Source of the DNA: Alphaproteobacteria bacterium
GTDB taxonomy: Bacteria; Pseudomonadota; Alphaproteobacteria; CAAHEQ01; UBA3637
Length of the DNA: 64,000 nt
NCBI GenBank assembly: GCA_017960645.1
Contig: JAGCYU010000022.1
Span: 141-64,140, forward strand
Direction: 5' to 3'
Both the position numbers and the translations under genes were made by a program. Within the stretch, counting starts at the first letter, position 1; each line of letters starts with the position of its first letter. The notes beneath the pieces were generated by a model. That model saw only the letters and a program-made list of their open reading frames with translations, was not told the origin of the DNA and did not search any database. This document shows, piece by piece, positions 1 to 64,000 of this stretch.

Positions 1-74
1 TCGTTCCGGGGCTCGGAGAGGGGAGAAATTCCTTGCCGGCCAGAGCTTGGGGCACGGGAACCTCGTTCCGGGGG
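1..74. repeat. Short GC-rich REP-like repeat (TCGTTCCGGGG twice; hairpin GGAAC-CTC-GTTCC)
   Basis: TCGTTCCGGGG at 1-11 and 63-73; the first copy may be cut by the window edge. Confidence 0.4.
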
Positions 75-116
75 TTGAAAAAACATTGTCATTAAAAAAA
101 AGAAAGGGGAAAGAAA

Positions 117-620
117 ATGAAAAAGTATTTATTATTAACAGCATTGTTTTTGACAACAACGGCTCAAGCAGATTTCTGGTCGAACTGTACGACCTATGGC
201 GGCACAATCATCACCGCAAATAAATATGGCACCGATGCCAACGGCAACAACTTGGATAAAGGCGGCCTGTGCAACGATCCAAACGATCCCAATCTAACGA
301 ACAACTGTAATGGCAAGAAGTTTTGTGTAAGCGGTAACAGAATGAATTGGTGGAGCGCTTTTACTTGGTGTGAAAGTATAGGGGGACAGTTGGCGTCTTT
401 TGAGCATATGTGCCCAGGTACTCAAGCTCTTAATGGAAACGCTTGCCCCAATCTAACAGCAGTTTATAACATAACCAAAACTTATTTGTGGAATTCAGTA
501 AAACTTCCCAACGGGATGATATTGAATGTATCGCCTCAAACAGGGATTACACGAAACTATTTTGCAAACGAGTCGTATGATTCAAAGGGGTCGGTATTCG
601 CCACATGTGAAGAAAAATAA
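117..620 (+). CDS. Secreted Cys-rich protein with C-type-lectin-like motif
   Basis: Signal peptide ending TAQA; purine-rich RBS; MNWWSAFTWCESIGGQLAS resembles the CTLD WxxAxxxCxxxGGxLAS motif. Confidence 0.65.
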   Translation: MKKYLLLTALFLTTTAQADFWSNCTTYGGTIITANKYGTDANGNNLDKGGLCNDPNDPNLTNNCNGKKFCVSGNRMNWWSAFTWCESIGGQLASFEHMCPGTQALNGNACPNLTAVYNITKTYLWNSVKLPNGMILNVSPQTGITRNYFANESYDSKGSVFATCEEK

Positions 621-640
621 AGGCTGACCTGTCTATGCCG

Positions 641-1114
641 TCAATTGATGTCGCCCAAATAGATCGTCTCTGTTTGGGTTTGCAACTTATCTGGATCTTG
701 CAAATAAGGAACCAGTTTGCGCGGGAAAAATTTAATCTGTTCCAATTCGGATGCCGTTTTCCAACAAATGACTTGGTTTTTATCCGGCTCGGTTCCTTGC
801 GCCAGGGTTGAAAAGTCCTTCACGTGGCACAAAAACATCAATTCTGTTTGTTGAAAATTCGGATCATCAAACTCCATATCGTGGTTTTTAGCCAAATAAT
901 CGCGGATAAACAGCAATGTGCCTATGTCAGCCTCAAGCCCCAGCTCTTCTTTTAATTCCCGATGTAAAGCGCCGTGTATAGTCTCACCAAAATGATGTCC
1001 GCCACCGGGCAGTTTATAAAACTCACCGCGGCCTTGATTCACCTGCTCTATTAAAAACTTACCATCTTTGATGATAATGGCTTTAATGGAATACCTGAAA
1101 ATAGTATCTGTCAT
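641..1114 (-). CDS. NUDIX hydrolase
   Basis: Nudix box PGGGHHFGETIHGALHRELKEELG. Confidence 0.9.
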   Translation of the reverse strand: MTDTIFRYSIKAIIIKDGKFLIEQVNQGRGEFYKLPGGGHHFGETIHGALHRELKEELGLEADIGTLLFIRDYLAKNHDMEFDDPNFQQTELMFLCHVKDFSTLAQGTEPDKNQVICWKTASELEQIKFFPRKLVPYLQDPDKLQTQTETIYLGDIN

Positions 1115-1329
1115 GATCTATTGCTCCTGTGTACTGGAATAACCTTGCTTTTAAAATACTCTATATTGGTACAAAAATCAATTTTTAATTTTATCACCTG
1201 TTTATTCGACCGGTAAAATATCAAACAAAGAAAATCACTCAGAAAAATAATATCCCCACTCACATTTCAAAAAACTTGACAAAACCAATATCTTATAGTA
1301 TAATTTGCTGTGCAAAGGGAGTTAACCGC

Positions 1330-1557
1330 ATGCAAAATAAAAATATGATGACAAAAGAAGATAAACAAATGCAAAAAGGCACTAGAGAAGCGATCAAATT
1401 TCTTGCTATTTTGGGCGCAATAGTCGTAACTGGCGGCGCTGTAGGCTCTGCCTTCATGGTGCATGAAACAGGCGATGGAATCGGAAGCGGTTTTGTGCTC
1501 GGCTCTATTATAACAGCGGGGATTCTTGCCATCTCGCACTCAATAACAAACGATTAA
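1330..1557 (+). CDS. Small two-TM membrane protein (75 aa)
   Basis: TTGACA-17-TATAAT promoter (1276-1304), RBS AAGGGAG, ATG 1330; two Gly-rich hydrophobic segments. Confidence 0.7.
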   Translation: MQNKNMMTKEDKQMQKGTREAIKFLAILGAIVVTGGAVGSAFMVHETGDGIGSGFVLGSIITAGILAISHSITND

Positions 1558-1579
1558 TACCCCGCTAGGGGCAAAAATT

Positions 1580-1720
1580 AAACCGTCCCAAAACGGACGG
1601 TGTTTTTATTGGTACAACTCGCTTAACGAATACCGAGCCAACAATTTAGCGGATTTTAAAAAGTTGGCATTACGAGTGGAATCGTTAAACTTTTAAGTTT
1701 TTTCACCACAAAAAACTTGC
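1580..1720. repeat. Cassette junction repeat 1 (terminator hairpin + TGGTAC core + left arm)
   Basis: 1580-1632 is identical over 53 nt to 2891-2943; the arm is also similar to 3798-3890. Confidence 0.9.
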
Positions 1721-2926
1721 TTTTTCAAAATGATTATGTTAGGGTATATATTATAGTCAAGGAGATAGAATGAAAAAACTATTTTGTTGTCTGACATTAC
1801 TACTATCAGTAAGTACAATAGCTTTTGCCAAAGAAAATTCCTTGTGTAAAGGTCTTGATTCATCAAGCAAAGCCTGCAAGGTGGTGGCTGACGTTATGTA
1901 CTCTGGCTTTATCAATGGGTATATTAACAGGATGAAAAGATCTGTAACACATCCATATGCTAAGGATAAATTAGTCCAAGATGTAAAAAATTTAATATCA
2001 CGTGATGCTTTTGATTCCATTTTCTATAAATGTGGAGAAACAATTACAGATCAGAGTTTAGCCCATAACTGTTTCGAAGAAGAAATTTTAAAATCTGCTA
2101 TGGTTCGTCATCTGTCTGATTCCACTTCTTCTACAATAACTTCTAACTCCGATAACGCTACTGTTTATGGCATTGGCTGTCAATATAATGAAATATATTT
2201 ACCTATATTTACATATTATCAAAAAAAGTCTACCGATGAAGTAATAAAAATTCTCACCAATTTATCCAATCAGCAAATTTTAGAAAAAGATAATTGCTCT
2301 GCTGCTGGCATTACTGGCTTTATTACTGGATTATTCATTGAACAGCCAGCACTGTATGATCAAATCCATAAACAAAATTATTCAGAAAAAATGCGAAAAC
2401 TCATTGAATTTTCTCATGCAAGTTCAAAAATTATAGATTGGGAAAAAATAGCCAATAATAAATCTTTTTTTGTAAAAACTCTAAATACTTATTGGGGACT
2501 ATTTTTTGCAACAGGAAATGAAACCCCCATAAAAGCAATTGCGAATTTTGCCTACCATAATAAAAGTGAAATAGCGTTACGTGCTAAGATGTCTTTAATC
2601 TTAAATGGTACACAACACCCTATTGTAAAAAAGATTATTGATAAAAATGAATCATAATTACCTCTTGGGTTGAAGGCAACCCATTCAATTAATTGATTTA
2701 TAAAGAAATAAATTTTAAGAGTTCGATAATTTACGGATTTTAGGCCTTTTTTATACCCCCTTGTATGTAAATTGGCTAACGCACAATTTATCCCTCCCTT
2801 TGTTCGGGACCGCCTACGGCGTCGTGTCTGCGGCGTTACATTGCACGCCTTGCCACCAAACCAGCACAAGCGTTTGAAAACAAAAAAGAAAAACCGTCCC
2901 AAAACGGACGGTGTTTTTATTGGTAC
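1610..2926. mobile_element. Non-autonomous tRNA-Leu cassette 1 (1311-bp unit)
   Basis: Bounded by TGGTAC cores at 1610 and 2921; conserved left and right arms; one cargo gene; no integrase. Confidence 0.7.
1770..2657 (+). CDS. Secreted hypothetical protein (cassette 1 cargo)
   Basis: RBS AAGGAG; signal peptide ending AFA; 295 aa; family not recognised. Confidence 0.75.
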   Translation: MKKLFCCLTLLLSVSTIAFAKENSLCKGLDSSSKACKVVADVMYSGFINGYINRMKRSVTHPYAKDKLVQDVKNLISRDAFDSIFYKCGETITDQSLAHNCFEEEILKSAMVRHLSDSTSSTITSNSDNATVYGIGCQYNEIYLPIFTYYQKKSTDEVIKILTNLSNQQILEKDNCSAAGITGFITGLFIEQPALYDQIHKQNYSEKMRKLIEFSHASSKIIDWEKIANNKSFFVKTLNTYWGLFFATGNETPIKAIANFAYHNKSEIALRAKMSLILNGTQHPIVKKIIDKNES

Positions 2927-3017
2927 AACTCGCTTAACGAATATCGAACCAATCATCCAGAGGATTTCAAAAAATTGGCACAGCAAATTGATCTATTGAA
3001 GTTTTAATTTTAGTTGC
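2720..3017. repeat. Cassette junction repeat 2 (long right arm + hairpin + core + left arm)
   Basis: 2720-2926 matches 5457-5662 with about 8 differences by eye. Confidence 0.95.
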
Positions 3018-3803
3018 AAAATTTTTCAGTTTACCTTAGCATCTACCTTAAAGGAAAAAATCATGAAATTATTTTTAAGTGGTTTGAAATTTGGAATGTT
3101 GCTACAAATTGCTGTGGGCCCTATGTGCTTAATGGTGTTCAATACAGCGAAAAATACAGGGTTCTTAACTGCTTTATCTTTAATCTTAGCAATTACACTC
3201 GTGGATGCGCTTTACATCACTTTAGCTGGCTTAGGTGTAAGTAAATTATTAAAGGGACAAAAGCGTACAAAAATTTTAAAAATGATTGGTGCTTTTGTTT
3301 TAGTATTTTTTGGACTTAGCATTATTTTAAATGTGGTCGGCATCAATGTCGTTCCGGGATTAAATTTAACCCCAACTGCAACAAGCATTTTTGTCCAAGG
3401 TTTGATACTAACACTATCTAATCCACTTACCATAGTTTTTTGGACAAGTGTTCTTGTAGATAAAATTATAGAAGATAAATTAAAAAACAAACAATTAATT
3501 ATTTTTTCATTTGGATTGGTTTCCGCAACATTATTGTTTTTGTCCGGCGTAGCTATACTCGGCAGGACTCTTTCAACATTTATCCCGGCTATGATTTCTG
3601 ATGTATTAAATATTGCTGTTGGTCTTTTAATTATATTTTTTGGGATTAGATTATTTGTTCGTCATTAAAAACACAAATCACATTCCAAGAGTTCGATAAA
3701 TTACGAATTTTGGCACTTTCGGAAGTGGATTTATCGAACCAATACAAGCACTTGGAAACAAAAAGAAAAACCGTCCCAAATCGGACGGTGAATTTTTTGG
3801 TAC
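2921..3803. mobile_element. Non-autonomous tRNA-Leu cassette 2 (877-bp unit)
   Basis: TGGTAC cores at 2921 and 3798; short right arm with GTTCGATAAAT/ATTTATCGAAC inverted repeat. Confidence 0.7.
3063..3668 (+). CDS. LysE-family amino acid exporter (cassette 2 cargo)
   Basis: N-terminal IAVGP motif, LTLSNPLTIVFW, about 6 TM segments, 201 aa. Confidence 0.9.
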   Translation: MKLFLSGLKFGMLLQIAVGPMCLMVFNTAKNTGFLTALSLILAITLVDALYITLAGLGVSKLLKGQKRTKILKMIGAFVLVFFGLSIILNVVGINVVPGLNLTPTATSIFVQGLILTLSNPLTIVFWTSVLVDKIIEDKLKNKQLIIFSFGLVSATLLFLSGVAILGRTLSTFIPAMISDVLNIAVGLLIIFFGIRLFVRH

Positions 3804-3890
3804 AGCTCGCTTAAAGAACATCGGGCCAACAATTTAGAGGATTTCAAAAAATTGGCTCTGCAGCTGAGTCGTTAAACTTTTAAGTTTTTT
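3690..3890. repeat. Cassette junction repeat 3 (short right arm + hairpin + core + left arm)
   Basis: AGTTCGATAA start, ACCGTCC...GGACGGT hairpin 3770-3789, TGGTAC 3798. Confidence 0.9.
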
Positions 3891-3911
3891 CCATCGAGGA
3901 AAAAGCAAGGA

Positions 3912-5393
3912 CTACCGTCCGCCGGGGCCATCATTGCCACCATTACCACCCAATCCTAGAATATGGCTAAACAACCCCTTAATATCTCCAGACTGTGAGG
4001 ATTTTTGGGAAGATTGATTGGGGTGATTTCTTTTAAGCTCCTCCCGCAGGCGAGAACGTAGTTTAGTCATCATTTCTACTGTGTGTGTCTCTAGGCTCAT
4101 AGTGGCCATTAATGCATTCACAAGGTCATTTTTATTCATGGTATTAAGAGCAAGCGTCCGCAATTTTACGTAGTGAATTCTTAACCGTTCTTCCTCTAAT
4201 ATATCGGTCAAATCTTCCTTTTGAAAAACTATTTTATCAAGATATTCTTCATCTAGACAAATGTCTTCTGCATCTGGTAAATTAAAATGTCGTGTCTTAG
4301 GATTTCTCAGTATAAAACCTTGATTTTCTGGGGAGTCATCATCAATGATAAAGCCTGTAAATAAATACCCGCGATAATCTTCTTTGGGAACAACAGGGAA
4401 TTTTTCTGTGTCTACTCCCGCCTTTTTCAATCGTTCAGTTTGTTTTTTGATATCGCCACCGGTAAAGATTGTCACTTTTTCATATTTAGAAATTGCAACC
4501 AATGTTTCATACAGGCCTTCTCTAAAATTCCCTTCATCATCAAATAAAGTACCATCGATATCAACCCAAATACCGCTGACTTCACCTTTTGGGTGTTCCC
4601 TTAGCACTTTTTGAAACTTTTCAACTTGCGCAAGGGAGTTATGAGAGTTACTTGGCATAACACAGTTTTGTATCTTTGCATCAGGGTATTTTTTCAATAT
4701 ATCTTTCCATTCTGATGTACTGATTGGTGTTGGTATGCCTTGTTTTTCAGTGTCAACTTCAGCATATCTTTCAATCCAATCTCGTAGTGTTGTTGCATTG
4801 AGAAAGGTTTGTATTTCTTTTGAAGTAATGAATGAATTCTCGCCATATGAAGAATCAACAAACGGCAAATTAGCAAACTGTGGAGAACGAAAACTTTTGG
4901 GCATAACCAGTGGAGCATCAAGGCCATTTTCTTTTAATTGATCCCAGTTATACACCATAAAACCAGCAATCACACGTTCCATGGAATTAATTGCGTATGC
5001 ATCACCAACCTCAGCTGTCTTCTTTGCCAAAAAATCAGCTAATTGAAGTGCATATTCAATATTTTGTTTGTTTAAAAGATAATTCCTCGCATTGTGTTGA
5101 TTGATATCATATTCAAAACCATCGCTGATATGACATGAATGGCGCCAATAACCAAACTCTTGACCTTGTTCTTTTTGTGTTTTGCCTGTCAAATCAGGGA
5201 AACCCTCTATTATGGCATTGATAATTGCTTTTTTTTGAGATGGCTTTAACAAAGCAGGATCATAATCCACAGATGCGGGATCAAATAATCGCATTAAAAC
5301 AGAACTGTCCACCTCACCACGTTTGAGATAAGATGTTTGAATAATTTCGGGAAAAAGTTTAAAAATTTCTGGATTAATATCTGTTACTTTCAT
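3912..5393 (-). CDS. Hypothetical protein with HAD-superfamily domain (cassette 3 cargo)
   Basis: HAD motifs IWVDIDGTL, IFTGG, FIIDDD; RBS AAGGAG; low-complexity C-terminal tail ending GGR. Confidence 0.7.
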   Translation of the reverse strand: MKVTDINPEIFKLFPEIIQTSYLKRGEVDSSVLMRLFDPASVDYDPALLKPSQKKAIINAIIEGFPDLTGKTQKEQGQEFGYWRHSCHISDGFEYDINQHNARNYLLNKQNIEYALQLADFLAKKTAEVGDAYAINSMERVIAGFMVYNWDQLKENGLDAPLVMPKSFRSPQFANLPFVDSSYGENSFITSKEIQTFLNATTLRDWIERYAEVDTEKQGIPTPISTSEWKDILKKYPDAKIQNCVMPSNSHNSLAQVEKFQKVLREHPKGEVSGIWVDIDGTLFDDEGNFREGLYETLVAISKYEKVTIFTGGDIKKQTERLKKAGVDTEKFPVVPKEDYRGYLFTGFIIDDDSPENQGFILRNPKTRHFNLPDAEDICLDEEYLDKIVFQKEDLTDILEEERLRIHYVKLRTLALNTMNKNDLVNALMATMSLETHTVEMMTKLRSRLREELKRNHPNQSSQKSSQSGDIKGLFSHILGLGGNGGNDGPGGR

Positions 5394-5456
5394 CGTAATC
5401 TCCTTGTTGTTATATGAACATTATACCACAGATTTTCAGAATGACAAGCTTTTTTT

Positions 5457-5662
5457 AGTTCGATAATTTACGATTTTAGGCCCTTTTTATACCCCCTTGT
5501 ATGTAAATTGGCTAACGCACAATTTATCCCTCACTTTGTTCGGGACCGCCTACGGCGTCGTGTCTGCGGCGTTACATTGCACGCCTTGCCACCAAACCAG
5601 CACAAGCGTTTGAAAACAAAAAAGAAAAACCGTCCAAAATTGGACGGTGAATTTATTGGTAC
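5457..5662. repeat. Cassette junction repeat 4 (long right arm abutting tRNA-Leu)
   Basis: Near-identical to 2720-2926. Confidence 0.95.
5618..5648 (-). terminator. Rho-independent terminator of tRNA-Leu (copies at 1582, 2893, 3770)
   Basis: ACCGTCC stem-loop followed by a T-rich run on the minus strand just after CCA. Confidence 0.8.
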
Positions 5663-5743
5663 CTCTGGTCGGACTTGAACCAACACTCTATTGCTAGAAA
5701 CAGATTTTGAGTCTGTCGCGTCTACCAATTTCGCCACAGAGGC
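5657..5743 (-). tRNA. tRNA-Leu(CAA)
   Basis: GCCTCTG...CAGAGGT-A-CCA acceptor; anticodon arm ACAGA-CTCAAAA-TCTGT; long variable arm; GTTCAAG T-loop. Confidence 0.97.
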
Positions 5744-5750
5744 TTTTTTG

Positions 5751-5791
5751 TTGACAAAGGCCATTATAGCGCATTATAATTTACTTGTCAA
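5751..5791. promoter_or_regulatory. Overlapping divergent sigma70 promoters (tRNA-Leu / SDR)
   Basis: Minus strand TTGACA(5791-5786)-17-TATAAT(5768-5763); plus strand TTGACA(5751)-18-TATAAT(5775-5780). Confidence 0.75.
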
Positions 5792-5803
5792 GGAGATTTT
5801 TTC

Positions 5804-6580
5804 ATGTTGTTTAAAACTTACACACCTAAAACAATTTTTATCACAGGCGCTTCCAGCGGGCTTGGCGCGGCGTTGGCCAAAGAATACGCCACCGAATCAA
5901 CAACCTTACATCTATGTGGACGCAACAAAGAACGCTTGGACAAAACAGCGGCTTTATGCAAAAGCCGTGGGGCGAAAGTTTACACCTATCTGTTTGACGT
6001 TCAAAAAGCCGACGAGGCACAAAAGGCATTAGAAAAAGCCTATCAGCGCACACCTTTGGATCTGGTCATTGCCAACGCTGGCGTATCAGGTGGCGTATTG
6101 GGTGATAAAGAAACTGCAGATGCAACACGCCGCATTATGCAAACGAATATTTTTGGCATGCTAAATACTGTTTTGCCTGCACTGTCTTTGATGAGAAAAC
6201 GCCGTAAAGGGCAAATCGCTATTGTTGCTTCATTAGCGGGCTATCGCGGCATGGCCAGCTGTCCGGCCTATTCTGCCAGCAAAGCCTGTGCCAAGGCGTT
6301 TGGAGAAGCTTTATACGGGCAACAAAAATCCCGCGGTATCCGTGTCACAACTATCTGTCCCGGTTTTATTGAAACACCTTTAACGGACAAAAACAAATTC
6401 TATATGCCATTTTTGATGCAGGCTCCTCAGGCAGCGTATATCATCCGCAAACGTTTAATGCATGCGCCCGCCATTATTGCTTTCCCGTGGATGATGCGCT
6501 TTGGTGCGTGGATTGGATCATGTTTGCCCAGCTGTATTGCCCTGCCCTTATTTGCGCTTTTTCCCAAAAAAGAAAAATAA
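5804..6580 (+). CDS. SDR family oxidoreductase
   Basis: TGASSGLG, NAG and YSASK motifs. Confidence 0.93.
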   Translation: MLFKTYTPKTIFITGASSGLGAALAKEYATESTTLHLCGRNKERLDKTAALCKSRGAKVYTYLFDVQKADEAQKALEKAYQRTPLDLVIANAGVSGGVLGDKETADATRRIMQTNIFGMLNTVLPALSLMRKRRKGQIAIVASLAGYRGMASCPAYSASKACAKAFGEALYGQQKSRGIRVTTICPGFIETPLTDKNKFYMPFLMQAPQAAYIIRKRLMHAPAIIAFPWMMRFGAWIGSCLPSCIALPLFALFPKKEK

Positions 6581-6633
6581 CTTATAGACATTTGCTCTGT
6601 TTTTAGCTAGAATAGGACAAAAAGGAGAAGAAT

Positions 6634-7341
6634 ATGTTTAAGAGTAAAGACAAAAATTGCAAATCCTGTGACAAAGGCTGTTCTTCTTGTCAAAGGTATC
6701 AAGAAAAAGCTTTGGAATTGGAAGTTGATGAAGAATTACGCCAAGACAAACTGAACGAATTTTGGAAAAAATATCGTTACATCATTTGCGGGGCTATTTT
6801 TTTAGTCCTTGCCATCACAGCCGCCACAGAGATTTATCAAACATGGTGGGCAAAGGTTCGTTTGAGTGAATCTGATACTTTTGAACAAGGAGTCGTGGCC
6901 GCCTACAGCGGAGATTATGAGAAATCTCGTCCCTATTTTCAACAGCTGGCCAAAGATGGAAAAACTGGATATCGCTACCTGGCACAAATAGAGCTAGCAG
7001 GTTTGGCTTTACAACATAATGACAAAGAACAAGCTTTATCATTATTAAAAGCCGTGATGGATTCTTCTGCACCAAAGGCTTTACGGTCCGTGGCAACGCT
7101 GTCCTATGTCGGCAATCAAATGGATACGATGGATTCGGCGCAAGCATTATCCTTGCTAAAACCTCTCTTGGCTGAAACTTCCTTTGTGGTGCCTGCCAGC
7201 CAACTAGCTGTGGCTGTTTACATGAAATCAGATCAAAAAGATCAAGCGAAAGCGTTATTGGACCAAGCTTTAAAACTGCCGGACTTAACCGCCGAAGCAA
7301 AGAATAAATTGGAAACATTACAAACTATGATCGGACAGTAA
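6634..7341 (+). CDS. TPR-like YfgM/DUF2659 membrane-anchored protein
   Basis: EVDEELRQD...W, single TM; conserved position before bamB-der. Confidence 0.85.
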   Translation: MFKSKDKNCKSCDKGCSSCQRYQEKALELEVDEELRQDKLNEFWKKYRYIICGAIFLVLAITAATEIYQTWWAKVRLSESDTFEQGVVAAYSGDYEKSRPYFQQLAKDGKTGYRYLAQIELAGLALQHNDKEQALSLLKAVMDSSAPKALRSVATLSYVGNQMDTMDSAQALSLLKPLLAETSFVVPASQLAVAVYMKSDQKDQAKALLDQALKLPDLTAEAKNKLETLQTMIGQ

Positions 7342-7344
7342 AAC

Positions 7345-8595
7345 ATGAAAAATTTATTGTGTATTTTGTTGTGTTGTACTTTTTTAACCGCCTGTTCCAG
7401 CGACAAACGTATTGCACCAAAGGAAGGGCGGATATCCTTGTCTCCTCAAGCAGAGTTGGTATCAACTAAAAAGAACATCCAACTAGATACAGCAAAAAAT
7501 CCGTCTGAATGGGGTCATTTATATCAAAATGCACAAAATAAACACCCCCATATCCAAGGGATAACAAACAAAACAAAACTTTGGACTGTTGATATAGGAG
7601 CCAATTATTCTGAGCCTGTGCCACAAAGCCCTATCGTTGTATCAAATGATGCAGTATATACCTTAGACGGAGCCTTTGGCGTCAGTAAAATTGATAAAAA
7701 AACAGGACAATCCGTTTGGCATAAGAAATTACCTGTCAGTTCAGGAAAAGGAATTGGATTAACAACTGATGGCAATCAAATTTTTGTCATTTTTGATCAA
7801 GGAACGTTAGTAGCTTTAAAATCGGATGGAGAAATTGCTTGGCAAAAAGAGTTAGCTATGCCGATACGAACAACACCAACTTTCAATAATCGATTATTGT
7901 TTGTGCTATCTGCCAAAAATGTGATTTTAGCTTTGGATAAAAAAACTGGCAAAGAAGTGTGGCGTTATCAAACAACGCCTTCTGATACTTTTCTGCAAGG
8001 CATGGCACATCCTGCCCTGTCTCAAAACATTTTAATTGTTCCATTCACAACGGGTGAAGTTATTGCATTTGACGCTGCATCTGGCATGTTGATATGGTCG
8101 CAAACAATGATTGGAAATCAACTGGAAGATTTATATGAGCTACCACATATTCTGGCCGCACCAGTCATTAGCGGCAATACTGTTTATTTGGCAGGAAATG
8201 CAAATTTATTAGGTGCTTATAATTTACAAACAGGGCAAACAAAATGGACACATAATATTGGCTCTGTTGTGACGCCTGTTTTATCTGGAAATGTGCTATT
8301 CGTACTAAGCAAGAATAACCACTTACTGGCTTTAGAAGCAACCACCGGTCGTATCTTTTGGGATAAAGAAATACCCCATAATAAAAAAACAAACTGGCAA
8401 GAGTTAGGGTTAACAGACAATCACTTGGTGCTGTACAGTGATGATAAAGAGCTCTACATTGATTCAAAATCAGGTGAAATTCAACAAGAACTGGATAAAA
8501 AGAATATCATTGCCGGTCCGATTAGCACAGAAAATACAATTTTTTATCTGACGAACCGAGCAAAGCTACAATCTTATCAACAGGTAACAAAATGA
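7345..8595 (+). CDS. bamB: PQQ-like beta-propeller lipoprotein (BamB-like)
   Basis: Lipobox LTAC; repeated ALDxxTGxxxW motifs; synteny with der. Confidence 0.8.
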   Translation: MKNLLCILLCCTFLTACSSDKRIAPKEGRISLSPQAELVSTKKNIQLDTAKNPSEWGHLYQNAQNKHPHIQGITNKTKLWTVDIGANYSEPVPQSPIVVSNDAVYTLDGAFGVSKIDKKTGQSVWHKKLPVSSGKGIGLTTDGNQIFVIFDQGTLVALKSDGEIAWQKELAMPIRTTPTFNNRLLFVLSAKNVILALDKKTGKEVWRYQTTPSDTFLQGMAHPALSQNILIVPFTTGEVIAFDAASGMLIWSQTMIGNQLEDLYELPHILAAPVISGNTVYLAGNANLLGAYNLQTGQTKWTHNIGSVVTPVLSGNVLFVLSKNNHLLALEATTGRIFWDKEIPHNKKTNWQELGLTDNHLVLYSDDKELYIDSKSGEIQQELDKKNIIAGPISTENTIFYLTNRAKLQSYQQVTK

Positions 8596-9947
8596 AAACA
8601 ATTGCGATTGTTGGTCGTACAAATGTAGGCAAATCAACTTTATTCAATAAATTATGCCACAAAAAATTGGCTATTGTGCATGATAGGCCTGGCGTCACAC
8701 GTGATAGAAAGGAAGCAGAAGCAATCATTGGCAAAACGCCTGTGCGTTTGATTGATACGGCTGGTTTAGAAAACTTAACAAGTTTAGCAAAGGCTATGTG
8801 GCAACAAACGCAATTAGCGATTGCTGAAGCTGATTTCATCTTTGCTGTTGTGGATGGTCGTAGTGAAATTTCTGCACTGGATCGTCAACTTGCCAAGGAT
8901 TTACATAAAACGGGCAAGCCAGTTTTTTTAATTGTGAATAAATGTGAAACACAAAATCAAACTGTCAATGATTTTTATCAATTGGGTTTGGGAGAACCCT
9001 TTCCTATTTCAGCCGAACATAACCTGGGGATTAAAGAACTGCTTGCCACAGTGGAACCATTGTGCAAACAAAAAGATTCCAATGAAGAAAAGACCTCAGC
9101 AACACGCCCGCTAAAACTGGCAATTGTAGGCCGTCCCAATGTTGGCAAATCAACACTTATAAATCACTTTTTGCAACAAGAACGCTTACTCACGGGACCG
9201 GAAGCCGGCGTCACACGTGATGCGATTACCATTCCTTGGACCTGGCAGGGCAAACCTATTTTGTTAACAGACACAGCTGGGTTAAGAAAATATGGCAAAA
9301 TCGATGATGAGCTGGAACGCATTTGCGGATACGGTACAAAAAACGCCATTGATTTTGCCGAGGTTGTTGTGTTGGTTTTGGATGCGACACAACCCATGGA
9401 ACGCCAAGATTTAGCCATTGCCAGCACTGTGTTACAAGAAGGTCGCGCTTTGGTCATTGCGTGTAATAAATGGGATATTATTAAAAATCGAACAGAAACC
9501 TTAAAGGAAATTAAAGAAAAAATGCAAACTTCCTTGCAACAGGTAAAAGGCATTCCTGTTGTCCCTATCTCAGGCAAAAGTGGTTTAAATTTAGATTTAT
9601 TACTGAAAAACATCTTCAATGTGTATGAACTATGGAACAAACGCATTCCGACACATAAACTCAATACTTTTCTGGATGAAATTAAACAAGCACACCCTAC
9701 TCCATTGGCGCGCAACGGCAAACGTGTACCAATGAAATACATGACTCAGGTTAATACTCGTCCTCCAACTTTTGTTATTTTTACCAGCAATCCAGATTCT
9801 CTGCCAGATTCTTATATGCGCTATATTTCCAATGGGTTACGTAAAACTTTTGGAATGGAAGGTGTTCCTATTCGGATTCATTTACGTAAAAGAGAAAATC
9901 CTTATGAAAATAAACAACAAAAACCAGAAAGGAAACGCAAACCATGA
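8592..9947 (+). CDS. der: Ribosome biogenesis GTPase Der/EngA
   Basis: Two GRxNVGKS P-loops, GVTRD, DTAG, KH-like C-terminus. Confidence 0.98.
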   Translation: MKTIAIVGRTNVGKSTLFNKLCHKKLAIVHDRPGVTRDRKEAEAIIGKTPVRLIDTAGLENLTSLAKAMWQQTQLAIAEADFIFAVVDGRSEISALDRQLAKDLHKTGKPVFLIVNKCETQNQTVNDFYQLGLGEPFPISAEHNLGIKELLATVEPLCKQKDSNEEKTSATRPLKLAIVGRPNVGKSTLINHFLQQERLLTGPEAGVTRDAITIPWTWQGKPILLTDTAGLRKYGKIDDELERICGYGTKNAIDFAEVVVLVLDATQPMERQDLAIASTVLQEGRALVIACNKWDIIKNRTETLKEIKEKMQTSLQQVKGIPVVPISGKSGLNLDLLLKNIFNVYELWNKRIPTHKLNTFLDEIKQAHPTPLARNGKRVPMKYMTQVNTRPPTFVIFTSNPDSLPDSYMRYISNGLRKTFGMEGVPIRIHLRKRENPYENKQQKPERKRKP

Positions 9948-10522
9948 CTTTAATTTTGAAAAATATGATTCATCATGGCCGTGTGCGTGCATGCTACTAT
10001 CATCCAGATAATCCGCAATTATGTGTCAAAGTAGCTTTACAAAAAAAACATAACAAGCTGTTACAAAAAGAAATTGACAATAATGAATTATTTCAAAAGA
10101 CATTATCTTCTTATGTAACGCGCTATTATGAATTGGTTCCAACGAATTATGGTTTAGGGCTTATTTCTGATTTAATCACAGATACTCCCACCAACACATT
10201 ATCTCTTCGTTTGCGTGATTGGTTAAAAATTCACAAGTCTATATCGCCTGAGTTACAGGAACAATTTCAAGATTTTTTTAAAAGACTGCTTAAATATAAA
10301 CTGTGGTTTTATGATTTTAACAATGAAAACTTTTTAGTCCAAAAACAGGGCGACAAACTCCGTCTTGTTTTTGTAGATACAAAAAGCTTAAACCGCAATA
10401 ATTCTTGGTCTTTTTTTAAATTGGAATACATTATTCCTACCCTAGCAAAAATCCGCATGAAAAGACGCATTCATCGTTTTTATAAAGTGCATCACTTAGG
10501 CGTACCCAACAGCTTAAAATGA
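9944..10522 (+). CDS. YrbL-family kinase-like protein
   Basis: GRVRACYYHPDNPQLCVKV; TNYGLGL; DFNNENFLV. Confidence 0.75.
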   Translation: MTLILKNMIHHGRVRACYYHPDNPQLCVKVALQKKHNKLLQKEIDNNELFQKTLSSYVTRYYELVPTNYGLGLISDLITDTPTNTLSLRLRDWLKIHKSISPELQEQFQDFFKRLLKYKLWFYDFNNENFLVQKQGDKLRLVFVDTKSLNRNNSWSFFKLEYIIPTLAKIRMKRRIHRFYKVHHLGVPNSLK

Positions 10523-13500
10523 TTACATATTCAACAATTGGCCAGCTGCTTGATAGTCAAACTTTCCTGTCCCTAACTTAGGCGGATTTTTCATGTACTT
10601 CACCTGTTTTGGAATCCATAATTCCGAAACGCCACAAGAACGCATAAATTCCCGAACCTCTGGTAAATTACACCCTTGATGAGAAGTGATAAAAATCAAT
10701 TCTTCTCCTTTTCTGTCATGTGGAATCGTGACAATACCTTGAGTTTCATTAGGGTATAACTTGTCTAAAATCTGTTCAACCGCCGTTAAAGACACCATCT
10801 CACCAGCTACTTTAGCAAAACGTTTTAAACGGCCACATATACTTATAAACCCATCCTCATCTATTTGAACAATATCCCCCGTTGCATAAGTTTTATCATT
10901 GATCTTTTCTAATTTCAAAGGCTTATCAGAACGCATCATACCTTGCATGACATTATCTCCTGTCACAATCAATTCGCCCCCTTGAGTCACGCCCGGTATC
11001 TTCCTTAATTTATATTGAATCCCAGGCAAAATACGGCCAACGCAATTCTGTTTATAATACATAGGTGTATTAAGTGCAATGACCGGAGAAGTTTCAGTTG
11101 CGCCATAACCTTGTAAAATACGCACACCAAACTTTTGCATCCATAAATCTGCTGTGGCTTCTTTTAAACGTTCGCCCCCCACAATTGCATATTTTAAAGA
11201 CCGAAAATCGTACGGATGCGCGACACGCCCATAACCAAACATAAAGCTGTCCGTTCCACAAATAACAGTCGCATTAGTATCGTAAAACAACTCTGGAATA
11301 ACCCGATAATGTAAAGGGCTGGGGTAATAAATTGTTTTAATACCCGACAACAACGTTATAATCATACCAACAGTCAATCCAAAAGAATGGAAAATCGGCA
11401 ACGCATTAAAACAAATATCCTGTGTATTAAAAGGCAAAACAGACACCAGCTGATAACGATTGGCTTGTAAATTTTCATGGCTTAAGAAAATGGCTTTTGG
11501 CATACCTTCAGAACCAGAAGTAAATAAAATAACTGCTGTATCAGAGGCAGGCACAATTGATTTTTTCCTTTTTAAATAATCCGCCAATCCCATCAATTTG
11601 ATATGTCCTGTGATCTTATGAGCGAAATCTTCTAAATAAATAACTTGGACACCCATTTGAATCATCATTTCAACTTGAGCTTCAAAATGTCCTTTTTCGA
11701 TAAATTGATGCGAGGTAACAACTACTTTTAATCCGACTGTTTTGATACAAGATTCTAATTGAGCTAGGCCCAAAGAAAAATTCAACATAGCAGGAACTTT
11801 TCCAGCTTTTTGAAGCGCATAAAAGCTGATAACCGTTGCCAATGCATTTGGCAAAAATAATCCCACTTTATCCGCATCAATATATTTTTGATAGGCTTGA
11901 GCCAAAACATAACTTTTAAAAATAAATTGTTTAAAGGTTTGTGGTTTGCGTGCAGTATCTTCTGCAACAACTCTGTGCCAACCATACCGATTTGCAGCAT
12001 ACAATAAATCGTTAAACACATTTTGATGAATATCTGAGGTATCATAGATCATCTTAGTCATCACATCATACAGTTGAACCTCTAATACTTTCCGACGCGC
12101 TTTACCCACTAATGCACTATCTACATTTAATTGCACAGGAGATTGTATATTCAATGTAATCTTGGGAAAAACATGTTGAATCAACAAACCTTTTTGATAC
12201 GAAAAATACGACGTATCGGCGCCAATAATTCGTACGGGCAATAACGTTGCTCCGGCTTTATCTGCTATGACCGCAGCCCCATCATACATTTTCATCAACG
12301 AACCTGTCACAGTGATACGCCCTTCTGGAAATACCATAACTTTTTCACCGGATTTTACTAAAGCAATTAAAGACCTTAATGCCATAGGATTTAAAGGATC
12401 CAACGCATATAAATTGACAAGTGATGAAAAAGGACGTACCCACCATTTTTTTGCCCACACAGTATTGATAGCAAAAGTAATTCGTTCAGGCATAAACGAA
12501 GCCATCAACAATCCGTCTAATAACGATGTGTGATTGGCAATAATCACAACGCGCTTGCCGGCCTTTTCAAAATGTTCTAAATTCTTGACGCGCACACGGA
12601 ACAAACAAATAAGAATTGTTTGGAAAACAGACCTTACTAATGTATCCGGCAACATACGGCTTAAATACCATATAACACCCAAACTAAATAGCGCCATAGC
12701 TAAAAATAGTTGGGGTATTGTCAATCCTAAAGCTAACAAAGCCAAACTCACTCCCGCGATTAAAACCATACCGACAGAGTTCACAATATTATTGGCCGCA
12801 ATAACTGTGGCTAAATATTTTTTAGGTGCCTTCACCTGCATCATCGCATTTAAAGGCACAATATAAAGCCCTCCAAAAAAAGCAAAAATAAACAGGTCTA
12901 ATGAAATTAAAATACCTCGTGTACTTGAAATAAATTGCAATAAGGTCATGGGATCTGCAACATTTCCCGCTCTGGTTGTCAATACCCACAACAACGCCAA
13001 AGTGACGGCCATCATCAACGCACTAAGCGGGACAAAGGTCACGTGTACCATGCCGCCCAATAATTTGTGACAACTAGAAGATCCCACGGCAACACCCACA
13101 GAAAATAACACCAGGAAAAAGCTGACAACTCCTTGTGTTGTTTGTAGGGTTTGACTGCATAATGGGAAAATTTGAGTTAAAATAAATACGCCCAGCATCC
13201 AAAACCAAGTTGCCCCTAAAATACAACGCCATACGGTTGGGTATTGATAAGCAACCTTCATCGCTCCAAAAATTTCAACAAATAAATTTTTACTGATTTT
13301 TACTTCAGCTCGGGGCGCCGGTGCAGATGGAATCAAACGACTAGCAAAAACCCCAATCAGCGCACACACCAATAACACACCGACAACTGCCGGGATAGGC
13401 AATAATGTCCCAAGGACAGATCCTAATAAAATAGATAAATAGGTAGAACCTTCCACCGCACCATTACCTGCAATCAATTCATCTTTTTTCAATAATTGAG

Positions 13501-13882
13501 GCAACAAAGCATATTTAATCGGCCCAAAGAATGCGGATTGAGTTCCCATTAAAAATAATAAAACAATCAATAAATAGACACTGTGGAATATAAAAGTAAT
13601 ACCTGTTAAAATCATCAAAGCAAATTCTGTTACCTTTAGCACGCGTGCGATTGAGGCGCGGTTATACTTATCAGCCACCTGCCCTGCAACACCCGAAAAA
13701 AGTACAAATGGTAAAATAAACAAGCCTGCCACCACTTGGGATAAAACTTCGGCTTGATCCGTTAAACGAAAAGCAATCAAAATCATCAAGGCATTTTTGA
13801 ATAAATTATCATTAAAAGCGCCAAAAAATTGCGTCAATAATAATGGTAAAAATCGTCTGGAACGTAATAATTGGAACAGCAT
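10523..13882 (-). CDS. Fused MFS (LplT-like)-acyltransferase-acyl-ACP synthetase (Aas-type)
   Basis: N-terminal MFS FNDNLFK; NHTSLLD and FPEG acyltransferase motifs; FTSGSEGMPK AMP-binding motif. Confidence 0.93.
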   Translation of the reverse strand: MLFQLLRSRRFLPLLLTQFFGAFNDNLFKNALMILIAFRLTDQAEVLSQVVAGLFILPFVLFSGVAGQVADKYNRASIARVLKVTEFALMILTGITFIFHSVYLLIVLLFLMGTQSAFFGPIKYALLPQLLKKDELIAGNGAVEGSTYLSILLGSVLGTLLPIPAVVGVLLVCALIGVFASRLIPSAPAPRAEVKISKNLFVEIFGAMKVAYQYPTVWRCILGATWFWMLGVFILTQIFPLCSQTLQTTQGVVSFFLVLFSVGVAVGSSSCHKLLGGMVHVTFVPLSALMMAVTLALLWVLTTRAGNVADPMTLLQFISSTRGILISLDLFIFAFFGGLYIVPLNAMMQVKAPKKYLATVIAANNIVNSVGMVLIAGVSLALLALGLTIPQLFLAMALFSLGVIWYLSRMLPDTLVRSVFQTILICLFRVRVKNLEHFEKAGKRVVIIANHTSLLDGLLMASFMPERITFAINTVWAKKWWVRPFSSLVNLYALDPLNPMALRSLIALVKSGEKVMVFPEGRITVTGSLMKMYDGAAVIADKAGATLLPVRIIGADTSYFSYQKGLLIQHVFPKITLNIQSPVQLNVDSALVGKARRKVLEVQLYDVMTKMIYDTSDIHQNVFNDLLYAANRYGWHRVVAEDTARKPQTFKQFIFKSYVLAQAYQKYIDADKVGLFLPNALATVISFYALQKAGKVPAMLNFSLGLAQLESCIKTVGLKVVVTSHQFIEKGHFEAQVEMMIQMGVQVIYLEDFAHKITGHIKLMGLADYLKRKKSIVPASDTAVILFTSGSEGMPKAIFLSHENLQANRYQLVSVLPFNTQDICFNALPIFHSFGLTVGMIITLLSGIKTIYYPSPLHYRVIPELFYDTNATVICGTDSFMFGYGRVAHPYDFRSLKYAIVGGERLKEATADLWMQKFGVRILQGYGATETSPVIALNTPMYYKQNCVGRILPGIQYKLRKIPGVTQGGELIVTGDNVMQGMMRSDKPLKLEKINDKTYATGDIVQIDEDGFISICGRLKRFAKVAGEMVSLTAVEQILDKLYPNETQGIVTIPHDRKGEELIFITSHQGCNLPEVREFMRSCGVSELWIPKQVKYMKNPPKLGTGKFDYQAAGQLLNM

Positions 13883-14024
13883 TCAGCCTCCTTTAAAAAT
13901 ACACAGGTATTACTGTAACTTATTTCATTAAACCAATCAAGCAAAAAATTTCACAAAATGCTTGACAAGACCCAATATCACGTTTAAGCTGGTAGGCAGT
14001 TTTATTGACATGGAAAGGCAGACC

Positions 14025-14516
14025 GTGAACAAGTTTTTTATTATTTTGATGAGTGTTATGTTATGCACTTCCCATTCTGCTTGGGCAGATAAGGCTAGAG
14101 CGGATATGACTCGCGCACATCGGGAAAAAGTTGGTGTTACAGCTGGGAATCCCAAAGTGCTTGATTCAAATGATACCAATAACGGTTCACAGGGACATAT
14201 AAGGGGTGCCGCTGCCAAACAAAGAAGGGAAGGAAAGGCCCCAGGGATATTTGATCCTGTGTCACAAAAGCCAACAGATCTGACTGACACAGATATTTTT
14301 TCGCAACCGTTGATGGTGTCCCGTGACGCAGAAAGAAAGGCTCGGTTAGAACAACAAAAAAAATTGGTAGCTGAAATACATCAAGCTATTGATGACATAC
14401 CTGCGAAAATGAATTGTTCGGGTGCTAACTGTTACAATGTTTATGACAATCCAACGTCTGATACAGCAACCTCTATTGCCCCCGCAGGCCTAAGCCAAGA
14501 AATTGATATGAGGTAA
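14025..14516 (+). CDS. Secreted hypothetical protein, paralog A (C-terminal CYxVYD...IDxR)
   Basis: RBS GAAAGG before GTG 14025; signal peptide ending AWA; shared C-terminal motif. Confidence 0.75.
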   Translation: MNKFFIILMSVMLCTSHSAWADKARADMTRAHREKVGVTAGNPKVLDSNDTNNGSQGHIRGAAAKQRREGKAPGIFDPVSQKPTDLTDTDIFSQPLMVSRDAERKARLEQQKKLVAEIHQAIDDIPAKMNCSGANCYNVYDNPTSDTATSIAPAGLSQEIDMR

Positions 14517-14523
14517 AAAATTC

Positions 14524-15621
14524 ATGAAAAAATTTTTATTTGGTATTTGTATTGGGGCTTTAATAAGCGGAAGTACTATATTTTTAGCATATACAGTTTA
14601 CGCCAAAGATTATATTGAAACCCAGATGCGCATGGTAACAGACAGCCCAAATGTATTGGCTTTTGCCACAAATGAAGAGCTGAATAAATACGAAGATAAT
14701 TTTGTCCGAGCACAAGCTCAATCGTACTTTTATGATCAATTGATAGCTCCTGATGATAATAATGCTTCACAATATCGTCTTTCCACAAAAAGAAATGAAT
14801 TTGGGGCAACAGAATGGGCACTTTATTATTCAGAATGTAACAATGATGCAGCAGGTTGTTGTGTCAAAAAGACTTCGGGCAGTACACTTTGTGGAGAAAA
14901 AGATGAATTAACACTTGATCAACGCATCCAAAATATGGAAGCAGAATGTCAAAAAAAGCCCACCAGTCAAGACTGTAACAAAATTCTTTTACAATCAATG
15001 AAACAAGTCCGTGATATGGATCCAGATAAACGCAAGACATTATATTATGCCCGGGCCTATGAAGCATGGAAAAATCCTCGGCCTGAACGAGGAGTATGCG
15101 GCGATGATAGAGAAAGTGTAGGATTTGATGAGGTTAAGGACCATTTAGATAAGTTAAAATACAACACAGATATTAACGCTGAAGAATCATCTGCTGCACG
15201 TTTTCAATATGAAATGCGCACACGTCTGTTGACAGGGATTTATCCATGTGATGAACAAGTATCACTAGAACCACACGTCCCTGATGAAATCGCAAACATC
15301 CCTGGATTTTCCGATCTTAGCTATGACCAAAAATGCGCAGTTGCACTATATCAAATGTCACAACAGGTGGCTGAACAAATGAAAAGCCATTATGATCAGC
15401 AAACAACGTTTCTATCAGGCCTGGCGGCGACAAATGAAAAAGCCCGCCAAGAAAGAATGGAAAAGAAGAAAGCAGAATTGGCTACTGTGGCACAAAATAT
15501 CAGTCAAAATTCAAATTGCACCAACCCATCGGATTGCTATATGGTGTATGATGCAGGTCATGAAGAAGGCGTTTCCGTCACAGGCGGACAAACTTTAAGC
15601 AGTAAAATTGATATCAGATAA
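14524..15621 (+). CDS. Secreted Cys-rich hypothetical protein, paralog B
   Basis: Signal peptide ending VYA; WALYYSEC..GCCV, ARAYEA and C-terminal motif shared with paralog C. Confidence 0.8.
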   Translation: MKKFLFGICIGALISGSTIFLAYTVYAKDYIETQMRMVTDSPNVLAFATNEELNKYEDNFVRAQAQSYFYDQLIAPDDNNASQYRLSTKRNEFGATEWALYYSECNNDAAGCCVKKTSGSTLCGEKDELTLDQRIQNMEAECQKKPTSQDCNKILLQSMKQVRDMDPDKRKTLYYARAYEAWKNPRPERGVCGDDRESVGFDEVKDHLDKLKYNTDINAEESSAARFQYEMRTRLLTGIYPCDEQVSLEPHVPDEIANIPGFSDLSYDQKCAVALYQMSQQVAEQMKSHYDQQTTFLSGLAATNEKARQERMEKKKAELATVAQNISQNSNCTNPSDCYMVYDAGHEEGVSVTGGQTLSSKIDIR

Positions 15622-15638
15622 GTTGAAAAGGAGGAACT

Positions 15639-16796
15639 ATGAAAAAAATCGTTTTAGCACTTGCCGCTTGTGGCGTAATTGTAGGTAGTGGTATATTATG
15701 GGGGAATTTAGCATCTGCCAATGAAGAAAAAACGTCCGAAGAGATTGAAGCTCTTGCAAAATCTTCAGCTGTTTTAGCCATTACGGATCAACACTCTGTC
15801 AATCAATCCTATAATGTTTTGGAACGTTGGATTACACAACAACCGAAGGAGAATGCGCAAAGCCGCGAGAACAAAGGAGAGGACATACACCAAGAGCAAA
15901 CTGCACAGGATTGGGCTGTATATTATTCCGAATGTTATAAAACAGAAAAAGGTTGCTGTGTTACTATACAGGAAGATGGTACTTGCACCTATGACAAGAA
16001 AACTTTAGCTGAACGCAAACAACGCATGGAACAAGTTTGTGCGGAAGGTCATCCTGAACACGCAAAATGTAATCAAGCATTGTTAGGGGAACTTCAAAAA
16101 GTAGAAAACATGTCCGAAGATGACAGACAAGACCTCTTACAAGCCCGTGCTTATGAAGCAAGAAAAGACATAAATGTAAAATTAGGTCAAGGGGGAGAAC
16201 CTGGAGCACCTGCCATTGTGTTCAATAATAGAGGGAATCCACTCACTGAGGCCCCTCTCTCAATGGTATTTCCCACTTCAGAAGCAGTCCATAATGCTTC
16301 ACACGATGCTTCTAGGAAAGACGATATCAGCCCTGAGCAAACATCTGCAATCAGAGCAAATGATGCCTATACCCGTCAACTTGTTGAATATTCTAACAAA
16401 TCAGAAGAACAATTAAAGGCCATGGGTGTAGATGACACAACAATAAAAAAAGCACAGGAAATGCATGAACTCATAAAGGATTTAACACCGGTCCAACAAA
16501 AACAATTTGCAGATTACGTTGCCAATGAACAACTCAAAAGGCGTAAAGAACGTCATGCAGATATACTTCAAAAGCTATGGGATGAAATTCAAAGAGATGC
16601 CGATGAACAAAGACGAAAAGAACTGGCCGCATTACATAATGAATTGGCTGGAATTCAAAAGATGCTTGGTTCAGAAAATGTCGATTGCAATCCGAATAAT
16701 CCAGGAGATTGCTATAAAGTTTATGATGCAGAAACCCCACAAGGCGTATCTGTTACTGGCGGCCGAACAATGAGTGAGACCATCGATATCAGGTAA
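15639..16796 (+). CDS. Secreted Cys-rich hypothetical protein, paralog C
   Basis: RBS AGGAGG; signal peptide ending ASA; homologous to paralog B. Confidence 0.8.
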   Translation: MKKIVLALAACGVIVGSGILWGNLASANEEKTSEEIEALAKSSAVLAITDQHSVNQSYNVLERWITQQPKENAQSRENKGEDIHQEQTAQDWAVYYSECYKTEKGCCVTIQEDGTCTYDKKTLAERKQRMEQVCAEGHPEHAKCNQALLGELQKVENMSEDDRQDLLQARAYEARKDINVKLGQGGEPGAPAIVFNNRGNPLTEAPLSMVFPTSEAVHNASHDASRKDDISPEQTSAIRANDAYTRQLVEYSNKSEEQLKAMGVDDTTIKKAQEMHELIKDLTPVQQKQFADYVANEQLKRRKERHADILQKLWDEIQRDADEQRRKELAALHNELAGIQKMLGSENVDCNPNNPGDCYKVYDAETPQGVSVTGGRTMSETIDIR

Positions 16797-16817
16797 CCCT
16801 TGGCTATTTGGCATAAC

Positions 16818-16850
16818 AAATCCCCCGCTTGAAAACGGGGGTTATTTTTT
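16818..16850. terminator. Likely bidirectional terminator
   Basis: CCCCCG...CGGGGG stem with T run between convergent genes. Confidence 0.75.
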
Positions 16851-16858
16851 AATCTTTA

Positions 16859-18205
16859 TTAACCTGCACGATTCTTTAAAAAATCCGCCAACCAATGAAT
16901 ATCATAGGCACCATCAATAAAGTCCGCGTTTTGAATAATTTCTTGATGCAAAGGGATTGTGGTAGAAATTCCTTCTATCACAAACTCACCTAAGGCACGT
17001 TTCAGCCGCATTAAGGCACCATTTCTGGTCCGTCCGGATACAATCAATTTTGCCACCAAACTATCATAATTAGGCGGCACATCACATCCTGCATACATAC
17101 CGGAATCCACACGCACAGCCAATCCACCTGGCACATGCCACTGCCCTATTTTACCGGGGCAAGGAACGAATGTATTCGGATCTTCTGCATTGATACGACA
17201 TTCAATAGCAACACCATGGAATTGAATGTCTTCTTGTTTGATATCCAAAGTCTGACCGGCCGACAAACGAATTTGTTCTCGCACAATATCCAAACTTGTC
17301 ACAGCTTCGGTAATTGGATGTTCCACCTGTAAACGCGTATTCATTTCCATAAAGTAAAACTGGCCATTTTCATACAAAAACTCAACTGTTCCGACATTGG
17401 AATAGCCAATTTTTTTGATGGCCGCCACAACCATTTCCCCCAGTTTTTTGCGTTGCTCAGGATTCAAAGCCGGCGAAGGTGTTTCTTCTAAAATCTTTTG
17501 ATGATTCCGTTGCAAGGAACAATCACGCTCGCCCAAATGAATGACATGACCAAAGTTATCCGCTAAAATCTGCACTTCTATATGACGCGGATGGCTTAAA
17601 TACTTTTCCATATATACGCCATCATTTTCAAAAGAAGAGCGTGCTTCGTTTTGTGCTAAAGTAAAGGCCATTTCCATTTCATCGGCCGAATTCACAACAC
17701 GCATTCCTTTTCCGCCACCACCGGCAGACGCTTTGATAATCACAGGATATCCCAACACTTCGCCCCATTGAATAGCATCCAACACGTTTTTGATTTCTCC
17801 ATCAGAACCTGGAATCAATGGCAATCCTGCTTCTTTAGCCAACTGACGCGCCGCAACCTTATCCCCCATTTTGCGGATCATTTCGGGTCTTGGCCCAATC
17901 CAAACCATGTTATGCGCTTCCACCATCTCAGCAAAATCTGCATTTTCCGACAAAAAACCATAACCCGGGTGAATAGCATCCGCCCCTGTCATCAAGGCGG
18001 CGGAAATAATATTTGCTTTATTTAAATAAGATTCTTTGGCGCCCGCCGGCCCGATACACACAGCCTCGTCCGCCAACTTCACGTGCATAGCATTAGCATC
18101 TGCTACAGAGTGAACAGCAACAGTCTTAATTCCCATCTCATGACAAGCCCGATGGATTCGTAAAGCAACTTCTCCGCGATTAGCAATTAAAACTTTTTCA
18201 AACAT
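16859..18205 (-). CDS. accC: Acetyl-CoA carboxylase biotin carboxylase
   Basis: MFEKVLIANRGE, GGGGKGMR, EMNTRLQVEH. Confidence 0.97.
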   Translation of the reverse strand: MFEKVLIANRGEVALRIHRACHEMGIKTVAVHSVADANAMHVKLADEAVCIGPAGAKESYLNKANIISAALMTGADAIHPGYGFLSENADFAEMVEAHNMVWIGPRPEMIRKMGDKVAARQLAKEAGLPLIPGSDGEIKNVLDAIQWGEVLGYPVIIKASAGGGGKGMRVVNSADEMEMAFTLAQNEARSSFENDGVYMEKYLSHPRHIEVQILADNFGHVIHLGERDCSLQRNHQKILEETPSPALNPEQRKKLGEMVVAAIKKIGYSNVGTVEFLYENGQFYFMEMNTRLQVEHPITEAVTSLDIVREQIRLSAGQTLDIKQEDIQFHGVAIECRINAEDPNTFVPCPGKIGQWHVPGGLAVRVDSGMYAGCDVPPNYDSLVAKLIVSGRTRNGALMRLKRALGEFVIEGISTTIPLHQEIIQNADFIDGAYDIHWLADFLKNRAG

Positions 18206-18206
18206 T

Positions 18207-18635
18207 TTATTCCATTTCAAACAATGGTTGGTTGTATTCTACAGGCGCCCCGGATTCAACTAATACTTTTTTAATTGTACCGGCTTGTTGAGCTACAACA
18301 GGATTAAACGTTTTCATGGCTTCTACCATACATAAAGTCTGTCCTTGTTTAACGCTGTCTCCTTCTTTAACAAAAGTCGGAGCATTAGGGCTGGGTGACA
18401 AATACACAACACCAACAATCGGTGATAAAACTTGATTTTTGGGCTTTTCCACTACTTCTTCTTTTGCTGTATTAGAAATGACAACAGGCGTCTGTGCGGG
18501 GGCTGGGGCAACCTCAGTTGCCGGGCCAACCACATGCAATCTTATACCGTCTTTTTCGTAATCAATCTCTGCCAAACCTGTTTCTTTTAACAGCTCTGAC
18601 AACTCTTTAATTGTATCTTTTATGGTGTTATCCAT
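18207..18635 (-). CDS. accB: Biotin carboxyl carrier protein
   Basis: EAMK biotinylation motif; upstream of accC. Confidence 0.95.
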   Translation of the reverse strand: MDNTIKDTIKELSELLKETGLAEIDYEKDGIRLHVVGPATEVAPAPAQTPVVISNTAKEEVVEKPKNQVLSPIVGVVYLSPSPNAPTFVKEGDSVKQGQTLCMVEAMKTFNPVVAQQAGTIKKVLVESGAPVEYNQPLFEME

Positions 18636-18764
18636 TTCAATCCTTTTGTTGAATATGGGAATATTTTACACCCGTTTTTGGATTCTGGCTATACAACTTT
18701 TATGACAAATTATTACAATTTTTTTTACTAGCTTTTTTTCAAAACTTTTGTTATGATGAGGTCC

Positions 18765-20903
18765 ATGTTCAATCGTTCATACAAAAAATTATTACAAAGC
18801 CTTTTGGAATCGGATGATTCTGCCATTCAAGTGCGATCATTCAATAATCGTGTGATCATAGATAATGCTCAAGGAAACAGCTTGTTTGGCACAGGCGAAA
18901 ATCCCTTTTTATTTTTAAAAGAAGCAACGCCCAAGGGGATGCTTGAGCAATTATCCTCAGCGTATATACAACATACGCCCTATCAAATGCGCTTTTATAA
19001 AAAAGACAATATCGTTGACATTTCTTTGACGCCAATAACAAAAGCTATGTTGATACAAGCTGCCGTCACACCAAAGCAAGCAGACGCAAAAGTCACCGAA
19101 AACATCCAGCTGACTATATTAAGCGAGGCTTTGCATGCACTTAAAACCCCTGTTTATATGACAGATATGCAAGGTGAAATCTTGTATGTGAATCCGGCCT
19201 TTTGTGAACAAATTGATTATAAATTTCAAGATTTATTGGGGCAATTTATTGGCAAGGTTTTGCCTTTAGAAGAAGTACAATTTTTACCTTTTTATGAAAC
19301 AGACATTCAATTATCAACCCCCATGGGATCTCAATCATTTTATGTATCACAATATCAAATTAAAGCGCAAGAAAAAACGATTTATTGCGGCAACTTGGTT
19401 CCCACTCAAATCCCTGCACTGAATTTAAACACACCCATTGATTCGATTCCTTTTGCACAAATCACAATAACCGTAAATGATTTAAGTATTGTGCATAAAA
19501 ACACATTCTTTACTGAATTGTTCCCAGCATCCACAAAAAGCTTAACGGACATTTTAACAGAACAATCCTGCACCGACATCATTAACAAACTAACAAAATC
19601 TCACCGCAATCTGGATTCGTCAAAACCCGTTGAAGTCAATACTTTGGATAACCGAACCTTTTTCTTGTATCCGATATGGCATACAACGGGTCATGATGAA
19701 GCCACCTTATTTTTCATTGAAATCACCACCAACAAAGCGCTGGAAACACAAACCCTACAATCTCATAAGATGCAAGCTATCGGACAACTAGCTGGGGGTA
19801 TTGCCCATGATTTTAATAACCTGTTAACTGCGATTATTGGCTTTACAGATCTGCTGTTACAAAAACATCCTGTTGGTGACGATTCTTTTGGTGATTTAAT
19901 GCAAATCAAAGGGAATGCGACACGTGCTGGGGGCTTGGTTGGACAACTCCTTACTTTTTCACGCAAAACCCCTGTGCAAAATCGTTATATTTCTGTCCAT
20001 GATGCCTTTGTAGATTTAAGTGCGTTATTGGAACGGGCTTTGGCACCACATTGTACCCTTAAAATGGATTTTGCACGCCACTTAGGATGCATTCAAATGG
20101 ATGCCAACCAATTAACACAAATTTTTTTAAATTTAGCGGTAAATGCTAAAGATGCTATGAAGCAAGGGGGGCTTTTTACTGTCACATTAACAAAAGAAAA
20201 AGTTAAAAAAGCAAAACCATGTGGATTGGATACCTTACCCGCTGGCGATTATATTAAAATTACGGCAACAGATACAGGATCTGGCATTGATGCAAATGTA
20301 TTACCTCATATTTTTGAACCTTTTTTTACAACCAAAAAGAAATCGGCTGAATCTGGAACAGGACTTGGCTTATCTACCGTTTATGGCATTATTCACAGTG
20401 TTGGCGGATATATTAAAGCCGATAGTGTCCCAAACGTAGGCACAACTTTCACGATTTACCTACCGCGCTTTGATGAAGTCACAACCGAAACAATTTCCGC
20501 CCCACAAGAAATTCAAAATGTGTTTTTACCACCAGCTACTAACCCGATTTTATTGGTTGATGATGAAGATGGCATCCGCACAATCACAGCCCGAGCCTTA
20601 AAAACAAAAGGGTTTGAGGTCATGGAATGTGCCAATGCAGAACAAGCCATTACTCACTTAAAAAAGCATCCTCAAATTCAATTATTATTAACAGATATGG
20701 TCATGCCCGGCATGGATGGAGAAACCTTAATTCATAAAATAAAAGAACTACAACCACATTTGCCTTGTTTGCTTATGTCCGGCTACTCAGACGCTTTTGA
20801 AAAACATACCTCGGACGCTGTTAAGGATTTTGATTTTATTTCCAAACCGTTCACATTGGCCGACCTGCTTAATAAAGTAAAAGAAATTTTGGAAAGAAAA
20901 TAA
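18765..20903 (+). CDS. cckA: PAS-histidine kinase-receiver hybrid (CckA-like)
   Basis: GQLAGGIAHDFNNLLT H-box, NLAVNAKDAM, GTGLGLSTVYG, C-terminal receiver domain. Confidence 0.8.
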   Translation: MFNRSYKKLLQSLLESDDSAIQVRSFNNRVIIDNAQGNSLFGTGENPFLFLKEATPKGMLEQLSSAYIQHTPYQMRFYKKDNIVDISLTPITKAMLIQAAVTPKQADAKVTENIQLTILSEALHALKTPVYMTDMQGEILYVNPAFCEQIDYKFQDLLGQFIGKVLPLEEVQFLPFYETDIQLSTPMGSQSFYVSQYQIKAQEKTIYCGNLVPTQIPALNLNTPIDSIPFAQITITVNDLSIVHKNTFFTELFPASTKSLTDILTEQSCTDIINKLTKSHRNLDSSKPVEVNTLDNRTFFLYPIWHTTGHDEATLFFIEITTNKALETQTLQSHKMQAIGQLAGGIAHDFNNLLTAIIGFTDLLLQKHPVGDDSFGDLMQIKGNATRAGGLVGQLLTFSRKTPVQNRYISVHDAFVDLSALLERALAPHCTLKMDFARHLGCIQMDANQLTQIFLNLAVNAKDAMKQGGLFTVTLTKEKVKKAKPCGLDTLPAGDYIKITATDTGSGIDANVLPHIFEPFFTTKKKSAESGTGLGLSTVYGIIHSVGGYIKADSVPNVGTTFTIYLPRFDEVTTETISAPQEIQNVFLPPATNPILLVDDEDGIRTITARALKTKGFEVMECANAEQAITHLKKHPQIQLLLTDMVMPGMDGETLIHKIKELQPHLPCLLMSGYSDAFEKHTSDAVKDFDFISKPFTLADLLNKVKEILERK

Positions 20904-20963
20904 TGCTTTTTACTTGACCCCTACCTTAAAAAGTGCTAGTCTGTTCCTGATGGGATGAATTAA

Positions 20964-22358
<1,395 letters not shown>

Positions 22359-22763
22359 GTGGAATTAAAAGTTGTGACACCCACCGAAATTATTTTATCT
22401 TGTCCTGTTCAAAAAATCACAATTGAAGGAATTGATGGTTTTCGTTGCTTTTTACCAAAACACATAGATTTTATCACCGCTTTAAAACCTGGTATTATGA
22501 CGTATTTGACTCAAGACAACAAATTAAAATACGTCGCCTGTAACCAAGGATTATTTGTCAAATGTGGCAATCAAGTTTCCGTTTCCACTCCTTGGGCTGT
22601 CATCAGCGATAATTTAGAGCATTTAAAACAACATATTAAACAAGCCTTTCAAGAAATGGAACAGGAACGTAAAGAAGTTGGCGTTTCTATGGCTCGGTTG
22701 GAAATTGGTTTAACCAAAGGTTTAATGCAATTGCGGCGGGAGGAATCTCATGTCATCCTTTGA
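22359..22763 (+). CDS. atpC: N-ATPase epsilon subunit
   Basis: LKVVTP, LPKHIDFITALKPG. Confidence 0.9.
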   Translation: MELKVVTPTEIILSCPVQKITIEGIDGFRCFLPKHIDFITALKPGIMTYLTQDNKLKYVACNQGLFVKCGNQVSVSTPWAVISDNLEHLKQHIKQAFQEMEQERKEVGVSMARLEIGLTKGLMQLRREESHVIL

Positions 22764-23064
22764 AAAACAAATGGAAAAAACGGCAAAAACTTTGGAGCGC
22801 AAGGCGGATAATTTGAAACAGTCCAAAAACAATTCTTATGTATATCGTGCGGCCTTATTGACAGTTTACGGGTGGCAAATGTCAATCCCTGTTGTCGTAG
22901 GAATTGCTTTAGGATTATTTTTAGATAAAACCTTCCCTCTGCAACATTTCTCCTGGACACTGAATATGATTCTTTTTGGATTCGGTGCAGGTTTGTATAA
23001 CGCCAATACTTGGCTGAAAAAAACAGCTACTTTACCACCTAAAAGGAAGGAAGGTAAAAAATGA
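22750..23064 (+). CDS. atpQ: N-ATPase AtpQ (AtpZ/AtpI family)
   Basis: GWQMSIPVVVGIALGLFLD; position in operon. Confidence 0.8.
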   Translation: MSSFEKQMEKTAKTLERKADNLKQSKNNSYVYRAALLTVYGWQMSIPVVVGIALGLFLDKTFPLQHFSWTLNMILFGFGAGLYNANTWLKKTATLPPKRKEGKK

Positions 23065-23348
23065 CAACACTTTCTATGGCAACGTTAATTGTTTGTATTA
23101 TCACGGGCATTTTAATCGGGATTGCCTATGAATATTTACTGTGGTTATCTATTAAAACACTACCAAAAATCAAACACAAAGGACTGTGGCTACTGTTTAC
23201 AACTGCGGCACGATTATTTTTGCTTTTATTTACCGCCGTTGTTATGGCAAAAGAAAATGTCGCCCGGTTTTTGTGGATTATTTTTGCCTTTTTAGTAACA
23301 CGATGGATTGTTATTAACATTGCCAAAAACATCAAGAGGAAAGCATGA
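23061..23348 (+). CDS. atpR: N-ATPase AtpR
   Basis: Three TM helices with intramembrane Arg residues (AARL, VTRW); position in operon. Confidence 0.8.
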   Translation: MTTLSMATLIVCIITGILIGIAYEYLLWLSIKTLPKIKHKGLWLLFTTAARLFLLLFTAVVMAKENVARFLWIIFAFLVTRWIVINIAKNIKRKA

Positions 23349-24043
23349 TTGAAGATTTAGACCATATTATTATGTTTCACTTGGGACCGCTAGGCATCAA
23401 CGCCACGTTGTTTTTTTCATGGGTTGTGATGGCGATTCTTGTTGTGGGTTCTTGGCTGATTACACGCAATTTAAAAACAACAGTTCAAGTAAGCCGCTTT
23501 CAAACTTTACTGGAAATGGTTGTCACAACCATCCGAGGTCAAATTCACGCTGTCAGTGGCGACAATCCAATGAAATATCTTCCTATGATGGGCACTTTTT
23601 TCCTATTCATAGCGATGTCTAATCTATTGACTATTATTCCGTGGTTCAAAGCACCCACAGCCAGCTTATCCACGACAGCGGCATTTGCCTTATGTGTCTT
23701 TTGTGCTATGCCCTATTATGGTATTAAAAATGCGGGAATCAAAGGTTACTTAAAAAAATTCATTGATCCTACACCATTTATGCTACCTTTAAACATCTTA
23801 TCCGATTTTTCGTCTGCATTTTCTTTGGCATTTCGTTTATATGGAAATATGCTCAGCGGAGCCGTCATCATTACTGTTTTAATGATGCTTGCCCCATTTT
23901 TGATCCCCCTGCCCTTGCAAATTTTAGGGTTAGTCACAGGAACAATTCAAGCTTATATTTTTGCGCTTCTGGCAATCGTATATGTATCGGCGGTTGCTCC
24001 AAACGAAGCCTATGTACAATCCGATACAAAGAAAGGAGTTTAA
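23345..24043 (+). CDS. atpB: N-ATPase a subunit
   Basis: SLAFRLYGNM, IQAYIF. Confidence 0.95.
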   Translation: MIEDLDHIIMFHLGPLGINATLFFSWVVMAILVVGSWLITRNLKTTVQVSRFQTLLEMVVTTIRGQIHAVSGDNPMKYLPMMGTFFLFIAMSNLLTIIPWFKAPTASLSTTAAFALCVFCAMPYYGIKNAGIKGYLKKFIDPTPFMLPLNILSDFSSAFSLAFRLYGNMLSGAVIITVLMMLAPFLIPLPLQILGLVTGTIQAYIFALLAIVYVSAVAPNEAYVQSDTKKGV

Positions 24044-24044
24044 T

Positions 24045-24329
24045 ATGGATCCTGTAACTTTAATTGGAGCAATGAGTGTGTTAGCGGCAGGTTTATGCAT
24101 CGCTATTGGTGGTATTGGCCCTGCTTTGGGTGAAGGAAATGCAGCCGCAAATGCTTTGCGTGCTATTGCACAACAACCAGATGAAGCCCCAAACATTACA
24201 CGAACTTTGTTTGTTGCTATGGCTATGATTGAATCAACAGCTATTTATGCATTTGTTGTTACAGTACTTATTTTGTACTTCAATCCTTTTTGGGACAAAG
24301 CCCTTGAAATAGCAAAATTAGCAAATTAA
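24045..24329 (+). CDS. atpE: N-ATPase c subunit with Na+-ligand set
   Basis: RBS AAGGAG, ATG 24045; GPALGEG (E30), QQP loop, ESTAIY (E63/S64/T65/Y68). Confidence 0.95.
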   Translation: MDPVTLIGAMSVLAAGLCIAIGGIGPALGEGNAAANALRAIAQQPDEAPNITRTLFVAMAMIESTAIYAFVVTVLILYFNPFWDKALEIAKLAN

Positions 24330-24339
24330 GAGGTTTATA

Positions 24340-25122
24340 ATGGGGATAGATTGGGTTACCTTTGGTGCACAAATTGTCAACCTGTTTGTATTGATTTGGT
24401 TGCTTAAACGTTTCTTGTACCATCCAATATTGGAAGTTATTGATAAACGTCAAGCTGAAATCAATGCACAGGTAAAATCTGCTCAAGATGCAAAAAACCA
24501 AGTTGACCAAGAAAAGGCCGAATGGGAAAAGGAAAAAGCCCACTTTGATGACATGCGTCAAAAACGCCTGAATGATTTAGCCTTAGAAGAGCAAAACTTA
24601 CATAAACAATTGAACGTTGATATTCATAAACAGGAACAAGAAAAACGTTCTCAACTGCAACAAAATTTAGATACAGAAGTGAAGGCTATTCAAGATGAAA
24701 TGCGTTCTATTATTGCACATCAATTCGTTGCCTTTTCTCAAAAACTTTTGCAAGAATTAACCCAAGGCACACCCTTTGATACTGTCATTCAAACGATTAC
24801 AAACAAGATAAATAAGCTAGATAAAAAACAAAAATTAGAATTAGAAAAAAATCTATTAAAACAAAATGTTATCAATATAACTTCATCTAATCAATTAAGT
24901 AAAAAACAACAGCAAGAATTGCTTAAAACTTTCAAAAAAGTTTGTCCAATTAACGCCAAAACGAAAGTAATGTGGAAAGTAGATTCTGATTTAATACTGG
25001 GATTAGAAATTTACGTTGGTAATAGCTTAATAGAGTGGAACCTAAAAAATTATTTAGATGAACTAAACTACAATATTCGTTCTGCAACGACTGCTTTGAT
25101 TTTATCAGAAAAGGATGAATAA
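24340..25122 (+). CDS. atpF: N-ATPase b subunit with fused delta-like C-terminus
   Basis: IDWVTFGAQIVNL...RFLYHPI; C-terminal DSDLILGLEI; no separate atpH. Confidence 0.9.
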   Translation: MGIDWVTFGAQIVNLFVLIWLLKRFLYHPILEVIDKRQAEINAQVKSAQDAKNQVDQEKAEWEKEKAHFDDMRQKRLNDLALEEQNLHKQLNVDIHKQEQEKRSQLQQNLDTEVKAIQDEMRSIIAHQFVAFSQKLLQELTQGTPFDTVIQTITNKINKLDKKQKLELEKNLLKQNVINITSSNQLSKKQQQELLKTFKKVCPINAKTKVMWKVDSDLILGLEIYVGNSLIEWNLKNYLDELNYNIRSATTALILSEKDE

Positions 25123-26647
25123 CATGCTGAAAAAAACAACTGTTAATGCAAAAAAAATTTTAAATAAAGCGATCAAAAAAACGCAGCCTAAAATGCGCGT
25201 CAGCGAGCTTAATACAATTTTGTCTTTAGCAACAGGAACTGCAGAGATTTCCGGTCTTAGCAAAGCTAAAATCAATGAATTATTGACCTTTAAAAACGGG
25301 GTCATTGGCATGATCCATTCACTCAAACCAAACTCAGCTGGGGTAATTTTTTTAAGCAATGCTGATTCATTAAAAGCTGGCGATAGAGCTGTCCGCACAG
25401 AGCGTGTATTGGACGTGCCTGTAGGCTCTGCACTACTTGGCCGAGTTATCAATCCGTTGGGCCTGCCATTGGATAAAAAAGGCATGATCAGGACAACAGA
25501 ACGCTTGCCGGTAGAACGTGAATCCCCTGCAATTATGGAACGAGCTACTGTGGATACTCCACTTCAAACTGGGATCAAAGCCATTGATGCTTTTATTCCC
25601 ATCGGGCGTGGCCAACGTGAATTAATTTTAGGGGATAGACAAACTGGAAAAACAGCAATTGCAGTAGATACCATTTTAAACCAAAAAGATTCAGGGGTAA
25701 TTTCTATTTATTGTGCAATTGGACAACGAAGCTCTGATACAGCGCGCGTTATTGCCACATTACAAGATAATGGGGTTATGAATCAGTGTGTGGTTGTTGT
25801 GGCCAGCGGTGAAGATGAAGCAGGACTACAATACATCGCCCCTTATGCAGCCACTTCAATTGGCGAATACTTTATGTCCAAAGGAAAAGATGTGTTAATT
25901 GTGTATGATGATTTAACCTCCCATGCCCGTGCTTATCGCCAATTGTCGTTGCTATTGCGCACACCTCCTGGACGGGAAGCATTCCCTGGGGATATTTTTT
26001 ACATTCACTCGCGGTTATTGGAAAGATCAACACATTTACGCAAAAAAGATGGCGGCGGGTCTATGACCGCTTTACCTATTGTAGCCACAGAAGCAGGCAA
26101 CATTTCAGCCTATATTCCTACAAATATTATTTCCATTACGGATGGACAGATTTATCTATCCGCTAACTTGTTCCAAAAAGGTTTAATGCCAGCGATTGAT
26201 ACAGGTCCCTCTGTGTCACGTGTCGGTGGAGAAGCTCAACTGCCTGCCTATCGCCAACTTGTTGGTCCTTTAAAACTCTTTTATTCACAGTTTGAAGAAT
26301 TGGAATCCTTTTCAAAATTCGGCGTTCAATTAGATGAAGAAACCCAAAAGAAACTAGCACGAGGTCGCGCCATACGTTTTGTTTTGCAACAATTGCAATA
26401 TCATTTAATGGACGTAGCTAGTCAAATTGCTGTTTTCCTTTCAGTGAATGCAGGATTATTGGATAATGTGCCTCAAGATAAAATCCAGCCAGCACAATCC
26501 GTAATCAGCAAAACCATGCATACCAAATTTAAAAACATAGTCGATGCTATTATGCATAAAGAAAAGTTGGATTCTTTAGCACAAAACAAGCTGATTAAAG
26601 CCTTTCAACAATCGTTACTAGATGAAGGAATTACCCCGAGAAAATGA
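25115..26647 (+). CDS. atpA: N-ATPase alpha subunit
   Basis: GDRQTGKT, PPGREAFPGD, SITDGQI. Confidence 0.97.
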   Translation: MNNMLKKTTVNAKKILNKAIKKTQPKMRVSELNTILSLATGTAEISGLSKAKINELLTFKNGVIGMIHSLKPNSAGVIFLSNADSLKAGDRAVRTERVLDVPVGSALLGRVINPLGLPLDKKGMIRTTERLPVERESPAIMERATVDTPLQTGIKAIDAFIPIGRGQRELILGDRQTGKTAIAVDTILNQKDSGVISIYCAIGQRSSDTARVIATLQDNGVMNQCVVVVASGEDEAGLQYIAPYAATSIGEYFMSKGKDVLIVYDDLTSHARAYRQLSLLLRTPPGREAFPGDIFYIHSRLLERSTHLRKKDGGGSMTALPIVATEAGNISAYIPTNIISITDGQIYLSANLFQKGLMPAIDTGPSVSRVGGEAQLPAYRQLVGPLKLFYSQFEELESFSKFGVQLDEETQKKLARGRAIRFVLQQLQYHLMDVASQIAVFLSVNAGLLDNVPQDKIQPAQSVISKTMHTKFKNIVDAIMHKEKLDSLAQNKLIKAFQQSLLDEGITPRK

Positions 26648-27561
26648 GCCTTGAAATCTTAAAAAAACGGATTCAAACGACAACTGACCTGAAAGAAATT
26701 GTCAGCACAATGAAATCTCTTTCCTCTGCCAGCGTTGGTCAGTATGAAAAGGCTCTTGTGTCCCTTTATCAATATGGGCAAACTGTCAAAGCAGGTTTTA
26801 ATGGTTTAACCCGAGCAGATTTTTTTACATATCAGCCCATGAAAATACGGAACAATCCAAACGTATTGGCCGTTGTTATAGGTTCAGACAATGGCCTTGT
26901 CGGTCGCTTTAATCGAGATTTAATGTCCTTTACAGAACAGACATTAAACGAATTGCATCCAAATGGAGAAAAACATATTCTTGCTATTGGAAAACGTATT
27001 GGATTGTTGGCACCACTTTATCATTTGCACTCGGAAGGCATGTATCCCCTATCCAATTCTGTAAAAGAAATTTCCATTATTTCTGGCATAATCTTAACAA
27101 AAATACATGAGCTTATTGCAAAAAAACATATTGACGTTGTTTATTTATTTTTTAATCAAAAACAAGGAAACACTGCCTTTATCTCCGATTATTTGCAAGT
27201 TATTCCTTTGCCCTCGGAACAATTTGGCAATGTCAAAAAAGAAAAATGGCAAGGCCGTATGGCGCCTTTAATTACGGCTAGTAAAGACGAACTGTTTCAG
27301 GCTCTTGTACGGGAATATTTGGTTGTTGTGTTAGCCCATGCTTTGACTGCCAGCCTGGCCAGCGAACACTATACACGAATGTTACATATGCAAGAAGCCG
27401 AACGCAATATAGATGATTCTTTATCGGCTTTTAATCTGGAATATCAACAACTGCGTCAAAATCAAATCACAGACGAATTGATTGATATTGTATCTGGTTC
27501 AGAACAGATAAACAAACAAAAAAATCAATCAACACTTGACTTTTTACAAAAAACAGGGTAA
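26644..27561 (+). CDS. atpG: N-ATPase gamma subunit
   Basis: SDNGLVGRFN, RQNQITDELIDIVSG. Confidence 0.95.
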   Translation: MSLEILKKRIQTTTDLKEIVSTMKSLSSASVGQYEKALVSLYQYGQTVKAGFNGLTRADFFTYQPMKIRNNPNVLAVVIGSDNGLVGRFNRDLMSFTEQTLNELHPNGEKHILAIGKRIGLLAPLYHLHSEGMYPLSNSVKEISIISGIILTKIHELIAKKHIDVVYLFFNQKQGNTAFISDYLQVIPLPSEQFGNVKKEKWQGRMAPLITASKDELFQALVREYLVVVLAHALTASLASEHYTRMLHMQEAERNIDDSLSAFNLEYQQLRQNQITDELIDIVSGSEQINKQKNQSTLDFLQKTG

Positions 27562-27592
27562 AAATTGATAAATAAAAAAGAAAGGAAAAAAC

Positions 27593-27877
27593 ATGATTAA
27601 ATCAGAACTGGTTGAAAAATTGGCTGAACAGGAAAAATTGTCCGTTCATGTAGCACGTCGTATTGTTGATACACTTTTTAATGCCATGACGAATGCTTTG
27701 GTTGATGGTGATCGTGTGGAATTACGTGAGTTTGGTGTTTTATCCGTCCGGACACGCAAGGCGAGAACGGGTCGCAATCCTAAAACAGGTGCTCCTGTTG
27801 CTGTTCAAGAAAAACGTGTTCCATTTTTTAAAGCTGGCAAAGCAGTCAAGGAAGCATTAAATAAAAAAGGTGCTTAA
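27593..27877 (+). CDS. ihfB: Integration host factor beta
   Basis: MIKSELV, RVELREFG, GRNPKTG, PFFKAGK. Confidence 0.88.
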   Translation: MIKSELVEKLAEQEKLSVHVARRIVDTLFNAMTNALVDGDRVELREFGVLSVRTRKARTGRNPKTGAPVAVQEKRVPFFKAGKAVKEALNKKGA

Positions 27878-28722
27878 TGAACTGGATCACCACTCGTTCA
27901 CGTCCTACTGTTAAAAAAGTGAATATTACCAAGGATATTCCCGATAATTATTGGGATAAGTGTCCGGGGTGTGGAACGATGTTGTTTCATTCAGAAATTC
28001 AAAAAAATCATCTTGTCTGTCCGTCCTGCCAATACCATTTTCGCCTACCTGCAAAACAACGGTTGGAAATGTTATGTGATGATGGGAAATACACACTGAT
28101 AAAGCTACCCGCTGTAAAAGAAGATCCTTTACATTTTCGCGACATCAAAAAATATACAGATCGCTTAAAAGAAGCACGCAAAAAAACAAGTCAAGATGAT
28201 GCTATCATAGTAGCTCATGGAAAAATGAATGGGCATCCTGTTGTTATAGGGGTCTTTGATTTTAATTTTATGGGCGGTTCTATGGGAACAGCTGTGGGCG
28301 AAGCAATTGTCAAGGCCGCAGAGCTAGCGTTATTACAAAAGGCCGCACTCATTTTAATTCCTGCTTCTGGCGGAGCAAGGATGCAGGAAGGAATTTTATC
28401 TTTGATGCAAATGGCACGTTCTATTTTGGCTGTCAAAAAGCTGAAGGAAAAACGATTGCCGTATATTGTCGTTCTGACAAACCCTACCACAGGTGGTGTG
28501 ACTGCTTCTTTTGCCATGGTGGCAGATATTACATTGGCAGAACCAAAGGCAACTATTGGGTTTGCAGGCGCCCGCGTTATTGAACAAACTATTCACGAAA
28601 AATTACCGGATAATTTTCAAACTTCTGAATATTTACTGGAACACGGCATGATTGATCAAGTTGTGCCTCGCATAGACCTTAGAGAAAAAATCATCCACTT
28701 TTTGGATTTACTAATGCCATAG
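27877..28722 (+). CDS. accD: Acetyl-CoA carboxylase carboxyltransferase beta
   Basis: Zn-finger CxxC pairs, FMGGSMG, SGGARMQEG. Confidence 0.97.
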   Translation: MNWITTRSRPTVKKVNITKDIPDNYWDKCPGCGTMLFHSEIQKNHLVCPSCQYHFRLPAKQRLEMLCDDGKYTLIKLPAVKEDPLHFRDIKKYTDRLKEARKKTSQDDAIIVAHGKMNGHPVVIGVFDFNFMGGSMGTAVGEAIVKAAELALLQKAALILIPASGGARMQEGILSLMQMARSILAVKKLKEKRLPYIVVLTNPTTGGVTASFAMVADITLAEPKATIGFAGARVIEQTIHEKLPDNFQTSEYLLEHGMIDQVVPRIDLREKIIHFLDLLMP

Positions 28723-28771
28723 TCTTGTCTTTTCATGCACCATATCCCACTTATGAATAAAGGGAGAATTT

Positions 28772-29779
28772 ATGGTGCAAGTTTTATTTTTTGATGCGGA
28801 TAAAGATTTAAAAACATTTTTAAAAAAGCATAACTATTGCGGGATAGAACCTGTTTTTTTCTATGAATCCCTTAATTATGTACCAACACAAAAATTACGC
28901 CCTTATTTAAATGCTTCCATCATTTCCATATTTACACACTCTAAAATGGTGGATAACGCGAAATTAACTCTATTTAAAAACCTTAAGCTGATTGCAACAC
29001 GAAGCACTGGTATTAATCATCTTGATTTAGATTTTTGCAAACGCCACAATATCCAAGTTGCAAATGTGCCTTATTATGGAGCACAAACGGTGGCAGAATT
29101 TGCTTTTGGCTTATTATTAGCCTTGTCACGCAAAATTATCTTGGCACAATCCGACATGTCTCGTAATCGTGTGCGCATCCAAGATTATATTGGTTTTGAT
29201 TTAGCCGGAAAAACAATTGGCATCATTGGCACAGGCTCTATTGGCTCACACATGATTCAATTGGCAAAAGGCTTTGATATGAAAGTTTTGGCTTATGATC
29301 CTTTTCCAAAAACAGAATTTAGTCCATTATACACCTCATTAAATCAATTATATGCCAAAAGCGATATCATATCACTCCACATTCCTTCTAGCGACAAAAA
29401 CAAACATTTATTGAATCAAGCAGCTTTTGTGCGTATGAAAAAAGGTGTTTATATTATCAATACAGCCCGTGGAGATTTAATTGATACACAAGCACTTTAC
29501 CAAGCTGTCCAGCAAGGTATTGTTGCCGGTGCTGGCTTAGATGTACTGGAAAATGAAGACTTTTTATTGCATGATGACATAGATCCACAAGGTTATGCCC
29601 AAGATACCCCTTTTTTACTAGATTCAGCTCTGAATCTCAAACTATTACAAAATCCAAATATTATTGCAACACCGCACATTGCATTCAATACATCGGATGC
29701 TTTAGCCCGCATTATTCAAACAACATTAGACAATATTTATAATTTTTTAAATAATAAACCCAGCCATTTGGTGACTTAA
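28772..29779 (+). CDS. D-2-hydroxyacid (D-lactate-type) dehydrogenase
   Basis: TRSTG, GTGSIG, INTARG, TPHIAF. Confidence 0.9.
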   Translation: MVQVLFFDADKDLKTFLKKHNYCGIEPVFFYESLNYVPTQKLRPYLNASIISIFTHSKMVDNAKLTLFKNLKLIATRSTGINHLDLDFCKRHNIQVANVPYYGAQTVAEFAFGLLLALSRKIILAQSDMSRNRVRIQDYIGFDLAGKTIGIIGTGSIGSHMIQLAKGFDMKVLAYDPFPKTEFSPLYTSLNQLYAKSDIISLHIPSSDKNKHLLNQAAFVRMKKGVYIINTARGDLIDTQALYQAVQQGIVAGAGLDVLENEDFLLHDDIDPQGYAQDTPFLLDSALNLKLLQNPNIIATPHIAFNTSDALARIIQTTLDNIYNFLNNKPSHLVT

Positions 29780-30222
29780 TCATCTATTTCTGCAAGAGTT
29801 TGTTCATCTAAGGTTTCTGTTGTAATATTAGACGCAACAGTTTGAATAGGCGCTATTTTGCTTGCAGAATCTTCACATTCCAGCACCCAAACATCATACA
29901 CAGGATGTTCCATAGCAGACAAAGCAGGATTAGACGAAAACATCCACCCTTGGAACACAGAATTTCCTGTTTCAGTCTCTTCCACTGTCAAAAAAGCTGT
30001 ATTTTCTGGGGCTTCATCCACGGGACGTTTTAAACATTTATCAACCACAATCGTCAACTCTCCAAACGAGGTAGCCTTCCCAACCTTAGCTTCAAACGTT
30101 TTAACACGTCCTGTGGTCTTATCCAAACCACGCAACAATACGGAATCTGTTGGAATATCAGCGGCCGAAGCGTTCACCGTCCATCCTAACAAAAACAAAA
30201 TCAACAATCTATACATATCCAT
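29776..30222 (-). CDS. DUF2155 family protein
   Basis: LRGLDKTTGR, FQGWMFSSNPALSAMEHPVYDVWV. Confidence 0.92.
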   Translation of the reverse strand: MDMYRLLILFLLGWTVNASAADIPTDSVLLRGLDKTTGRVKTFEAKVGKATSFGELTIVVDKCLKRPVDEAPENTAFLTVEETETGNSVFQGWMFSSNPALSAMEHPVYDVWVLECEDSASKIAPIQTVASNITTETLDEQTLAEIDD

Positions 30223-30225
30223 CCC

Positions 30226-30669
30226 CTATTTTGTAGACAAAAAGATAAATTCGGAAACAGAATCTTCCAATGATTTATAATTTTTTGTTTGCATAATTTG
30301 ATCACCATCAGATAACAACGCCTGACTCTTCCCCGGTTCCAAACGAATATATTTATCTCCCATAATACCGACATCAGCAATCCCTGCCACTGTATCTATA
30401 GGCAACTTAACATCTGAGTTGATATTCATAAAAACATCCGCGGCATAAGTCTCTTGATCCAATTTTGTTGCTAAAACGGAACCAACTTTAATTCCTGCAA
30501 TACGGACATCCGAACCAACTTCCAAACCACCCACCTTGGAAAAACTAGCCTTAACAGTATAACCTGCAATTTCCTTTTTATCAATGCGGGAACTTGCAAA
30601 AAATAAAAACAATGCGGTAAACACCAATACAAACACACCCAAAATTGTCTCAATCGGATTCTTTTTCAT
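30226..30669 (-). CDS. mlaD: MCE-domain lipid asymmetry protein MlaD
   Basis: GLEVGSDVRIAGIKVG, GIMGDKYIRLEPG. Confidence 0.9.
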   Translation of the reverse strand: MKKNPIETILGVFVLVFTALFLFFASSRIDKKEIAGYTVKASFSKVGGLEVGSDVRIAGIKVGSVLATKLDQETYAADVFMNINSDVKLPIDTVAGIADVGIMGDKYIRLEPGKSQALLSDGDQIMQTKNYKSLEDSVSEFIFLSTK

Positions 30670-31123
30670 CTGAATTCTCCTTTTTACTACGCAAATACGA
30701 CGTCATTTTTTCCAACAAATCGTTTAAAATTAACACATCTTGAGTATAACCAAAAGTATCCCCACTCTCCATTATTTCTTCATCGGCCCCTGGTACAATT
30801 TCGATATGCTTAGCGCCCAAAATACCATCTGTTTCAATGGTTACAGAAGAATCCACAGGCAGCGCATACTTTTTATCCAACGCCAACTCAACCTTAATTC
30901 TATAACCATCAGTAAAATGTTGAGAAACAACATGGCCTACCTTTAACCCAGCCATACGTACATCCGCTCCGTTCATTAAACCGTCGGACTTATCAAAAGC
31001 GGCATACAAAGTAAAATCTGTACCATCTTGCGTTAAACCCGATTTACCATGCAAAGAAAACAAGATACAGCCCAATAAAAATACAAATAAAAAGCCAATC
31101 CATGTTTTTTGAGTATCGCTCAT
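30650..31123 (-). CDS. MCE-domain protein MlaD paralog
   Basis: DGLMNGADVRMAGLKVG, GILGAKHIEIVPG. Confidence 0.88.
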   Translation of the reverse strand: MSDTQKTWIGFLFVFLLGCILFSLHGKSGLTQDGTDFTLYAAFDKSDGLMNGADVRMAGLKVGHVVSQHFTDGYRIKVELALDKKYALPVDSSVTIETDGILGAKHIEIVPGADEEIMESGDTFGYTQDVLILNDLLEKMTSYLRSKKENSDEKESD

Positions 31124-31220
31124 TTTAAACTTCCTTATGTGTTATATTGGATACTATTATTTTTAAATTGTCAAGTATTCTTTCTTGACGCTGACACTTT
31201 TTTTGACTACTATAAAAACT

Positions 31221-32519
31221 ATGAAAAAGATTATTTATATTTGGCTGACAATCCTTATGTTTTGGAGCTTACCAGCGCATGCGATTTCCCTGATTCGAGA
31301 TACGGAAGTTGAAGAGGCTGTACTAGCATGGGTTCAAGTTATTTTTAAAGCTGCCAATTTAGAGCCTGAAAATGCACGCATTATGTTGGTTAACGACCCC
31401 AGCATCAATGCTTTTGTAGCAGGCGGTCAAACTATTTTTATTCACACGGGGCTAATTACCCAATCCAAAATGTTAGATGATTTAATGTTTGTTTTATCCC
31501 ATGAAACAGGCCATATCGTTGGAGGTCATGTGACACGTGGTATGACGGCCTATAAAAATGCACAAACAGCCACGTTAATTTCCACTATTTTAGGAGGCGT
31601 CATTGCTGTGGCAGCTGGTCGCCCTGATGCAGGAATTGCTGTAATGGTAGGCAGCCAATCCTCTGCTTTAGGTAGCTTTTTAACCTATCGTCAAACCGAA
31701 GAAAGCTCGGCTGATCGTATAGCGATTGATATTATGAATAAACTCGGCTATTCCATGCAAGGATTTACCAATACAATGCAAGCCATCCAGCATTTAGAAC
31801 GCATCAATATGTCCGAGGACGGCGGATATCTGCGTACACACCCTTTATCCCAAACGCGTATGCAAGATGTGGCTCGTTTTACAAAAAATGCACCAGCGCC
31901 CAAGCCAAATAAAACTTTTGATCGTATTCGGGCAAAGTTAATAGGCTTTATGAACGATCCAAAAGCCAATTTAAAACAGTACCAAGATAATTCTTTAACC
32001 TCACAATACATTCGCGCGATTTCTTTGTATCGCTTAAGCAAACGTGACGAGGCCATCGCTTTACTGGATAAAATAATCACCGTTGAACCCAACAACCCTT
32101 ATCTATACGAATTGAAAGGACAGTTTTATTTTGAAACTGGCGATATTCCAAAAGCCATTACTAACTATGAAAAAGCAAATAATTTAAAACCCAACGCTCC
32201 GTTAATTGAAACAGCTTTGGCTCAAAGCTATTTGGAAAACAAAACAACAAGCAATGCCACAAAAGCCCTAAAGCTGCTTCAACATGTGGTTTTGGTCGAA
32301 GAAGAACCTGTGCTTCCTTGGCGCTTAATGGCCACCGCCTATGATGTGTTAAAACAGCCCATAAACGCTCAATACGCAATGGTTGAATATAATTTATCAA
32401 TCGGCAAAACGACTGTTGCCTTAACTGCCGCCAAAAAACTCACCAAGACAATGCAAAAGGATAATCCGCACTACCAGCGTTTATTGGATATCATTGCTTT
32501 GGGCGATAAAAAAGATTGA
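31221..32519 (+). CDS. M48 metalloprotease with TPRs (BepA/YfgC-like)
   Basis: Signal peptide, INAFVAGG, HETGH, THP, TPR C-terminus. Confidence 0.92.
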   Translation: MKKIIYIWLTILMFWSLPAHAISLIRDTEVEEAVLAWVQVIFKAANLEPENARIMLVNDPSINAFVAGGQTIFIHTGLITQSKMLDDLMFVLSHETGHIVGGHVTRGMTAYKNAQTATLISTILGGVIAVAAGRPDAGIAVMVGSQSSALGSFLTYRQTEESSADRIAIDIMNKLGYSMQGFTNTMQAIQHLERINMSEDGGYLRTHPLSQTRMQDVARFTKNAPAPKPNKTFDRIRAKLIGFMNDPKANLKQYQDNSLTSQYIRAISLYRLSKRDEAIALLDKIITVEPNNPYLYELKGQFYFETGDIPKAITNYEKANNLKPNAPLIETALAQSYLENKTTSNATKALKLLQHVVLVEEEPVLPWRLMATAYDVLKQPINAQYAMVEYNLSIGKTTVALTAAKKLTKTMQKDNPHYQRLLDIIALGDKKD

Positions 32520-32551
32520 TTTTTACCCCATTTTTTGCTATGATTAAAAGC

Positions 32552-33799
32552 ATGAAAAAACCGGAACTTCTTTTGCCGGCAGGCACATTGGATAGACTAA
32601 AAACCGCCTTTATGTATGGTGCAGACGCTGTTTATGCCGGCATGCCTGCAGTGAGTTTGCGCAACAAAACTTCATTTACTTTTGATGAAATGAAGGAAGG
32701 TATTGACTATGCACACGCTTTAGGCAAAAAAGTATATTTGGCTATGAATTTATTTACCCACAACCACGATATTCCTAAGCTAGAACAATTTACAAGCATG
32801 TTGGATACGTTACGTCCGGACGGCGTTATTGTCGCAGATCCTGGTGTTTTTGCCTATGTCAAAGAAAAATGTCCATGGCTTCCTTTGCATATTTCTACCC
32901 AAGCAAACGTATGCTCTGCTCTAACAGTTAATTACTGGAAAAATCAAGGGGCTTCTTTGGTCGTTTTGGGGCGCGAAACACCACTAACTGAAATTAAAGA
33001 AATTCGCCAGCAATGCCCCGACATCCGTTTGGAAATGTTTATTCATGGTGCCTTGTGTATAAGCTATTCTGGCCGGTGTTTACTGTCTAATTTCATGACA
33101 GGACGCAGTGCTAATAAAGGCAATTGTGCCCATTCTTGCCGCTGGAAATACAAAGTCTATTTAGAAGAAGAAAATCGTCCAAATGAACTAATGGAAATCA
33201 GCGAAGATGAACACGGCACCTATATCATGAACTCCAAAGATTTATGTTTACTGGACAGGTTAAATGATATTTTGCCCGTTGGCATTGATTCCTTTAAAGT
33301 AGAAGGCCGCAACAAATCCGAATACTATGCGGCTATTACTGCCCGTGCTTATCGCGCAGCCATTGATGCATGGTTTGAAGATCCTAAAAAATGGAACGCA
33401 GAGCCCTATAAAAACGAACTTTTAACATTACAAAGTCGGGGCTATACCACGGGCTTTTTGGATGGAAATGCAGGTCCGGAAGCTCACAACTATGATGTGT
33501 CTGCCTCAACGGGAAGCTGGCGTTATGCGGGACAAGTTCTGGGAAACACAGAAGGTCGATTGCTTGTTTTGTTAAAACATAAACTGACCATCGGTATGGA
33601 GTTGGAAGTTTTGATCCCAGACCAATGGGAGCCTTATCGTTTCCAGATTACAGAAATGTTTAATCATTCCAATCATCAAGCAGTAGCAGCTATGTCGGCA
33701 GGCCCCATTCATCAACAGGTTGAATTAGCTCTGCCGGATAGCACGATGTTATCCAAGATTCCCCCTTTAACAGTTATCCGCACAAAATTACCAGAATAA
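32552..33799 (+). CDS. Peptidase U32 family, tRNA hydroxylation protein (TrhP/YegQ-like)
   Basis: KPELLLPAG, HISTQAN, HGALCISYSGRCLLS, FKVEGR. Confidence 0.9.
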   Translation: MKKPELLLPAGTLDRLKTAFMYGADAVYAGMPAVSLRNKTSFTFDEMKEGIDYAHALGKKVYLAMNLFTHNHDIPKLEQFTSMLDTLRPDGVIVADPGVFAYVKEKCPWLPLHISTQANVCSALTVNYWKNQGASLVVLGRETPLTEIKEIRQQCPDIRLEMFIHGALCISYSGRCLLSNFMTGRSANKGNCAHSCRWKYKVYLEEENRPNELMEISEDEHGTYIMNSKDLCLLDRLNDILPVGIDSFKVEGRNKSEYYAAITARAYRAAIDAWFEDPKKWNAEPYKNELLTLQSRGYTTGFLDGNAGPEAHNYDVSASTGSWRYAGQVLGNTEGRLLVLLKHKLTIGMELEVLIPDQWEPYRFQITEMFNHSNHQAVAAMSAGPIHQQVELALPDSTMLSKIPPLTVIRTKLPE

Positions 33800-33878
33800 T
33801 TTTAATATCCGCAGATTCCCACTTGCAAAAAAGATAAAATTTTGCTAAACTTTCGGCATTATTTTGAAAGGATAAACA

Positions 33879-34886
33879 ATGGAACAAACTTTGTCTATTG
33901 AACAATTTGAAAACAACCTTATCAATGCTGCCAAAGCAAATAAACAACGCATCGTTTTGCCAGAAGGCGAATGCGACCGCGTTTTAAAGGCGGCACATGA
34001 CGCTTTGGCACAAGACATTGCTGACATTATTATTTTGGGCAATCCAGAAATGATTCACACCAAGGAAAAAGGATTGGGGTTGGATTTATCAAAAGCACAC
34101 ATCATTGATCACTTGAATGCGACCGAGTTTGAAGATTATGCCAACACTTTGGCTGAACTCAGAAAGGCTAAAGGATTAACGTTGGAAGAAGCGCGTGACA
34201 TGATGAAAGACGGCGCTTATTTTGGGACAATGATGGTGTATAAGGGCGTTGCTGATGGCATGGTCTCTGGGGCAGAACACACAACTGCCAACACAATCCG
34301 TCCAGCATTGCAATTCATTAAAACAAAACCAGGTGCCACAATGGTCTCTGGTGCTTTTTTGATGTGCTATAATGGGCAATTGCAAGTCTTTGCTGATTGT
34401 GCTGTTACGCCAAACCCAACTAGTGAACAATTATCAGAGATTGCCGTCACTTCAGCACAAACTGCACGAATTTTTGGTCTTGAACCTCGCGTTGCCTTTT
34501 TATCATACAGCACAGGAACTTCCAGCAAAGGACCATCTGTGGATTTAGTCAACGAAGCAATTCGTTTAACACGTGAAAAAAATGTAGATTTTGCCTTTGA
34601 AGGGCCTATTCAATTTGATGCGGCTGTTGATCCAGAGGTTGCAAAAACAAAGCTTCCAAACAGCCCTGTGGCCGGTCATGCTAATGTTTTTGTATTTCCC
34701 GAATTAAACACAGGTAACTGTTGTTACAAAGCTATTCAACGCGCTCTTGGGGATAAATGTTTGGCGGTGGGTCCGATTTTGCAAGGGCTCAACAAACCCG
34801 TCAATGATTTATCACGTGGGGCAACTGTCAAAGACATTATCAATACAATTGCATTTACTGCCTTATTTGCTCAACAGAAAGGATAA
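33879..34886 (+). CDS. pta: Phosphate acetyltransferase (catalytic domain only)
   Basis: IVLPEG, SGAEHTT, GPIQFDAA, PVNDLSRG. Confidence 0.95.
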   Translation: MEQTLSIEQFENNLINAAKANKQRIVLPEGECDRVLKAAHDALAQDIADIIILGNPEMIHTKEKGLGLDLSKAHIIDHLNATEFEDYANTLAELRKAKGLTLEEARDMMKDGAYFGTMMVYKGVADGMVSGAEHTTANTIRPALQFIKTKPGATMVSGAFLMCYNGQLQVFADCAVTPNPTSEQLSEIAVTSAQTARIFGLEPRVAFLSYSTGTSSKGPSVDLVNEAIRLTREKNVDFAFEGPIQFDAAVDPEVAKTKLPNSPVAGHANVFVFPELNTGNCCYKAIQRALGDKCLAVGPILQGLNKPVNDLSRGATVKDIINTIAFTALFAQQKG

Positions 34887-34889
34887 CCT

Positions 34890-36095
34890 ATGGCAAAGAT
34901 TTTAGTGATTAACTGTGGCTCGTCTACAATTAAGTATCAATTGTTCAACATGGATACAAAGGAAGTTTTGTGTTCTGGATTAGTGGAAAAAATCGGCGAA
35001 AGTATCAGCCGCATTACACATAAGAAATTCCCCGATACAGACAAAGCCACGAAAACAGTGATTGAAGAACGTTTTCCAACACATGCCGAAGGTATGAAAA
35101 AAGCTGTGGATATGATGTTGCACGGAGAAACTGCCGTAATTGACAACATTGATGATATTACCGGTGTTGGTCATCGTATCGTGCATGGAGGTTCCTATTT
35201 CAAACCTATGAAGGTCACACCAGAAGTGATTGCTAATTTACAAGCTGTGATTCCTTTGGCGCCATTACATAACCCAGGCCATTTGATTGGTATTCGTGTA
35301 GCACAAGAAATTTTTGCCAACGCAACACATATCGTTGTTTTTGATACAGCTTTTCATCAAACAATGCCAGATTACGCGTATATGTACCCACTGCCCTATG
35401 AAATTTATGAAAAATATGCCGTTCGCAAATATGGCGCACATGGCACAAGCCATAAATATGTTGCCCGTCGCGCAGCTGAATTATTAGGCAAACCGCTTTC
35501 GCAAACCAACTTAATTACTTGCCATATCGGCAGCGGATCCTCTATTTGTGCCATCAAAGCAGGCAAGTGCATTGACACTTCTATGGGCTTAACACCTTTA
35601 GACGGTTTAATGATGGGCACACGTTGCGGATCCATTGACCCTGCTACAGTCGGCTTTTTAATGCGCAATGCCAACATGGACATTGACGCTGTGGATAAAA
35701 TGATGACCAAGCAAAGCGGGCTACTCGGCATTTGCGGAGTTAACGATATGCGTGATGTGCATGCAAAAGTCGCGACCAATGACGAACGCGCCAAGCTTGC
35801 CTTGAATATGTTGACCTATCGTATTCGAGGCTTTATCGGGAATTATTTTGCTCAATTAAATGGAGAACTAGACGCTTTGGTATGGACAGCAGGTGTTGGG
35901 GAAAATGATGAAATTGTCCGCCGCGAAGTGATGAAAGGCCTGACAGGGCTTGGCTTTAAATTGGATGAAGCCGAAAATGATAAGCGCCCAGGCGAATATG
36001 CTTTGATTTCTGAACCAGATTCCAAGTTCAAAATTTATGTGATTCGCACAAATGAAGAACTGGAAATTGCCAACGAAACATTGGCGTTAATGTAA
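34890..36095 (+). CDS. ackA: Acetate kinase
   Basis: INCGSSTIK, GHRIVHGG, APLHNP, TNEE. Confidence 0.97.
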   Translation: MAKILVINCGSSTIKYQLFNMDTKEVLCSGLVEKIGESISRITHKKFPDTDKATKTVIEERFPTHAEGMKKAVDMMLHGETAVIDNIDDITGVGHRIVHGGSYFKPMKVTPEVIANLQAVIPLAPLHNPGHLIGIRVAQEIFANATHIVVFDTAFHQTMPDYAYMYPLPYEIYEKYAVRKYGAHGTSHKYVARRAAELLGKPLSQTNLITCHIGSGSSICAIKAGKCIDTSMGLTPLDGLMMGTRCGSIDPATVGFLMRNANMDIDAVDKMMTKQSGLLGICGVNDMRDVHAKVATNDERAKLALNMLTYRIRGFIGNYFAQLNGELDALVWTAGVGENDEIVRREVMKGLTGLGFKLDEAENDKRPGEYALISEPDSKFKIYVIRTNEELEIANETLALM

Positions 36096-36117
36096 TATTT
36101 ATTCAAAGCTTATCATG

Positions 36118-36147
36118 ATAGGGTGCGATTTCGTGCCCTATTTTTTT
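36118..36147 (+). terminator. Terminator after ackA
   Basis: ATAGGG...CCCTAT stem followed by T run. Confidence 0.7.
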
Positions 36148-36198
36148 AAATAATACTTGCTTTTTTCATTTTTATGCGGTATAATGCACTCTGCTCGT

Positions 36199-36274
<76 letters not shown>

Positions 36275-36342
36275 CTTAAGAAAATTCCATTTATTTTTGG
36301 CTTGTCAATCACTTTGTGGAATGGTTAATTCACTCCCAGTCA

Positions 36343-37170
36343 TTATTTTTTCCCTTGAAGCTTCAAAATACGGATAAAACCAAATAAATAATAACGCCTG
36401 CATCCTTCTTTAAATTTAACTTTATACAAAGGTATTTTTATTCCCCTCATTTCCTCAAACAAATGATGCAATTTTTTTTGTATAATAAAATCGCTTGAAA
36501 GATTTTGAATCAGCATATCTTGCACTTTTTGTGTATCTTTTTTCATAATATTTTTTTTTCGCGAGATATTATCTGAATGTTGACGACATTTTAATAAAAC
36601 CTCTTGTAAATTAATTAATTGTAATCCTTTTAAAAGTGCTCGCACCCAAAAATCATAATCTTCTGCAACAATCAAGCTGGTATCATAGAAAAGATTTTCA
36701 AGATCTTTACGACGATACATCGCTGATGATTCACATGTTATATTAGCCCTCAGCATATCTATAATATAGACTTTTTCTGGCAATTTGCGTACATAGTGTT
36801 TTGGAAACAATTCATACCACGACCCCACATATGAAACCTCCGGATGCTTATCCAAATAATTCTTTTGTTTTTCTAAACGGTTGGGTAAAGAAATATCATC
36901 GCTATCGGCCCAGGCAACATACTCTGTTTTGGCCAATTGCATCAATTTATTCCGCACAGCACTTAAGCCCATATTCTTTTTATTTTGAACAAAATGAATG
37001 CGTTTGTCTTGATATGACGTGATAACTTGGGCGGCATTATTCGTGCTGCCATCATCCATGATAATAAATTCAAAATCTGTAAAAGTTTGATTCAAGATGC
37101 TTTCAATCGCTTGTCTTAAATATTCTTCTTGCGTATTATAAACAGGCATCAAGACGGTAATTTTTGCCAT
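36343..37170 (-). CDS. Glycosyltransferase family 2
   Basis: RBS GGGAGG; ITVLMPVYN, DDGST, DSDD, EDYDFW. Confidence 0.93.
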   Translation of the reverse strand: MAKITVLMPVYNTQEEYLRQAIESILNQTFTDFEFIIMDDGSTNNAAQVITSYQDKRIHFVQNKKNMGLSAVRNKLMQLAKTEYVAWADSDDISLPNRLEKQKNYLDKHPEVSYVGSWYELFPKHYVRKLPEKVYIIDMLRANITCESSAMYRRKDLENLFYDTSLIVAEDYDFWVRALLKGLQLINLQEVLLKCRQHSDNISRKKNIMKKDTQKVQDMLIQNLSSDFIIQKKLHHLFEEMRGIKIPLYKVKFKEGCRRYYLFGFIRILKLQGKK

Positions 37171-37209
37171 TTTTCCTCCCAACAAAAATAAAAATTCGCC
37201 TTGATGAGA

Positions 37210-37375
37210 GGCGACTGGAAGGTAGAAACTACTTGATATGAAATAGTGCGGTCTATTGACCAAAAAGGCTTATTCAACCGCCTTCCAGCCATAGCTAGAA
37301 GGCATAAATATTTAACGTCTATTTAGACGCATATCAAGAGGCTTCTACACCTCAGACAAGACATCACCTTGTCCG
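37210..37375 (-). ncRNA. Structured leader resembling phage C4/CI antisense RNA plus upstream target site
   Basis: CTGGAAGG/CCTTCCAG stem; 19-nt near-complement between 37222-37240 and 37330-37348; several hairpins. Confidence 0.5.
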
Positions 37376-37381
37376 CGTGAT

Positions 37382-37410
37382 ATGCTAGCATTAAGCAAAC
37401 ACAATGTCAA
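37382..37410 (-). promoter_or_regulatory. sigma70 promoter for structured leader and GT2
   Basis: TTGACA-17-TAGCAT with TG extension. Confidence 0.7.
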
Positions 37411-37585
37411 ATAAAAAATCCCCGACTTGAAATCGGAGACTTTCATTCATTGAGTTTTATTCTTTAACATCTGCCGCCACTTGCATTTGCGCAATAATAT
37501 CCGAATTCACAACGTTTATTTGTTCATTCTTATTAAAAGTGGCCTTTTTGTTGTAAAACATAACAATGTAAGATATAATACTCAT

Positions 37586-38317
37586 ATGAAAAAATTATTC
37601 TTACTTTCATTTTTATTATGTGGGTGTCACAGTCTTGTTATCCCAGATTCTTTTCAGTATCAAAAAATACAAACAGATTATTATAAATTAGCTTCCTGGC
37701 AAAAGATAACTGATACACGATCTCCAATCCGCATCTACCTGGAAGGCGACGGATACGCGTTTAATTATGCTGGTCAACCAACAAACAACCCAACACCACG
37801 GGGTACTTTTTTGCGAAAAATCGCTTTTAATGATCCAAATTCAAATGTTGTTTATTTGGCTCGTCCATGCCAATACATAACTGATTCCCTGTGCACCCAA
37901 AAAGATTGGACAACCGGACGATTTTCTGAGCACATTATAGATTCCATTTTACAAGCTATTCAAATCATTTCCAAAAAGCAACCCGTCATTTTAATTGGTT
38001 ATTCCGGTGGTGCTTTGTTATCCGGTTTGGTCATAAACAAAAATTCAACAATCCCTATCCAAAAATGGATTACTTTAGCAGGCGTTTTAAATCATACGAA
38101 ATGGACTCAAAACTTACATTTACCACCTTTAACGGATTCAGCCGATTTAAACAAACTACCATCTGTCCCTCAACTTCATTTAATTGGAGATAAAGATCAA
38201 GTCGTTCCATATCCCTTGACCAAAACTCTGGTTGATGAAAAAAACTTAATCATCATTCCGAATGCTACTCATGATACAGGATATGAAAATTATCTGCCTC
38301 AGGTTTATGGTAAATAA
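37586..38317 (+). CDS. Alpha/beta hydrolase lipoprotein
   Basis: Lipobox LCGC, YLEGDG, YLARPCQY, GYSGG nucleophile elbow. Confidence 0.88.
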   Translation: MKKLFLLSFLLCGCHSLVIPDSFQYQKIQTDYYKLASWQKITDTRSPIRIYLEGDGYAFNYAGQPTNNPTPRGTFLRKIAFNDPNSNVVYLARPCQYITDSLCTQKDWTTGRFSEHIIDSILQAIQIISKKQPVILIGYSGGALLSGLVINKNSTIPIQKWITLAGVLNHTKWTQNLHLPPLTDSADLNKLPSVPQLHLIGDKDQVVPYPLTKTLVDEKNLIIIPNATHDTGYENYLPQVYGK

Positions 38318-38438
38318 AGTCTTATCTCAAATTGAAAATAAAAAAAATCTCAGGGCAATAAAATTTAGGACACAATATGAAACCAAGGGCTCAAACTGCA
38401 TTACCCGTCACTCTAGCTGAAAAAGCATTCAAACATAT

Positions 38439-39593
38439 CTATTTGCTAATGGTATTATACCAGTGTTGCATTTCCTGTGTCACGGGATATTGATATTCTA
38501 AAATAAGCTGTTCATAAAAATTCAGCACATCCTGTTTATATCTATTTTGCAAAGGAACAGAGAAATTATTATATATATTCCACCACTGAGGTACATATAA
38601 TTCTAAATAATTATTCAAAATTTCCTTGTTACCATAAGGCTTCACCATAGCAAATACACCCAATACAACTTGACACCATTCTGAGAAATGAGCATCCAGG
38701 TTATGCGTAACACTCGCCTCGTGAACGCGACGGTGATAAAACGTTTCTTTTAAAGATCCAAACCTTTTAGCTTTAAATATAGCTTCTGTAAAAAACAAAG
38801 TATCTTCAAACAATAACGGTTTATTTTCCCATTCAATTCGACAATTTTTTAAAAATTTATTTTTATAAATCGTCAAGGCAGTAGAAACAGCAACTTTATG
38901 TACAATAGGCTGTATATCTTCAACTGTCATAACTGGCTTTGGATAGGCATCTAACCACTGAAGACGATGATAGGGCGTTTCATATTCCTTTCGGGTTTCG
39001 TCAAAAAATTCTATAGCCATAAATGAGCACATATCCAAATCGTAGATTTTGCTATATAAATACAAACATTCACAAGCATCTGCTTCTAAATAATCATCTG
39101 CATCCACATATTGTGTATATTCTCCTGTAACATGCGACATTCCAACCCGCCTAGCGATAGAAGGGCCTTGATTGTTTTGTGATACTATTTTAATCCTCTT
39201 ATCATGGGCGGCATAGTCCTGTAAAATTTTTAAACTATGATCCATGGAACCATCATTGACACAGATAATTTCTATATTTTGAAGCGTTTGATGAATCAAA
39301 CTTTCTAAACATTCCGCCAAGTATTTTTCCATATTATAAACGCATACGACTAAGGAAACAAAGGGGCCTTTTGTTGCAAATAGTTTTTGGCTAATTTTTT
39401 TTGGTAATTTTGTCAGAATATCTTTTAAAAATTTTCGTTTTTCTGTTCCCGTCATTAGGGCAAGTTGATTTTGGAGATGCTTTTTAACTTCTGGCAAAAA
39501 AGCTTGTTCATTCTCATTGCACAAAGGTACAGAAAAGTCCATAAAATCATTCGGGTTTTTAACTTTCACGAGAGACCACCTTTCACAGAACAA
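38439..39593 (-). CDS. Glycosyltransferase family 2 (start uncertain, possibly 39542)
   Basis: VSLVVCVYNMEKYL, NDGSMD, VDADD. Confidence 0.85.
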   Translation of the reverse strand: MFCERWSLVKVKNPNDFMDFSVPLCNENEQAFLPEVKKHLQNQLALMTGTEKRKFLKDILTKLPKKISQKLFATKGPFVSLVVCVYNMEKYLAECLESLIHQTLQNIEIICVNDGSMDHSLKILQDYAAHDKRIKIVSQNNQGPSIARRVGMSHVTGEYTQYVDADDYLEADACECLYLYSKIYDLDMCSFMAIEFFDETRKEYETPYHRLQWLDAYPKPVMTVEDIQPIVHKVAVSTALTIYKNKFLKNCRIEWENKPLLFEDTLFFTEAIFKAKRFGSLKETFYHRRVHEASVTHNLDAHFSEWCQVVLGVFAMVKPYGNKEILNNYLELYVPQWWNIYNNFSVPLQNRYKQDVLNFYEQLILEYQYPVTQEMQHWYNTISK

Positions 39594-39788
39594 TTAAACA
39601 TACAAAGAACATCCTTTGTGCTGTTTTATGTGTGATTTTCATTTTATGATAGAATACGTTATTTTGCAACCACAAATGTGGAGCGGACACAGGTGCACAA
39701 GCATCACACCATGTGTCACACTTTTTTTGTGATTGTGCCTCATGGGGGTTTTTAAACAGCTCTTGATTTGTAATGATTTTTCAAAAAC

Positions 39789-39820
39789 AAAGGATTCCAA
39801 TAAATCTCGTGGAATCCTTT
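39789..39820 (-). terminator. Hairpin downstream of tRNA-Gly
   Basis: AAAGGATTCCA / TGGAATCCTTT perfect 11-bp inverted repeat. Confidence 0.65.
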
Positions 39821-39852
39821 TTATAAGCGCTTGGAAAATAAGCTTTTTAAAT

Positions 39853-39927
39853 TGGAGCGGGCGAAGGGATTTGAACCCTCGACATCAACCTTGGCAAGGT
39901 TGCGCTCTACCCCTGAGCTACACCCGC
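39853..39927 (-). tRNA. tRNA-Gly(GCC)
   Basis: GCGGGTG...CGCCCGC-T-CCA; CAACC-TTGCCAA-GGTTG anticodon arm. Confidence 0.97.
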
Positions 39928-40003
39928 ATCTTGCGACAACGGAAATTATTATACACACATTTTTTTAAAAAAGCAAGAACTTTTTTAAAAAAACATCCGC
40001 AAC

Positions 40004-43000
40004 TTAATACTTCCACTGCAAACTCATGAAAGCACGATAATCCGGTGCAGCATCAGCACGATGATCCGGATGCAAACGCGTTCCCAGTTCTGTCTGCCAC
40101 AAAACATCCGAGCTGATTTGCTCTTTCAAATATAACGATAAATCCAACTCGCGCGCAGACGGCGACATATCTACCCCATAAGATTTATAATAGAAAATAT
40201 CTTCTGTCGGATGACGCCCCACAGGCAATGACACATGCATTGTTCCGGACCTTACACGCAAAGGAGAAGAAACTTGAAAACCAAGAGCTGAATTGTCCGA
40301 GTGATTATATTCAGCAGTCAAAGCAAACCCGTCGCTCATCATCTTGCCTAACGAAATCAATCCATCACCTTGTTGTGTGTTTGTTTGACCATAATAATAC
40401 ATCGCATCAAAACGTAAATTATCTAATGGGTTAAAGGTAAGACCTGCCCCCACAAAATAAGTCTTTGCCCCTTGGATATTAAAGGCACCCGAAGAAACCA
40501 TACCCAAACTAGAACCATTTTCACGCATGATTCCAGAAGATAACTTCACACCGAACGGTTGCACCGGACGATAGGTCACACTGGTGGTTAAAGCTTGCAT
40601 TGAATTATCTGGCAAATTGGTATTTTTATTCATAGCATCTTCGTCAAAGAAACCATTTTTACCACTTATCCAGCTAGCATCCACAGACCATTTGGAATTA
40701 AACTGCCAACCTGTATTGAGCCCATACGCCTCACGCATTTGAATGAACGGATTGTTTAACTTGCGTGTAATATATGAACCAAATGACTTTTGCGTGTTTT
40801 CGCTGTAGAACATGCCAAAGGTTGCTTTATCCACCTTAGCCTGAATTTTCATCAAGCCAAACCCAACCGGACTTGATTGCGTACTGGTTCTGGATAAATA
40901 CGACATGCTGAAATTTTCGGACGGATTGGCCACAATTTCATCACGTCCTGCAACGAAAGCTTTAAAGTCAGACAAAGATTTTGCACGGCGTTTATCAGTT
41001 ACCTTAAACAACATTGAAGTAGGCAATTCAAACGGCCGATCATACATATCAAATGCCGTAAAGGAAGACGGTAAAGAAGCACTCAGTCCTACCGACATGG
41101 CCGATGTAGAAAGCAAACTGGTAGAAAGCGCAGTCACATTCGTATTGGCATTTAATCTTTTAACCCATAGACCTTCCATCCCCCCAACCGGAGAAGTTGC
41201 CGCATCTAAATCAATCAATCCGCGTCCGAAAATTGAATTATACTTTTCCACTTTCGGATTAGAATTATTCATATCCAAAATCAACTCCGTTTCCTGATAA
41301 ACTCCTGCACTGGTAAACGTCACATCTCCCACAGTGTGAGAATAAGCTGTCTCATAAGCCTCAATCTGTTCTTCCGTTGGTTCAATATAATGTGCTGTTT
41401 CAAACAAAATCTCTACAACCTGTTGAGAAGTTAAATGAGGATACGCCCCCTTTAATAAAGCTACTGCCCCTGCTACAACCGCCGCTGCATTTGACGTAGA
41501 ATCATTAGACATAAGCGTTGAACTTGAGGATGCAGGAGCCCCGGACAAACTGCCTGGAGCAACCAAACAATAACTGGCTGAAATACCACAAGGTTGAGCA
41601 TATGATGCTAAATCCGCATTATCCCCGTCCACATTTGTTACAGCAGAGACCGTAATAAACAAGTTCTTTAATACATTATTATCATCTAAGATAGGTAAAG
41701 CCCCGCCAGTTTCATCCTCTGACTCATGTGCTGCAATCCAAGAAGGCTTAGATGTATTAAACTCATTTAACAAAGGAATCACAGCATCTAAAGTGGGCTG
41801 GGAATGCGATATAGTCACAGAACCCGGCGTTGATATATTCGTCGCACTGGACCCTGTTGGTGTAATATAAATAATCGAATTACTGGCTAACGCTTTAAAA
41901 GCATTCAATGTATCTGTTCCAAAATAATTAGCTACAGCCCCTGGGATATATTCTGTCGTTTCCCCTACTCTGCTATAAGCACCGATTGCGTCATCTACTA
42001 CTAATGTTCCACCTACAATAGAAGTGGAACCTGTAAGCGTATTACTGGGATAACGTGTTTGTAACGTTCTATCATTCAAAATAATATCTGATGATGGAAT
42101 AATAGCATTAAAAGTCTTTGATTGTAATGGATACCATAAATCAGTAATAACAGGCAAAATTGCCGCATTATATGCAACGCCATGCATACTATCAGCACCT
42201 AAATCTTGATACAACGATGCAACAATTGAAGCTAAAAGTGTCCCTGCATTTCTGGCAGTAGCACTGGTCGTAATTGTATAGTGCGGAGATGGATCATTTA
42301 AATCATACACATAGTTTGCATCATATTCATATGTATCTGCTAATGCTTTCAAATCGTTCCCTGTATAGCAAGCAAAATATTCGGCATCATCCCCAGTTGG
42401 CGCTTCACTATGCAATCCCGCCGGCTGAGCCGTTGTTTTGCTGAACCACAAATATTGAAAATTACTATCTGATCCATAAAAACCAAAAGCGTTAGTTTTA
42501 TTTAAATCCTTTGGGGCCCAACAATTGGTGGTCACCCCTGTGGGACACATACCATAATCATAATTAAAACCAAATGGTTGATTGTCTTTTAAAGCAAAGG
42601 ACGTATCTAAACCTACCCCCCCATCTCTTTCTGTACTGACGTCTGATATCGTACGATTCACCATTATCTCTGTTTCAGATTTGTGATAAGACTGTCCTGT
42701 TCTTGCTTCTGCGACCTCATAAAAATGAGGATTCACGTCTGTCCAATCCCATACTGGCAGATATGAGGTAATTTCTTCAGTAGATCCCCCCACATTATCA
42801 GTATTGGTAACCATACGATAACCACCATTTCCTATCGTAGTGCCGCTAGACAATATCGCAACAGTCACTTTTTCATTAGTAACAGAAGCAGGATATTCCC
42901 CATTCAAAACATCTTGATAACTGGTTTGACCATACGTTAAGCGTCCTGCATTATCACTACGACTTACAATATAGCCCGTATAACCCCGTGCATAAGCATA

Positions 43001-43906
43001 CGCTACATTAATTAAATCAAAAGCGCTTGCGTTCACCGCATAACCCGCGCCATTTCTAACACGTGCCACCCCCTCTTCCAACTCACTTTCCGTTGCGGCA
43101 ATAGGCGGCGGAGCCACCTGCCAACAGGAAGCATCGGATGAATCACGATAATAATACTCAGAATCCATAATTTCTTGGTCAATACAAGTGCTTCCCAACC
43201 AACAGGTATCACAACTCATACATTTGCTGCCTTGCCAACGCTGCTCTGCAGAACATGTAGGTGAACCACCACCGCCACCGCTGCCGATTAACAATGCGGC
43301 AACTCCTCCGGCTGTAGCAATTCCCAAAGTGGTATAACCAACCAAATCCCAATTAATTTCAATAGGTTTACAGCTTAACTTATCACGCACAGATTGCGGC
43401 ACTCTACGCATACAGGCTTGTGCTTCCTGCGCCCCTGCTCTCAATAACGTTTGAATTGCCTTACAATTTTGAGCATACACAGCCTTACATAACGCAGAAT
43501 TGCCATCCTCACTATCAACAACATCGACTTGAACATCTATTTTTTCCCATGCAACTAACTGGTCTAAATCCCCATCCGACGCAGCATCATAAATCATATC
43601 AACAGTTACAACTGGAATTTTTTTCAAGCACTCCGGCCGACTATCCGCTCCTGCGGCACGAAGTGTCGTAATTGCGCGACGTTGCTGCATCCAAATAGCT
43701 TGACAATATGCTGTATTCCCATGCACATCCAAGGCATCCAAAGAATAACCCATTTTTTTTAAATGCTCTAATTGCGCCACGTTGCCTTGAACAGCATACT
43801 GATAAATCAAATCACGTACGGAAGTAGGTGTCTGCGCAACAACGGGTGTAGCTAATGCCAACCAAAAAAGCATAGCAAAAAGAGCAATAAATTTCATCTT
43901 TTTCAA
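40004..43906 (-). CDS. Ankyrin + degenerate S8 subtilase + C-terminal beta-barrel protein
   Basis: Signal peptide; two ankyrin modules; S8-like core with Asp/His/Asn positions replaced; amphipathic strands ending WKY. Confidence 0.8.
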   Translation of the reverse strand: MKKMKFIALFAMLFWLALATPVVAQTPTSVRDLIYQYAVQGNVAQLEHLKKMGYSLDALDVHGNTAYCQAIWMQQRRAITTLRAAGADSRPECLKKIPVVTVDMIYDAASDGDLDQLVAWEKIDVQVDVVDSEDGNSALCKAVYAQNCKAIQTLLRAGAQEAQACMRRVPQSVRDKLSCKPIEINWDLVGYTTLGIATAGGVAALLIGSGGGGGSPTCSAEQRWQGSKCMSCDTCWLGSTCIDQEIMDSEYYYRDSSDASCWQVAPPPIAATESELEEGVARVRNGAGYAVNASAFDLINVAYAYARGYTGYIVSRSDNAGRLTYGQTSYQDVLNGEYPASVTNEKVTVAILSSGTTIGNGGYRMVTNTDNVGGSTEEITSYLPVWDWTDVNPHFYEVAEARTGQSYHKSETEIMVNRTISDVSTERDGGVGLDTSFALKDNQPFGFNYDYGMCPTGVTTNCWAPKDLNKTNAFGFYGSDSNFQYLWFSKTTAQPAGLHSEAPTGDDAEYFACYTGNDLKALADTYEYDANYVYDLNDPSPHYTITTSATARNAGTLLASIVASLYQDLGADSMHGVAYNAAILPVITDLWYPLQSKTFNAIIPSSDIILNDRTLQTRYPSNTLTGSTSIVGGTLVVDDAIGAYSRVGETTEYIPGAVANYFGTDTLNAFKALASNSIIYITPTGSSATNISTPGSVTISHSQPTLDAVIPLLNEFNTSKPSWIAAHESEDETGGALPILDDNNVLKNLFITVSAVTNVDGDNADLASYAQPCGISASYCLVAPGSLSGAPASSSSTLMSNDSTSNAAAVVAGAVALLKGAYPHLTSQQVVEILFETAHYIEPTEEQIEAYETAYSHTVGDVTFTSAGVYQETELILDMNNSNPKVEKYNSIFGRGLIDLDAATSPVGGMEGLWVKRLNANTNVTALSTSLLSTSAMSVGLSASLPSSFTAFDMYDRPFELPTSMLFKVTDKRRAKSLSDFKAFVAGRDEIVANPSENFSMSYLSRTSTQSSPVGFGLMKIQAKVDKATFGMFYSENTQKSFGSYITRKLNNPFIQMREAYGLNTGWQFNSKWSVDASWISGKNGFFDEDAMNKNTNLPDNSMQALTTSVTYRPVQPFGVKLSSGIMRENGSSLGMVSSGAFNIQGAKTYFVGAGLTFNPLDNLRFDAMYYYGQTNTQQGDGLISLGKMMSDGFALTAEYNHSDNSALGFQVSSPLRVRSGTMHVSLPVGRHPTEDIFYYKSYGVDMSPSARELDLSLYLKEQISSDVLWQTELGTRLHPDHRADAAPDYRAFMSLQWKY

Positions 43907-43998
43907 CTAGTTATCCCTTTTTATATTCTCATCGTCTTAGGGTATCCTAGCACATTCCAAGACCAAAAACAAGATAAAAAATAGTTTTGAGCGTTTTT

Positions 43999-46900
43999 TT
44001 ATATTTCAATTTTAACAGAAATTAAACCACGGTAGTCAGGTGCCGCTCCTGCTTGATGATCAGGATTAAACCGAACACCCAATTCTGTTTGTACAGAAAC
44101 CGCATCTGTTAACCTGTTAGTATAATAACTACTTAAATCATACTCTCTGGCCGAAGGTTTTAAATCTGCGCGCGCAACGGAACGATACATTACATCTTCA
44201 TACGAATCCCTAGCCACAGGCAAATTTATTTCAGCAATTCCAGAACGAATACGCATAGGAGAAATCAATGCCACCCCATAAGAATGCCGTTCATCCGGCG
44301 TATACATTGCGTTAAATGCAAAACTTTCCGCCGTTATATTGGACATTTTAATTAACGCACTTTGATCAGAGTTATGTGCCATACCGTAATAATACATACC
44401 CTCTATTTGGAATTTATTGCTTAAACGCCACGTAGCACCAGCTCCAAAGAAAGTCGTCCGTGTATTACCAGACTTAAACGCACCTGTGCCCCATAATCCC
44501 AATGTGGAAGCACGTTCATCTGTCAAACCAGAAACAAGTTTAAATGCTACATTTTCTAGCCCAGACCAAGTTAAAGTCGTTTGCAATACGTTCACACGAT
44601 TAGCATCCATATCGTTCCAATCATCTTCATCCACAAAAGCATTTTTGCCTGTCGCCCACATCGTATCCACACGCCAATTTTTTGCAAAATTATAAGAACC
44701 GTTCATTCCCCAAGCTTCTTTCATTTTCGTAAATGGATTGTTCAAGGTTCGTCCCATATAAGTTCCACCATTATTTTCTGTGTTTTCATTATAAAATGCC
44801 CCAAATGTTAATTCATCGGATAACGCCATGGCCACATCAACAAAACCATACTTCATCTCTGAAGAACGATGATCTTCGTGACGTTCAGACCACGCCATCG
44901 TAAAACGATCTGTTGCCACAACTTGGTGTTCATCCCCAGCCATCAATGATTTAAAACGATTTTTCAATTGATTTTCATGTTTAACCGTTTTAATTAAAGT
45001 GGCAGTTGGCACAGCAAACGCACGTTGATATTTATCCAACACAACGATATTTTGAGGCAATTTTGCTGTCATACCTTGTAACACAGTTGGAATAGTAATT
45101 TTTGAAGAAGCAGTGCTAATACTTGCACCAGAAGCCACTGTACTCATCGCCATAACCGTTTGTCCAACTGGCTTTGTGGCCGCATCTAAATCGACTAATC
45201 CATATCCATAAATCTCATCCACACCTTCTTCACCCAAATCTTGAGCCGTCTCAAACAAAATCTGAACAACCTGTTGATTTGTTAAATGCGGAAACGCCCC
45301 TTTAATAACCGCCAATGCACCAGATACAAGTGGAGCAGAAGCTGAAGTTCCACTTCCAATCATACCATTTACAGAAAGAAGATTTTCTCCTGGAGCAGCA
45401 ATACACCAATCTTTGTTCTGACCACATATAGCAGAAAAGTCCGAAAGTTTATTATCTGCATCAACGGACACTACTGCGACAACTAAATTTGTTAAATCAT
45501 GATCACTTCCTCTTGAAAATTCCTCAAGAGCAGGAGCAGCAGCTAAAATAGAAGACTCATATCGCCATTCATATGGATTGTTTTCATCAACATCATGCCC
45601 CTCTTCATCCCCTTCATTACCCGCAGCAAATACCATTATTTTATTATGATTAGCCGCAACTTCATAAGCATGCTTCCATTCTGGATGAACAACAAAATTC
45701 GTAGCCAAATTTTTGGCCAGCGTATCGGAACCATCTTTCAATCCTGCCAAAGCCACAGGAGAAGTAGGAGCTAACGATAAGTTAATAATGTCCGCACCAA
45801 ATTCAACAGCGTCACTAATATACTCTAATGTTTCACCAGCGGGAAAATCTATTGCAACAGGTATCCACGCTGCATCAAAAGCGACTCCATGGAAATTGCC
45901 TGAGCCATCGCGTGCGCCAACAGCAAGACCTGCCACATAGCTTCCATGCATCATATTTAAGTTTTCCTTTATAACAAACTGCCCCGAACTTTCTAAGTTT
46001 GCAAGCGCACTAGCACTGATAAGTTGATAACCCGTTGTTGTTTTTTGGGCGCAAAACAATCGATCTTTAGTACAATAATAAACGGATTGATTCTGTGAAG
46101 GATCACCCGGCGTATATACCCAACCCACTGCCAAATCATCAACGCTAAATGTGGGATTCTCGTCTCGCTGATATATATGCTGACTCCATTGAATAGAATC
46201 ATTCACTAAAAAGCCATATAATCCATCTGGAGACATCATCATGGCAATATCCGGCGCAGGAAGTGGATTGTGCGCATCATAAGTATAAAAATCTTGGCCC
46301 CCTAAATTAAACGTTGTATTGTATCTGTATTTTTCCCATTCATCCAAATCCACCCACCTTTGTGTACCATATTCTTGATAAATAAGGATCGATTCCTGAC
46401 CGCCATGAACCGTTATGGATCCTTCTTTCCAACAGTCGGCATCTCCACTATTTTTACATGCGCCATAAATTCTGCTTATTACTGGTGGGGAAAATTGACC
46501 ATTAGCATCAAACAAAGAACTGGCAAGATTACTTTGAAGCTTGGTATTGTTAATAAAAAAACCGTTATCTAAAATTGCTATATTTACTTTTTCATCTGTA
46601 ATAGCATTTTCCCCAGATTCTATTAATTGTCCGGACTCATTCCGATTAACTTTATACCCTGTGTATCCACGAGCATAAGCCCAAGAAGCGTTAAGAGAAG
46701 GTAAGAAGCTATTTGTATAAATATCTTCACCATTTTTGTCCTCACCCATTTTTACTTTTGCAAAATAGGATACTGTCTCGTATTGTGAAACATCATCCTG
46801 ATCCGCTTGATAGGGTGAATCTGGAATTATAATAGGGGTATCACCTGAACTGGAACCACTACCGGAGTCATCACCACTATCATCATCGGATCCACTACCC

Positions 46901-47379
46901 GAACCACTACTACTGCCACCGCCGCCACCACCACCAGAGAAAGCTAAGGCCCCCAATGCAACGGCTCCCAAACCAACTTCACCAGAATAAACAAGGGTAT
47001 CGGCAATAATTGCCCCTGCACCAGGAGTTACTTGAGCATCTGCCATTGTTCCTGTATAATACGTTCCCAGTTTTGGTTGACCAGCATAAAATTCATTTGC
47101 AACTTGTGGTGACATATTTTTCATGCAAAGAGCATACAACGCCGCCCCTTGTGTCAATAACATTTCATAGCCCTGATAATCCTTGGAATAAACCGTTTCA
47201 CACAAAGGAGTCATACCATTTGCCGTAGCATTAATATCATAACCAGCAGACACTAATTTTTTTAATTGAGTCAAATCACGTGCCCGCACAGCACTCATGA
47301 TACTGTCATAATCCTGAATCCCGGCCAAAGCTGTACTGGCATAACACAATAGGGCAATACCTACAACTCGACAACGCAT
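43999..47379 (-). CDS. Ankyrin + S8 subtilase + C-terminal beta-barrel protein
   Basis: RBS AAGGAG, ATG 47379; AILDNG, HGSYVAG, AAGN, GTSASAP; barrel homologous to neighbour. Confidence 0.85.
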   Translation of the reverse strand: MRCRVVGIALLCYASTALAGIQDYDSIMSAVRARDLTQLKKLVSAGYDINATANGMTPLCETVYSKDYQGYEMLLTQGAALYALCMKNMSPQVANEFYAGQPKLGTYYTGTMADAQVTPGAGAIIADTLVYSGEVGLGAVALGALAFSGGGGGGGSSSGSGSGSDDDSGDDSGSGSSSGDTPIIIPDSPYQADQDDVSQYETVSYFAKVKMGEDKNGEDIYTNSFLPSLNASWAYARGYTGYKVNRNESGQLIESGENAITDEKVNIAILDNGFFINNTKLQSNLASSLFDANGQFSPPVISRIYGACKNSGDADCWKEGSITVHGGQESILIYQEYGTQRWVDLDEWEKYRYNTTFNLGGQDFYTYDAHNPLPAPDIAMMMSPDGLYGFLVNDSIQWSQHIYQRDENPTFSVDDLAVGWVYTPGDPSQNQSVYYCTKDRLFCAQKTTTGYQLISASALANLESSGQFVIKENLNMMHGSYVAGLAVGARDGSGNFHGVAFDAAWIPVAIDFPAGETLEYISDAVEFGADIINLSLAPTSPVALAGLKDGSDTLAKNLATNFVVHPEWKHAYEVAANHNKIMVFAAGNEGDEEGHDVDENNPYEWRYESSILAAAPALEEFSRGSDHDLTNLVVAVVSVDADNKLSDFSAICGQNKDWCIAAPGENLLSVNGMIGSGTSASAPLVSGALAVIKGAFPHLTNQQVVQILFETAQDLGEEGVDEIYGYGLVDLDAATKPVGQTVMAMSTVASGASISTASSKITIPTVLQGMTAKLPQNIVVLDKYQRAFAVPTATLIKTVKHENQLKNRFKSLMAGDEHQVVATDRFTMAWSERHEDHRSSEMKYGFVDVAMALSDELTFGAFYNENTENNGGTYMGRTLNNPFTKMKEAWGMNGSYNFAKNWRVDTMWATGKNAFVDEDDWNDMDANRVNVLQTTLTWSGLENVAFKLVSGLTDERASTLGLWGTGAFKSGNTRTTFFGAGATWRLSNKFQIEGMYYYGMAHNSDQSALIKMSNITAESFAFNAMYTPDERHSYGVALISPMRIRSGIAEINLPVARDSYEDVMYRSVARADLKPSAREYDLSSYYTNRLTDAVSVQTELGVRFNPDHQAGAAPDYRGLISVKIEI

Positions 47380-47454
47380 CTTCACTCCTTTTCTGGAATC
47401 AACCACAAAGTAAACATACCTTAATAATCAGTCTGTGTCAACAATCTTTTTTAA

Positions 47455-48006
47455 TCAAACCAGCGACAAAGGATATTCCTCGGCAACAGTGTAATATTTA
47501 CCTTCCCCATTTTCCCTAGCATGACTGATAAACAAAACAAAATGATCGACCAAAAATTCATCAGAATGGAATAAATTATTTTTAGCAACATAATCCAATA
47601 CAGCAGAGAGAGGAGTTCCTTGCAATCGCGCCAAAGTCATATGTGGATGAAACTTAAATTTATCCTGAAAATTAAGTTGTAATTTTTTAACAATATTTGA
47701 TATTTTTTCTTGCAATTCTCCCAATGCTTTATTTTCGGCAACACCAACCCATAAATGGTGAGGCAAATCCCCTTTTGTAAAATACCCTATTTCCTTGAAC
47801 GACAAATGAAATGCGGGAAAACGCACATACTGTAGTTCTTGGCGTAATTCTTCAGCTTGGGGTTCCTCTATATTTCCAACAAAAGCCAATGTTAAATGCA
47901 GTTTTTCCGGCTCTTTCCACAAAGCCCCTGCTAAATTTCTATCTAAATCCAGTACTTGCTTTTTGATATTATCCGGTATTTTAAGACCTACAAACAGCCG
48001 TATCAT
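47455..48006 (-). CDS. thpR: RNA 2',3'-cyclic phosphodiesterase (2H family)
   Basis: MIRLFVG; two HxT motifs (HLTL, HMTL). Confidence 0.9.
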   Translation of the reverse strand: MIRLFVGLKIPDNIKKQVLDLDRNLAGALWKEPEKLHLTLAFVGNIEEPQAEELRQELQYVRFPAFHLSFKEIGYFTKGDLPHHLWVGVAENKALGELQEKISNIVKKLQLNFQDKFKFHPHMTLARLQGTPLSAVLDYVAKNNLFHSDEFLVDHFVLFISHARENGEGKYYTVAEEYPLSLV

Positions 48007-48072
48007 GAAAAACTCCTTTGCAAAAATCGATTTTTAGTATATAATAGAAGAAATTAAATTGAAAGAAAAAAA

Positions 48073-48597
48073 ATGACGAAATTGACAATTTATGAAATAC
48101 CAGAACCCGTTTTACGGCAAAAAGCTGAGCCTGTAGAAAATGTGGATTCAACTATTGCTAAGACATTGGCGGACATGTTGGAAACAATGTATGCAGGCCA
48201 CGGCGTTGGCCTAGCCGGCAATCAAGTGGGATTGTTACAACGACTGGTTGTTGTAGATTGCGCGGGGGAAGATGAAAAACCAAATCCGATCAAACTTGTC
48301 AACCCTCGCATTATTGCACACTCTGAGGACAAAGTTTGCCATAACGAAGGCTGTTTATCCATTCCAAAAGAATATGCGGATGTGGACAGATATGAAACGG
48401 TTATTGTTGCTTATCAAGACGAATATGGTCAAAACCAACAAATCGCGGCGGACGGCCTGTTAGCCGTCGCTTTGCAACACGAAATTGATCATTTAGATGG
48501 TATTTTATTTATTGATTATTTATCAAAATTAAAACGCGATAAATTATTACGGCATTTAGAAAAAAAACGGCGTCAAAAAATGGAGGAAGAACAATGA
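48073..48597 (+). CDS. def: Peptide deformylase
   Basis: GVGLA, EGCLS, QHEIDHLDG. Confidence 0.97.
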   Translation: MTKLTIYEIPEPVLRQKAEPVENVDSTIAKTLADMLETMYAGHGVGLAGNQVGLLQRLVVVDCAGEDEKPNPIKLVNPRIIAHSEDKVCHNEGCLSIPKEYADVDRYETVIVAYQDEYGQNQQIAADGLLAVALQHEIDHLDGILFIDYLSKLKRDKLLRHLEKKRRQKMEEEQ

Positions 48598-49544
48598 AAA
48601 TTGTTTTCATGGGAACTCCGGATTTTGCAGTACCTGCTTTACAAAAACTGATAGATTCCGGTCATCAAATTGTGGCAGTTTATACCAAAGAGCCTAAACC
48701 GGCGGGTCAACATCTATGTATGAAATACAGTCCTGTTTATCAATTAGCAGAAAAGAATAACTTACCCATTTACACACCCAAAACTTTTAAAAATCCCGAA
48801 GCTGTGGAAGCATTTCAAAACTTAGATGCAGATTTAGGCGTTGTTTGTGCCTATGGTTTAATTTTGCCACAAGTTATTTTAGACGCTCCAAAAATGGGAT
48901 GTTGGAATATTCATGCTTCTTTACTACCTCGTTGGCGAGGAGCGGCCCCTATTCAAAGAGCTATTGAAGCAGGCGATATCCAAACAGGAATTACTATTAT
49001 GAAAATGGATGCAGGAATAGATACTGGGGACATTTTATCCCAAGAAAAAGTTGATATTACGCCCAACATGACTGGCGGGCAATTACATGATATTTTATCA
49101 ACTATGGGTGCAGATCTGTTGTTACAAACAATTGAAGCACAACCCGCCCCCATAAAGCAACCAGAGGAAGGAATATATGCAAAAAAACTGTCCGATGAAG
49201 ATATGTTTTTAGATTGGAACATGTCCGCAGATCAAGTCTGCAATGCCATTCGTGCCTTTGCGCCATACCCTGGAAAACGTGTTTATTTAGATAAAATTGA
49301 TTCTCAAAATCAAATTAAAATTTATTGTGTAGAAGTGGTTGATATTTCTCATAACACGAAACCAGGAACAGCAATAGATGATAAATTGTTGATTGCCTGT
49401 GGCAAAAATGCGGTCCGCATTCAAGAATTGCAACGCTCGGGGAAAGCCAAGCAATCGGCACATGATTTTTTAAACGGAACTGTTGTGGCTAAAGGAACTT
49501 ATTTGCTGGGCTTAGACGCCATTAAAATTCCTAAAACACCATAA
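48594..49544 (+). CDS. fmt: Methionyl-tRNA formyltransferase
   Basis: FMGTPDFA, NIHASLLPRWRGAAP. Confidence 0.97.
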   Translation: MKIVFMGTPDFAVPALQKLIDSGHQIVAVYTKEPKPAGQHLCMKYSPVYQLAEKNNLPIYTPKTFKNPEAVEAFQNLDADLGVVCAYGLILPQVILDAPKMGCWNIHASLLPRWRGAAPIQRAIEAGDIQTGITIMKMDAGIDTGDILSQEKVDITPNMTGGQLHDILSTMGADLLLQTIEAQPAPIKQPEEGIYAKKLSDEDMFLDWNMSADQVCNAIRAFAPYPGKRVYLDKIDSQNQIKIYCVEVVDISHNTKPGTAIDDKLLIACGKNAVRIQELQRSGKAKQSAHDFLNGTVVAKGTYLLGLDAIKIPKTP

Positions 49545-49554
49545 AAGGAAAACA

Positions 49555-50292
49555 ATGCGCTATAAATTGCTTTTAGAATATGATGGGACACCATTTATTG
49601 GATGGCAAAAACAAGCTGGAAATTTATCCGTTCAAGGCGTATTGGAAACGGCCTTAAAGACCGCCCTGCGTGAAACAATTATCGTTTGGGGAAGTGGCCG
49701 CACAGATGCAGGCGTTCATGCCTTGGGACAAGTTGCCCATTTTGAAACAGAACAAAGTATAGACACCTATAAATTATTTGAATCATTAAATGCACTGGTA
49801 CGCCCCTATCCTATTGTTATCCGTGCCATAGAACAAACTGCAGACACTTTTCATGCACGCTTTAGTGCCAAACAACGCAGCTATGTTTATAAAATTCAAA
49901 ATACACCTTATCCGGCCGTTGCTTTAACGAATTTAAGAGCATGGTGGATACGCACACCCTTGGATATAGATAAAATGCAACAAGCCGCAAACTTGCTGTT
50001 GGGAAAACATGATTTTTCAACTTTTAGGGCCAGCGAATGCCAAGCTAAAAGCCCTGTTAAAACTTTGGACACATGCGAGATCAAAAAAAATGGAGAAAAT
50101 GTGGAAATATGGGTATCTGCAAAATCTTTTTTGCATCACCAAGTCCGTAACATTGCCGGCGCTTTGGTGCGTGTAGGTACAGACAAATGGTCCGTCCAAG
50201 ATTTTAAAAAAGCATTTGAAGCATGCGACAGGACAAAAGGCGCAGAAACCGCCCCCGCACATGGCCTATACTTTGTGCAAGTGAAGTATTAA
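49555..50292 (+). CDS. truA: tRNA pseudouridine synthase A
   Basis: YDGT, GRTDAGVHA, FHARF, FLHHQVR. Confidence 0.97.
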   Translation: MRYKLLLEYDGTPFIGWQKQAGNLSVQGVLETALKTALRETIIVWGSGRTDAGVHALGQVAHFETEQSIDTYKLFESLNALVRPYPIVIRAIEQTADTFHARFSAKQRSYVYKIQNTPYPAVALTNLRAWWIRTPLDIDKMQQAANLLLGKHDFSTFRASECQAKSPVKTLDTCEIKKNGENVEIWVSAKSFLHHQVRNIAGALVRVGTDKWSVQDFKKAFEACDRTKGAETAPAHGLYFVQVKY

Positions 50293-50361
50293 ATTCCGGA
50301 TGATTTTGATTGATTTTTGGCGTGTTTTGCACTATATTTTTCCAAAACAGAAAGGAAGCTT

Positions 50362-51522
50362 ATGCACACAAAATTAACAGACGATATCTATTATATCGGA
50401 GCAGATGATAAAACATTAGACTTATTTGAAGGTCAATATATTATTCCCAATGGTATTTCCTATAATTCCTATGTCATTATGGACGATAAAATTGCTGTGA
50501 TGGATACAGCGGATAAACGTGTCCACAAAGAATGGTTTGACAATTTACAATCAGCGCTACAAGGTCGTACACCAGACTATTTGATTGTACTGCACATGGA
50601 ACCGGATCATGCAGCCAATTTAGCAGATTTTATGCATCAATATCCAACGGCAAAAATTGTATCAAATACTAAAACTATCAAAATGATTCCTCAATTTTTC
50701 CCTGAAATTGACTTAACGGATAAAACGGTTGTTGTAGATGAAAACTTCGAACTTGATTTAGGGCATCACACACTCAAATTTATCATGGCGCCTATGGTAC
50801 ATTGGCCGGAAGTCATGATGGCTTATGATACAAAGGATAAAGTTTTATTTTCAGCTGATGCGTTTGGTAAGTTTGGCGCTTTAGATACAAAGGAAGATTG
50901 GGATTGTGAAGCACGCCGTTACTATATCAACATTGTTGGAAAATATGGTGCACAAGTACAAAATGTGTTAAAAAAAGTCGCAACATTAGACATACAAAAA
51001 ATCTTTCCATTACATGGTCCTATGCTGACGTCTGATTTAGGACATTATTTGGAAAAATATGATATCTGGAGCTCGTATAAACCCGAAACAAAAGGAACTT
51101 TTATTGCCTATGCATCCATTTATGGCAACACAAAGCAAGCGGTTGAAATATTAGCAGAAATTTTACGCAACAAAGATGAAAAAATAGAGATTGCAGACTT
51201 AGCACGCGAAGATTTTGCAGAAGCGGTTGAAAATGCTTTTCGTTACGATAAAATGGTTGTGGCTAGCCCAACCTATGATGGGGAAATGTTCCCTGTTGTA
51301 GAAGCCTTTTTAAACCATATTAAAGCTAAAAATTATCAAAATCGTACTGTTGCGTTTATTGAAAACGGATCGTGGGCACCAATTGCGGCAAAAAAAATGC
51401 GTGCCAGTTTAGAAAATTGTAAAAATATTACATTTATAGAGCCTGTCGTCAGTATTATGTCTAGTGTCAAAGAAGCCGATAAAACAGCAATTTCAAACCT
51501 AGCTATTTCTTTGGTCGGATAG
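50362..51522 (+). CDS. Flavodiiron protein (FprA family)
   Basis: HMEPDH, HWPE, SADAFG, PLHG, flavodoxin YASIYGNT. Confidence 0.93.
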   Translation: MHTKLTDDIYYIGADDKTLDLFEGQYIIPNGISYNSYVIMDDKIAVMDTADKRVHKEWFDNLQSALQGRTPDYLIVLHMEPDHAANLADFMHQYPTAKIVSNTKTIKMIPQFFPEIDLTDKTVVVDENFELDLGHHTLKFIMAPMVHWPEVMMAYDTKDKVLFSADAFGKFGALDTKEDWDCEARRYYINIVGKYGAQVQNVLKKVATLDIQKIFPLHGPMLTSDLGHYLEKYDIWSSYKPETKGTFIAYASIYGNTKQAVEILAEILRNKDEKIEIADLAREDFAEAVENAFRYDKMVVASPTYDGEMFPVVEAFLNHIKAKNYQNRTVAFIENGSWAPIAAKKMRASLENCKNITFIEPVVSIMSSVKEADKTAISNLAISLVG

Positions 51523-51574
51523 CCTTGATTTTTTGATTGATCCTGCTTATGTTTATTCCAAACAAGGAGAGAAC

Positions 51575-52132
51575 ATGACAAATATTGTAATCATCAATGG
51601 CCATCAAAAAACGCCGACTGCACACGGCAAATTAACACGCACTTTGGTTCAAACAATGAAAGAAGTGTTTGCCAGGAACAAAGACTTTCATGTTAAAGTA
51701 AGCACTTTGCAAAAAGGCTGGGATATTAAAAAAGAGCAAGCCAAATTTATGTGGGCAGATACCATTATTTATCAATATCCTATTTATTGGTTTCATGCCC
51801 CAGCTTTGTTGCAAAAATATCTGCAAGAAGTATTGGAGTATGGTATTTTTTATGGCACGCCAAACAGACCCTATGGCGAAGGTGGAAAGTTAACAGATAA
51901 AACATATATGCTATCTACGACTTGGAATTCTCCATTAGATGCTTTTGGGCAAGGTTTTTGGGCTGGCACCCCCTCGCCCGATGACGCATTGATTGCCATG
52001 CATAAAGTACAGCAATTTATTGGGTTAAAACCACTACCCAGTTTTTCGTGTCATAATGTCATTAAGAATCCAGAAATTCACGAATATATTAACGGTTTAA
52101 AACACCACTTAGAGTTAATTTTTTTGAAATAA
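51575..52132 (+). CDS. NAD(P)H:quinone oxidoreductase (MdaB/flavodoxin-2 family)
   Basis: IINGH, WADTIIYQYPIYW, YMLSTTWN, CHNVIKNP. Confidence 0.88.
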   Translation: MTNIVIINGHQKTPTAHGKLTRTLVQTMKEVFARNKDFHVKVSTLQKGWDIKKEQAKFMWADTIIYQYPIYWFHAPALLQKYLQEVLEYGIFYGTPNRPYGEGGKLTDKTYMLSTTWNSPLDAFGQGFWAGTPSPDDALIAMHKVQQFIGLKPLPSFSCHNVIKNPEIHEYINGLKHHLELIFLK

Positions 52133-52192
52133 TCCTTGTATTTTCACAAAATTTATGGTATTTTAAAGATACTACTTAACAAGGAGTTTTCT

Positions 52193-53497
52193 ATGTCCGA
52201 AAATCAAGATAAAGAATTACATTGTTCTTTCTGTGGCAAAAGCCAAAGCGAAGTCAAGAAATTGATTGCAGGCAAATCTGTACGCTTGGACAATGGACAA
52301 ATGGAAACCATTTTTATCTGTGATGACTGTGTTAATTTATGTCACGGAATTATTTCGAATGATTCTGCCATTAAAGCTGCTACGGAACAAGGCGAGCTGA
52401 AACTGGAAGAAACAAACACCCAACTTCCATTAAAAACACCTGCAACAATACACAAAGTATTAGACGATTACGTCATTGGACAAGACCAAGCCAAAAAGGT
52501 ATTAAGTGTAGCTGTTTATAACCACTATAAACGTTTAAACAGTTTAGAAAAATTGCAAGATGTGGAATTAGAAAAATCCAACATTTTATTGGTTGGACCA
52601 ACTGGTTGTGGTAAAACTTTATTAGCCAAAACTTTAGCAAAAACATTGGACGTTCCTTTTGCAATAGCGGACGCAACTACCCTGACAGAAGCTGGATATG
52701 TTGGTGAAGACGTGGAAAATGTTGTCTTAAAATTGTTGCAAGCGGCCAATTATGACGTCGCCAAAGCAGAACGCGGCATCATCTATATTGATGAGATTGA
52801 TAAAATTTCACGCAAATCCGATGGTCCATCTATTACACGAGATGTCTCTGGTGAAGGCGTGCAACAAGCCCTGTTAAAGTTAATGGAAGGCACTGTGGCC
52901 AGCCTACCTCCCCAAGGAGGACGCAAACACCCCAATCAAGAATATATTAAGGTCAATACACAACACATTTTATTCATTTGTGGTGGAGCCTTTGATGGAT
53001 TGGAAAAAGTGATTGCTCGTCGGAATACAGAATACTCTGTTGGTTTTGGTGCAGATGTAAAAAATAAAGACAACCTGAAAGTAGGCGAATTGCTGACAAA
53101 ACTGGAACCGGACGACCTATTGAAATACGGTTTGATTCCTGAATTTATCGGACGACTTCCTGTACATGTCAGCTTGACCGATTTGGATGAAGAAGCCCTA
53201 ATCAAAATTTTAAAAGAGCCGAAAAATGCCCTTGTCAAGCAATATCAGGCATTGTTTGAAATGGAAGATGTAAAATTAACTTTGACACATGATGCCTATA
53301 CAGCGATTGCCCAGCAAGCCCTTAAGCGCAAAACAGGTGCACGCGGACTCCGCGCCATCATGGAGGGATTGCTATTAGATTTAATGTATGAATTACCTGA
53401 GAATAAAAATATTCAAGAAGTCATCATTGATAAATCGGTGGTAAATGGGAAATCAAAACCCAAATTTGTGTACCATTCAGAAAAAGCAAGTGCTTGA
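52193..53497 (+). CDS. clpX: ATP-dependent Clp protease ATPase ClpX
   Basis: CSFCGK zinc domain, [19 protein letters not shown]. Confidence 0.98.
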
Positions 53498-53545
53498 CAA
53501 AATTGCCTTTGTCCTTTATAATTAAGTAGAGCAAGAGGCAAGAAC

Positions 53546-54274
53546 ATGATGACATTTGATCAAGCTGTGCAATATACTAACGCCACAACAATAGTATCCA
53601 GTTTTCCCTTTACAAAATCTCAATTTGAACAATTACAAAAGCTCAATCTGTTTGCCATACACCAGGCGTGTAATGATGAAGAAGTCCGCTTAATGCCGGC
53701 AAAAATGATTTATAAAGTCAATGAAGAATTCAAACTAGCTCTTATGGCCTTATTGGTCACATGTGCCGTTATGGATTTTCATCGTCAAGGTCGTGAATCA
53801 AAAGAATTTTTTGATACACAAATAAAAATTACTCAAAAAAAAGATGGCAGAAAAGTACTTAATTTTGGGATTATTCGCGCCAATCTGCTAGAGCGATTTT
53901 TAATCCCCGAAATTGTAGATGATTGGATTACTTATCGTGACGTTAATGGCGATGGCATTCATGCTCTAGCTCGTAAAAAAATAGGCTTTATAGGTATTTC
54001 AGGTTATGAAAAGGGTGGCGAACCCCTTTATGAATTTGTCCGCTTTTACCATAAATTGATGGAACGTAAGCAGCGCAAATCTGAAAAATTATTGGAACAA
54101 TTCCAACAAGAAGCTATTCATAGCTTAGCCAACAAAGTAGTAGAACAACAACTTTTGGAAGGGCTATCCCCTGATGCGATTTTAAAAAGTCTAACAGATG
54201 AAACGAAAATAAAAAAAACGCCACAACGAATTAAACATTCCAACGATCCTCTGTTGTTAGAGGATGATTCCTAG
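53546..54274 (+). CDS. Hypothetical protein inserted between clpX and lon
   Basis: 242-aa ORF with its own TTGACA-17-TATAAT promoter and GAGG RBS; family not recognised. Confidence 0.75.
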   Translation: MMTFDQAVQYTNATTIVSSFPFTKSQFEQLQKLNLFAIHQACNDEEVRLMPAKMIYKVNEEFKLALMALLVTCAVMDFHRQGRESKEFFDTQIKITQKKDGRKVLNFGIIRANLLERFLIPEIVDDWITYRDVNGDGIHALARKKIGFIGISGYEKGGEPLYEFVRFYHKLMERKQRKSEKLLEQFQQEAIHSLANKVVEQQLLEGLSPDAILKSLTDETKIKKTPQRIKHSNDPLLLEDDS

Positions 54275-54275
54275 T

Positions 54276-54371
54276 TTATCTGGACTGCGCTACCGCTCTT
54301 GCAAAGCAGGCTGCGATAATTACCCAAGTTGCCCAGAACTCATCCCAAGTCATATCCAGGATCGGTATCAT
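54276..54371 (-). CDS. Small hydrophobic peptide 1, 31 aa (MIPILDMTWDEFWATWVIIAACFARAVAQSR)
   Basis: RBS AAGGAGG; TTGACT-17-TATAAT promoter; paralog of the next ORF; not in the ORF track. Confidence 0.75.
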   Translation of the reverse strand: MIPILDMTWDEFWATWVIIAACFARAVAQSR

Positions 54372-54456
54372 GTGCGCCTCCTTCCTTCGCTAATATTATA
54401 TCATAAAAGCACAAAAAAGTCAACGAACAGTCAAATAACAGATTGAAACAAAAGCA

Positions 54457-54549
54457 TTATTTCATAGATGCCGCATAAGAGTATATGGCAAACAGAATAA
54501 TACACGATGCCCAAAAATCACCCCAAGTAATGCCTAAAATAGGAATCAT
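54457..54549 (-). CDS. Small hydrophobic peptide 2, 30 aa (MIPILGITWGDFWASCIILFAIYSYAASMK)
   Basis: RBS AAGGAAGG; TTGACT-17-TATACT promoter; not in the ORF track. Confidence 0.75.
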   Translation of the reverse strand: MIPILGITWGDFWASCIILFAIYSYAASMK

Positions 54550-54671
54550 GTGTCCTTCCTTTCTTGCATCGGTAGTATAACACACGTGCAGAAAAAAGTC
54601 AACAGAACCGTTGACAATTTGATAAAACATACATATATATTAGAAAACAAACCAAAACAAAGGACAAAACT

Positions 54672-56993
54672 ATGACCGAAAAAGCAGTAGATGGAATTTA
54701 TGCCGTTTTGGCTTTACGAGACATTGTCATTTTCCCAAATGTTGTTGTCCCGTTATTTGTTGGACGCGAAAAATCTATTGCGGCATTGGAAAACGCTATG
54801 CAAAATAAAAAGCCTGTCCTTTTGATTGCCCAAACAGATGCACAAAATGAAAATCCTTACACTGGCGACTTATTCCGCGTAGGAACATTAGCCGAGGTTT
54901 TACAATTATTAAAACTGCCCGATGGCACAATTAAAATTTTAATTGAAGGCAAAGAACGTGCACGAGTCATGGATTGGACTCAAAGCGAACCGTTTTTTGA
55001 AGCACATGCCGCCTTATTAACAGATAAAGACGAAGATGCAACAAAAATTGATGCGTTAAAGCGTTCTGTTGTGGAACAGTTTGAAAATTATATTCGTTTA
55101 TCTGGGAACTTGTCTCCTGAAATTTTAACGGCCGTGGCCGATATTAAAGAACCTGCTAATTTAGCAAACGTTATTGCAACGCACCTGGCTGTTAAAGTAG
55201 ATGAAAAACAAAAAATTTTAGAAAATAATTCATTAACAGGACGTTTGGCCGCTTTATTTGCTGTCATGGAAAAAGAAATTGAAGTTTTGAACGTTGAGCG
55301 CAATATTCGCAAACGCGTCAAACGTCAAATGGAAAAATCCCAACGCGAATATTACTTAAACGAACAAATGAAAGCCATTCAAAAAGAGTTAGGAGACGGC
55401 GATGACACATCTATGATAGAATTGGAAGATAAAATTAAAAAAGCCAATATGTCAAAGGAAGCCACTGAAAAAGCGCTATCAGAGTTAAAACGCCTGAAGA
55501 TGATGGGACCTATTTCGGCTGAGGGCGGTGTAATTCGCAACTATATTGAATGGCTGATTTCTTTACCATGGACCGAAAAAAAGGAACTTTCCTCCGATTT
55601 AAAAGCAGCTAAAAAAATTTTAGATGAAGATCATTATGGCTTGGAAAAAGTAAAAGAACGGATTTTAGAATTTTTGGCTGTGCAACACAGAACAGGTTGT
55701 GTCAAAGGGTCTATTTTATGCTTGGTTGGTCCCCCTGGTGTTGGAAAAACGAGCCTCGGTCAATCTATTGCCAGAGCCACAGGTCGTACTTTTGTGCGCG
55801 CCAGTTTAGGCGGCATGCATGATGAAGCCGAAATTCGCGGACACAGACGAACATACATTGGCTCAATGCCAGGCAAAATCATTCAGAACATGAAAAAAGC
55901 AGGCAATATCAACCCCCTCTTTTTATTGGATGAAATTGATAAGCTTGGGAATGACTATCGTGGAGATCCCGCTTCAGCTTTATTAGAAGTATTGGATCCA
56001 GAACAAAATAAAACTTTTGCAGATCATTATTTGGAAGTGGATTATGACTTATCACACGTCATGTTTATTACAACGGCTAATACACTAGATATGCCTCGTC
56101 CATTATTAGATCGTATGGAAATCATTGAGCTGTCTGGGTATACAGAACAAGAAAAAATGGAAATTGCCAAGCGTCATTTAATCCCTAAACAGTTTGATTT
56201 AGTTGGGTTAAAACCTAATGAATTAACTATTGCAGATGAGGCTATTCAAGAACTGATTAACCGCTATACAATGGAATCCGGCGTACGTCAACTTGAACGT
56301 GAAATTGCGAACATCGCACGCAAAGTTGTGAAAGAGTTACAAGAAAAGAAAGCCGATCAAGTAACCATTACCCCTGCCAATTTAAAGAAATATTCGGGCC
56401 AGCCAAAACATTTCTTTGGAAAAGCAGAGATAAAAGATTTAGTTGGTGTTTCCACCGGTTTATACTATTCAGAAGTTGGCGGTGGCATTATGCCCCATGA
56501 AGTATTAACTATGCCTGGTTCTGGAAAAATTACCTTTACTGGGAAATTGGGTGAAGTTTTTAAAGAAACCATTGAAGCAGGCCGTTCCTATGTGCGTGCT
56601 CATGCGGAAGAATTCGGCATAGATTCAAAAGTGTTTAATGAAAAAGATATTCACTTGCATGTACCGGAAGGCGCTCAACCCAAAGAGGGACCATCCAGCG
56701 GAGTGGCTGTTATTACAGCTTTAGTTTCAGCCTTAACTGGGATCCCTGTAAAAAAACAAGTTGCCATGACGGGAGAAATCACTTTGCGCGGGCATATTTT
56801 GCCTATCGGCGGCTTAAAAGAAAAATTATTAGGGGCTTTGCGGGCAGGTATTAAAACGGTATTTATCCCAAAAGACAACAAAAATGATTTGGAGGATATT
56901 CCAAAAATTGTGAAAGATGAACTGAATATCATTTTGGTATCTGAAATCCCGGAAGTTCTGAATCAAGCGCTTATTCGCCCTGTTATTAAGTAA
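54672..56993 (+). CDS. lon: Lon protease
   Basis: LRDIVIFP, GPPGVGKT, PKEGPSSG catalytic Ser, GGLKEK. Confidence 0.98.
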   Translation: MTEKAVDGIYAVLALRDIVIFPNVVVPLFVGREKSIAALENAMQNKKPVLLIAQTDAQNENPYTGDLFRVGTLAEVLQLLKLPDGTIKILIEGKERARVMDWTQSEPFFEAHAALLTDKDEDATKIDALKRSVVEQFENYIRLSGNLSPEILTAVADIKEPANLANVIATHLAVKVDEKQKILENNSLTGRLAALFAVMEKEIEVLNVERNIRKRVKRQMEKSQREYYLNEQMKAIQKELGDGDDTSMIELEDKIKKANMSKEATEKALSELKRLKMMGPISAEGGVIRNYIEWLISLPWTEKKELSSDLKAAKKILDEDHYGLEKVKERILEFLAVQHRTGCVKGSILCLVGPPGVGKTSLGQSIARATGRTFVRASLGGMHDEAEIRGHRRTYIGSMPGKIIQNMKKAGNINPLFLLDEIDKLGNDYRGDPASALLEVLDPEQNKTFADHYLEVDYDLSHVMFITTANTLDMPRPLLDRMEIIELSGYTEQEKMEIAKRHLIPKQFDLVGLKPNELTIADEAIQELINRYTMESGVRQLEREIANIARKVVKELQEKKADQVTITPANLKKYSGQPKHFFGKAEIKDLVGVSTGLYYSEVGGGIMPHEVLTMPGSGKITFTGKLGEVFKETIEAGRSYVRAHAEEFGIDSKVFNEKDIHLHVPEGAQPKEGPSSGVAVITALVSALTGIPVKKQVAMTGEITLRGHILPIGGLKEKLLGALRAGIKTVFIPKDNKNDLEDIPKIVKDELNIILVSEIPEVLNQALIRPVIK

Positions 56994-57242
56994 GTTTGTC
57001 CACTTATTGGATTCAAACGAATCGTATATTCTAATTATGTTTAAAGGTAGTTTTCGACAAAAAATACACCTAAACTACCTGTTTTTCCCTAAAAAAATGG
57101 CCAAAATGAGCAAAAAAATAAAAAAAATCGCTTTTTTTTATAAAAAGAGTGTTGACAATTGATTAAAAATAGGCATAAACTGAATTCAGTAAGGTAAAAG
57201 GCCTTGCTAAAAAGAAACAACTTTATATAAAGGAGTATTAAA

Positions 57243-57506
57243 ATGAGTAAACAAGAAATCGTAGAAGCTGTAGCAAAAAAAACAGGCGCTTCAAAAGCAG
57301 CCACTGGTGCAGTATTGGATGCATTGGTTGAATACATCAAAAAACATGGCAATGTTCAATGGCCAGGTTTTGGTTCTTTTGTTGTGAAAAAAGTTCCTGC
57401 TCGTACAGGTCGTAACCCTGCTACAGGCAAAGACATTAAAATTCCTGCTCATAAAGTCATCCGTTTCAAACCTGGTAAGGCTTTGAAAGATGCAGTTAAC
57501 AAATAA
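57243..57506 (+). CDS. hupB: DNA-binding protein HU
   Basis: [25 protein letters not shown]; downstream of lon. Confidence 0.92.
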
Positions 57507-57527
57507 CTAACCGTTAATAAAGCAGAG

Positions 57528-57558
57528 AAAAGGGAAGGTTATTTGACCTTCCCTTTTT
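57528..57558 (+). terminator. Terminator after HU
   Basis: AAAAGGGAAGGT / ACCTTCCCTTTT inverted repeat. Confidence 0.85.
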
Positions 57559-57668
57559 AATACTCCAATCAAACAAAACCATAGTATATAAAACAAATAA
57601 AATGTTGACTTTTGATGCGCCTTTACTTATACTACGCGGAACCATAAATTATTTAAAGGAGGTCTGAT

Positions 57669-58379
57669 ATGCACTCAACAGATGCCTTTTTGGGCGGGAA
57701 AATTAAGTTAAAACAAAAAATACATGGGCTCAGAGCCACCTCTGATTCTGTTTTAGTGGCAGCCGCTGTGCGTGCAAAACCTCAAGAAACCATCTTAGAT
57801 GTAGGGGCTGGCAACGGTGTCATCGGACTTTGCATATCCGCTCGTGTTCCCATTAAACTAACGGCGTTGGAAATTCAAGAAGATTTGGTGAGCCTGATTC
57901 AAGAAAATGCCCTGTTAAATGATAAAAAAATTACCGTTATTCGCAATGATATTTTTCAAGCAAAAGACCCTTTAAAAGGCCAATTATTCAATCATGTTGT
58001 GACGAACCCTCCTTTTTATGACACAACCGGGAAAGCCCGCGAAAACGAAGAACAAGCTTTGGCCTACACAGCAGATTTTGACCTTAAAAAATGGCTAGAA
58101 TATTGCTTAAAGCACGTCAAGTCCAAGGGCAGTTTGACCATTATTCACAGACCAGAATGCCTAAATGATATTTTGCCGGTGTTATCCAAAAAATTGGGGG
58201 ATATCCAGTTAATCCCTATTTTATCAAAAGCAAACACCGCGGCTAAACGCATTATCATCAGGGGAACTTTAGGTAGTGCAAAACCTTTGACAATCTGTCC
58301 ACCAATTGTGATGCATACACAAACAGAAAGGCCTTCACAACTTGCCAATTCCATTTTGCGTTCCGGCCATTCTATTTAA
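57669..58379 (+). CDS. tRNA1(Val) A37 N6-methyltransferase-like (YfiC family)
   Basis: LDVGAGNG SAM motif, TNPPFY. Confidence 0.85.
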   Translation: MHSTDAFLGGKIKLKQKIHGLRATSDSVLVAAAVRAKPQETILDVGAGNGVIGLCISARVPIKLTALEIQEDLVSLIQENALLNDKKITVIRNDIFQAKDPLKGQLFNHVVTNPPFYDTTGKARENEEQALAYTADFDLKKWLEYCLKHVKSKGSLTIIHRPECLNDILPVLSKKLGDIQLIPILSKANTAAKRIIIRGTLGSAKPLTICPPIVMHTQTERPSQLANSILRSGHSI

Positions 58380-60142
58380 ACAGCTGAGCGCATATCAACA
58401 ATATGTATTTGGACTTGTTCTGTGCCACGCCATATAGTTGCATGGACTGTGACAGCCACATCAAAAAAATGATTCCCATGCGAAGCAAGAATTTGACGTC
58501 CCATTTCTGTATCTGCTGCATGGAAAGCCACCGCACGCATCGTCAGTCCTGCTTCATTGGTTAAGGTACAACTGATATGCCCATTTTTTAATAAATTGCA
58601 ATAGGGAATCCGAACATGTTGAATCACGAACAAAGGCTCTTTATTGCCCTCACCAAACGGTTCCAACAATTGCAAACTTTTGGCAAACTCCAAATTAATT
58701 CCAGATAAATTAAATACACCAAAAATATCCAAAGATGGAACAGCACTACGGACCTGTTCCTCCTTTATATGTTTATGCAAAAAAGCAACAAACTCATCCA
58801 ATTTCCCCGGCTGTAAAGAAAAACCGGCGGCCATAGGATGCCCTCCTCCATGCGACAAAATCCCTTGGGCCAAGGCTTGCATAATTAAATCTCCAACATC
58901 CACACCTATGACAGAACGAGCCGACCCTTTAAGTTCATCCTTTTCTTGCGTCAAAGCAAACACCGGTAAATTATAACGTTCCTTTAACCTGCCAGCCACA
59001 ATGCCAATCACGCCACAATGCCAATTATCTCCTTTGACAACAATGAAAGGTGTATCTTTGGTACGATTCTCCACTTGTTGAATGGCTTGAGCCAAAACAT
59101 CATTTTCAATTTCTTTGCGCAAGCTGTTAAACGTTTCCATCTCATGTGCCAAAATATCTGCTTCATACGGATCTTGGCAAAACAATAATTTTGCGCCCAG
59201 TGCAGACGTGCCAACACGCCCGCATGCATTAACCCTGGGTCCGAATAAATATCCTAAATGAAAGGCATTTGGCTTTTCTTCTAAATTAACCAACCTAGCT
59301 AATGCACTCAATCCCATATTTTGTCCCGTTGCCATTTGAACCAAACCAGTTTTGACAAATAATCGATTCACCCCTGTTAACTTAACAACATCACAAATTG
59401 TCCCGAAAGCAACCAAGTCTAAAAATTGGATTAAATTAGGCTCCGTTTTATTTTTCCAAAAACCTTGTTCGCGCAAAATTTTATTTAAAGCAACAATAAA
59501 TAAAAAGACCACCCCAACCGCGGCCAAGTGATGGCAAGGATGATCTACCGCTTCATCCAACCGCTTGGGATTCACAACGGCATAGGCATTCGGCAACGTA
59601 CTTTCAGCATTATGATGATCCAAGATAATGACATCCAACCCTAAATCTGTCCCAAATTGTACAGGTTCAAAAGCCGTTGTTCCACAGTCCAAAGTTGCCA
59701 CAACCGAACAACCGGCATTTTTATATTCTTGCATTTTTTTTGCATTTGGGCCATATCCATCTTCGCGCTCGGGAATAAAAGTTAAAACCTGAATACCGCA
59801 CTTTTCCAGATATAATTTTAATGCAGAAGTTGAGGTGGCACCATCTACATCATAATCCCCCATGATGCCTATGGGCTCACCATTGATTACAGCCTTAGCC
59901 ATACGCTTTGCCGCTTTTTCCATGTCTTTCAAGGAAAACGGATGTGGCAATTGCTCTTTCAATTTTGGAAATAAAAAGGCTTGGGCCGTTTCTAAAGAGA
60001 TACCGTTTTCCAACAAAATACGCGCCGTTGCAATAGGTAAAGAGAAACGCTCAGCTAACACTTCTGCTGCCTGCTCCGAACATGACAAAAGATGCCATAT
60101 AAAACCATTCAAAGACGGTGTTAAGTACTCATCACACGCCAT
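58376..60142 (-). CDS. recJ: ssDNA exonuclease RecJ
   Basis: GDYDVDG, DHH, GSARS, GGHPMAAG. Confidence 0.97.
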   Translation of the reverse strand: MACDEYLTPSLNGFIWHLLSCSEQAAEVLAERFSLPIATARILLENGISLETAQAFLFPKLKEQLPHPFSLKDMEKAAKRMAKAVINGEPIGIMGDYDVDGATSTSALKLYLEKCGIQVLTFIPEREDGYGPNAKKMQEYKNAGCSVVATLDCGTTAFEPVQFGTDLGLDVIILDHHNAESTLPNAYAVVNPKRLDEAVDHPCHHLAAVGVVFLFIVALNKILREQGFWKNKTEPNLIQFLDLVAFGTICDVVKLTGVNRLFVKTGLVQMATGQNMGLSALARLVNLEEKPNAFHLGYLFGPRVNACGRVGTSALGAKLLFCQDPYEADILAHEMETFNSLRKEIENDVLAQAIQQVENRTKDTPFIVVKGDNWHCGVIGIVAGRLKERYNLPVFALTQEKDELKGSARSVIGVDVGDLIMQALAQGILSHGGGHPMAAGFSLQPGKLDEFVAFLHKHIKEEQVRSAVPSLDIFGVFNLSGINLEFAKSLQLLEPFGEGNKEPLFVIQHVRIPYCNLLKNGHISCTLTNEAGLTMRAVAFHAADTEMGRQILASHGNHFFDVAVTVHATIWRGTEQVQIHIVDMRSAV

Positions 60143-60261
60143 GGCTTAATCCTTTCGTTGGTGATAATAATTTTTTTTAAGAGAAAAAGCAAGAAAAAAT
60201 CAAAAAAACGCTTGCTAATAAAAAAAAACTTATTTATACTCAGTTTGTAAAGGGAGAACAA

Positions 60262-61731
60262 ATGACAGCAAAAAAGATTTTGTTTATCGCAAGTGAGATG
60301 ACACCCTTTGTCAAAACGGGGGGCTTAGGGGATGTGGTTGGAGCGCTACCGAAATCCTTAGTTACAAAAGGTGTTGATGTTAAAGTTATTGTTCCCTTAT
60401 ATTCTGTGATTGATTATGAAAAATACAAACTTGAAAAAGTCATGGACGGCAACTGTGTCGCTATGGGGAACTGCAGTGAATTCTTCTCAGTACATCATTC
60501 AAGCTATGTTAAAGGCGTTGATACTTATTTTATCGAATTCAATAAATATTTTGATCGCAACGGCGTTTATGACGATATGTGGACGCGCGTTGCTTATCAA
60601 GATAACGGCTATCGTTACGCCTTCTTTGATAGGGCGGCTTTACAAACCGCAAAGGATTTAGGTTTTCAACCAGATGTTATTCATCTGCATGATTGGCAAA
60701 CAGGACTTGTCCCTTACTATGTCAAACATGATGGGGATGCATTCTTTGCAAAAACAAAAACATTATTAACGATTCACAATCTTCCTTATCAAGGACGTTT
60801 TGGAGCCGATTTATTATCCTATGCTAAAATTAACATGGCGGATTTTCATGCGGGTGCCTTAGAAGATTACGGATGCATCAATTTTTTAAAAGGGGGCATT
60901 CGTTTTGCCGACAAGCTGAATACCGTCAGTCCTAATTATGCTCGTGAAATTTTAACGCCTGAGTTCGGCGCAGGATTAGATTGGTTACTACGCGAACGCC
61001 AAAATGATTTATGTGGTATTTTGAATGGTATTGATACAGAACTTTGGAACCCCAAAAAAGATATTATTATTCCTGAAAAATATTCAATCAAAACCCACTT
61101 AGCAGGCAAAGAAGAAAACAAACGCCATTTGGTTCAAGCCACAGGCTTATCCAGCACGGACAAACCAATTGTCTCTATGTGCGTGCGTTTAGCTGAACAA
61201 AAAGGCATTAAAATGCTGGCTAATTGCATTGAACCTGTTTTAAACACTATGGAAACACAGTTTGTGATTATGGGGCAAGGGGAACAATGGGCCAACAATT
61301 ATTTTGATTCACTGCCCAAAAAATACCCGGGGAAAATCGCCGTCAAAATTGGATATGATACCGCAGGTGAACACTTGATGTGCTCGGGGGCAGATTTTGC
61401 TTTGGTACCCAGCTTATACGAGCCATGCGGTTTAACCCAAATGGTCAGCCAAACCTACGGCGCTTTACCGATAGTGCGCTCCACAGGTGGTTTGGAAGAT
61501 ACTGTTTTAAATTACAATGAATACTATGGTGTTGGCACAGGCTTTAAATTTAATGATGTTTCTGCTAACGCTTTGTATAACACCATTGGGTGGGCGAACG
61601 CCACATACTATGATCGCCCGGAGCATATTCTTAAAATGCGTGAAATGGCCATGCGTAAAGATTATTCTTGGGATAAATCTGGTAACGATTATAAACAACT
61701 ATATCAAGAAATGGCTGGAGGTTTTATTTAA
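60262..61731 (+). CDS. glgA: Glycogen synthase
   Basis: KTGGLGDV, HLHDWQT, EPCGLTQM, TGGLEDTV. Confidence 0.96.
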   Translation: MTAKKILFIASEMTPFVKTGGLGDVVGALPKSLVTKGVDVKVIVPLYSVIDYEKYKLEKVMDGNCVAMGNCSEFFSVHHSSYVKGVDTYFIEFNKYFDRNGVYDDMWTRVAYQDNGYRYAFFDRAALQTAKDLGFQPDVIHLHDWQTGLVPYYVKHDGDAFFAKTKTLLTIHNLPYQGRFGADLLSYAKINMADFHAGALEDYGCINFLKGGIRFADKLNTVSPNYAREILTPEFGAGLDWLLRERQNDLCGILNGIDTELWNPKKDIIIPEKYSIKTHLAGKEENKRHLVQATGLSSTDKPIVSMCVRLAEQKGIKMLANCIEPVLNTMETQFVIMGQGEQWANNYFDSLPKKYPGKIAVKIGYDTAGEHLMCSGADFALVPSLYEPCGLTQMVSQTYGALPIVRSTGGLEDTVLNYNEYYGVGTGFKFNDVSANALYNTIGWANATYYDRPEHILKMREMAMRKDYSWDKSGNDYKQLYQEMAGGFI

Positions 61732-62639
61732 TGCAAAGGATAAATGTTGCAATTATTGGTTGGGGAAATGTGGGACGCGGTTGCAAACGTGCTATTGAAG
61801 AATCTAAAGATATTGTTTTGACTGGAGTTGTACGCCGTCCGGCAAGTTTATTGAAAAATCTGGATGAATTAAAAAACACCACAGTTGTATCAGATATTCA
61901 AGAATTGGACAAAGTTGATGTTGCTTTGCTGTGTGTTCCTTCTCGTGAAGTTCCGGAAAAAATGAAAATGTATCAAAAATTGGGCATATGCACAGTAGAC
62001 AGTTATGATGAGCACGAACATATTTTGGATTTAAAGCAGGATGGAGATTTATCGGCCAAGATTAACAAAGTTGTTTCCATGACCGCTTGCGGATGGGATC
62101 CGGGTACAGATTCTGTCGTTCGAGCCTTGATGAAGATGGTGGCAATCACAGGTAAAACGACAACTACTTTTGGAGGTGAAAAGGGCGGACGCAGCATGGG
62201 ACATACTGTTGCTGTTAAAGCCATTCCTGGTGTCAAAGATGCTGTTGCATTAACTTTAGCCAATGGCCGCGGAAAACATAAACGGCGTGTCTATGTGGTT
62301 TTAGAAAAAGATGCTAACGAACAAAAGGTGGCCGCTGCAATTCAAAAGGATCCTTACTTCAAACAAGATCCAACCGAGGTTTTATTTGTTAAAGACATTA
62401 ACAAATATAATACATTACATCATGAAGGTGATATAGAACGTACTGCGATGGAAGTACACCAACAATATACTGTATCGGGCGATAATCCTGACTTTACCGC
62501 CAACGTGATGGTGTCATGTGCCAGGGCTTGCATCAATGCTATGGCCAAAGAAGAATATGGTTGTTATACTTTAATTGAACGCCCATTGATAGATTGCTTG
62601 TTTGGCGCCACATTAGAAGAAAAATTAGCAGGCTATTAA
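61731..62639 (+). CDS. ddh: meso-diaminopimelate dehydrogenase
   Basis: GWGNVG, TVDSYD, GWDPGTDSVVR, SMGHTVA, NPDFTA. Confidence 0.88.
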   Translation: MQRINVAIIGWGNVGRGCKRAIEESKDIVLTGVVRRPASLLKNLDELKNTTVVSDIQELDKVDVALLCVPSREVPEKMKMYQKLGICTVDSYDEHEHILDLKQDGDLSAKINKVVSMTACGWDPGTDSVVRALMKMVAITGKTTTTFGGEKGGRSMGHTVAVKAIPGVKDAVALTLANGRGKHKRRVYVVLEKDANEQKVAAAIQKDPYFKQDPTEVLFVKDINKYNTLHHEGDIERTAMEVHQQYTVSGDNPDFTANVMVSCARACINAMAKEEYGCYTLIERPLIDCLFGATLEEKLAGY

Positions 62640-62702
62640 AGGCATAAAGGTATCTGCAACAAAAAACACAAGTTATATCATCAGTTGTCCTTACTTTGTT
62701 GT

Positions 62703-62776
62703 GTAAGTATTTATCGCAAATGATTTACCGATGTAATGATTTACAAATTGACATAAAGTAAAAAATGTGCTATGAT
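62703..62776 (+). promoter_or_regulatory. sigma70 promoter preceded by three operator-like repeats
   Basis: GTAAGTATTTAT, GCAAATGATTTAC, GTAATGATTTAC, then TTGACA(62748)-17-TATGAT. Confidence 0.55.
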
Positions 62777-62858
62777 GCGGTCGGTTTGGATGGCTGTGGG
62801 AAGACTGTCGTTTGGATCTAAGGTAGAGGATGACTAACGTTATAACGAAAGGATAACG

Positions 62859-63539
62859 ATGACAACAAACAATGCCATGGCAGCCAAAGCCAAGAAAATC
62901 GCAGCATATAGAGATTTAATGAAAATGAAAGATTACTTTCATTTGTGCTATGGAGAAACACGCCAAGAAGAATTGGATAAAAGCTTGATGGATTTTGCGA
63001 CCAAAGGATCTCTTGTTTCACCACTAAACATAAACCATGTAGAGATAGAGAATCGTATTGTTCGGTTAATGATAGATGCTGGAGCTAATCCTAATGCGGA
63101 AAGGATGGGATTGTTTAAGCCAGAGTCTCTTTTTGAAGTATTCATGGAATTTGGTAAAGTTAAACCTCATTGTGCGTTAGAAATTGCAAAAGTGAATGGT
63201 TTTAAACCGCCGAAAGATGTTGATCCAATTTTTGGGAGATTAGAATATCTATTGGAACAACAGATAACAGAAGGCAAACCTTCTCGAATAGTACACCCGA
63301 TAACTATGGTAGATTATGATGACGATGAAACAAAGCAAGACTTTGAAGTACGCAAAAAGCTTTGTAGATATGGGCAAGCATTAGTATACACCTTGTTTGA
63401 AAAAGGAATAAAACCAAAAGACAAAAAGCTTCTTAAAAGCTTACAACCTGTCTATGAAGCTGAGAAGAAAAGATTGGCACAGTCTTCAAGGCCTACGAGT
63501 AATACCCCCACAGGTGGGCATTCTGGCGCAAGTAGATAA
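62859..63539 (+). CDS. Hypothetical protein with an ankyrin-like turn and Gly/Ser tail
   Basis: RBS GAAAGGA; IVRLMIDAGANPNA; ends GGHSGASR. Confidence 0.7.
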   Translation: MTTNNAMAAKAKKIAAYRDLMKMKDYFHLCYGETRQEELDKSLMDFATKGSLVSPLNINHVEIENRIVRLMIDAGANPNAERMGLFKPESLFEVFMEFGKVKPHCALEIAKVNGFKPPKDVDPIFGRLEYLLEQQITEGKPSRIVHPITMVDYDDDETKQDFEVRKKLCRYGQALVYTLFEKGIKPKDKKLLKSLQPVYEAEKKRLAQSSRPTSNTPTGGHSGASR

Positions 63540-63572
63540 AGAACGTTTAAGTATAATTGAAAGGATAACAAA

Positions 63573-64000
63573 ATGAAAAAAATTAAAATTAGCATTCCCA
63601 AAATCAAACTCCCTGAATTGAAGGAAGAAACAAAGGACAAATTGGTAAGTGGTGCGAAAATAACAGCAAAAACTTTGCTTGGATTGTTTGCTTTAGGTGT
63701 ATGTCTAAAAGGTTGTGCTAGTTGTGCCGTTCGTTCTGTCCAACAGGAAGAAGCACAAGAAGCATTGGATCGAAAGACACCTGCGACTTTAATTGACAAA
63801 AGTATTACTCCCGCACGCTGTTGTGATGCCAAAAAAGATGTAACGCTTTATTTCGATACCGATGGCGACACTTCAACCATTGAAGCATCACTTGATATAC
63901 AAGTTAAGCACGGACAAGTAATACCATTTTATAATTTAACAAATGGCACAACAAAATCTGTAGCTGATTGGAAGAAGATGGCACACCCAATGCCAGCGAT
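63573..64000 (+). CDS. Membrane-anchored hypothetical protein, truncated by window end
   Basis: RBS GAAAGGA, ATG 63573, open to the edge (MKKIKISIPK...LLGLFALGVCLKGC...FDTDGD...). Confidence 0.7.
   Translation, partial: MKKIKISIPKIKLPELKEETKDKLVSGAKITAKTLLGLFALGVCLKGCASCAVRSVQQEEAQEALDRKTPATLIDKSITPARCCDAKKDVTLYFDTDGDTSTIEASLDIQVKHGQVIPFYNLTNGTTKSVADWKKMAHPMPA

What the first reader, a model, noticed from the sequence alone, without database searches (positions are those of the whole stretch)
1580..5743. Integron-like tandem array of integrase-less gene cassettes stacked at the CCA end of tRNA-Leu
Seen: the hexamer TGGTAC (reverse complement of the tRNA's last bases, GTACCA) recurs at 1610, 2921, 3798 and 5657. 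It is always preceded by the same ACCGTCC...GGACGGT hairpin and, except at the tRNA, followed by the same ~90-bp arm. This defines three units (1311, 877, 1859 bp). Each unit has both arms and exactly one unrelated, self-promoted cargo gene (secreted protein, LysE exporter, HAD-domain protein), in mixed orientation. Each unit also brings a replacement terminator for the tRNA. No recombinase is encoded in the 64 kb. Inference: minimal non-autonomous elements are serially inserted at the regenerated tRNA site by a recombinase acting in trans. This would be a gene-capture array analogous to an integron, but without attC or IntI. The core identity is only about 6 bp, shorter than the tRNA 3'-end duplications usual for tyrosine-integrase islands.
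Basis: partly seen in the sequence, partly recalled or inferred. Interest (0 to 1): 0.88.

Follow-up and report, generated by a model that had tools for sequence, protein, structure and literature searches.

The report
Serine-recombinase gene cassettes at tRNA-Leu
Three single-gene cassettes stacked behind a tRNA-Leu gene are bounded by the two halves of the attachment site of a large serine recombinase whose own gene is split on insertion, so the array is a recombinase-less offshoot of a little-known family of tRNA-targeting mobile elements, not an integron.

Summary
In detail: four hairpin+TGGTAC junctions, three units (1311, 877, 1859 bp), each with both arms and one unrelated gene, and no recombinase on the contig.

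The arms are now explained. The left arm is coding: it is the last 25-28 codons of a large serine recombinase (LSR) gene, with TGG TAC as its Trp-Tyr codons. The right arm is a decayed, uniformly 131-133-nt copy of the last ~155 nt of the same gene. Its hairpin is the tRNA terminator, written antisense in the coding sequence.

In six related genomes an intact LSR reads straight into antisense tRNA-Leu. The 6-bp core therefore fits serine-recombinase chemistry.

Cassettes move. One MFS-transporter cassette is 94% identical in nucleotides between two genomes whose flanking proteins are 32-51% identical. The match ends exactly at TGGTAC.

Not shown: activity today. I found no cognate LSR in this genome and no excised circles. 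How an LSR re-uses the occupied site is also unexplained.

Verdict: a real feature, a new variant of known kinds (tandem accretion of recombinase-less elements), integron-like in layout only.

The parts
1582..1615 (+). Junction 1: hairpin (1582-1601), T-rich spacer and TGGTAC (1610-1615). There is no right arm to its left, so this is the distal end of the array (attL-like, or a truncated right arm).
1610..1700 (+). Left arm 1 (P' arm). In frame from TGG TAC it reads the last 28 codons of a large serine recombinase, with the stop at 1694-1696.
   Evidence: 14 of 28 residues identical to residues 534-561 of the intact recombinase P0002
1770..2657 (+). Cargo 1: 295-aa protein with a signal-peptide-like N-terminus. 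No Pfam family. No homologue in the other fetched loci or elsewhere in this genome.
2712..2926 (+). Right arm 1, long form: a decayed copy of the last ~155 nt of the recombinase gene, interrupted by the ~110-nt 'Mid' insert (2753-2862). Hairpin 2893-2912, core TGGTAC 2921-2926.
2921..3011 (+). Left arm 2 (recombinase tail, 28 codons, stop at 3005-3007).
3063..3668 (+). Cargo 2: LysE-type translocator, 201 aa.
   Evidence: PF01810, E 1e-27
3682..3803 (+). Right arm 2, short canonical form (131 nt by the measure). Hairpin 3770-3789, core 3798-3803.
3798..3888 (+). Left arm 3 (recombinase tail, 25 codons, then a stop).
3912..5393 (-). Cargo 3: 493-aa protein, no Pfam family at E<=0.01. A promoter-like site (11 of 12 matches) lies at 5447-5420.
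5449..5662 (+). Right arm 3, long form with the Mid insert (5489-5598). Hairpin 5629-5648 serves as terminator of the tRNA. Core TGGTAC 5657-5662 is also the tRNA's last six bases (attR-like junction).
5657..5743 (-). tRNA-Leu(CAA), the target gene. Its right-hand neighbours (SDR, YfgM-like, BamB-like) are syntenic across the family.

Best explanation
The array is a tandem stack of three recombinase-less integrative cassettes. They descend from elements of a large serine recombinase (LSR) that inserts at the ACCA end of tRNA genes.

Shown by sequence:
- In the complete element, attP lies inside the 3' end of the LSR gene and TGG TAC encodes Trp-Tyr.
- Insertion splits the gene. Its last 28-36 codons go to the far end of the element; this is the 'left arm'.
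- The rest of the gene reads into the antisense of the tRNA.
- The coding sequence just before the crossover carries, on its antisense strand, a terminator hairpin that replaces the tRNA's own.
- The 'right arm' of the cassettes is a non-coding descendant of that last ~155 nt, of uniform length (131-133 nt).
- Each cassette is therefore P' arm - cargo - P arm.
- The internal junctions are attP-like and the tRNA junction is attR-like.

Inferred:
- The cassettes form a non-autonomous lineage that an LSR supplied by a complete element excises and inserts at TGGTAC.
- Insertion can repeat because the left half of the site (hairpin plus T-rich spacer) looks alike in the target and in the element, so a usable target is regenerated next to the tRNA.
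- In this genome the array is at present probably at rest, because no cognate LSR was found.
For: Left arm:
- It reads as a conserved peptide from TGG TAC (alignment A1).
- Across 38 unique arms, entropy by codon position is 0.85/0.54/1.06. The share of single-base codon differences that are synonymous is 0.36, against 0.20 and 0.15 in the other two frames.
- The peptide is the C-terminus of an intact 561-569-aa protein in L097/G059. That protein has Resolvase+Recombinase+Zn_ribbon_recom domains.
- The window's arm matches its residues 534-561 at 14 of 28.

Intact recombinases next to tRNAs:
- Six genomes carry an intact LSR ORF (524-551 aa). Homology to P0002 stops at residue 535-536, and the ORF overlaps tRNA-Leu(CAA) on the other strand. 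One of them, G016, is in the window's genus.
- Relatives do the same at tRNA-Lys(CTT), tRNA-Leu(CAG) and tRNA-Glu(TTC).
- Arrays at tRNA-Met(CAT) have TGGTGG, that tRNA's own end, in place of TGGTAC.

Right arm:
- It is colinear with the last ~155 nt of the LSR genes, with two ~11-nt deletions.
- 21 of 26 unique right arms are 131-133 nt long, one is 117 nt, and 4 carry the Mid insert.
- The antisense of the LSR coding end folds into a hairpin at the same offset from CCA as the cassette hairpins (dG -15.8, z -3.9).

Mobility:
- The G017 cassette L053:11265-12860 matches L105:4408-6006 at 94% over 1602 bp, and the match ends at TGGTAC.
- Its MFS cargo is 98.5% identical, while the flanking SDR, YfgM-like and BamB-like proteins are 51%, 39% and 32% identical.
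- The cassette is next to the tRNA in one genome and second from it in the other.
- 34 of 70 cargo ORFs have a homologue in another genome's locus; the window's three have none.

Spread: the left-arm peptide is found in 45 of 80 genomes of the family and 11 of 16 genera.
Against: - No cognate LSR was found in the window's genome, which is 99.45% complete in 32 contigs. tblastn with P0002 found nothing at E<=1e-3, the family search gave 0 matches, and there is no PF07508 match. Mobile elements may be unassembled.
- I saw an intact cognate LSR in only 7 of 80 genomes, while 45 of 80 carry left arms. Most arrays are therefore orphans.
- Textbook serine integrases (recalled) recombine attP with attB only. 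They do not use an attR-like or attP-like site as a target, so serial insertion needs an unproven property.
- The shared left-half motif is weak. G[GT]TG[TC] at -17..-13 occurs in 4 of 5 unique LSR ends but only 7 of 22 unique right-arm ends.
- Contigs of four public runs gave no circle junction and no credible cassette-loss joint. Two runs from two studies hold all three cargo genes, so the array looks stable.
- The coding statistics were computed on arms picked with a peptide profile, which biases them towards an open frame.
Confidence: 0.68

Rival explanations
1. Dead relics only. Complete LSR elements inserted one after another over evolutionary time and each lost its recombinase by deletion (tandem accretion followed by decay). 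The cassettes were never mobile as such and are not mobilisable now.
For: - No cognate LSR in this genome.
- Decayed LSR remnants lie at the distal ends of arrays: L053 9739-9984 is a frameshifted tail, 42.7% identical over 82 aa.
- Distal units in G001 keep only partial left arms.
- The array is the same in runs from two studies.
- The accretion-and-decay route is the published model for such tandems (PMC5704250, passages read).
Against: - Independent decay should leave breakpoints at many places. Instead, 21 of 26 unique right arms have the same 131-133-nt length and share the same two deletions relative to LSR genes, at both Leu and Met sites.
- A whole cassette is 94% identical between genomes whose flanking proteins are 32-51% identical.
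- After a first LSR insertion no attB is left, so serial accretion of complete elements meets the same mechanistic problem.
Confidence: 0.17
2. The arms now serve only as portable homology. Cassettes are exchanged between cells by DNA uptake or transfer followed by RecA-type homologous recombination between conserved arms and the tRNA, as proposed for the 'minimal mobile elements' of Neisseria (recalled; not looked up).
For: - Arms are 69-73% (right arms) to 74-96% identical over 90-190 nt.
- The tRNA plus SDR flank is conserved.
- In the L053/L105 comparison, similarity runs on to the left into the preceding right arm. The left boundary therefore does not by itself prove a site-specific cut.
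Against: - The arms' origin as the two attP halves, and the exact TGGTAC/TGGTGG match to each target tRNA, point to site-specific recombination.
- Identity of 70-80% over ~100 nt is poor substrate for homologous recombination (general knowledge).
- The uniform right-arm length suggests a protein-recognition constraint.
Confidence: 0.1
3. A true integron-like or other system run by a different recombinase of this genome: one of the seven tyrosine-recombinase genes (four of them unusual ~550-606-aa frames), the five small serine recombinases, or a hairpin-specific HUH transposase.
For: The 1.14-Mb genome holds 7 PF00589 matches over the family's cut-off and 5 PF00239 matches. The junctions contain a hairpin.
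Against: - None of the PF00589 matches in 21 genus genomes lies inside or beside an array (compared with the maps).
- There is no Y1 transposase.
- The hairpin sequence is not conserved between species; only its structure is, as for a terminator.
- Both arms are fully accounted for as LSR gene fragments.
Confidence: 0.03
4. Assembly artefact: repeats collapsed or chained wrongly in a metagenome-assembled genome.
For: The public-run contigs break at every arm, so none bridges a junction.
Against: - All unique segments are present at similar depth in runs of two studies: 13-16 in X2 and about 2-9 in X4.
- I saw the same architecture, with different cargo, at the tRNA-Leu site of 12 of the 17 genus genomes in which that tRNA is assembled, and in further genera.
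Confidence: 0.02

Closest known systems
Tandem accretion of integrative elements and CIMEs (cis-mobilisable elements), described for ICESt1/ICESt3-type islands. Review PMC5704250, passages read.
   Same: Elements that have lost their integration and transfer genes but keep att sites. [quoted passage not shown]
   Different: - The described cases use tyrosine integrases and long att identities; here the recombinase is an LSR with a 6-7-bp core.
- These cassettes are far smaller: 0.9-1.9 kb in this window, with one gene each.
- They carry standardised arms, which suggests a propagating non-autonomous lineage, not one-off decay products.
- I saw no conjugation genes in the one complete element examined.
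Tycheposons of Prochlorococcus (bioRxiv 10.1101/2020.12.28.424599, passages read).
   Same: Cargo-carrying elements that target tRNA genes of streamlined genomes. They pile up in tandem, with newcomers pushing older ones into the island, and leave degenerate remnants.
   Different: - 910 of 937 elements there encode tyrosine recombinases, and the repeats are partial tRNAs.
- Here the repeat holds only six bases of the tRNA.
- Here the recombinase is an LSR split by its own attP.
- Here most units lack a recombinase.
SSV-type ('suicidal') integrases of archaea (PMC7253208; only the search listing and the start of the abstract were seen).
   Same: The element's recombination site lies inside the open reading frame of its own integrase, so integration into a tRNA gene splits that gene.
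   Different: - Those are tyrosine recombinases of archaeal viruses and plasmids, split into two inactive parts.
- Here a bacterial serine recombinase loses only a 28-36-residue C-terminal tail.
- All canonical domains lie before the split in the model (mean pLDDT 78, tail ~58).
Large serine integrases and transposases (phiC31, Bxb1, TnpX/TndX). Knowledge recalled, plus PMC5704250 passages on recombination at 2-bp identical sequences and on a well-studied serine recombinase that integrates and excises without an RDF.
   Same: Domain architecture Resolvase+Recombinase+Zn ribbon. Only a very short identity between the sites is needed.
   Different: - No solved structure is related by sequence at E<=0.001.
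- The best phage and plasmid relatives are at most 39% identical.
- In the searches I did not find the following described for a serine integrase: a target at the ACCA end of tRNA genes, attP inside the recombinase gene, and a terminator encoded antisense in the coding sequence.
Integrons (IntI, attI, attC, Pc). Recalled knowledge.
   Same: An ordered array of small cassettes, mostly of one gene, at one fixed site, with cargo that differs between relatives.
   Different: - No IntI-type tyrosine recombinase at the array.
- No attC: the arms are recombinase gene fragments.
- Cassettes stand in both orientations with their own promoter-like and terminator signals.
- The fixed site is a tRNA gene.

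Membership tests
Integron | IntI-type tyrosine recombinase gene next to the array, with attI and a common promoter | tested here: not met
   No PF00589 match on contig C15. None of the PF00589 matches in 21 genus genomes lies at an array (against the maps).
Integron | Cassettes end in attC sites (structured imperfect inverted repeats recognised as folded single strands) | tested here: not met
   Both arms are homologous to the 3' end of an LSR gene. The hairpin varies in sequence between species and has a T-run, as a terminator does.
Integrative element of a large serine recombinase | Recombinase with Resolvase + Recombinase + zinc-ribbon domains encoded by the element | tested here: not met
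   Met in complete relatives: P0002, and the G016 and G002 proteins. Not met in the window's cassettes or anywhere in its genome. The window's units are therefore derivatives, not full members.
Integrative element of a large serine recombinase | Hybrid junctions: attL = target half + element half, attR = element half + target half, sharing only a few bases | tested here: met
   LSR coding sequence runs up to TGGTAC and then the tRNA follows (6 genomes). A hairpin, TGGTAC and the LSR tail stand at the far end. The constant core is TTGGTAC, or TTGGTGG at tRNA-Met and tRNA-Lys.
Integrative element of a large serine recombinase | Recombination at a central dinucleotide, demonstrated biochemically | not testable with these tools
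Public-run contigs gave no circle junction.
CIME / tandem accretion | Element flanked by att sites but lacking integration and transfer genes, in tandem at the target gene's 3' end | tested here: met
   Three units, each with both arms and one cargo ORF, and no recombinase.
CIME / tandem accretion | Arises by decay of an ICE or IME (conjugative or mobilisable ancestor) | tested here: inconclusive
   Descent from an LSR element is shown. The one complete element examined (G081, ~14.7 kb) carries DNA methyltransferase and restriction-type genes, a NUDIX protein and an HTH protein, with no Pfam match to conjugation or phage structural proteins among the 9 ORFs scanned.
Tycheposon | tRNA-targeting element flanked by a full tRNA and partial tRNA repeats, mostly with a tyrosine recombinase | tested here: not met
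   The repeat shares only 6-7 bases with the tRNA, and the recombinase is a serine recombinase. The definition is taken from passages read.
IS200/IS605-type or REP/RAYT hairpin elements | Y1 HUH transposase in the genome, with elements spread over many sites | tested here: not met
   0 PF01797 matches in the genome. The arms lie only at the tRNA-Leu site and one tRNA-Met site.
SSV-type split integrase | attP inside the integrase ORF, with the gene split on integration into a tRNA gene | tested here: met
   an intact tail in G059, and a tRNA-encoded tail or an early stop in six integrated copies.
SSV-type split integrase | Tyrosine recombinase of the SSV family | tested here: not met
   Serine recombinase domains only.

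The most novel reading that the evidence does not exclude
This is a working gene-cassette system, run by a large serine recombinase, in genome-reduced gut Alphaproteobacteria.
- Standardised single-gene cassettes (a 90-nt recombinase tail, cargo, and a 133-nt recombinase-derived arm with a built-in tRNA terminator) are excised and inserted in trans at the ACCA end of tRNA genes.
- The target is regenerated at every insertion, because the element's left half-site mimics the tRNA's terminator region. Integration and excision are then the same reaction, and arrays can grow without limit.
- The swap of the recombinase's C-terminal tail (its own tail in the free or array-internal state, a tRNA-antisense tail or a stop when next to the tRNA) reports the element's state and tunes its activity.
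Probability: 0.3. Interest if true: 0.85.

Novelty: new variant of a known kind. Interest (0 to 1): 0.64.

Why it matters
It explains an odd-looking array in ordinary molecular terms and brings out a family of serine recombinases with three unusual traits. They aim at the near-universal ACCA end of tRNA genes and switch between tRNAs (Leu-CAA, Leu-CAG, Met, Lys, Glu). They carry their attachment site inside their own coding sequence. And they encode the tRNA's replacement terminator on the antisense strand of that coding sequence.

The recombinase-less cassettes show how ~1-Mb gut bacterial genomes, with few classical mobile elements, can still trade single genes such as transporters, exporters and secreted proteins. 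If the occupied site can be re-used, serine integrases can run an integron-like capture system, which is not part of their textbook behaviour. Recombinases with short, tRNA-defined targets may also interest genome engineers.

Tried and rejected
- IS200/IS605-type reading (hairpin plus a fixed cut site): dropped. There is no Y1 transposase and the arms turned out to be recombinase gene pieces.
- Sigma-54 promoter and tRNA-like fold of the left arm: considered by eye and dropped. Rfam found only the tRNA in 1-8000, and the arm proved to be coding.
- Hairpin as a recombinase core site (inverted binding sites around a 6-bp spacer): dropped. The hairpin's sequence differs between species while stem and T-run persist.
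- Own-genome tblastn hits of the tail peptide: C11:20966-21049 lies inside a 397-aa housekeeping-type ORF and is a chance match. C17:31689-31757 is real, a tRNA-Met unit.
- The 403-aa frame in L092 that ends in the tail peptide is an accidental in-frame fusion with a membrane protein, not a recombinase.
- Within-array homogenisation of right arms: weak, with mean identity 0.73 within loci (10 pairs) against 0.69 between loci (120 pairs). Not used.
- Strict shared left-half motif: only 7 of 22 unique right arms. Kept only as a weak architectural likeness.
- Public runs: all four runs laid were stored as contigs that break at the arms. There was no circle junction. The joint 1661>3243 has only 20 letters on its shorter side. 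The joint 3728>5656 in X6 has 70 other letters between its sides and comes from a piece 90-95% alike, so from a relative. No conclusion on excision either way.
- Solved structures: 0 sequence matches for P0002.
- The 'phage' records H1 and H2 are unannotated faecal scaffolds in which an LSR runs into a tRNA. They are not evidence of a phage.
- The own-genome LSR fragment at C3:1-816 belongs to a different 568/613-aa LSR, 93-99% identical across species, with no tRNA or arms beside it. It is not a cognate candidate.
- Mid insert: no fold better than shuffles (z about -0.5 on both strands).
- Supplementary files of the papers were not opened. The tycheposon supplements may hold cases with serine recombinases that bear on novelty.
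- Searches for prior description were. None of the listed papers, by title or abstract, describes an LSR with attP inside its own gene at a tRNA end. I read passages of only three papers.

Full report
**Observation.** The hairpin ACCGTCC-N6-GGACGGT occurs four times in the window and nowhere else, against 0.00 expected. Each copy is followed by TGGTAC, at 1610, 2921, 3798 and 5657. The last copy is the 3' end of tRNA-Leu(CAA), which lies at 5657-5743 on the minus strand. After the first three junctions comes a ~90-nt arm, 74-80% alike between copies. Before the last three comes a second arm, in a long form (two copies, 96% alike) and a short form. The unit lengths are 1311, 877 and 1859 bp. 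Each unit holds one long ORF: a 295-aa protein without a Pfam family, a LysE translocator, and a 493-aa protein without a Pfam family.

**Where the arms occur.** The window's genome is 1.14 Mb in 32 contigs and 99.45% complete.
- In it the arms occur only at this locus and at one unit next to tRNA-Met(CAT) on contig C17, where the junction hexamer is TGGTGG, that tRNA's own end.
- tRNA-Leu(CAA) is assembled in 17 of 21 genomes of the genus. By my reading of the maps, 12 of these 17 carry one to five cassettes or at least a right arm at that site. One carries a complete element with a recombinase. One carries a truncated right arm only. Two carry just a hairpin. One is cut by a contig end.
- Cargo differs from genome to genome. 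The window's three cargo genes have no homologue in any other fetched locus.
- The gene order to the right of the tRNA (SDR, YfgM-like, BamB-like) is conserved across genera.

**The left arm is coding.** Read from TGG TAC, every left arm gives a conserved 25-28-residue peptide followed by a stop.
- Among 38 unique arms, variation is highest at third codon positions (entropy 0.85/0.54/1.06). The share of single-base codon differences that are synonymous is 0.36, against 0.20 and 0.15 in the other frames. The arms were picked with a peptide profile, which biases this test.
- In the genus, all 44 matches lie in open frames of 21-85 residues.
- A scan of one genome per species found 33 loci, all in gut and rumen MAGs labelled Alphaproteobacteria.
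- In one of them (L097 = G059:C4) the peptide is the C-terminus of an intact 561-569-residue protein with Resolvase, Recombinase and zinc-ribbon domains. This is a large serine recombinase, LSR.
- TGG TAC encodes its Trp534-Tyr535. The window's first arm matches residues 534-561 at 14 of 28.

**Complete elements.** In six genomes of the family, one of them in the window's genus, an intact LSR ORF of 524-551 residues is homologous to that protein up to residue 535-536. It then runs into the antisense of tRNA-Leu(CAA).
- More distant relatives (about 35% identical) do the same at tRNA-Lys(CTT), tRNA-Leu(CAG) and tRNA-Glu(TTC).
- attP therefore lies inside the recombinase gene. On insertion the last 28-36 codons are carried to the far end of the element.
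- In G081 that far end lies about 14.7 kb away. The element carries DNA methyltransferase and restriction-type genes.
- In an AlphaFold model (mean pLDDT 78, 11-sequence alignment), the catalytic domain, recombinase domain, zinc ribbon and coiled coil all precede the split. The tail is two low-confidence helices.
- The tail motif is also present in 35-37% identical LSRs that do not abut a tRNA, so it is an old part of the protein.

**The right arm.** It aligns colinearly with the last ~155 nt of the LSR genes, starting at the same point in all copies and lacking two ~11-nt stretches. It is no longer an open frame in phase with TGG TAC.
- Its length is strikingly uniform. Of 26 unique right arms, 21 measure 131-133 nt, at both Leu and Met sites. 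One measures 117 nt. Four carry a ~90-110-nt insert.
- In the intact genes, the hairpin before TGGTAC is part of the coding sequence. On the antisense strand it folds (dG -15.8, z -3.9) at the same distance from CCA as the cassette hairpins. These score as terminators on both strands.
- Across species the stem sequence changes while the stem and T-run remain. This fits a terminator and not a sequence-specific core.

**Site logic.** The only bases constant at all junctions are TTGGTAC (TTGGTGG at Met and Lys sites). A core this short is what serine recombinases need; PMC5704250 (passages) gives 2-bp identical sequences for Tn4451. In the window, junction 1 is attL-like (or a truncated right arm), junctions 2 and 3 are attP-like (P arm-core-P' arm), and junction 4 is attR-like.

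**Mobility.** A cassette with an MFS transporter is 94% identical over 1602 bp between G017 and the genome of L105. The match ends exactly at TGGTAC on the right. The chromosomal neighbours align over only ~170 nt, at 67%.
- The cargo proteins are 98.5% identical, against 51%, 39% and 32% for the three flanking proteins.
- The cassette is next to the tRNA in one genome and second from it in the other.
- In all, 34 of 70 cargo ORFs have a homologue in another genome's locus.
- The tail peptide is found in 45 of 80 genomes of the family and 11 of 16 genera. I saw an intact cognate LSR in only 7 of the 80.

**What is not shown.**
- No cognate LSR was found in this genome. Its one LSR fragment (C3:1-816) belongs to another family.
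- Contigs of four public runs show all unique parts in two studies, but they bridge no junction and show no circles.
- Textbook serine integrases (recalled) do not use attR-like or attP-like sites as targets. Repeated insertion therefore needs either a left half-site common to target and element, or another route such as homologous recombination between arms. I see a common layout for that half-site, but the strict motif holds in only 4 of 5 LSR ends and 7 of 22 right arms.

**Comparison with known systems.**
- Closest in concept are tandem accretion with CIMEs (PMC5704250) and tycheposon arrays (bioRxiv 2020.12.28.424599).
- The split recombinase gene parallels the SSV-type integrases of archaea (PMC7253208; listing only).
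- None of these combines a serine recombinase, a target at the tRNA's ACCA end, an antisense-encoded terminator and standardised single-gene cassettes.
- My searches found no description of that combination. This is not proof of absence.
- It is not an integron: there is no IntI, attI or attC.

**Verdict.** The integron analogy is in layout only. I rate it a new variant of a known kind, with interest 0.64.

Noticed in passing
window 2753-2862 and 5489-5598; also L054 (three copies), L063 (two), L058, L066, L070, L071: A ~100-110-nt GC-rich piece ('Mid') is inserted in two of the three right arms. In relatives it also stands alone at unrelated places, for example between tRNA-Arg and tRNA-Glu in L071, so it looks like a small mobile insert of its own. 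It has no Rfam family, and neither strand folds better than shuffles (z about -0.5).
   Followed up: partly
own genome contig C17: 30718-31757 (outside the window): A second, one-unit array of the same kind sits at tRNA-Met(CAT): hairpin, TTGGTGG, left arm, a 237-aa ORF, a 133-nt right arm, and the tRNA. G001:C3 has three such units and G007:C20 at least two.
   Followed up: partly
window 1-452 (ORF 117-620, 167 aa, signal-peptide-like start): This gene belongs to a multi-copy family in the same genome: 76-86% nucleotide identity to stretches on contigs C10 (two), C31, C13, C26, C29 (two) and C22. Several copies lie at contig ends.
   Followed up: no
own genome C3:1-816 (L048/L149); G007:C2, G008:C45, G004:C3, G003:C8, G018:C62: The N-terminus of a different large serine recombinase (568-aa ORF within a 613-aa open frame) is cut by a contig end. 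It is 93-99% identical in protein across species whose SDR gene is only ~70% identical in nucleotides to the window's. That points to a second, recently shared mobile element.
   Followed up: partly
own genome C31:10102-11886, C29:13886-14434, C14:19319-19771, C18:3491-4024: Four open frames of ~550-606 residues give weak but above-cut-off tyrosine-recombinase matches at their C-terminal ends. Paralogues occur in most genomes of the genus. The one I read (C31) starts right after sequence that resembles a tRNA end when translated. Not examined further.
   Followed up: no
L147 (MT837677.1) and L148 (MT836653.1), phage collection: Two unannotated faecal 'Bacteriophage sp.' scaffolds contain an LSR that runs into antisense tRNA-Leu(CAG) and tRNA-Glu(TTC). 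In the first, ordinary-looking bacterial ORFs follow, so it is probably bacterial DNA and not phage.
   Followed up: partly
L092 4876-6084 (= G062:C31): A membrane-protein ORF runs in frame through a hairpin and TGGTAC into a left arm, giving a 403-residue frame that ends in the recombinase tail. It is probably an accidental fusion, but it shows that the arms can alter the ends of neighbouring genes.
   Followed up: no

Follow-up and report, generated by a model that had tools for sequence, protein, structure and literature searches.

Start-less conserved peptides of a tRNA-Leu cassette array as probable detached ends of a large serine recombinase gene

In the 64,000-nt stretch of an alphaproteobacterial contig (JAGCYU010000022.1) that we analysed, hereafter the window, the left arms of three small cassettes near a tRNA-Leu(CAA) gene encode a conserved peptide without a start codon, and these arms are very probably the final 28 codons of a gene that codes for a large serine recombinase (LSR) and has attP inside its own coding sequence. 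Under this explanation, the free, unsplit ORF would read ...KPFDKLLFSKGCKT-W-Y and extend from there by a helical tail 28-36 residues long. The crossover core TGGTAC supplies the W-Y codons and is also complementary to GTACCA, the six bases with which tRNA-Leu(CAA) ends. When such an element integrates there, the recombinase body would come to lie against the tRNA, its ORF then ending in a few tRNA-antisense codons, and the start-less tail codons would be stranded at the element's opposite end. The window would hold three such elements in tandem, all without a recombinase. What remains of each would be the tail as the left arm, a single cargo gene and, as the right arm, 115-210 nt of relic from the 3' end of the recombinase gene, with a hairpin that would occupy the expected position of the tRNA terminator; we infer both the loss of the recombinase by deletion and the order of the integrations. 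The features of the array, in window coordinates, are the following.

1573..1609, no strand assigned: flank of junction 1, a terminator-like hairpin, ACCGTCCCAAAACGGACGGT, with a T-run
1610..1696, plus strand: left arm 1, core TGGTAC at 1610-1615, 28 start-less codons and a stop
1770..2657, plus strand: cargo 1, an ORF of 295 aa, N-terminus signal-peptide-like, without a Pfam match
2712..2920, plus strand: right arm 1, beginning GTTCGATAATTTACGG and ending in the hairpin 2893-2912
2921..3007, plus strand: left arm 2, core, 28 codons and a stop
3063..3668, plus strand: cargo 2, a LysE-type translocator of 201 aa (PF01810, E 1e-27)
3682..3797, plus strand: right arm 2, relic of a recombinase gene 3' end, hairpin 3770-3789
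3798..3883, plus strand: left arm 3, core followed by tail codons that lack 1 nt close to their end, WYSSLKEHRANNLEDFKKLALQL / SLNF and a stop
3912..5393, minus strand: cargo 3, a 493-aa ORF with no Pfam match
5449..5656, plus strand: right arm 3, adjoining the tRNA, hairpin 5629-5648 and then TTTTCTTTTT
5657..5743, minus strand: tRNA-Leu(CAA), the attachment target, its final six bases GTACCA being the core

Reading in frame from the TGG of the core gives WYNSLNEYRANNLADFKKLALRVESLNF in arm 1 and WYNSLNEYRTNHPEDFKKLAQQIDLLKF in arm 2, each closed by a stop; arm 3 reads directly as WYSSLKEHRANNLEDFKKLALQLSR and a stop, and a 1-nt shift gives ...ESLNF and a stop, ending at 3883. A preliminary description of this DNA had placed the arms at 1610-1696, 2921-3007 and 3798-3883, with a -1 frameshift in the third, exactly as we find them. 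All three lack a start codon, and the stop-to-stop frames around them are 1547-1696, 2780-3007 and 3792-3875. They are contained in a 128-nt repeat family (1573-1700, 2884-3011 and 3761-3888), of which the second and third copies are 80% and 74% identical to the first, and each arm opens with TGGTAC, the tRNA-Leu(CAA) 3' end in reverse complement. The antisense frame of this tRNA (5657-5710) reads WYLWSDLNQHSIARNRF and a stop. A DNA profile detected the window arms at E 1e-22 to 1e-24, far outside what chance would give, and the same profile detected 51 arms in the loci of relatives. In four sequencing runs (X2, X4, X5 and X6) the contigs break at the repeats: those of X2 and X4 span the array piecewise, with pieces ending at the repeats; a single low-depth X6 contig joins 3690-3728 to the tRNA via 70 other letters, and the joint from 1661 to 3243 that X4 and X5 contain is backed on one of its sides by just 20 letters. 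No circle junction or other sign of excision was seen in these contigs.

The preliminary description had predicted a recombinase that ends in the arm peptide, and relatives contain it unsplit. The G079 ORF (L074, 361..2046) encodes 561 aa with the C-terminus ...SKGCKT followed directly by WYSVLSEYRANNIKEIDELYRLIESLSFQLQLEQAI and a stop, and a second full-length unsplit ORF with a tail, P0013, encodes 560 aa with the tail WYQVLRDYRINYPEELL... The ORFs of G079 and G077 both match PF00239 (Resolvase), PF07508 (Recombinase) and PF13408 (Zn_ribbon_recom) above the cut-offs, and these domains, present in relatives only, identify the arms' parent gene as an LSR. An AF2 model of the parent LSR (pLDDT 83.7) had as its top Foldseek matches the serine integrase complexes 9dxd, 9y66, 9iu2 (Bxb1), 9tep (PhiC31) and 4kis; the modelled fold is like that of solved serine integrases, with 9dxd, Bxb1, PhiC31 and A118 matching best. 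Fragments in the protein collection carry ...AKEIFKSSINEEKHKILKLILSNSQVNGKNLYFSINKPFDKLL.SKGC.. joined to WYS.LSEYRA... in a single ORF, from which it follows that the left arm is colinear coding sequence with the hairpin (residues KPFDKLLFSKG) and with the right-arm motif GTTCGATAAAT, which encodes SSIN. The arm is in frame with the ORF and free of stops in G079, P0013 and the fragments P0001, P0003, P0005, P0007 and P0008. The tail subtypes of the full-length unsplit LSRs (G079 and P0013) differ from that of the window arms, and where the LEDFKKLA subtype was seen joined to a recombinase, this was a 3' fragment or a pseudogene (P0001, P0003, P0008 and G073, the last with 2 stops in its ORF). 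Pfam searches of the fragments P0003, P0012 and P0009 gave nothing above cut-off, and an examination of the cassette ORFs of G019 gave no lead. The 28-aa peptide alignment used as query was extended by 13 upstream codons.

The window's own genome contains no recombinase of this LSR clade (the 561-aa query matched arm 1 only, E 0.0019) and no match to PF07508, and the arm peptide terminates none of its recombinase frames (7 tyrosine, 5 serine). The LSR assignment therefore rests on relatives, and the three cassettes of the window are orphans.

Split copies are found at tRNA genes, where the preliminary description had expected LSR C-termini to run beside tRNA-Leu into its antisense strand. The ORF end meets tRNA-Leu(CAA) in 6 of the 8 loci examined, with endings such as ...GCKT followed by WYLWPDLNQH...; the G077 ORF (L070, 337..1992), for example, overlaps tRNA-Leu(CAA) and ends ...SKGCKT followed by WYLWPDLNQHDVAINRF and a stop. 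The tRNA-side endings (WYLWPDLNQH..., or WYL or WYLQSDSN before the stop) are read off the tRNA antisense, and P0014-P0016 have the same layout of the ORF end at the tRNA. Both parts of one gene are seen at opposite ends of a single 14.7-kb integrated element in G094 (L083), with a 526-aa body at one end (3620 to 2043, against the tRNA at 1965-2051) and a 36-aa tail at the other (16762 to 16655), on the same strand. This tail is 94% identical to that of G079, and TGGTAC is the sole sequence common to attL and attR; we propose that the full ORF may be restored on the excised circle. In a wider scan of relatives' contigs, the ORF end overlapped a convergent tRNA in 38 of 78 related LSR loci, the tRNAs being Leu, Thr, Met, Pro, Asn, Gln, Glu, Asp, His and Tyr.

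The right arms would be the other remnant of the split gene. A profile built from seven recombinase 3' ends matched 3682-3756 at its positions 101-174 (nhmmer, E 2.2e-4) and did not detect the other two right arms. Right arm 1 is 96% identical to 5472-5662 and is read as a putative decayed recombinase 3' end from the motif that it has in common with 3682-3719. With one of the three matched by the profile, the right arms appear to be decayed recombinase 3' ends; the DNA 5' of 1573 shows no relation to them. On the minus strand, tRNA-Leu is directly followed by the hairpin at 5629-5648, a putative terminator of this tRNA. Under a strict RNAfold criterion the hairpin passed in 6 of 36 loci, with a mean z of -2.96 vs. 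-0.09 in control segments; a terminator pattern scan of L094 found no site at the hairpin within the ORF. The four junction hairpins of the window are of one type, unlike the hairpin inside intact LSR genes, a pattern left unexplained by simple sequential integration of intact elements. Cassettes with 96% identical cargo may also bear arms that are just 70% identical, which likewise speaks against the split-gene explanation.

The arms might still be in use and kept by selection, either supplying a spare 3' exon that completes the recombinase of whichever element lies distal to them or offering a site at which cassettes are mobilised in trans. Left arms are far better preserved than right arms, as could be expected from such use; completion by a neighbouring island has been proposed for DsiB in the part of McMurdie et al. 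available to us (PMC3146451); and in G079 the contig with the unsplit LSR breaks off 1.9 kb downstream of it, and the tRNA-Leu site, on a separate contig, bears a recombinase 3' relic. However, no LSR lies upstream of any window arm, arm 3 is frameshifted, and 5 of 47 arms contain stops. Moreover, in 7 non-independent pairs of cassettes with homologous cargo, the arm codon differences comprised 33 synonymous and 59 non-synonymous ones, showing no clear ongoing constraint. We consider present use of the arms improbable. Similarly doubtful, in our estimate, is a bolder extension of the split-gene explanation, in which the change of tail acts as a switch. The conserved helical tail would then be present only on the excised circle or where a neighbour's orphan tail lies downstream; integration next to the tRNA would replace it by a meaningless tRNA-antisense tail and so alter the activity or directionality of the enzyme with no further factor needed; orphan tails, among them the three of the window, would be retained for their ability to re-arm recombinases in tandem arrays; and the other strand of the KPFD...G codons would double as the replacement tRNA terminator.

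We further compared the arms in their three reading frames, using 47 unique arms from relatives for all figures of this comparison. The preliminary description had held that many differences between arms are synonymous, which stands in the larger set, and the codon-position bias that it asked for in such a set is present in the 47 arms. In the proposed frame pN/pS was 0.52; the two shifted frames gave 0.89 and 1.09. Stops within 24 codons interrupted 5 of the 47 arms in the proposed frame and 44 in either of the other two, and the first 24 codons were free of net frameshifts in every arm. The column entropy per codon position was 0.87, 0.71 and 1.18 overall, 0.57, 0.61 and 0.85 in codons 1-10, and 1.04, 0.76 and 1.37 in codons 11-28. 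The strongest conservation is thus found in the first ~30 nt, which could be expected if the arms were conserved purely as DNA, that is, as the P' half-site for recombinase binding, with the open frame incidental. Half-sites of LSR att sites are ~20-25 bp long, and in the tRNA-Pro(GGG) arrays of the window's genome no more than ~30 nt have been retained behind the core. For the first 10 codons the two readings are compatible with each other. In codons 11-24, however, pN/pS was 0.46 vs. 0.67 and 1.26 in the other frames. The two tail subtypes, LEDFKKLAQQIELLKF and IKEIDELYRLIESLSF, are strongly divergent in DNA but keep the pattern of hydrophobic residues, and the arm sequence forms the in-frame end of full-length LSR ORFs. 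Conservation as DNA only is accordingly very unlikely. Matches to the peptide at E <= 1e-4 lay in open frames of 21-85 aa in 50 of 51 cases, as expected of detached ends; left arm 1 is very probably a detached recombinase tail.

That the arms are a small independent peptide or degenerate tRNA copies is hardly credible: the frame is open and the arm motif TCGA(A/G)CC resembles the antisense of a T-loop, but there is no start codon, the strand of the frame has a terminator-like hairpin immediately upstream of it, the register of the T-loop-like motif differs by 5 nt from that of the real tRNA, and ARAGORN finds no tRNA in the arms. Three other readings were rejected. The W...YR of the arms as a Cre-like tyrosine recombinase end was dropped because the upstream ORF is an LSR, and a 403-aa frame in G032 proved to be a chance fusion between an arm and a truncated ABC-transporter-like gene. 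Integron cassettes carry attC sites of the form RYYYAAC...GTTRRRY and depend on an IntI-type tyrosine integrase with attI; here no integrase lies beside the array, and the inverted repeat of the right arms, GTTCGAT...ATCGAAC, is within recombinase coding sequence.

Taken together, these findings explain an odd conserved peptide without a start codon as the probable far end of a split recombinase gene, and suggest that the small cassettes at tRNA-Leu are remains of serine-integrase islands. With their relatives, they point to a widespread clade of large serine integrases aimed at the CCA end of many tRNA genes. For annotation, such tails would be markers of old integration junctions, and recombinase ORFs with tRNA-antisense ends would be integrated forms, not full-length proteins. 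If the tail swap does regulate activity, it would offer a simple self-limiting control in integrases used for genome engineering.

The closest published precedent that we found is DsiB at ssrA in Dehalococcoides, a ~540-aa serine recombinase at the island edge; according to the part of the 2011 report by McMurdie et al. available to us (PMC3146451), the dsiB 3' end always overlaps attL, with the stop codon in ssrA or in the adjacent island, the ssrA islands form tandem arrays, the integration module is missing from 15 islands, and the authors suggest that dsiB is perhaps complete only on the circle or beside a neighbouring island. DsiB inserts into the T-loop of a tmRNA gene and has a repeat of 20 bp, and the overlapping C-terminal part of DsiB is divergent and its function is doubted by the authors (PMC3146451), whereas the clade described here inserts at the CCA end of true tRNA genes with a 6-bp core, and its tail is conserved and has a coding signature. 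In the available part of the Islander paper (2014), tRNA-gene targeting by serine integrases is given as not then known (PMC4383910). Prochlorococcus tycheposons, in the available part of their description (bioRxiv 10.1101/2020.12.28.424599), are tRNA-linked islands that grow as elements integrate at a single site time after time, and they contain partial tRNA repeats and degenerate remnants; large serine recombinases are present in a minority of the elements, 910 of 937 using tyrosine recombinases, and, unlike here, an integrase gene spanning attP goes unmentioned in that part. Our search of the open full-text literature, with subscription journals and supplements outside its scope, found no description of a tRNA-targeting LSR with attP inside its gene; the split-LSR layout has published precedent and is little described at tRNA genes. 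The preliminary description had cited Mx8 and SSV1, which Islander, in the part available, names among integrases extending across attP (Mx8 IntP/IntX and SSV1-type; PMC4383910). The analogy is apt in layout, since there as here attP lies inside the integrase gene and integration alters or splits the protein, although the Mx8 and SSV1 enzymes are tyrosine recombinases and ours is a serine recombinase. SSV1 is split near the N-terminus, and in Mx8 a longer C-terminal part is replaced. The integrases of A118/LI, Bxb1, PhiC31 and TP901-1 resemble the parent LSR in domain order, fold and short crossover core; to our knowledge, attP inside the gene has not been reported for any of them. In a sequence-profile comparison, the A118 integrase aligns only as far as ...LKLLL.DC.LNGK.L of the parent LSR, so that the ~45 residues after KPFD, tail included, are an extension.

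Read on the plus strand, the last six bases of the tRNA-Leu(CAA) gene are TGGTAC, a hexamer found again at 1610, 2921 and 3798. All three copies have a terminator-like hairpin (ACCGTCC-loop-GGACGGT) ahead of them and, after them, a conserved arm some 87 nt long (repeat family D1, aligned). Each of the resulting cassettes carries one gene and is closed by a right arm, which opens with GTTCGATAA.TTACG (family D4) and extends over 115-210 nt up to the hairpin. Cassettes 1 and 3 have right arms with 96% identity across 191 nt (family D2). At the leftmost junction on this contig (1573-1609), which lies about 1.7 kb from the contig end, the hairpin is not preceded by a right arm.

Features of the cassette array in the window
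1582-1601, 2893-2912, 3770-3789 and 5629-5648: hairpins
5657-5743, minus strand: tRNA-Leu(CAA)
between arms: 295-aa ORF, no Pfam match
between arms: LysE-type translocator gene
between arms, minus strand: 493-aa ORF, no Pfam match

Positions 1-100, at the contig start, are G+C-rich unlike the remaining window, contain a repeated CGTTCCGGGG-like motif, and show alternative joints (19 to 98/99, and 44 to 92) in contigs from sequencing runs X2 and X4. The ORF at 117-620, which has no Pfam match, encodes a secreted, cysteine-rich protein of 167 aa; part of it is paralogous to a stretch (NDPND.NLTNNCNGKKFC) at C3:~69143-69217 of the window's own genome, a chance sighting in a tblastn listing.

The preliminary description took the left arms to be, probably, the split C-terminus of a recombinase, and its transcription of the three arm frames agrees with our reading: all three lack a start codon, and arm 3 contains a 1-nt deletion ahead of ...SLNF*. 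A protein profile of the arms, run against 61 genomes that all belong to the taxonomic family of the window, matched at 51 places with E <= 1e-4; 50 of these lie in open frames of 21-85 aa. The exception, a 403-aa frame in the relative G032, was rejected as a truncated ABC-transporter-like gene with a chance in-frame fusion to an arm. Using a DNA profile that is blind to the reading frame, 51 arms were gathered from fetched loci; the 47 unique arms share kinship, so that the counts are not independent events. Column entropies at codon positions 1, 2 and 3 were 0.87, 0.71 and 1.18 in these 47 arms, and pN/pS was 0.52 in the proposed frame vs. 0.89 and 1.09 in the two shifted frames; the synonymous character noted for many differences among the three original arms holds in the larger set. 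For codons 11-24 alone, pN/pS was 0.46 in the proposed frame vs. 0.67 and 1.26 elsewhere, and a stop within the first 24 codons occurred in 5 of the 47 arms in the proposed frame vs. 44 of 47 in each of the other frames. The tail subtypes ...NNLEDFKKLAQQIELLKF and ...NNIKEIDELYRLIESLSF are very different in DNA and alike in hydrophobic spacing. Despite the kinship among arms, this signature is that of a stretch that diverged under protein-level constraint.

No recombinase of the window's genome ends in the arm peptide. A query of the protein collection with the arms plus 13 added upstream codons returned 12 proteins, in several of which the ORF runs on upstream as ...AKEIFKSSINEEKHKILKLILSNSQVNGKNLYFSINKPFDKLL.SKGC..|WYS.... 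The right-arm motif GTTCGATAAAT (encoding SSIN), the hairpin (encoding KPFDKLLFSKG) and the left arm share one common reading frame. Full-length frames were obtained by searching 80 genomes of the window's family with the 174-aa fragment P0003, a collection protein. An unsplit copy in the relative G079 (locus L074, 361..2046; 561 aa), in a locus with no tRNA, ends ...SKGCKT|WYSVLSEYRANNIKEIDELYRLIESLSFQLQLEQAI*, and a split copy in G077 (L070, 337..1992; 551 aa) overlaps tRNA-Leu(CAA), ends ...SKGCKT|WYLWPDLNQHDVAINRF*, and precedes a short-chain dehydrogenase gene resembling one at 5804-6580 of the window. Both ORFs contain Resolvase, Recombinase and zinc-ribbon domains, and the predicted G079 structure (AlphaFold2, pLDDT 83.7) is matched best by solved serine integrases. 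A further protein search added P0013, which is unsplit, 560 aa long and has a tail of a third subtype, together with three forms that end in tRNA tails. Between loci, the tRNA-Leu acceptor stem shows a single base difference (TGGTACCTCTAG in L083 and L084 vs. ...CTGG in L070, L085 and L087), which decides whether the integrated recombinase ends in WYL* or in WYLWPDLNQH...F*.

The relative G094 contains a split copy with both ends.

Split element in G094 (locus L083)
1965-2051: tRNA
3620->2043: recombinase body, 526 aa
16762->16655, same strand as the body: tail, 36 codons, 94% identical to the G079 tail

These positions delimit an element of about 14.7 kb that carries the two parts of its integrase gene at opposite ends. 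Its attL flank carries a hairpin of a different kind, presumably the original tRNA terminator, and its attR flank is the hairpin from within the recombinase ORF. The only sequence common to attL and attR is TGGTAC, which fits the short cores expected of serine integrases. At the tRNA-Leu site of the relative G005, which may be unoccupied, neither an arm nor a recombinase relic is present within 1.5 kb. With an unsplit (G079), a split (G077) and a both-ends copy (G094), the preliminary interpretation proves right in substance, including the recombinase that ends in the arm peptide, the tRNA-antisense ending upon integration, and matches at the C-termini of large serine recombinases near tRNA-Leu, with tRNA-Leu(CAA) at the ORF end in six of the eight best loci.

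The sequence-profile alignment to the A118 integrase (4kis) stops at ...LKLLL.DC.LNGK.L, and therefore about 45 residues from KPFD on exceed the canonical fold; in the G079 model, the tail is predicted as two helices (523-536 and 538-560). Because the catalytic and DNA-binding domains all precede the crossover point, a tRNA-tailed recombinase may, judging by its domain order, still be active.

In loci L093-L170 of relatives, the hairpin arises from the recombinase codons just ahead of the core (KPFD...G) and lies directly 3' of the tRNA once integrated. The 50 nt after the tRNA, inside the recombinase ORF and on the tRNA strand, fold with above-shuffled stability (mean z of -2.96 vs. -0.09 in control segments taken from these ORFs; the set of 36 loci includes several near-duplicates). 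A T-run follows the hairpin in many loci; the hairpin of locus L094 was not flagged by a simple pattern scan. We infer that the hairpin may serve as the tRNA's terminator, in which case the KPFD...G stretch would possibly both encode protein and terminate the tRNA transcript.

A wider scan, covering one genome per species and using seven aligned recombinases of this type as the query, identified 78 loci. In 38 of these, the 3' end of the ORF runs into a convergent tRNA gene (Leu, Thr, Met, Pro, Asn, Gln, Glu, Asp, His or Tyr), where its W codon falls on the CCA, and most of the 40 others end in W..(I/V)..(N/H)L(D/E).F... tails. Judged by record title, most hosts are uncultured Alphaproteobacteria MAGs; the others bear the labels Gastranaerophilales, Chlamydiota, Dependentiae, Peregrinibacteria and Saccharibacteria. 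WW-class tails are common among the relatives. In the window's genome, a second arm of the family, with the same anatomy, lies at tRNA-Met(CAT) (C17:30718-31790, locus L014); its flank and core (TTGGTGGG) differ, and its tail (WWGAISTYRANNPADLKALVSRLIP*) and right-arm motif are homologous. Several other tRNA genes of this genome have their 3' end and downstream flank (40 nt) repeated nearby.

Repeats of tRNA 3' ends in the window's genome
C3:49589-53730: tRNA-Pro(GGG)
C3:104285-107159: tRNA-Met
C3:111385: tRNA-Lys(CTT)
C18:1151-2184: tRNA-Glu(CTC)
C29:13380-43761: tRNA-Met

The genome has many tRNA-linked arrays of this kind. That at tRNA-Pro(GGG) comprises three cassettes, with left arms conserved over about 30 nt only and without the 28-codon frame.

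Other recombinases in the window's genome
C3:100482-101252, C3:26217-26855, C11:18566-19285 and C29:22674-23306: four small serine recombinases that resemble one another, about 205-250 aa
C31:10099-11886, C29:13766-15559, C14:18074-19894 and C18:2516-4159: four long tyrosine recombinase frames, about 550-600 aa, adjoining tRNA genes

Two of the small serine recombinases directly adjoin tRNA genes (tRNA-Phe and tRNA-Leu GAG), and a right-arm-like motif lies immediately past this tRNA-Phe. One long tyrosine recombinase frame borders a stretch of about 30 kb flanked by the tRNA-Met 3' end repeat. Another large serine recombinase is present with its N-terminal part only, at C3:1-816 (minus strand), where it runs off the contig; by eye it looks unlike the G079 type, it was unmatched by the G079 query, and a PF07508 search found no match for its C-terminus in the assembly.

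With the 561-aa query, arm 1 was the sole match in the window's genome (E = 0.0019). Within right arm 2, 3682-3756 matches a DNA profile built from the 3' ends of seven recombinase genes (E = 2.2e-4); the other two right arms, undetected by this profile, share with it no more than the opening motif and the hairpin. We read the three cassettes as products of deletion from such elements, or as relatives of them that lack a recombinase, stacked at a single tRNA gene. Some observations fit this reading less neatly: the window's four hairpins are of a single type, unlike those in intact recombinase genes, and the left arms are 74-80% alike vs. 96% for right arms 1 and 3. Among relatives, too, cassettes with 81-96% identical cargo have left arms that are only 70-93% identical (L052:3293 vs. 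L056:5245 and five other pairs), and cargo at 96% identity may carry arms at 70%, which suggests that arms and cargo were reshuffled. Possible causes of these misfits are gene conversion, exchange between arrays by homologous recombination, and mobilisation of cassettes that lack a recombinase.

Searches of full-text literature yielded no description of a serine integrase that targets tRNA genes and carries attP within its coding sequence. According to the Islander paper, serine integrases targeting tRNA genes were not known, and attP is crossed by the Mx8 and SSV integrases (PMC4383910). Large serine recombinases are a minority in the tycheposon preprint, in whose excerpted text, in contrast to the present system, an integrase gene spanning attP goes unmentioned (bioRxiv 10.1101/2020.12.28.424599). 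In the excerpts of McMurdie et al. (PMC3146451), DsiB is the serine recombinase of the Dehalococcoides ssrA islands, which form tandem arrays, some without an integrase; the 3' end of dsiB always overlaps attL, and the gene is suggested to be complete perhaps only on the circle or next to a neighbouring island. The system described here is an integrase gene spanning its own attP, a kind already known; what makes it notable is that the target is the CCA end of tRNA genes, that the detached tail is clearly conserved at the protein level, and that orphan tails survive in recombinase-less cassette arrays.
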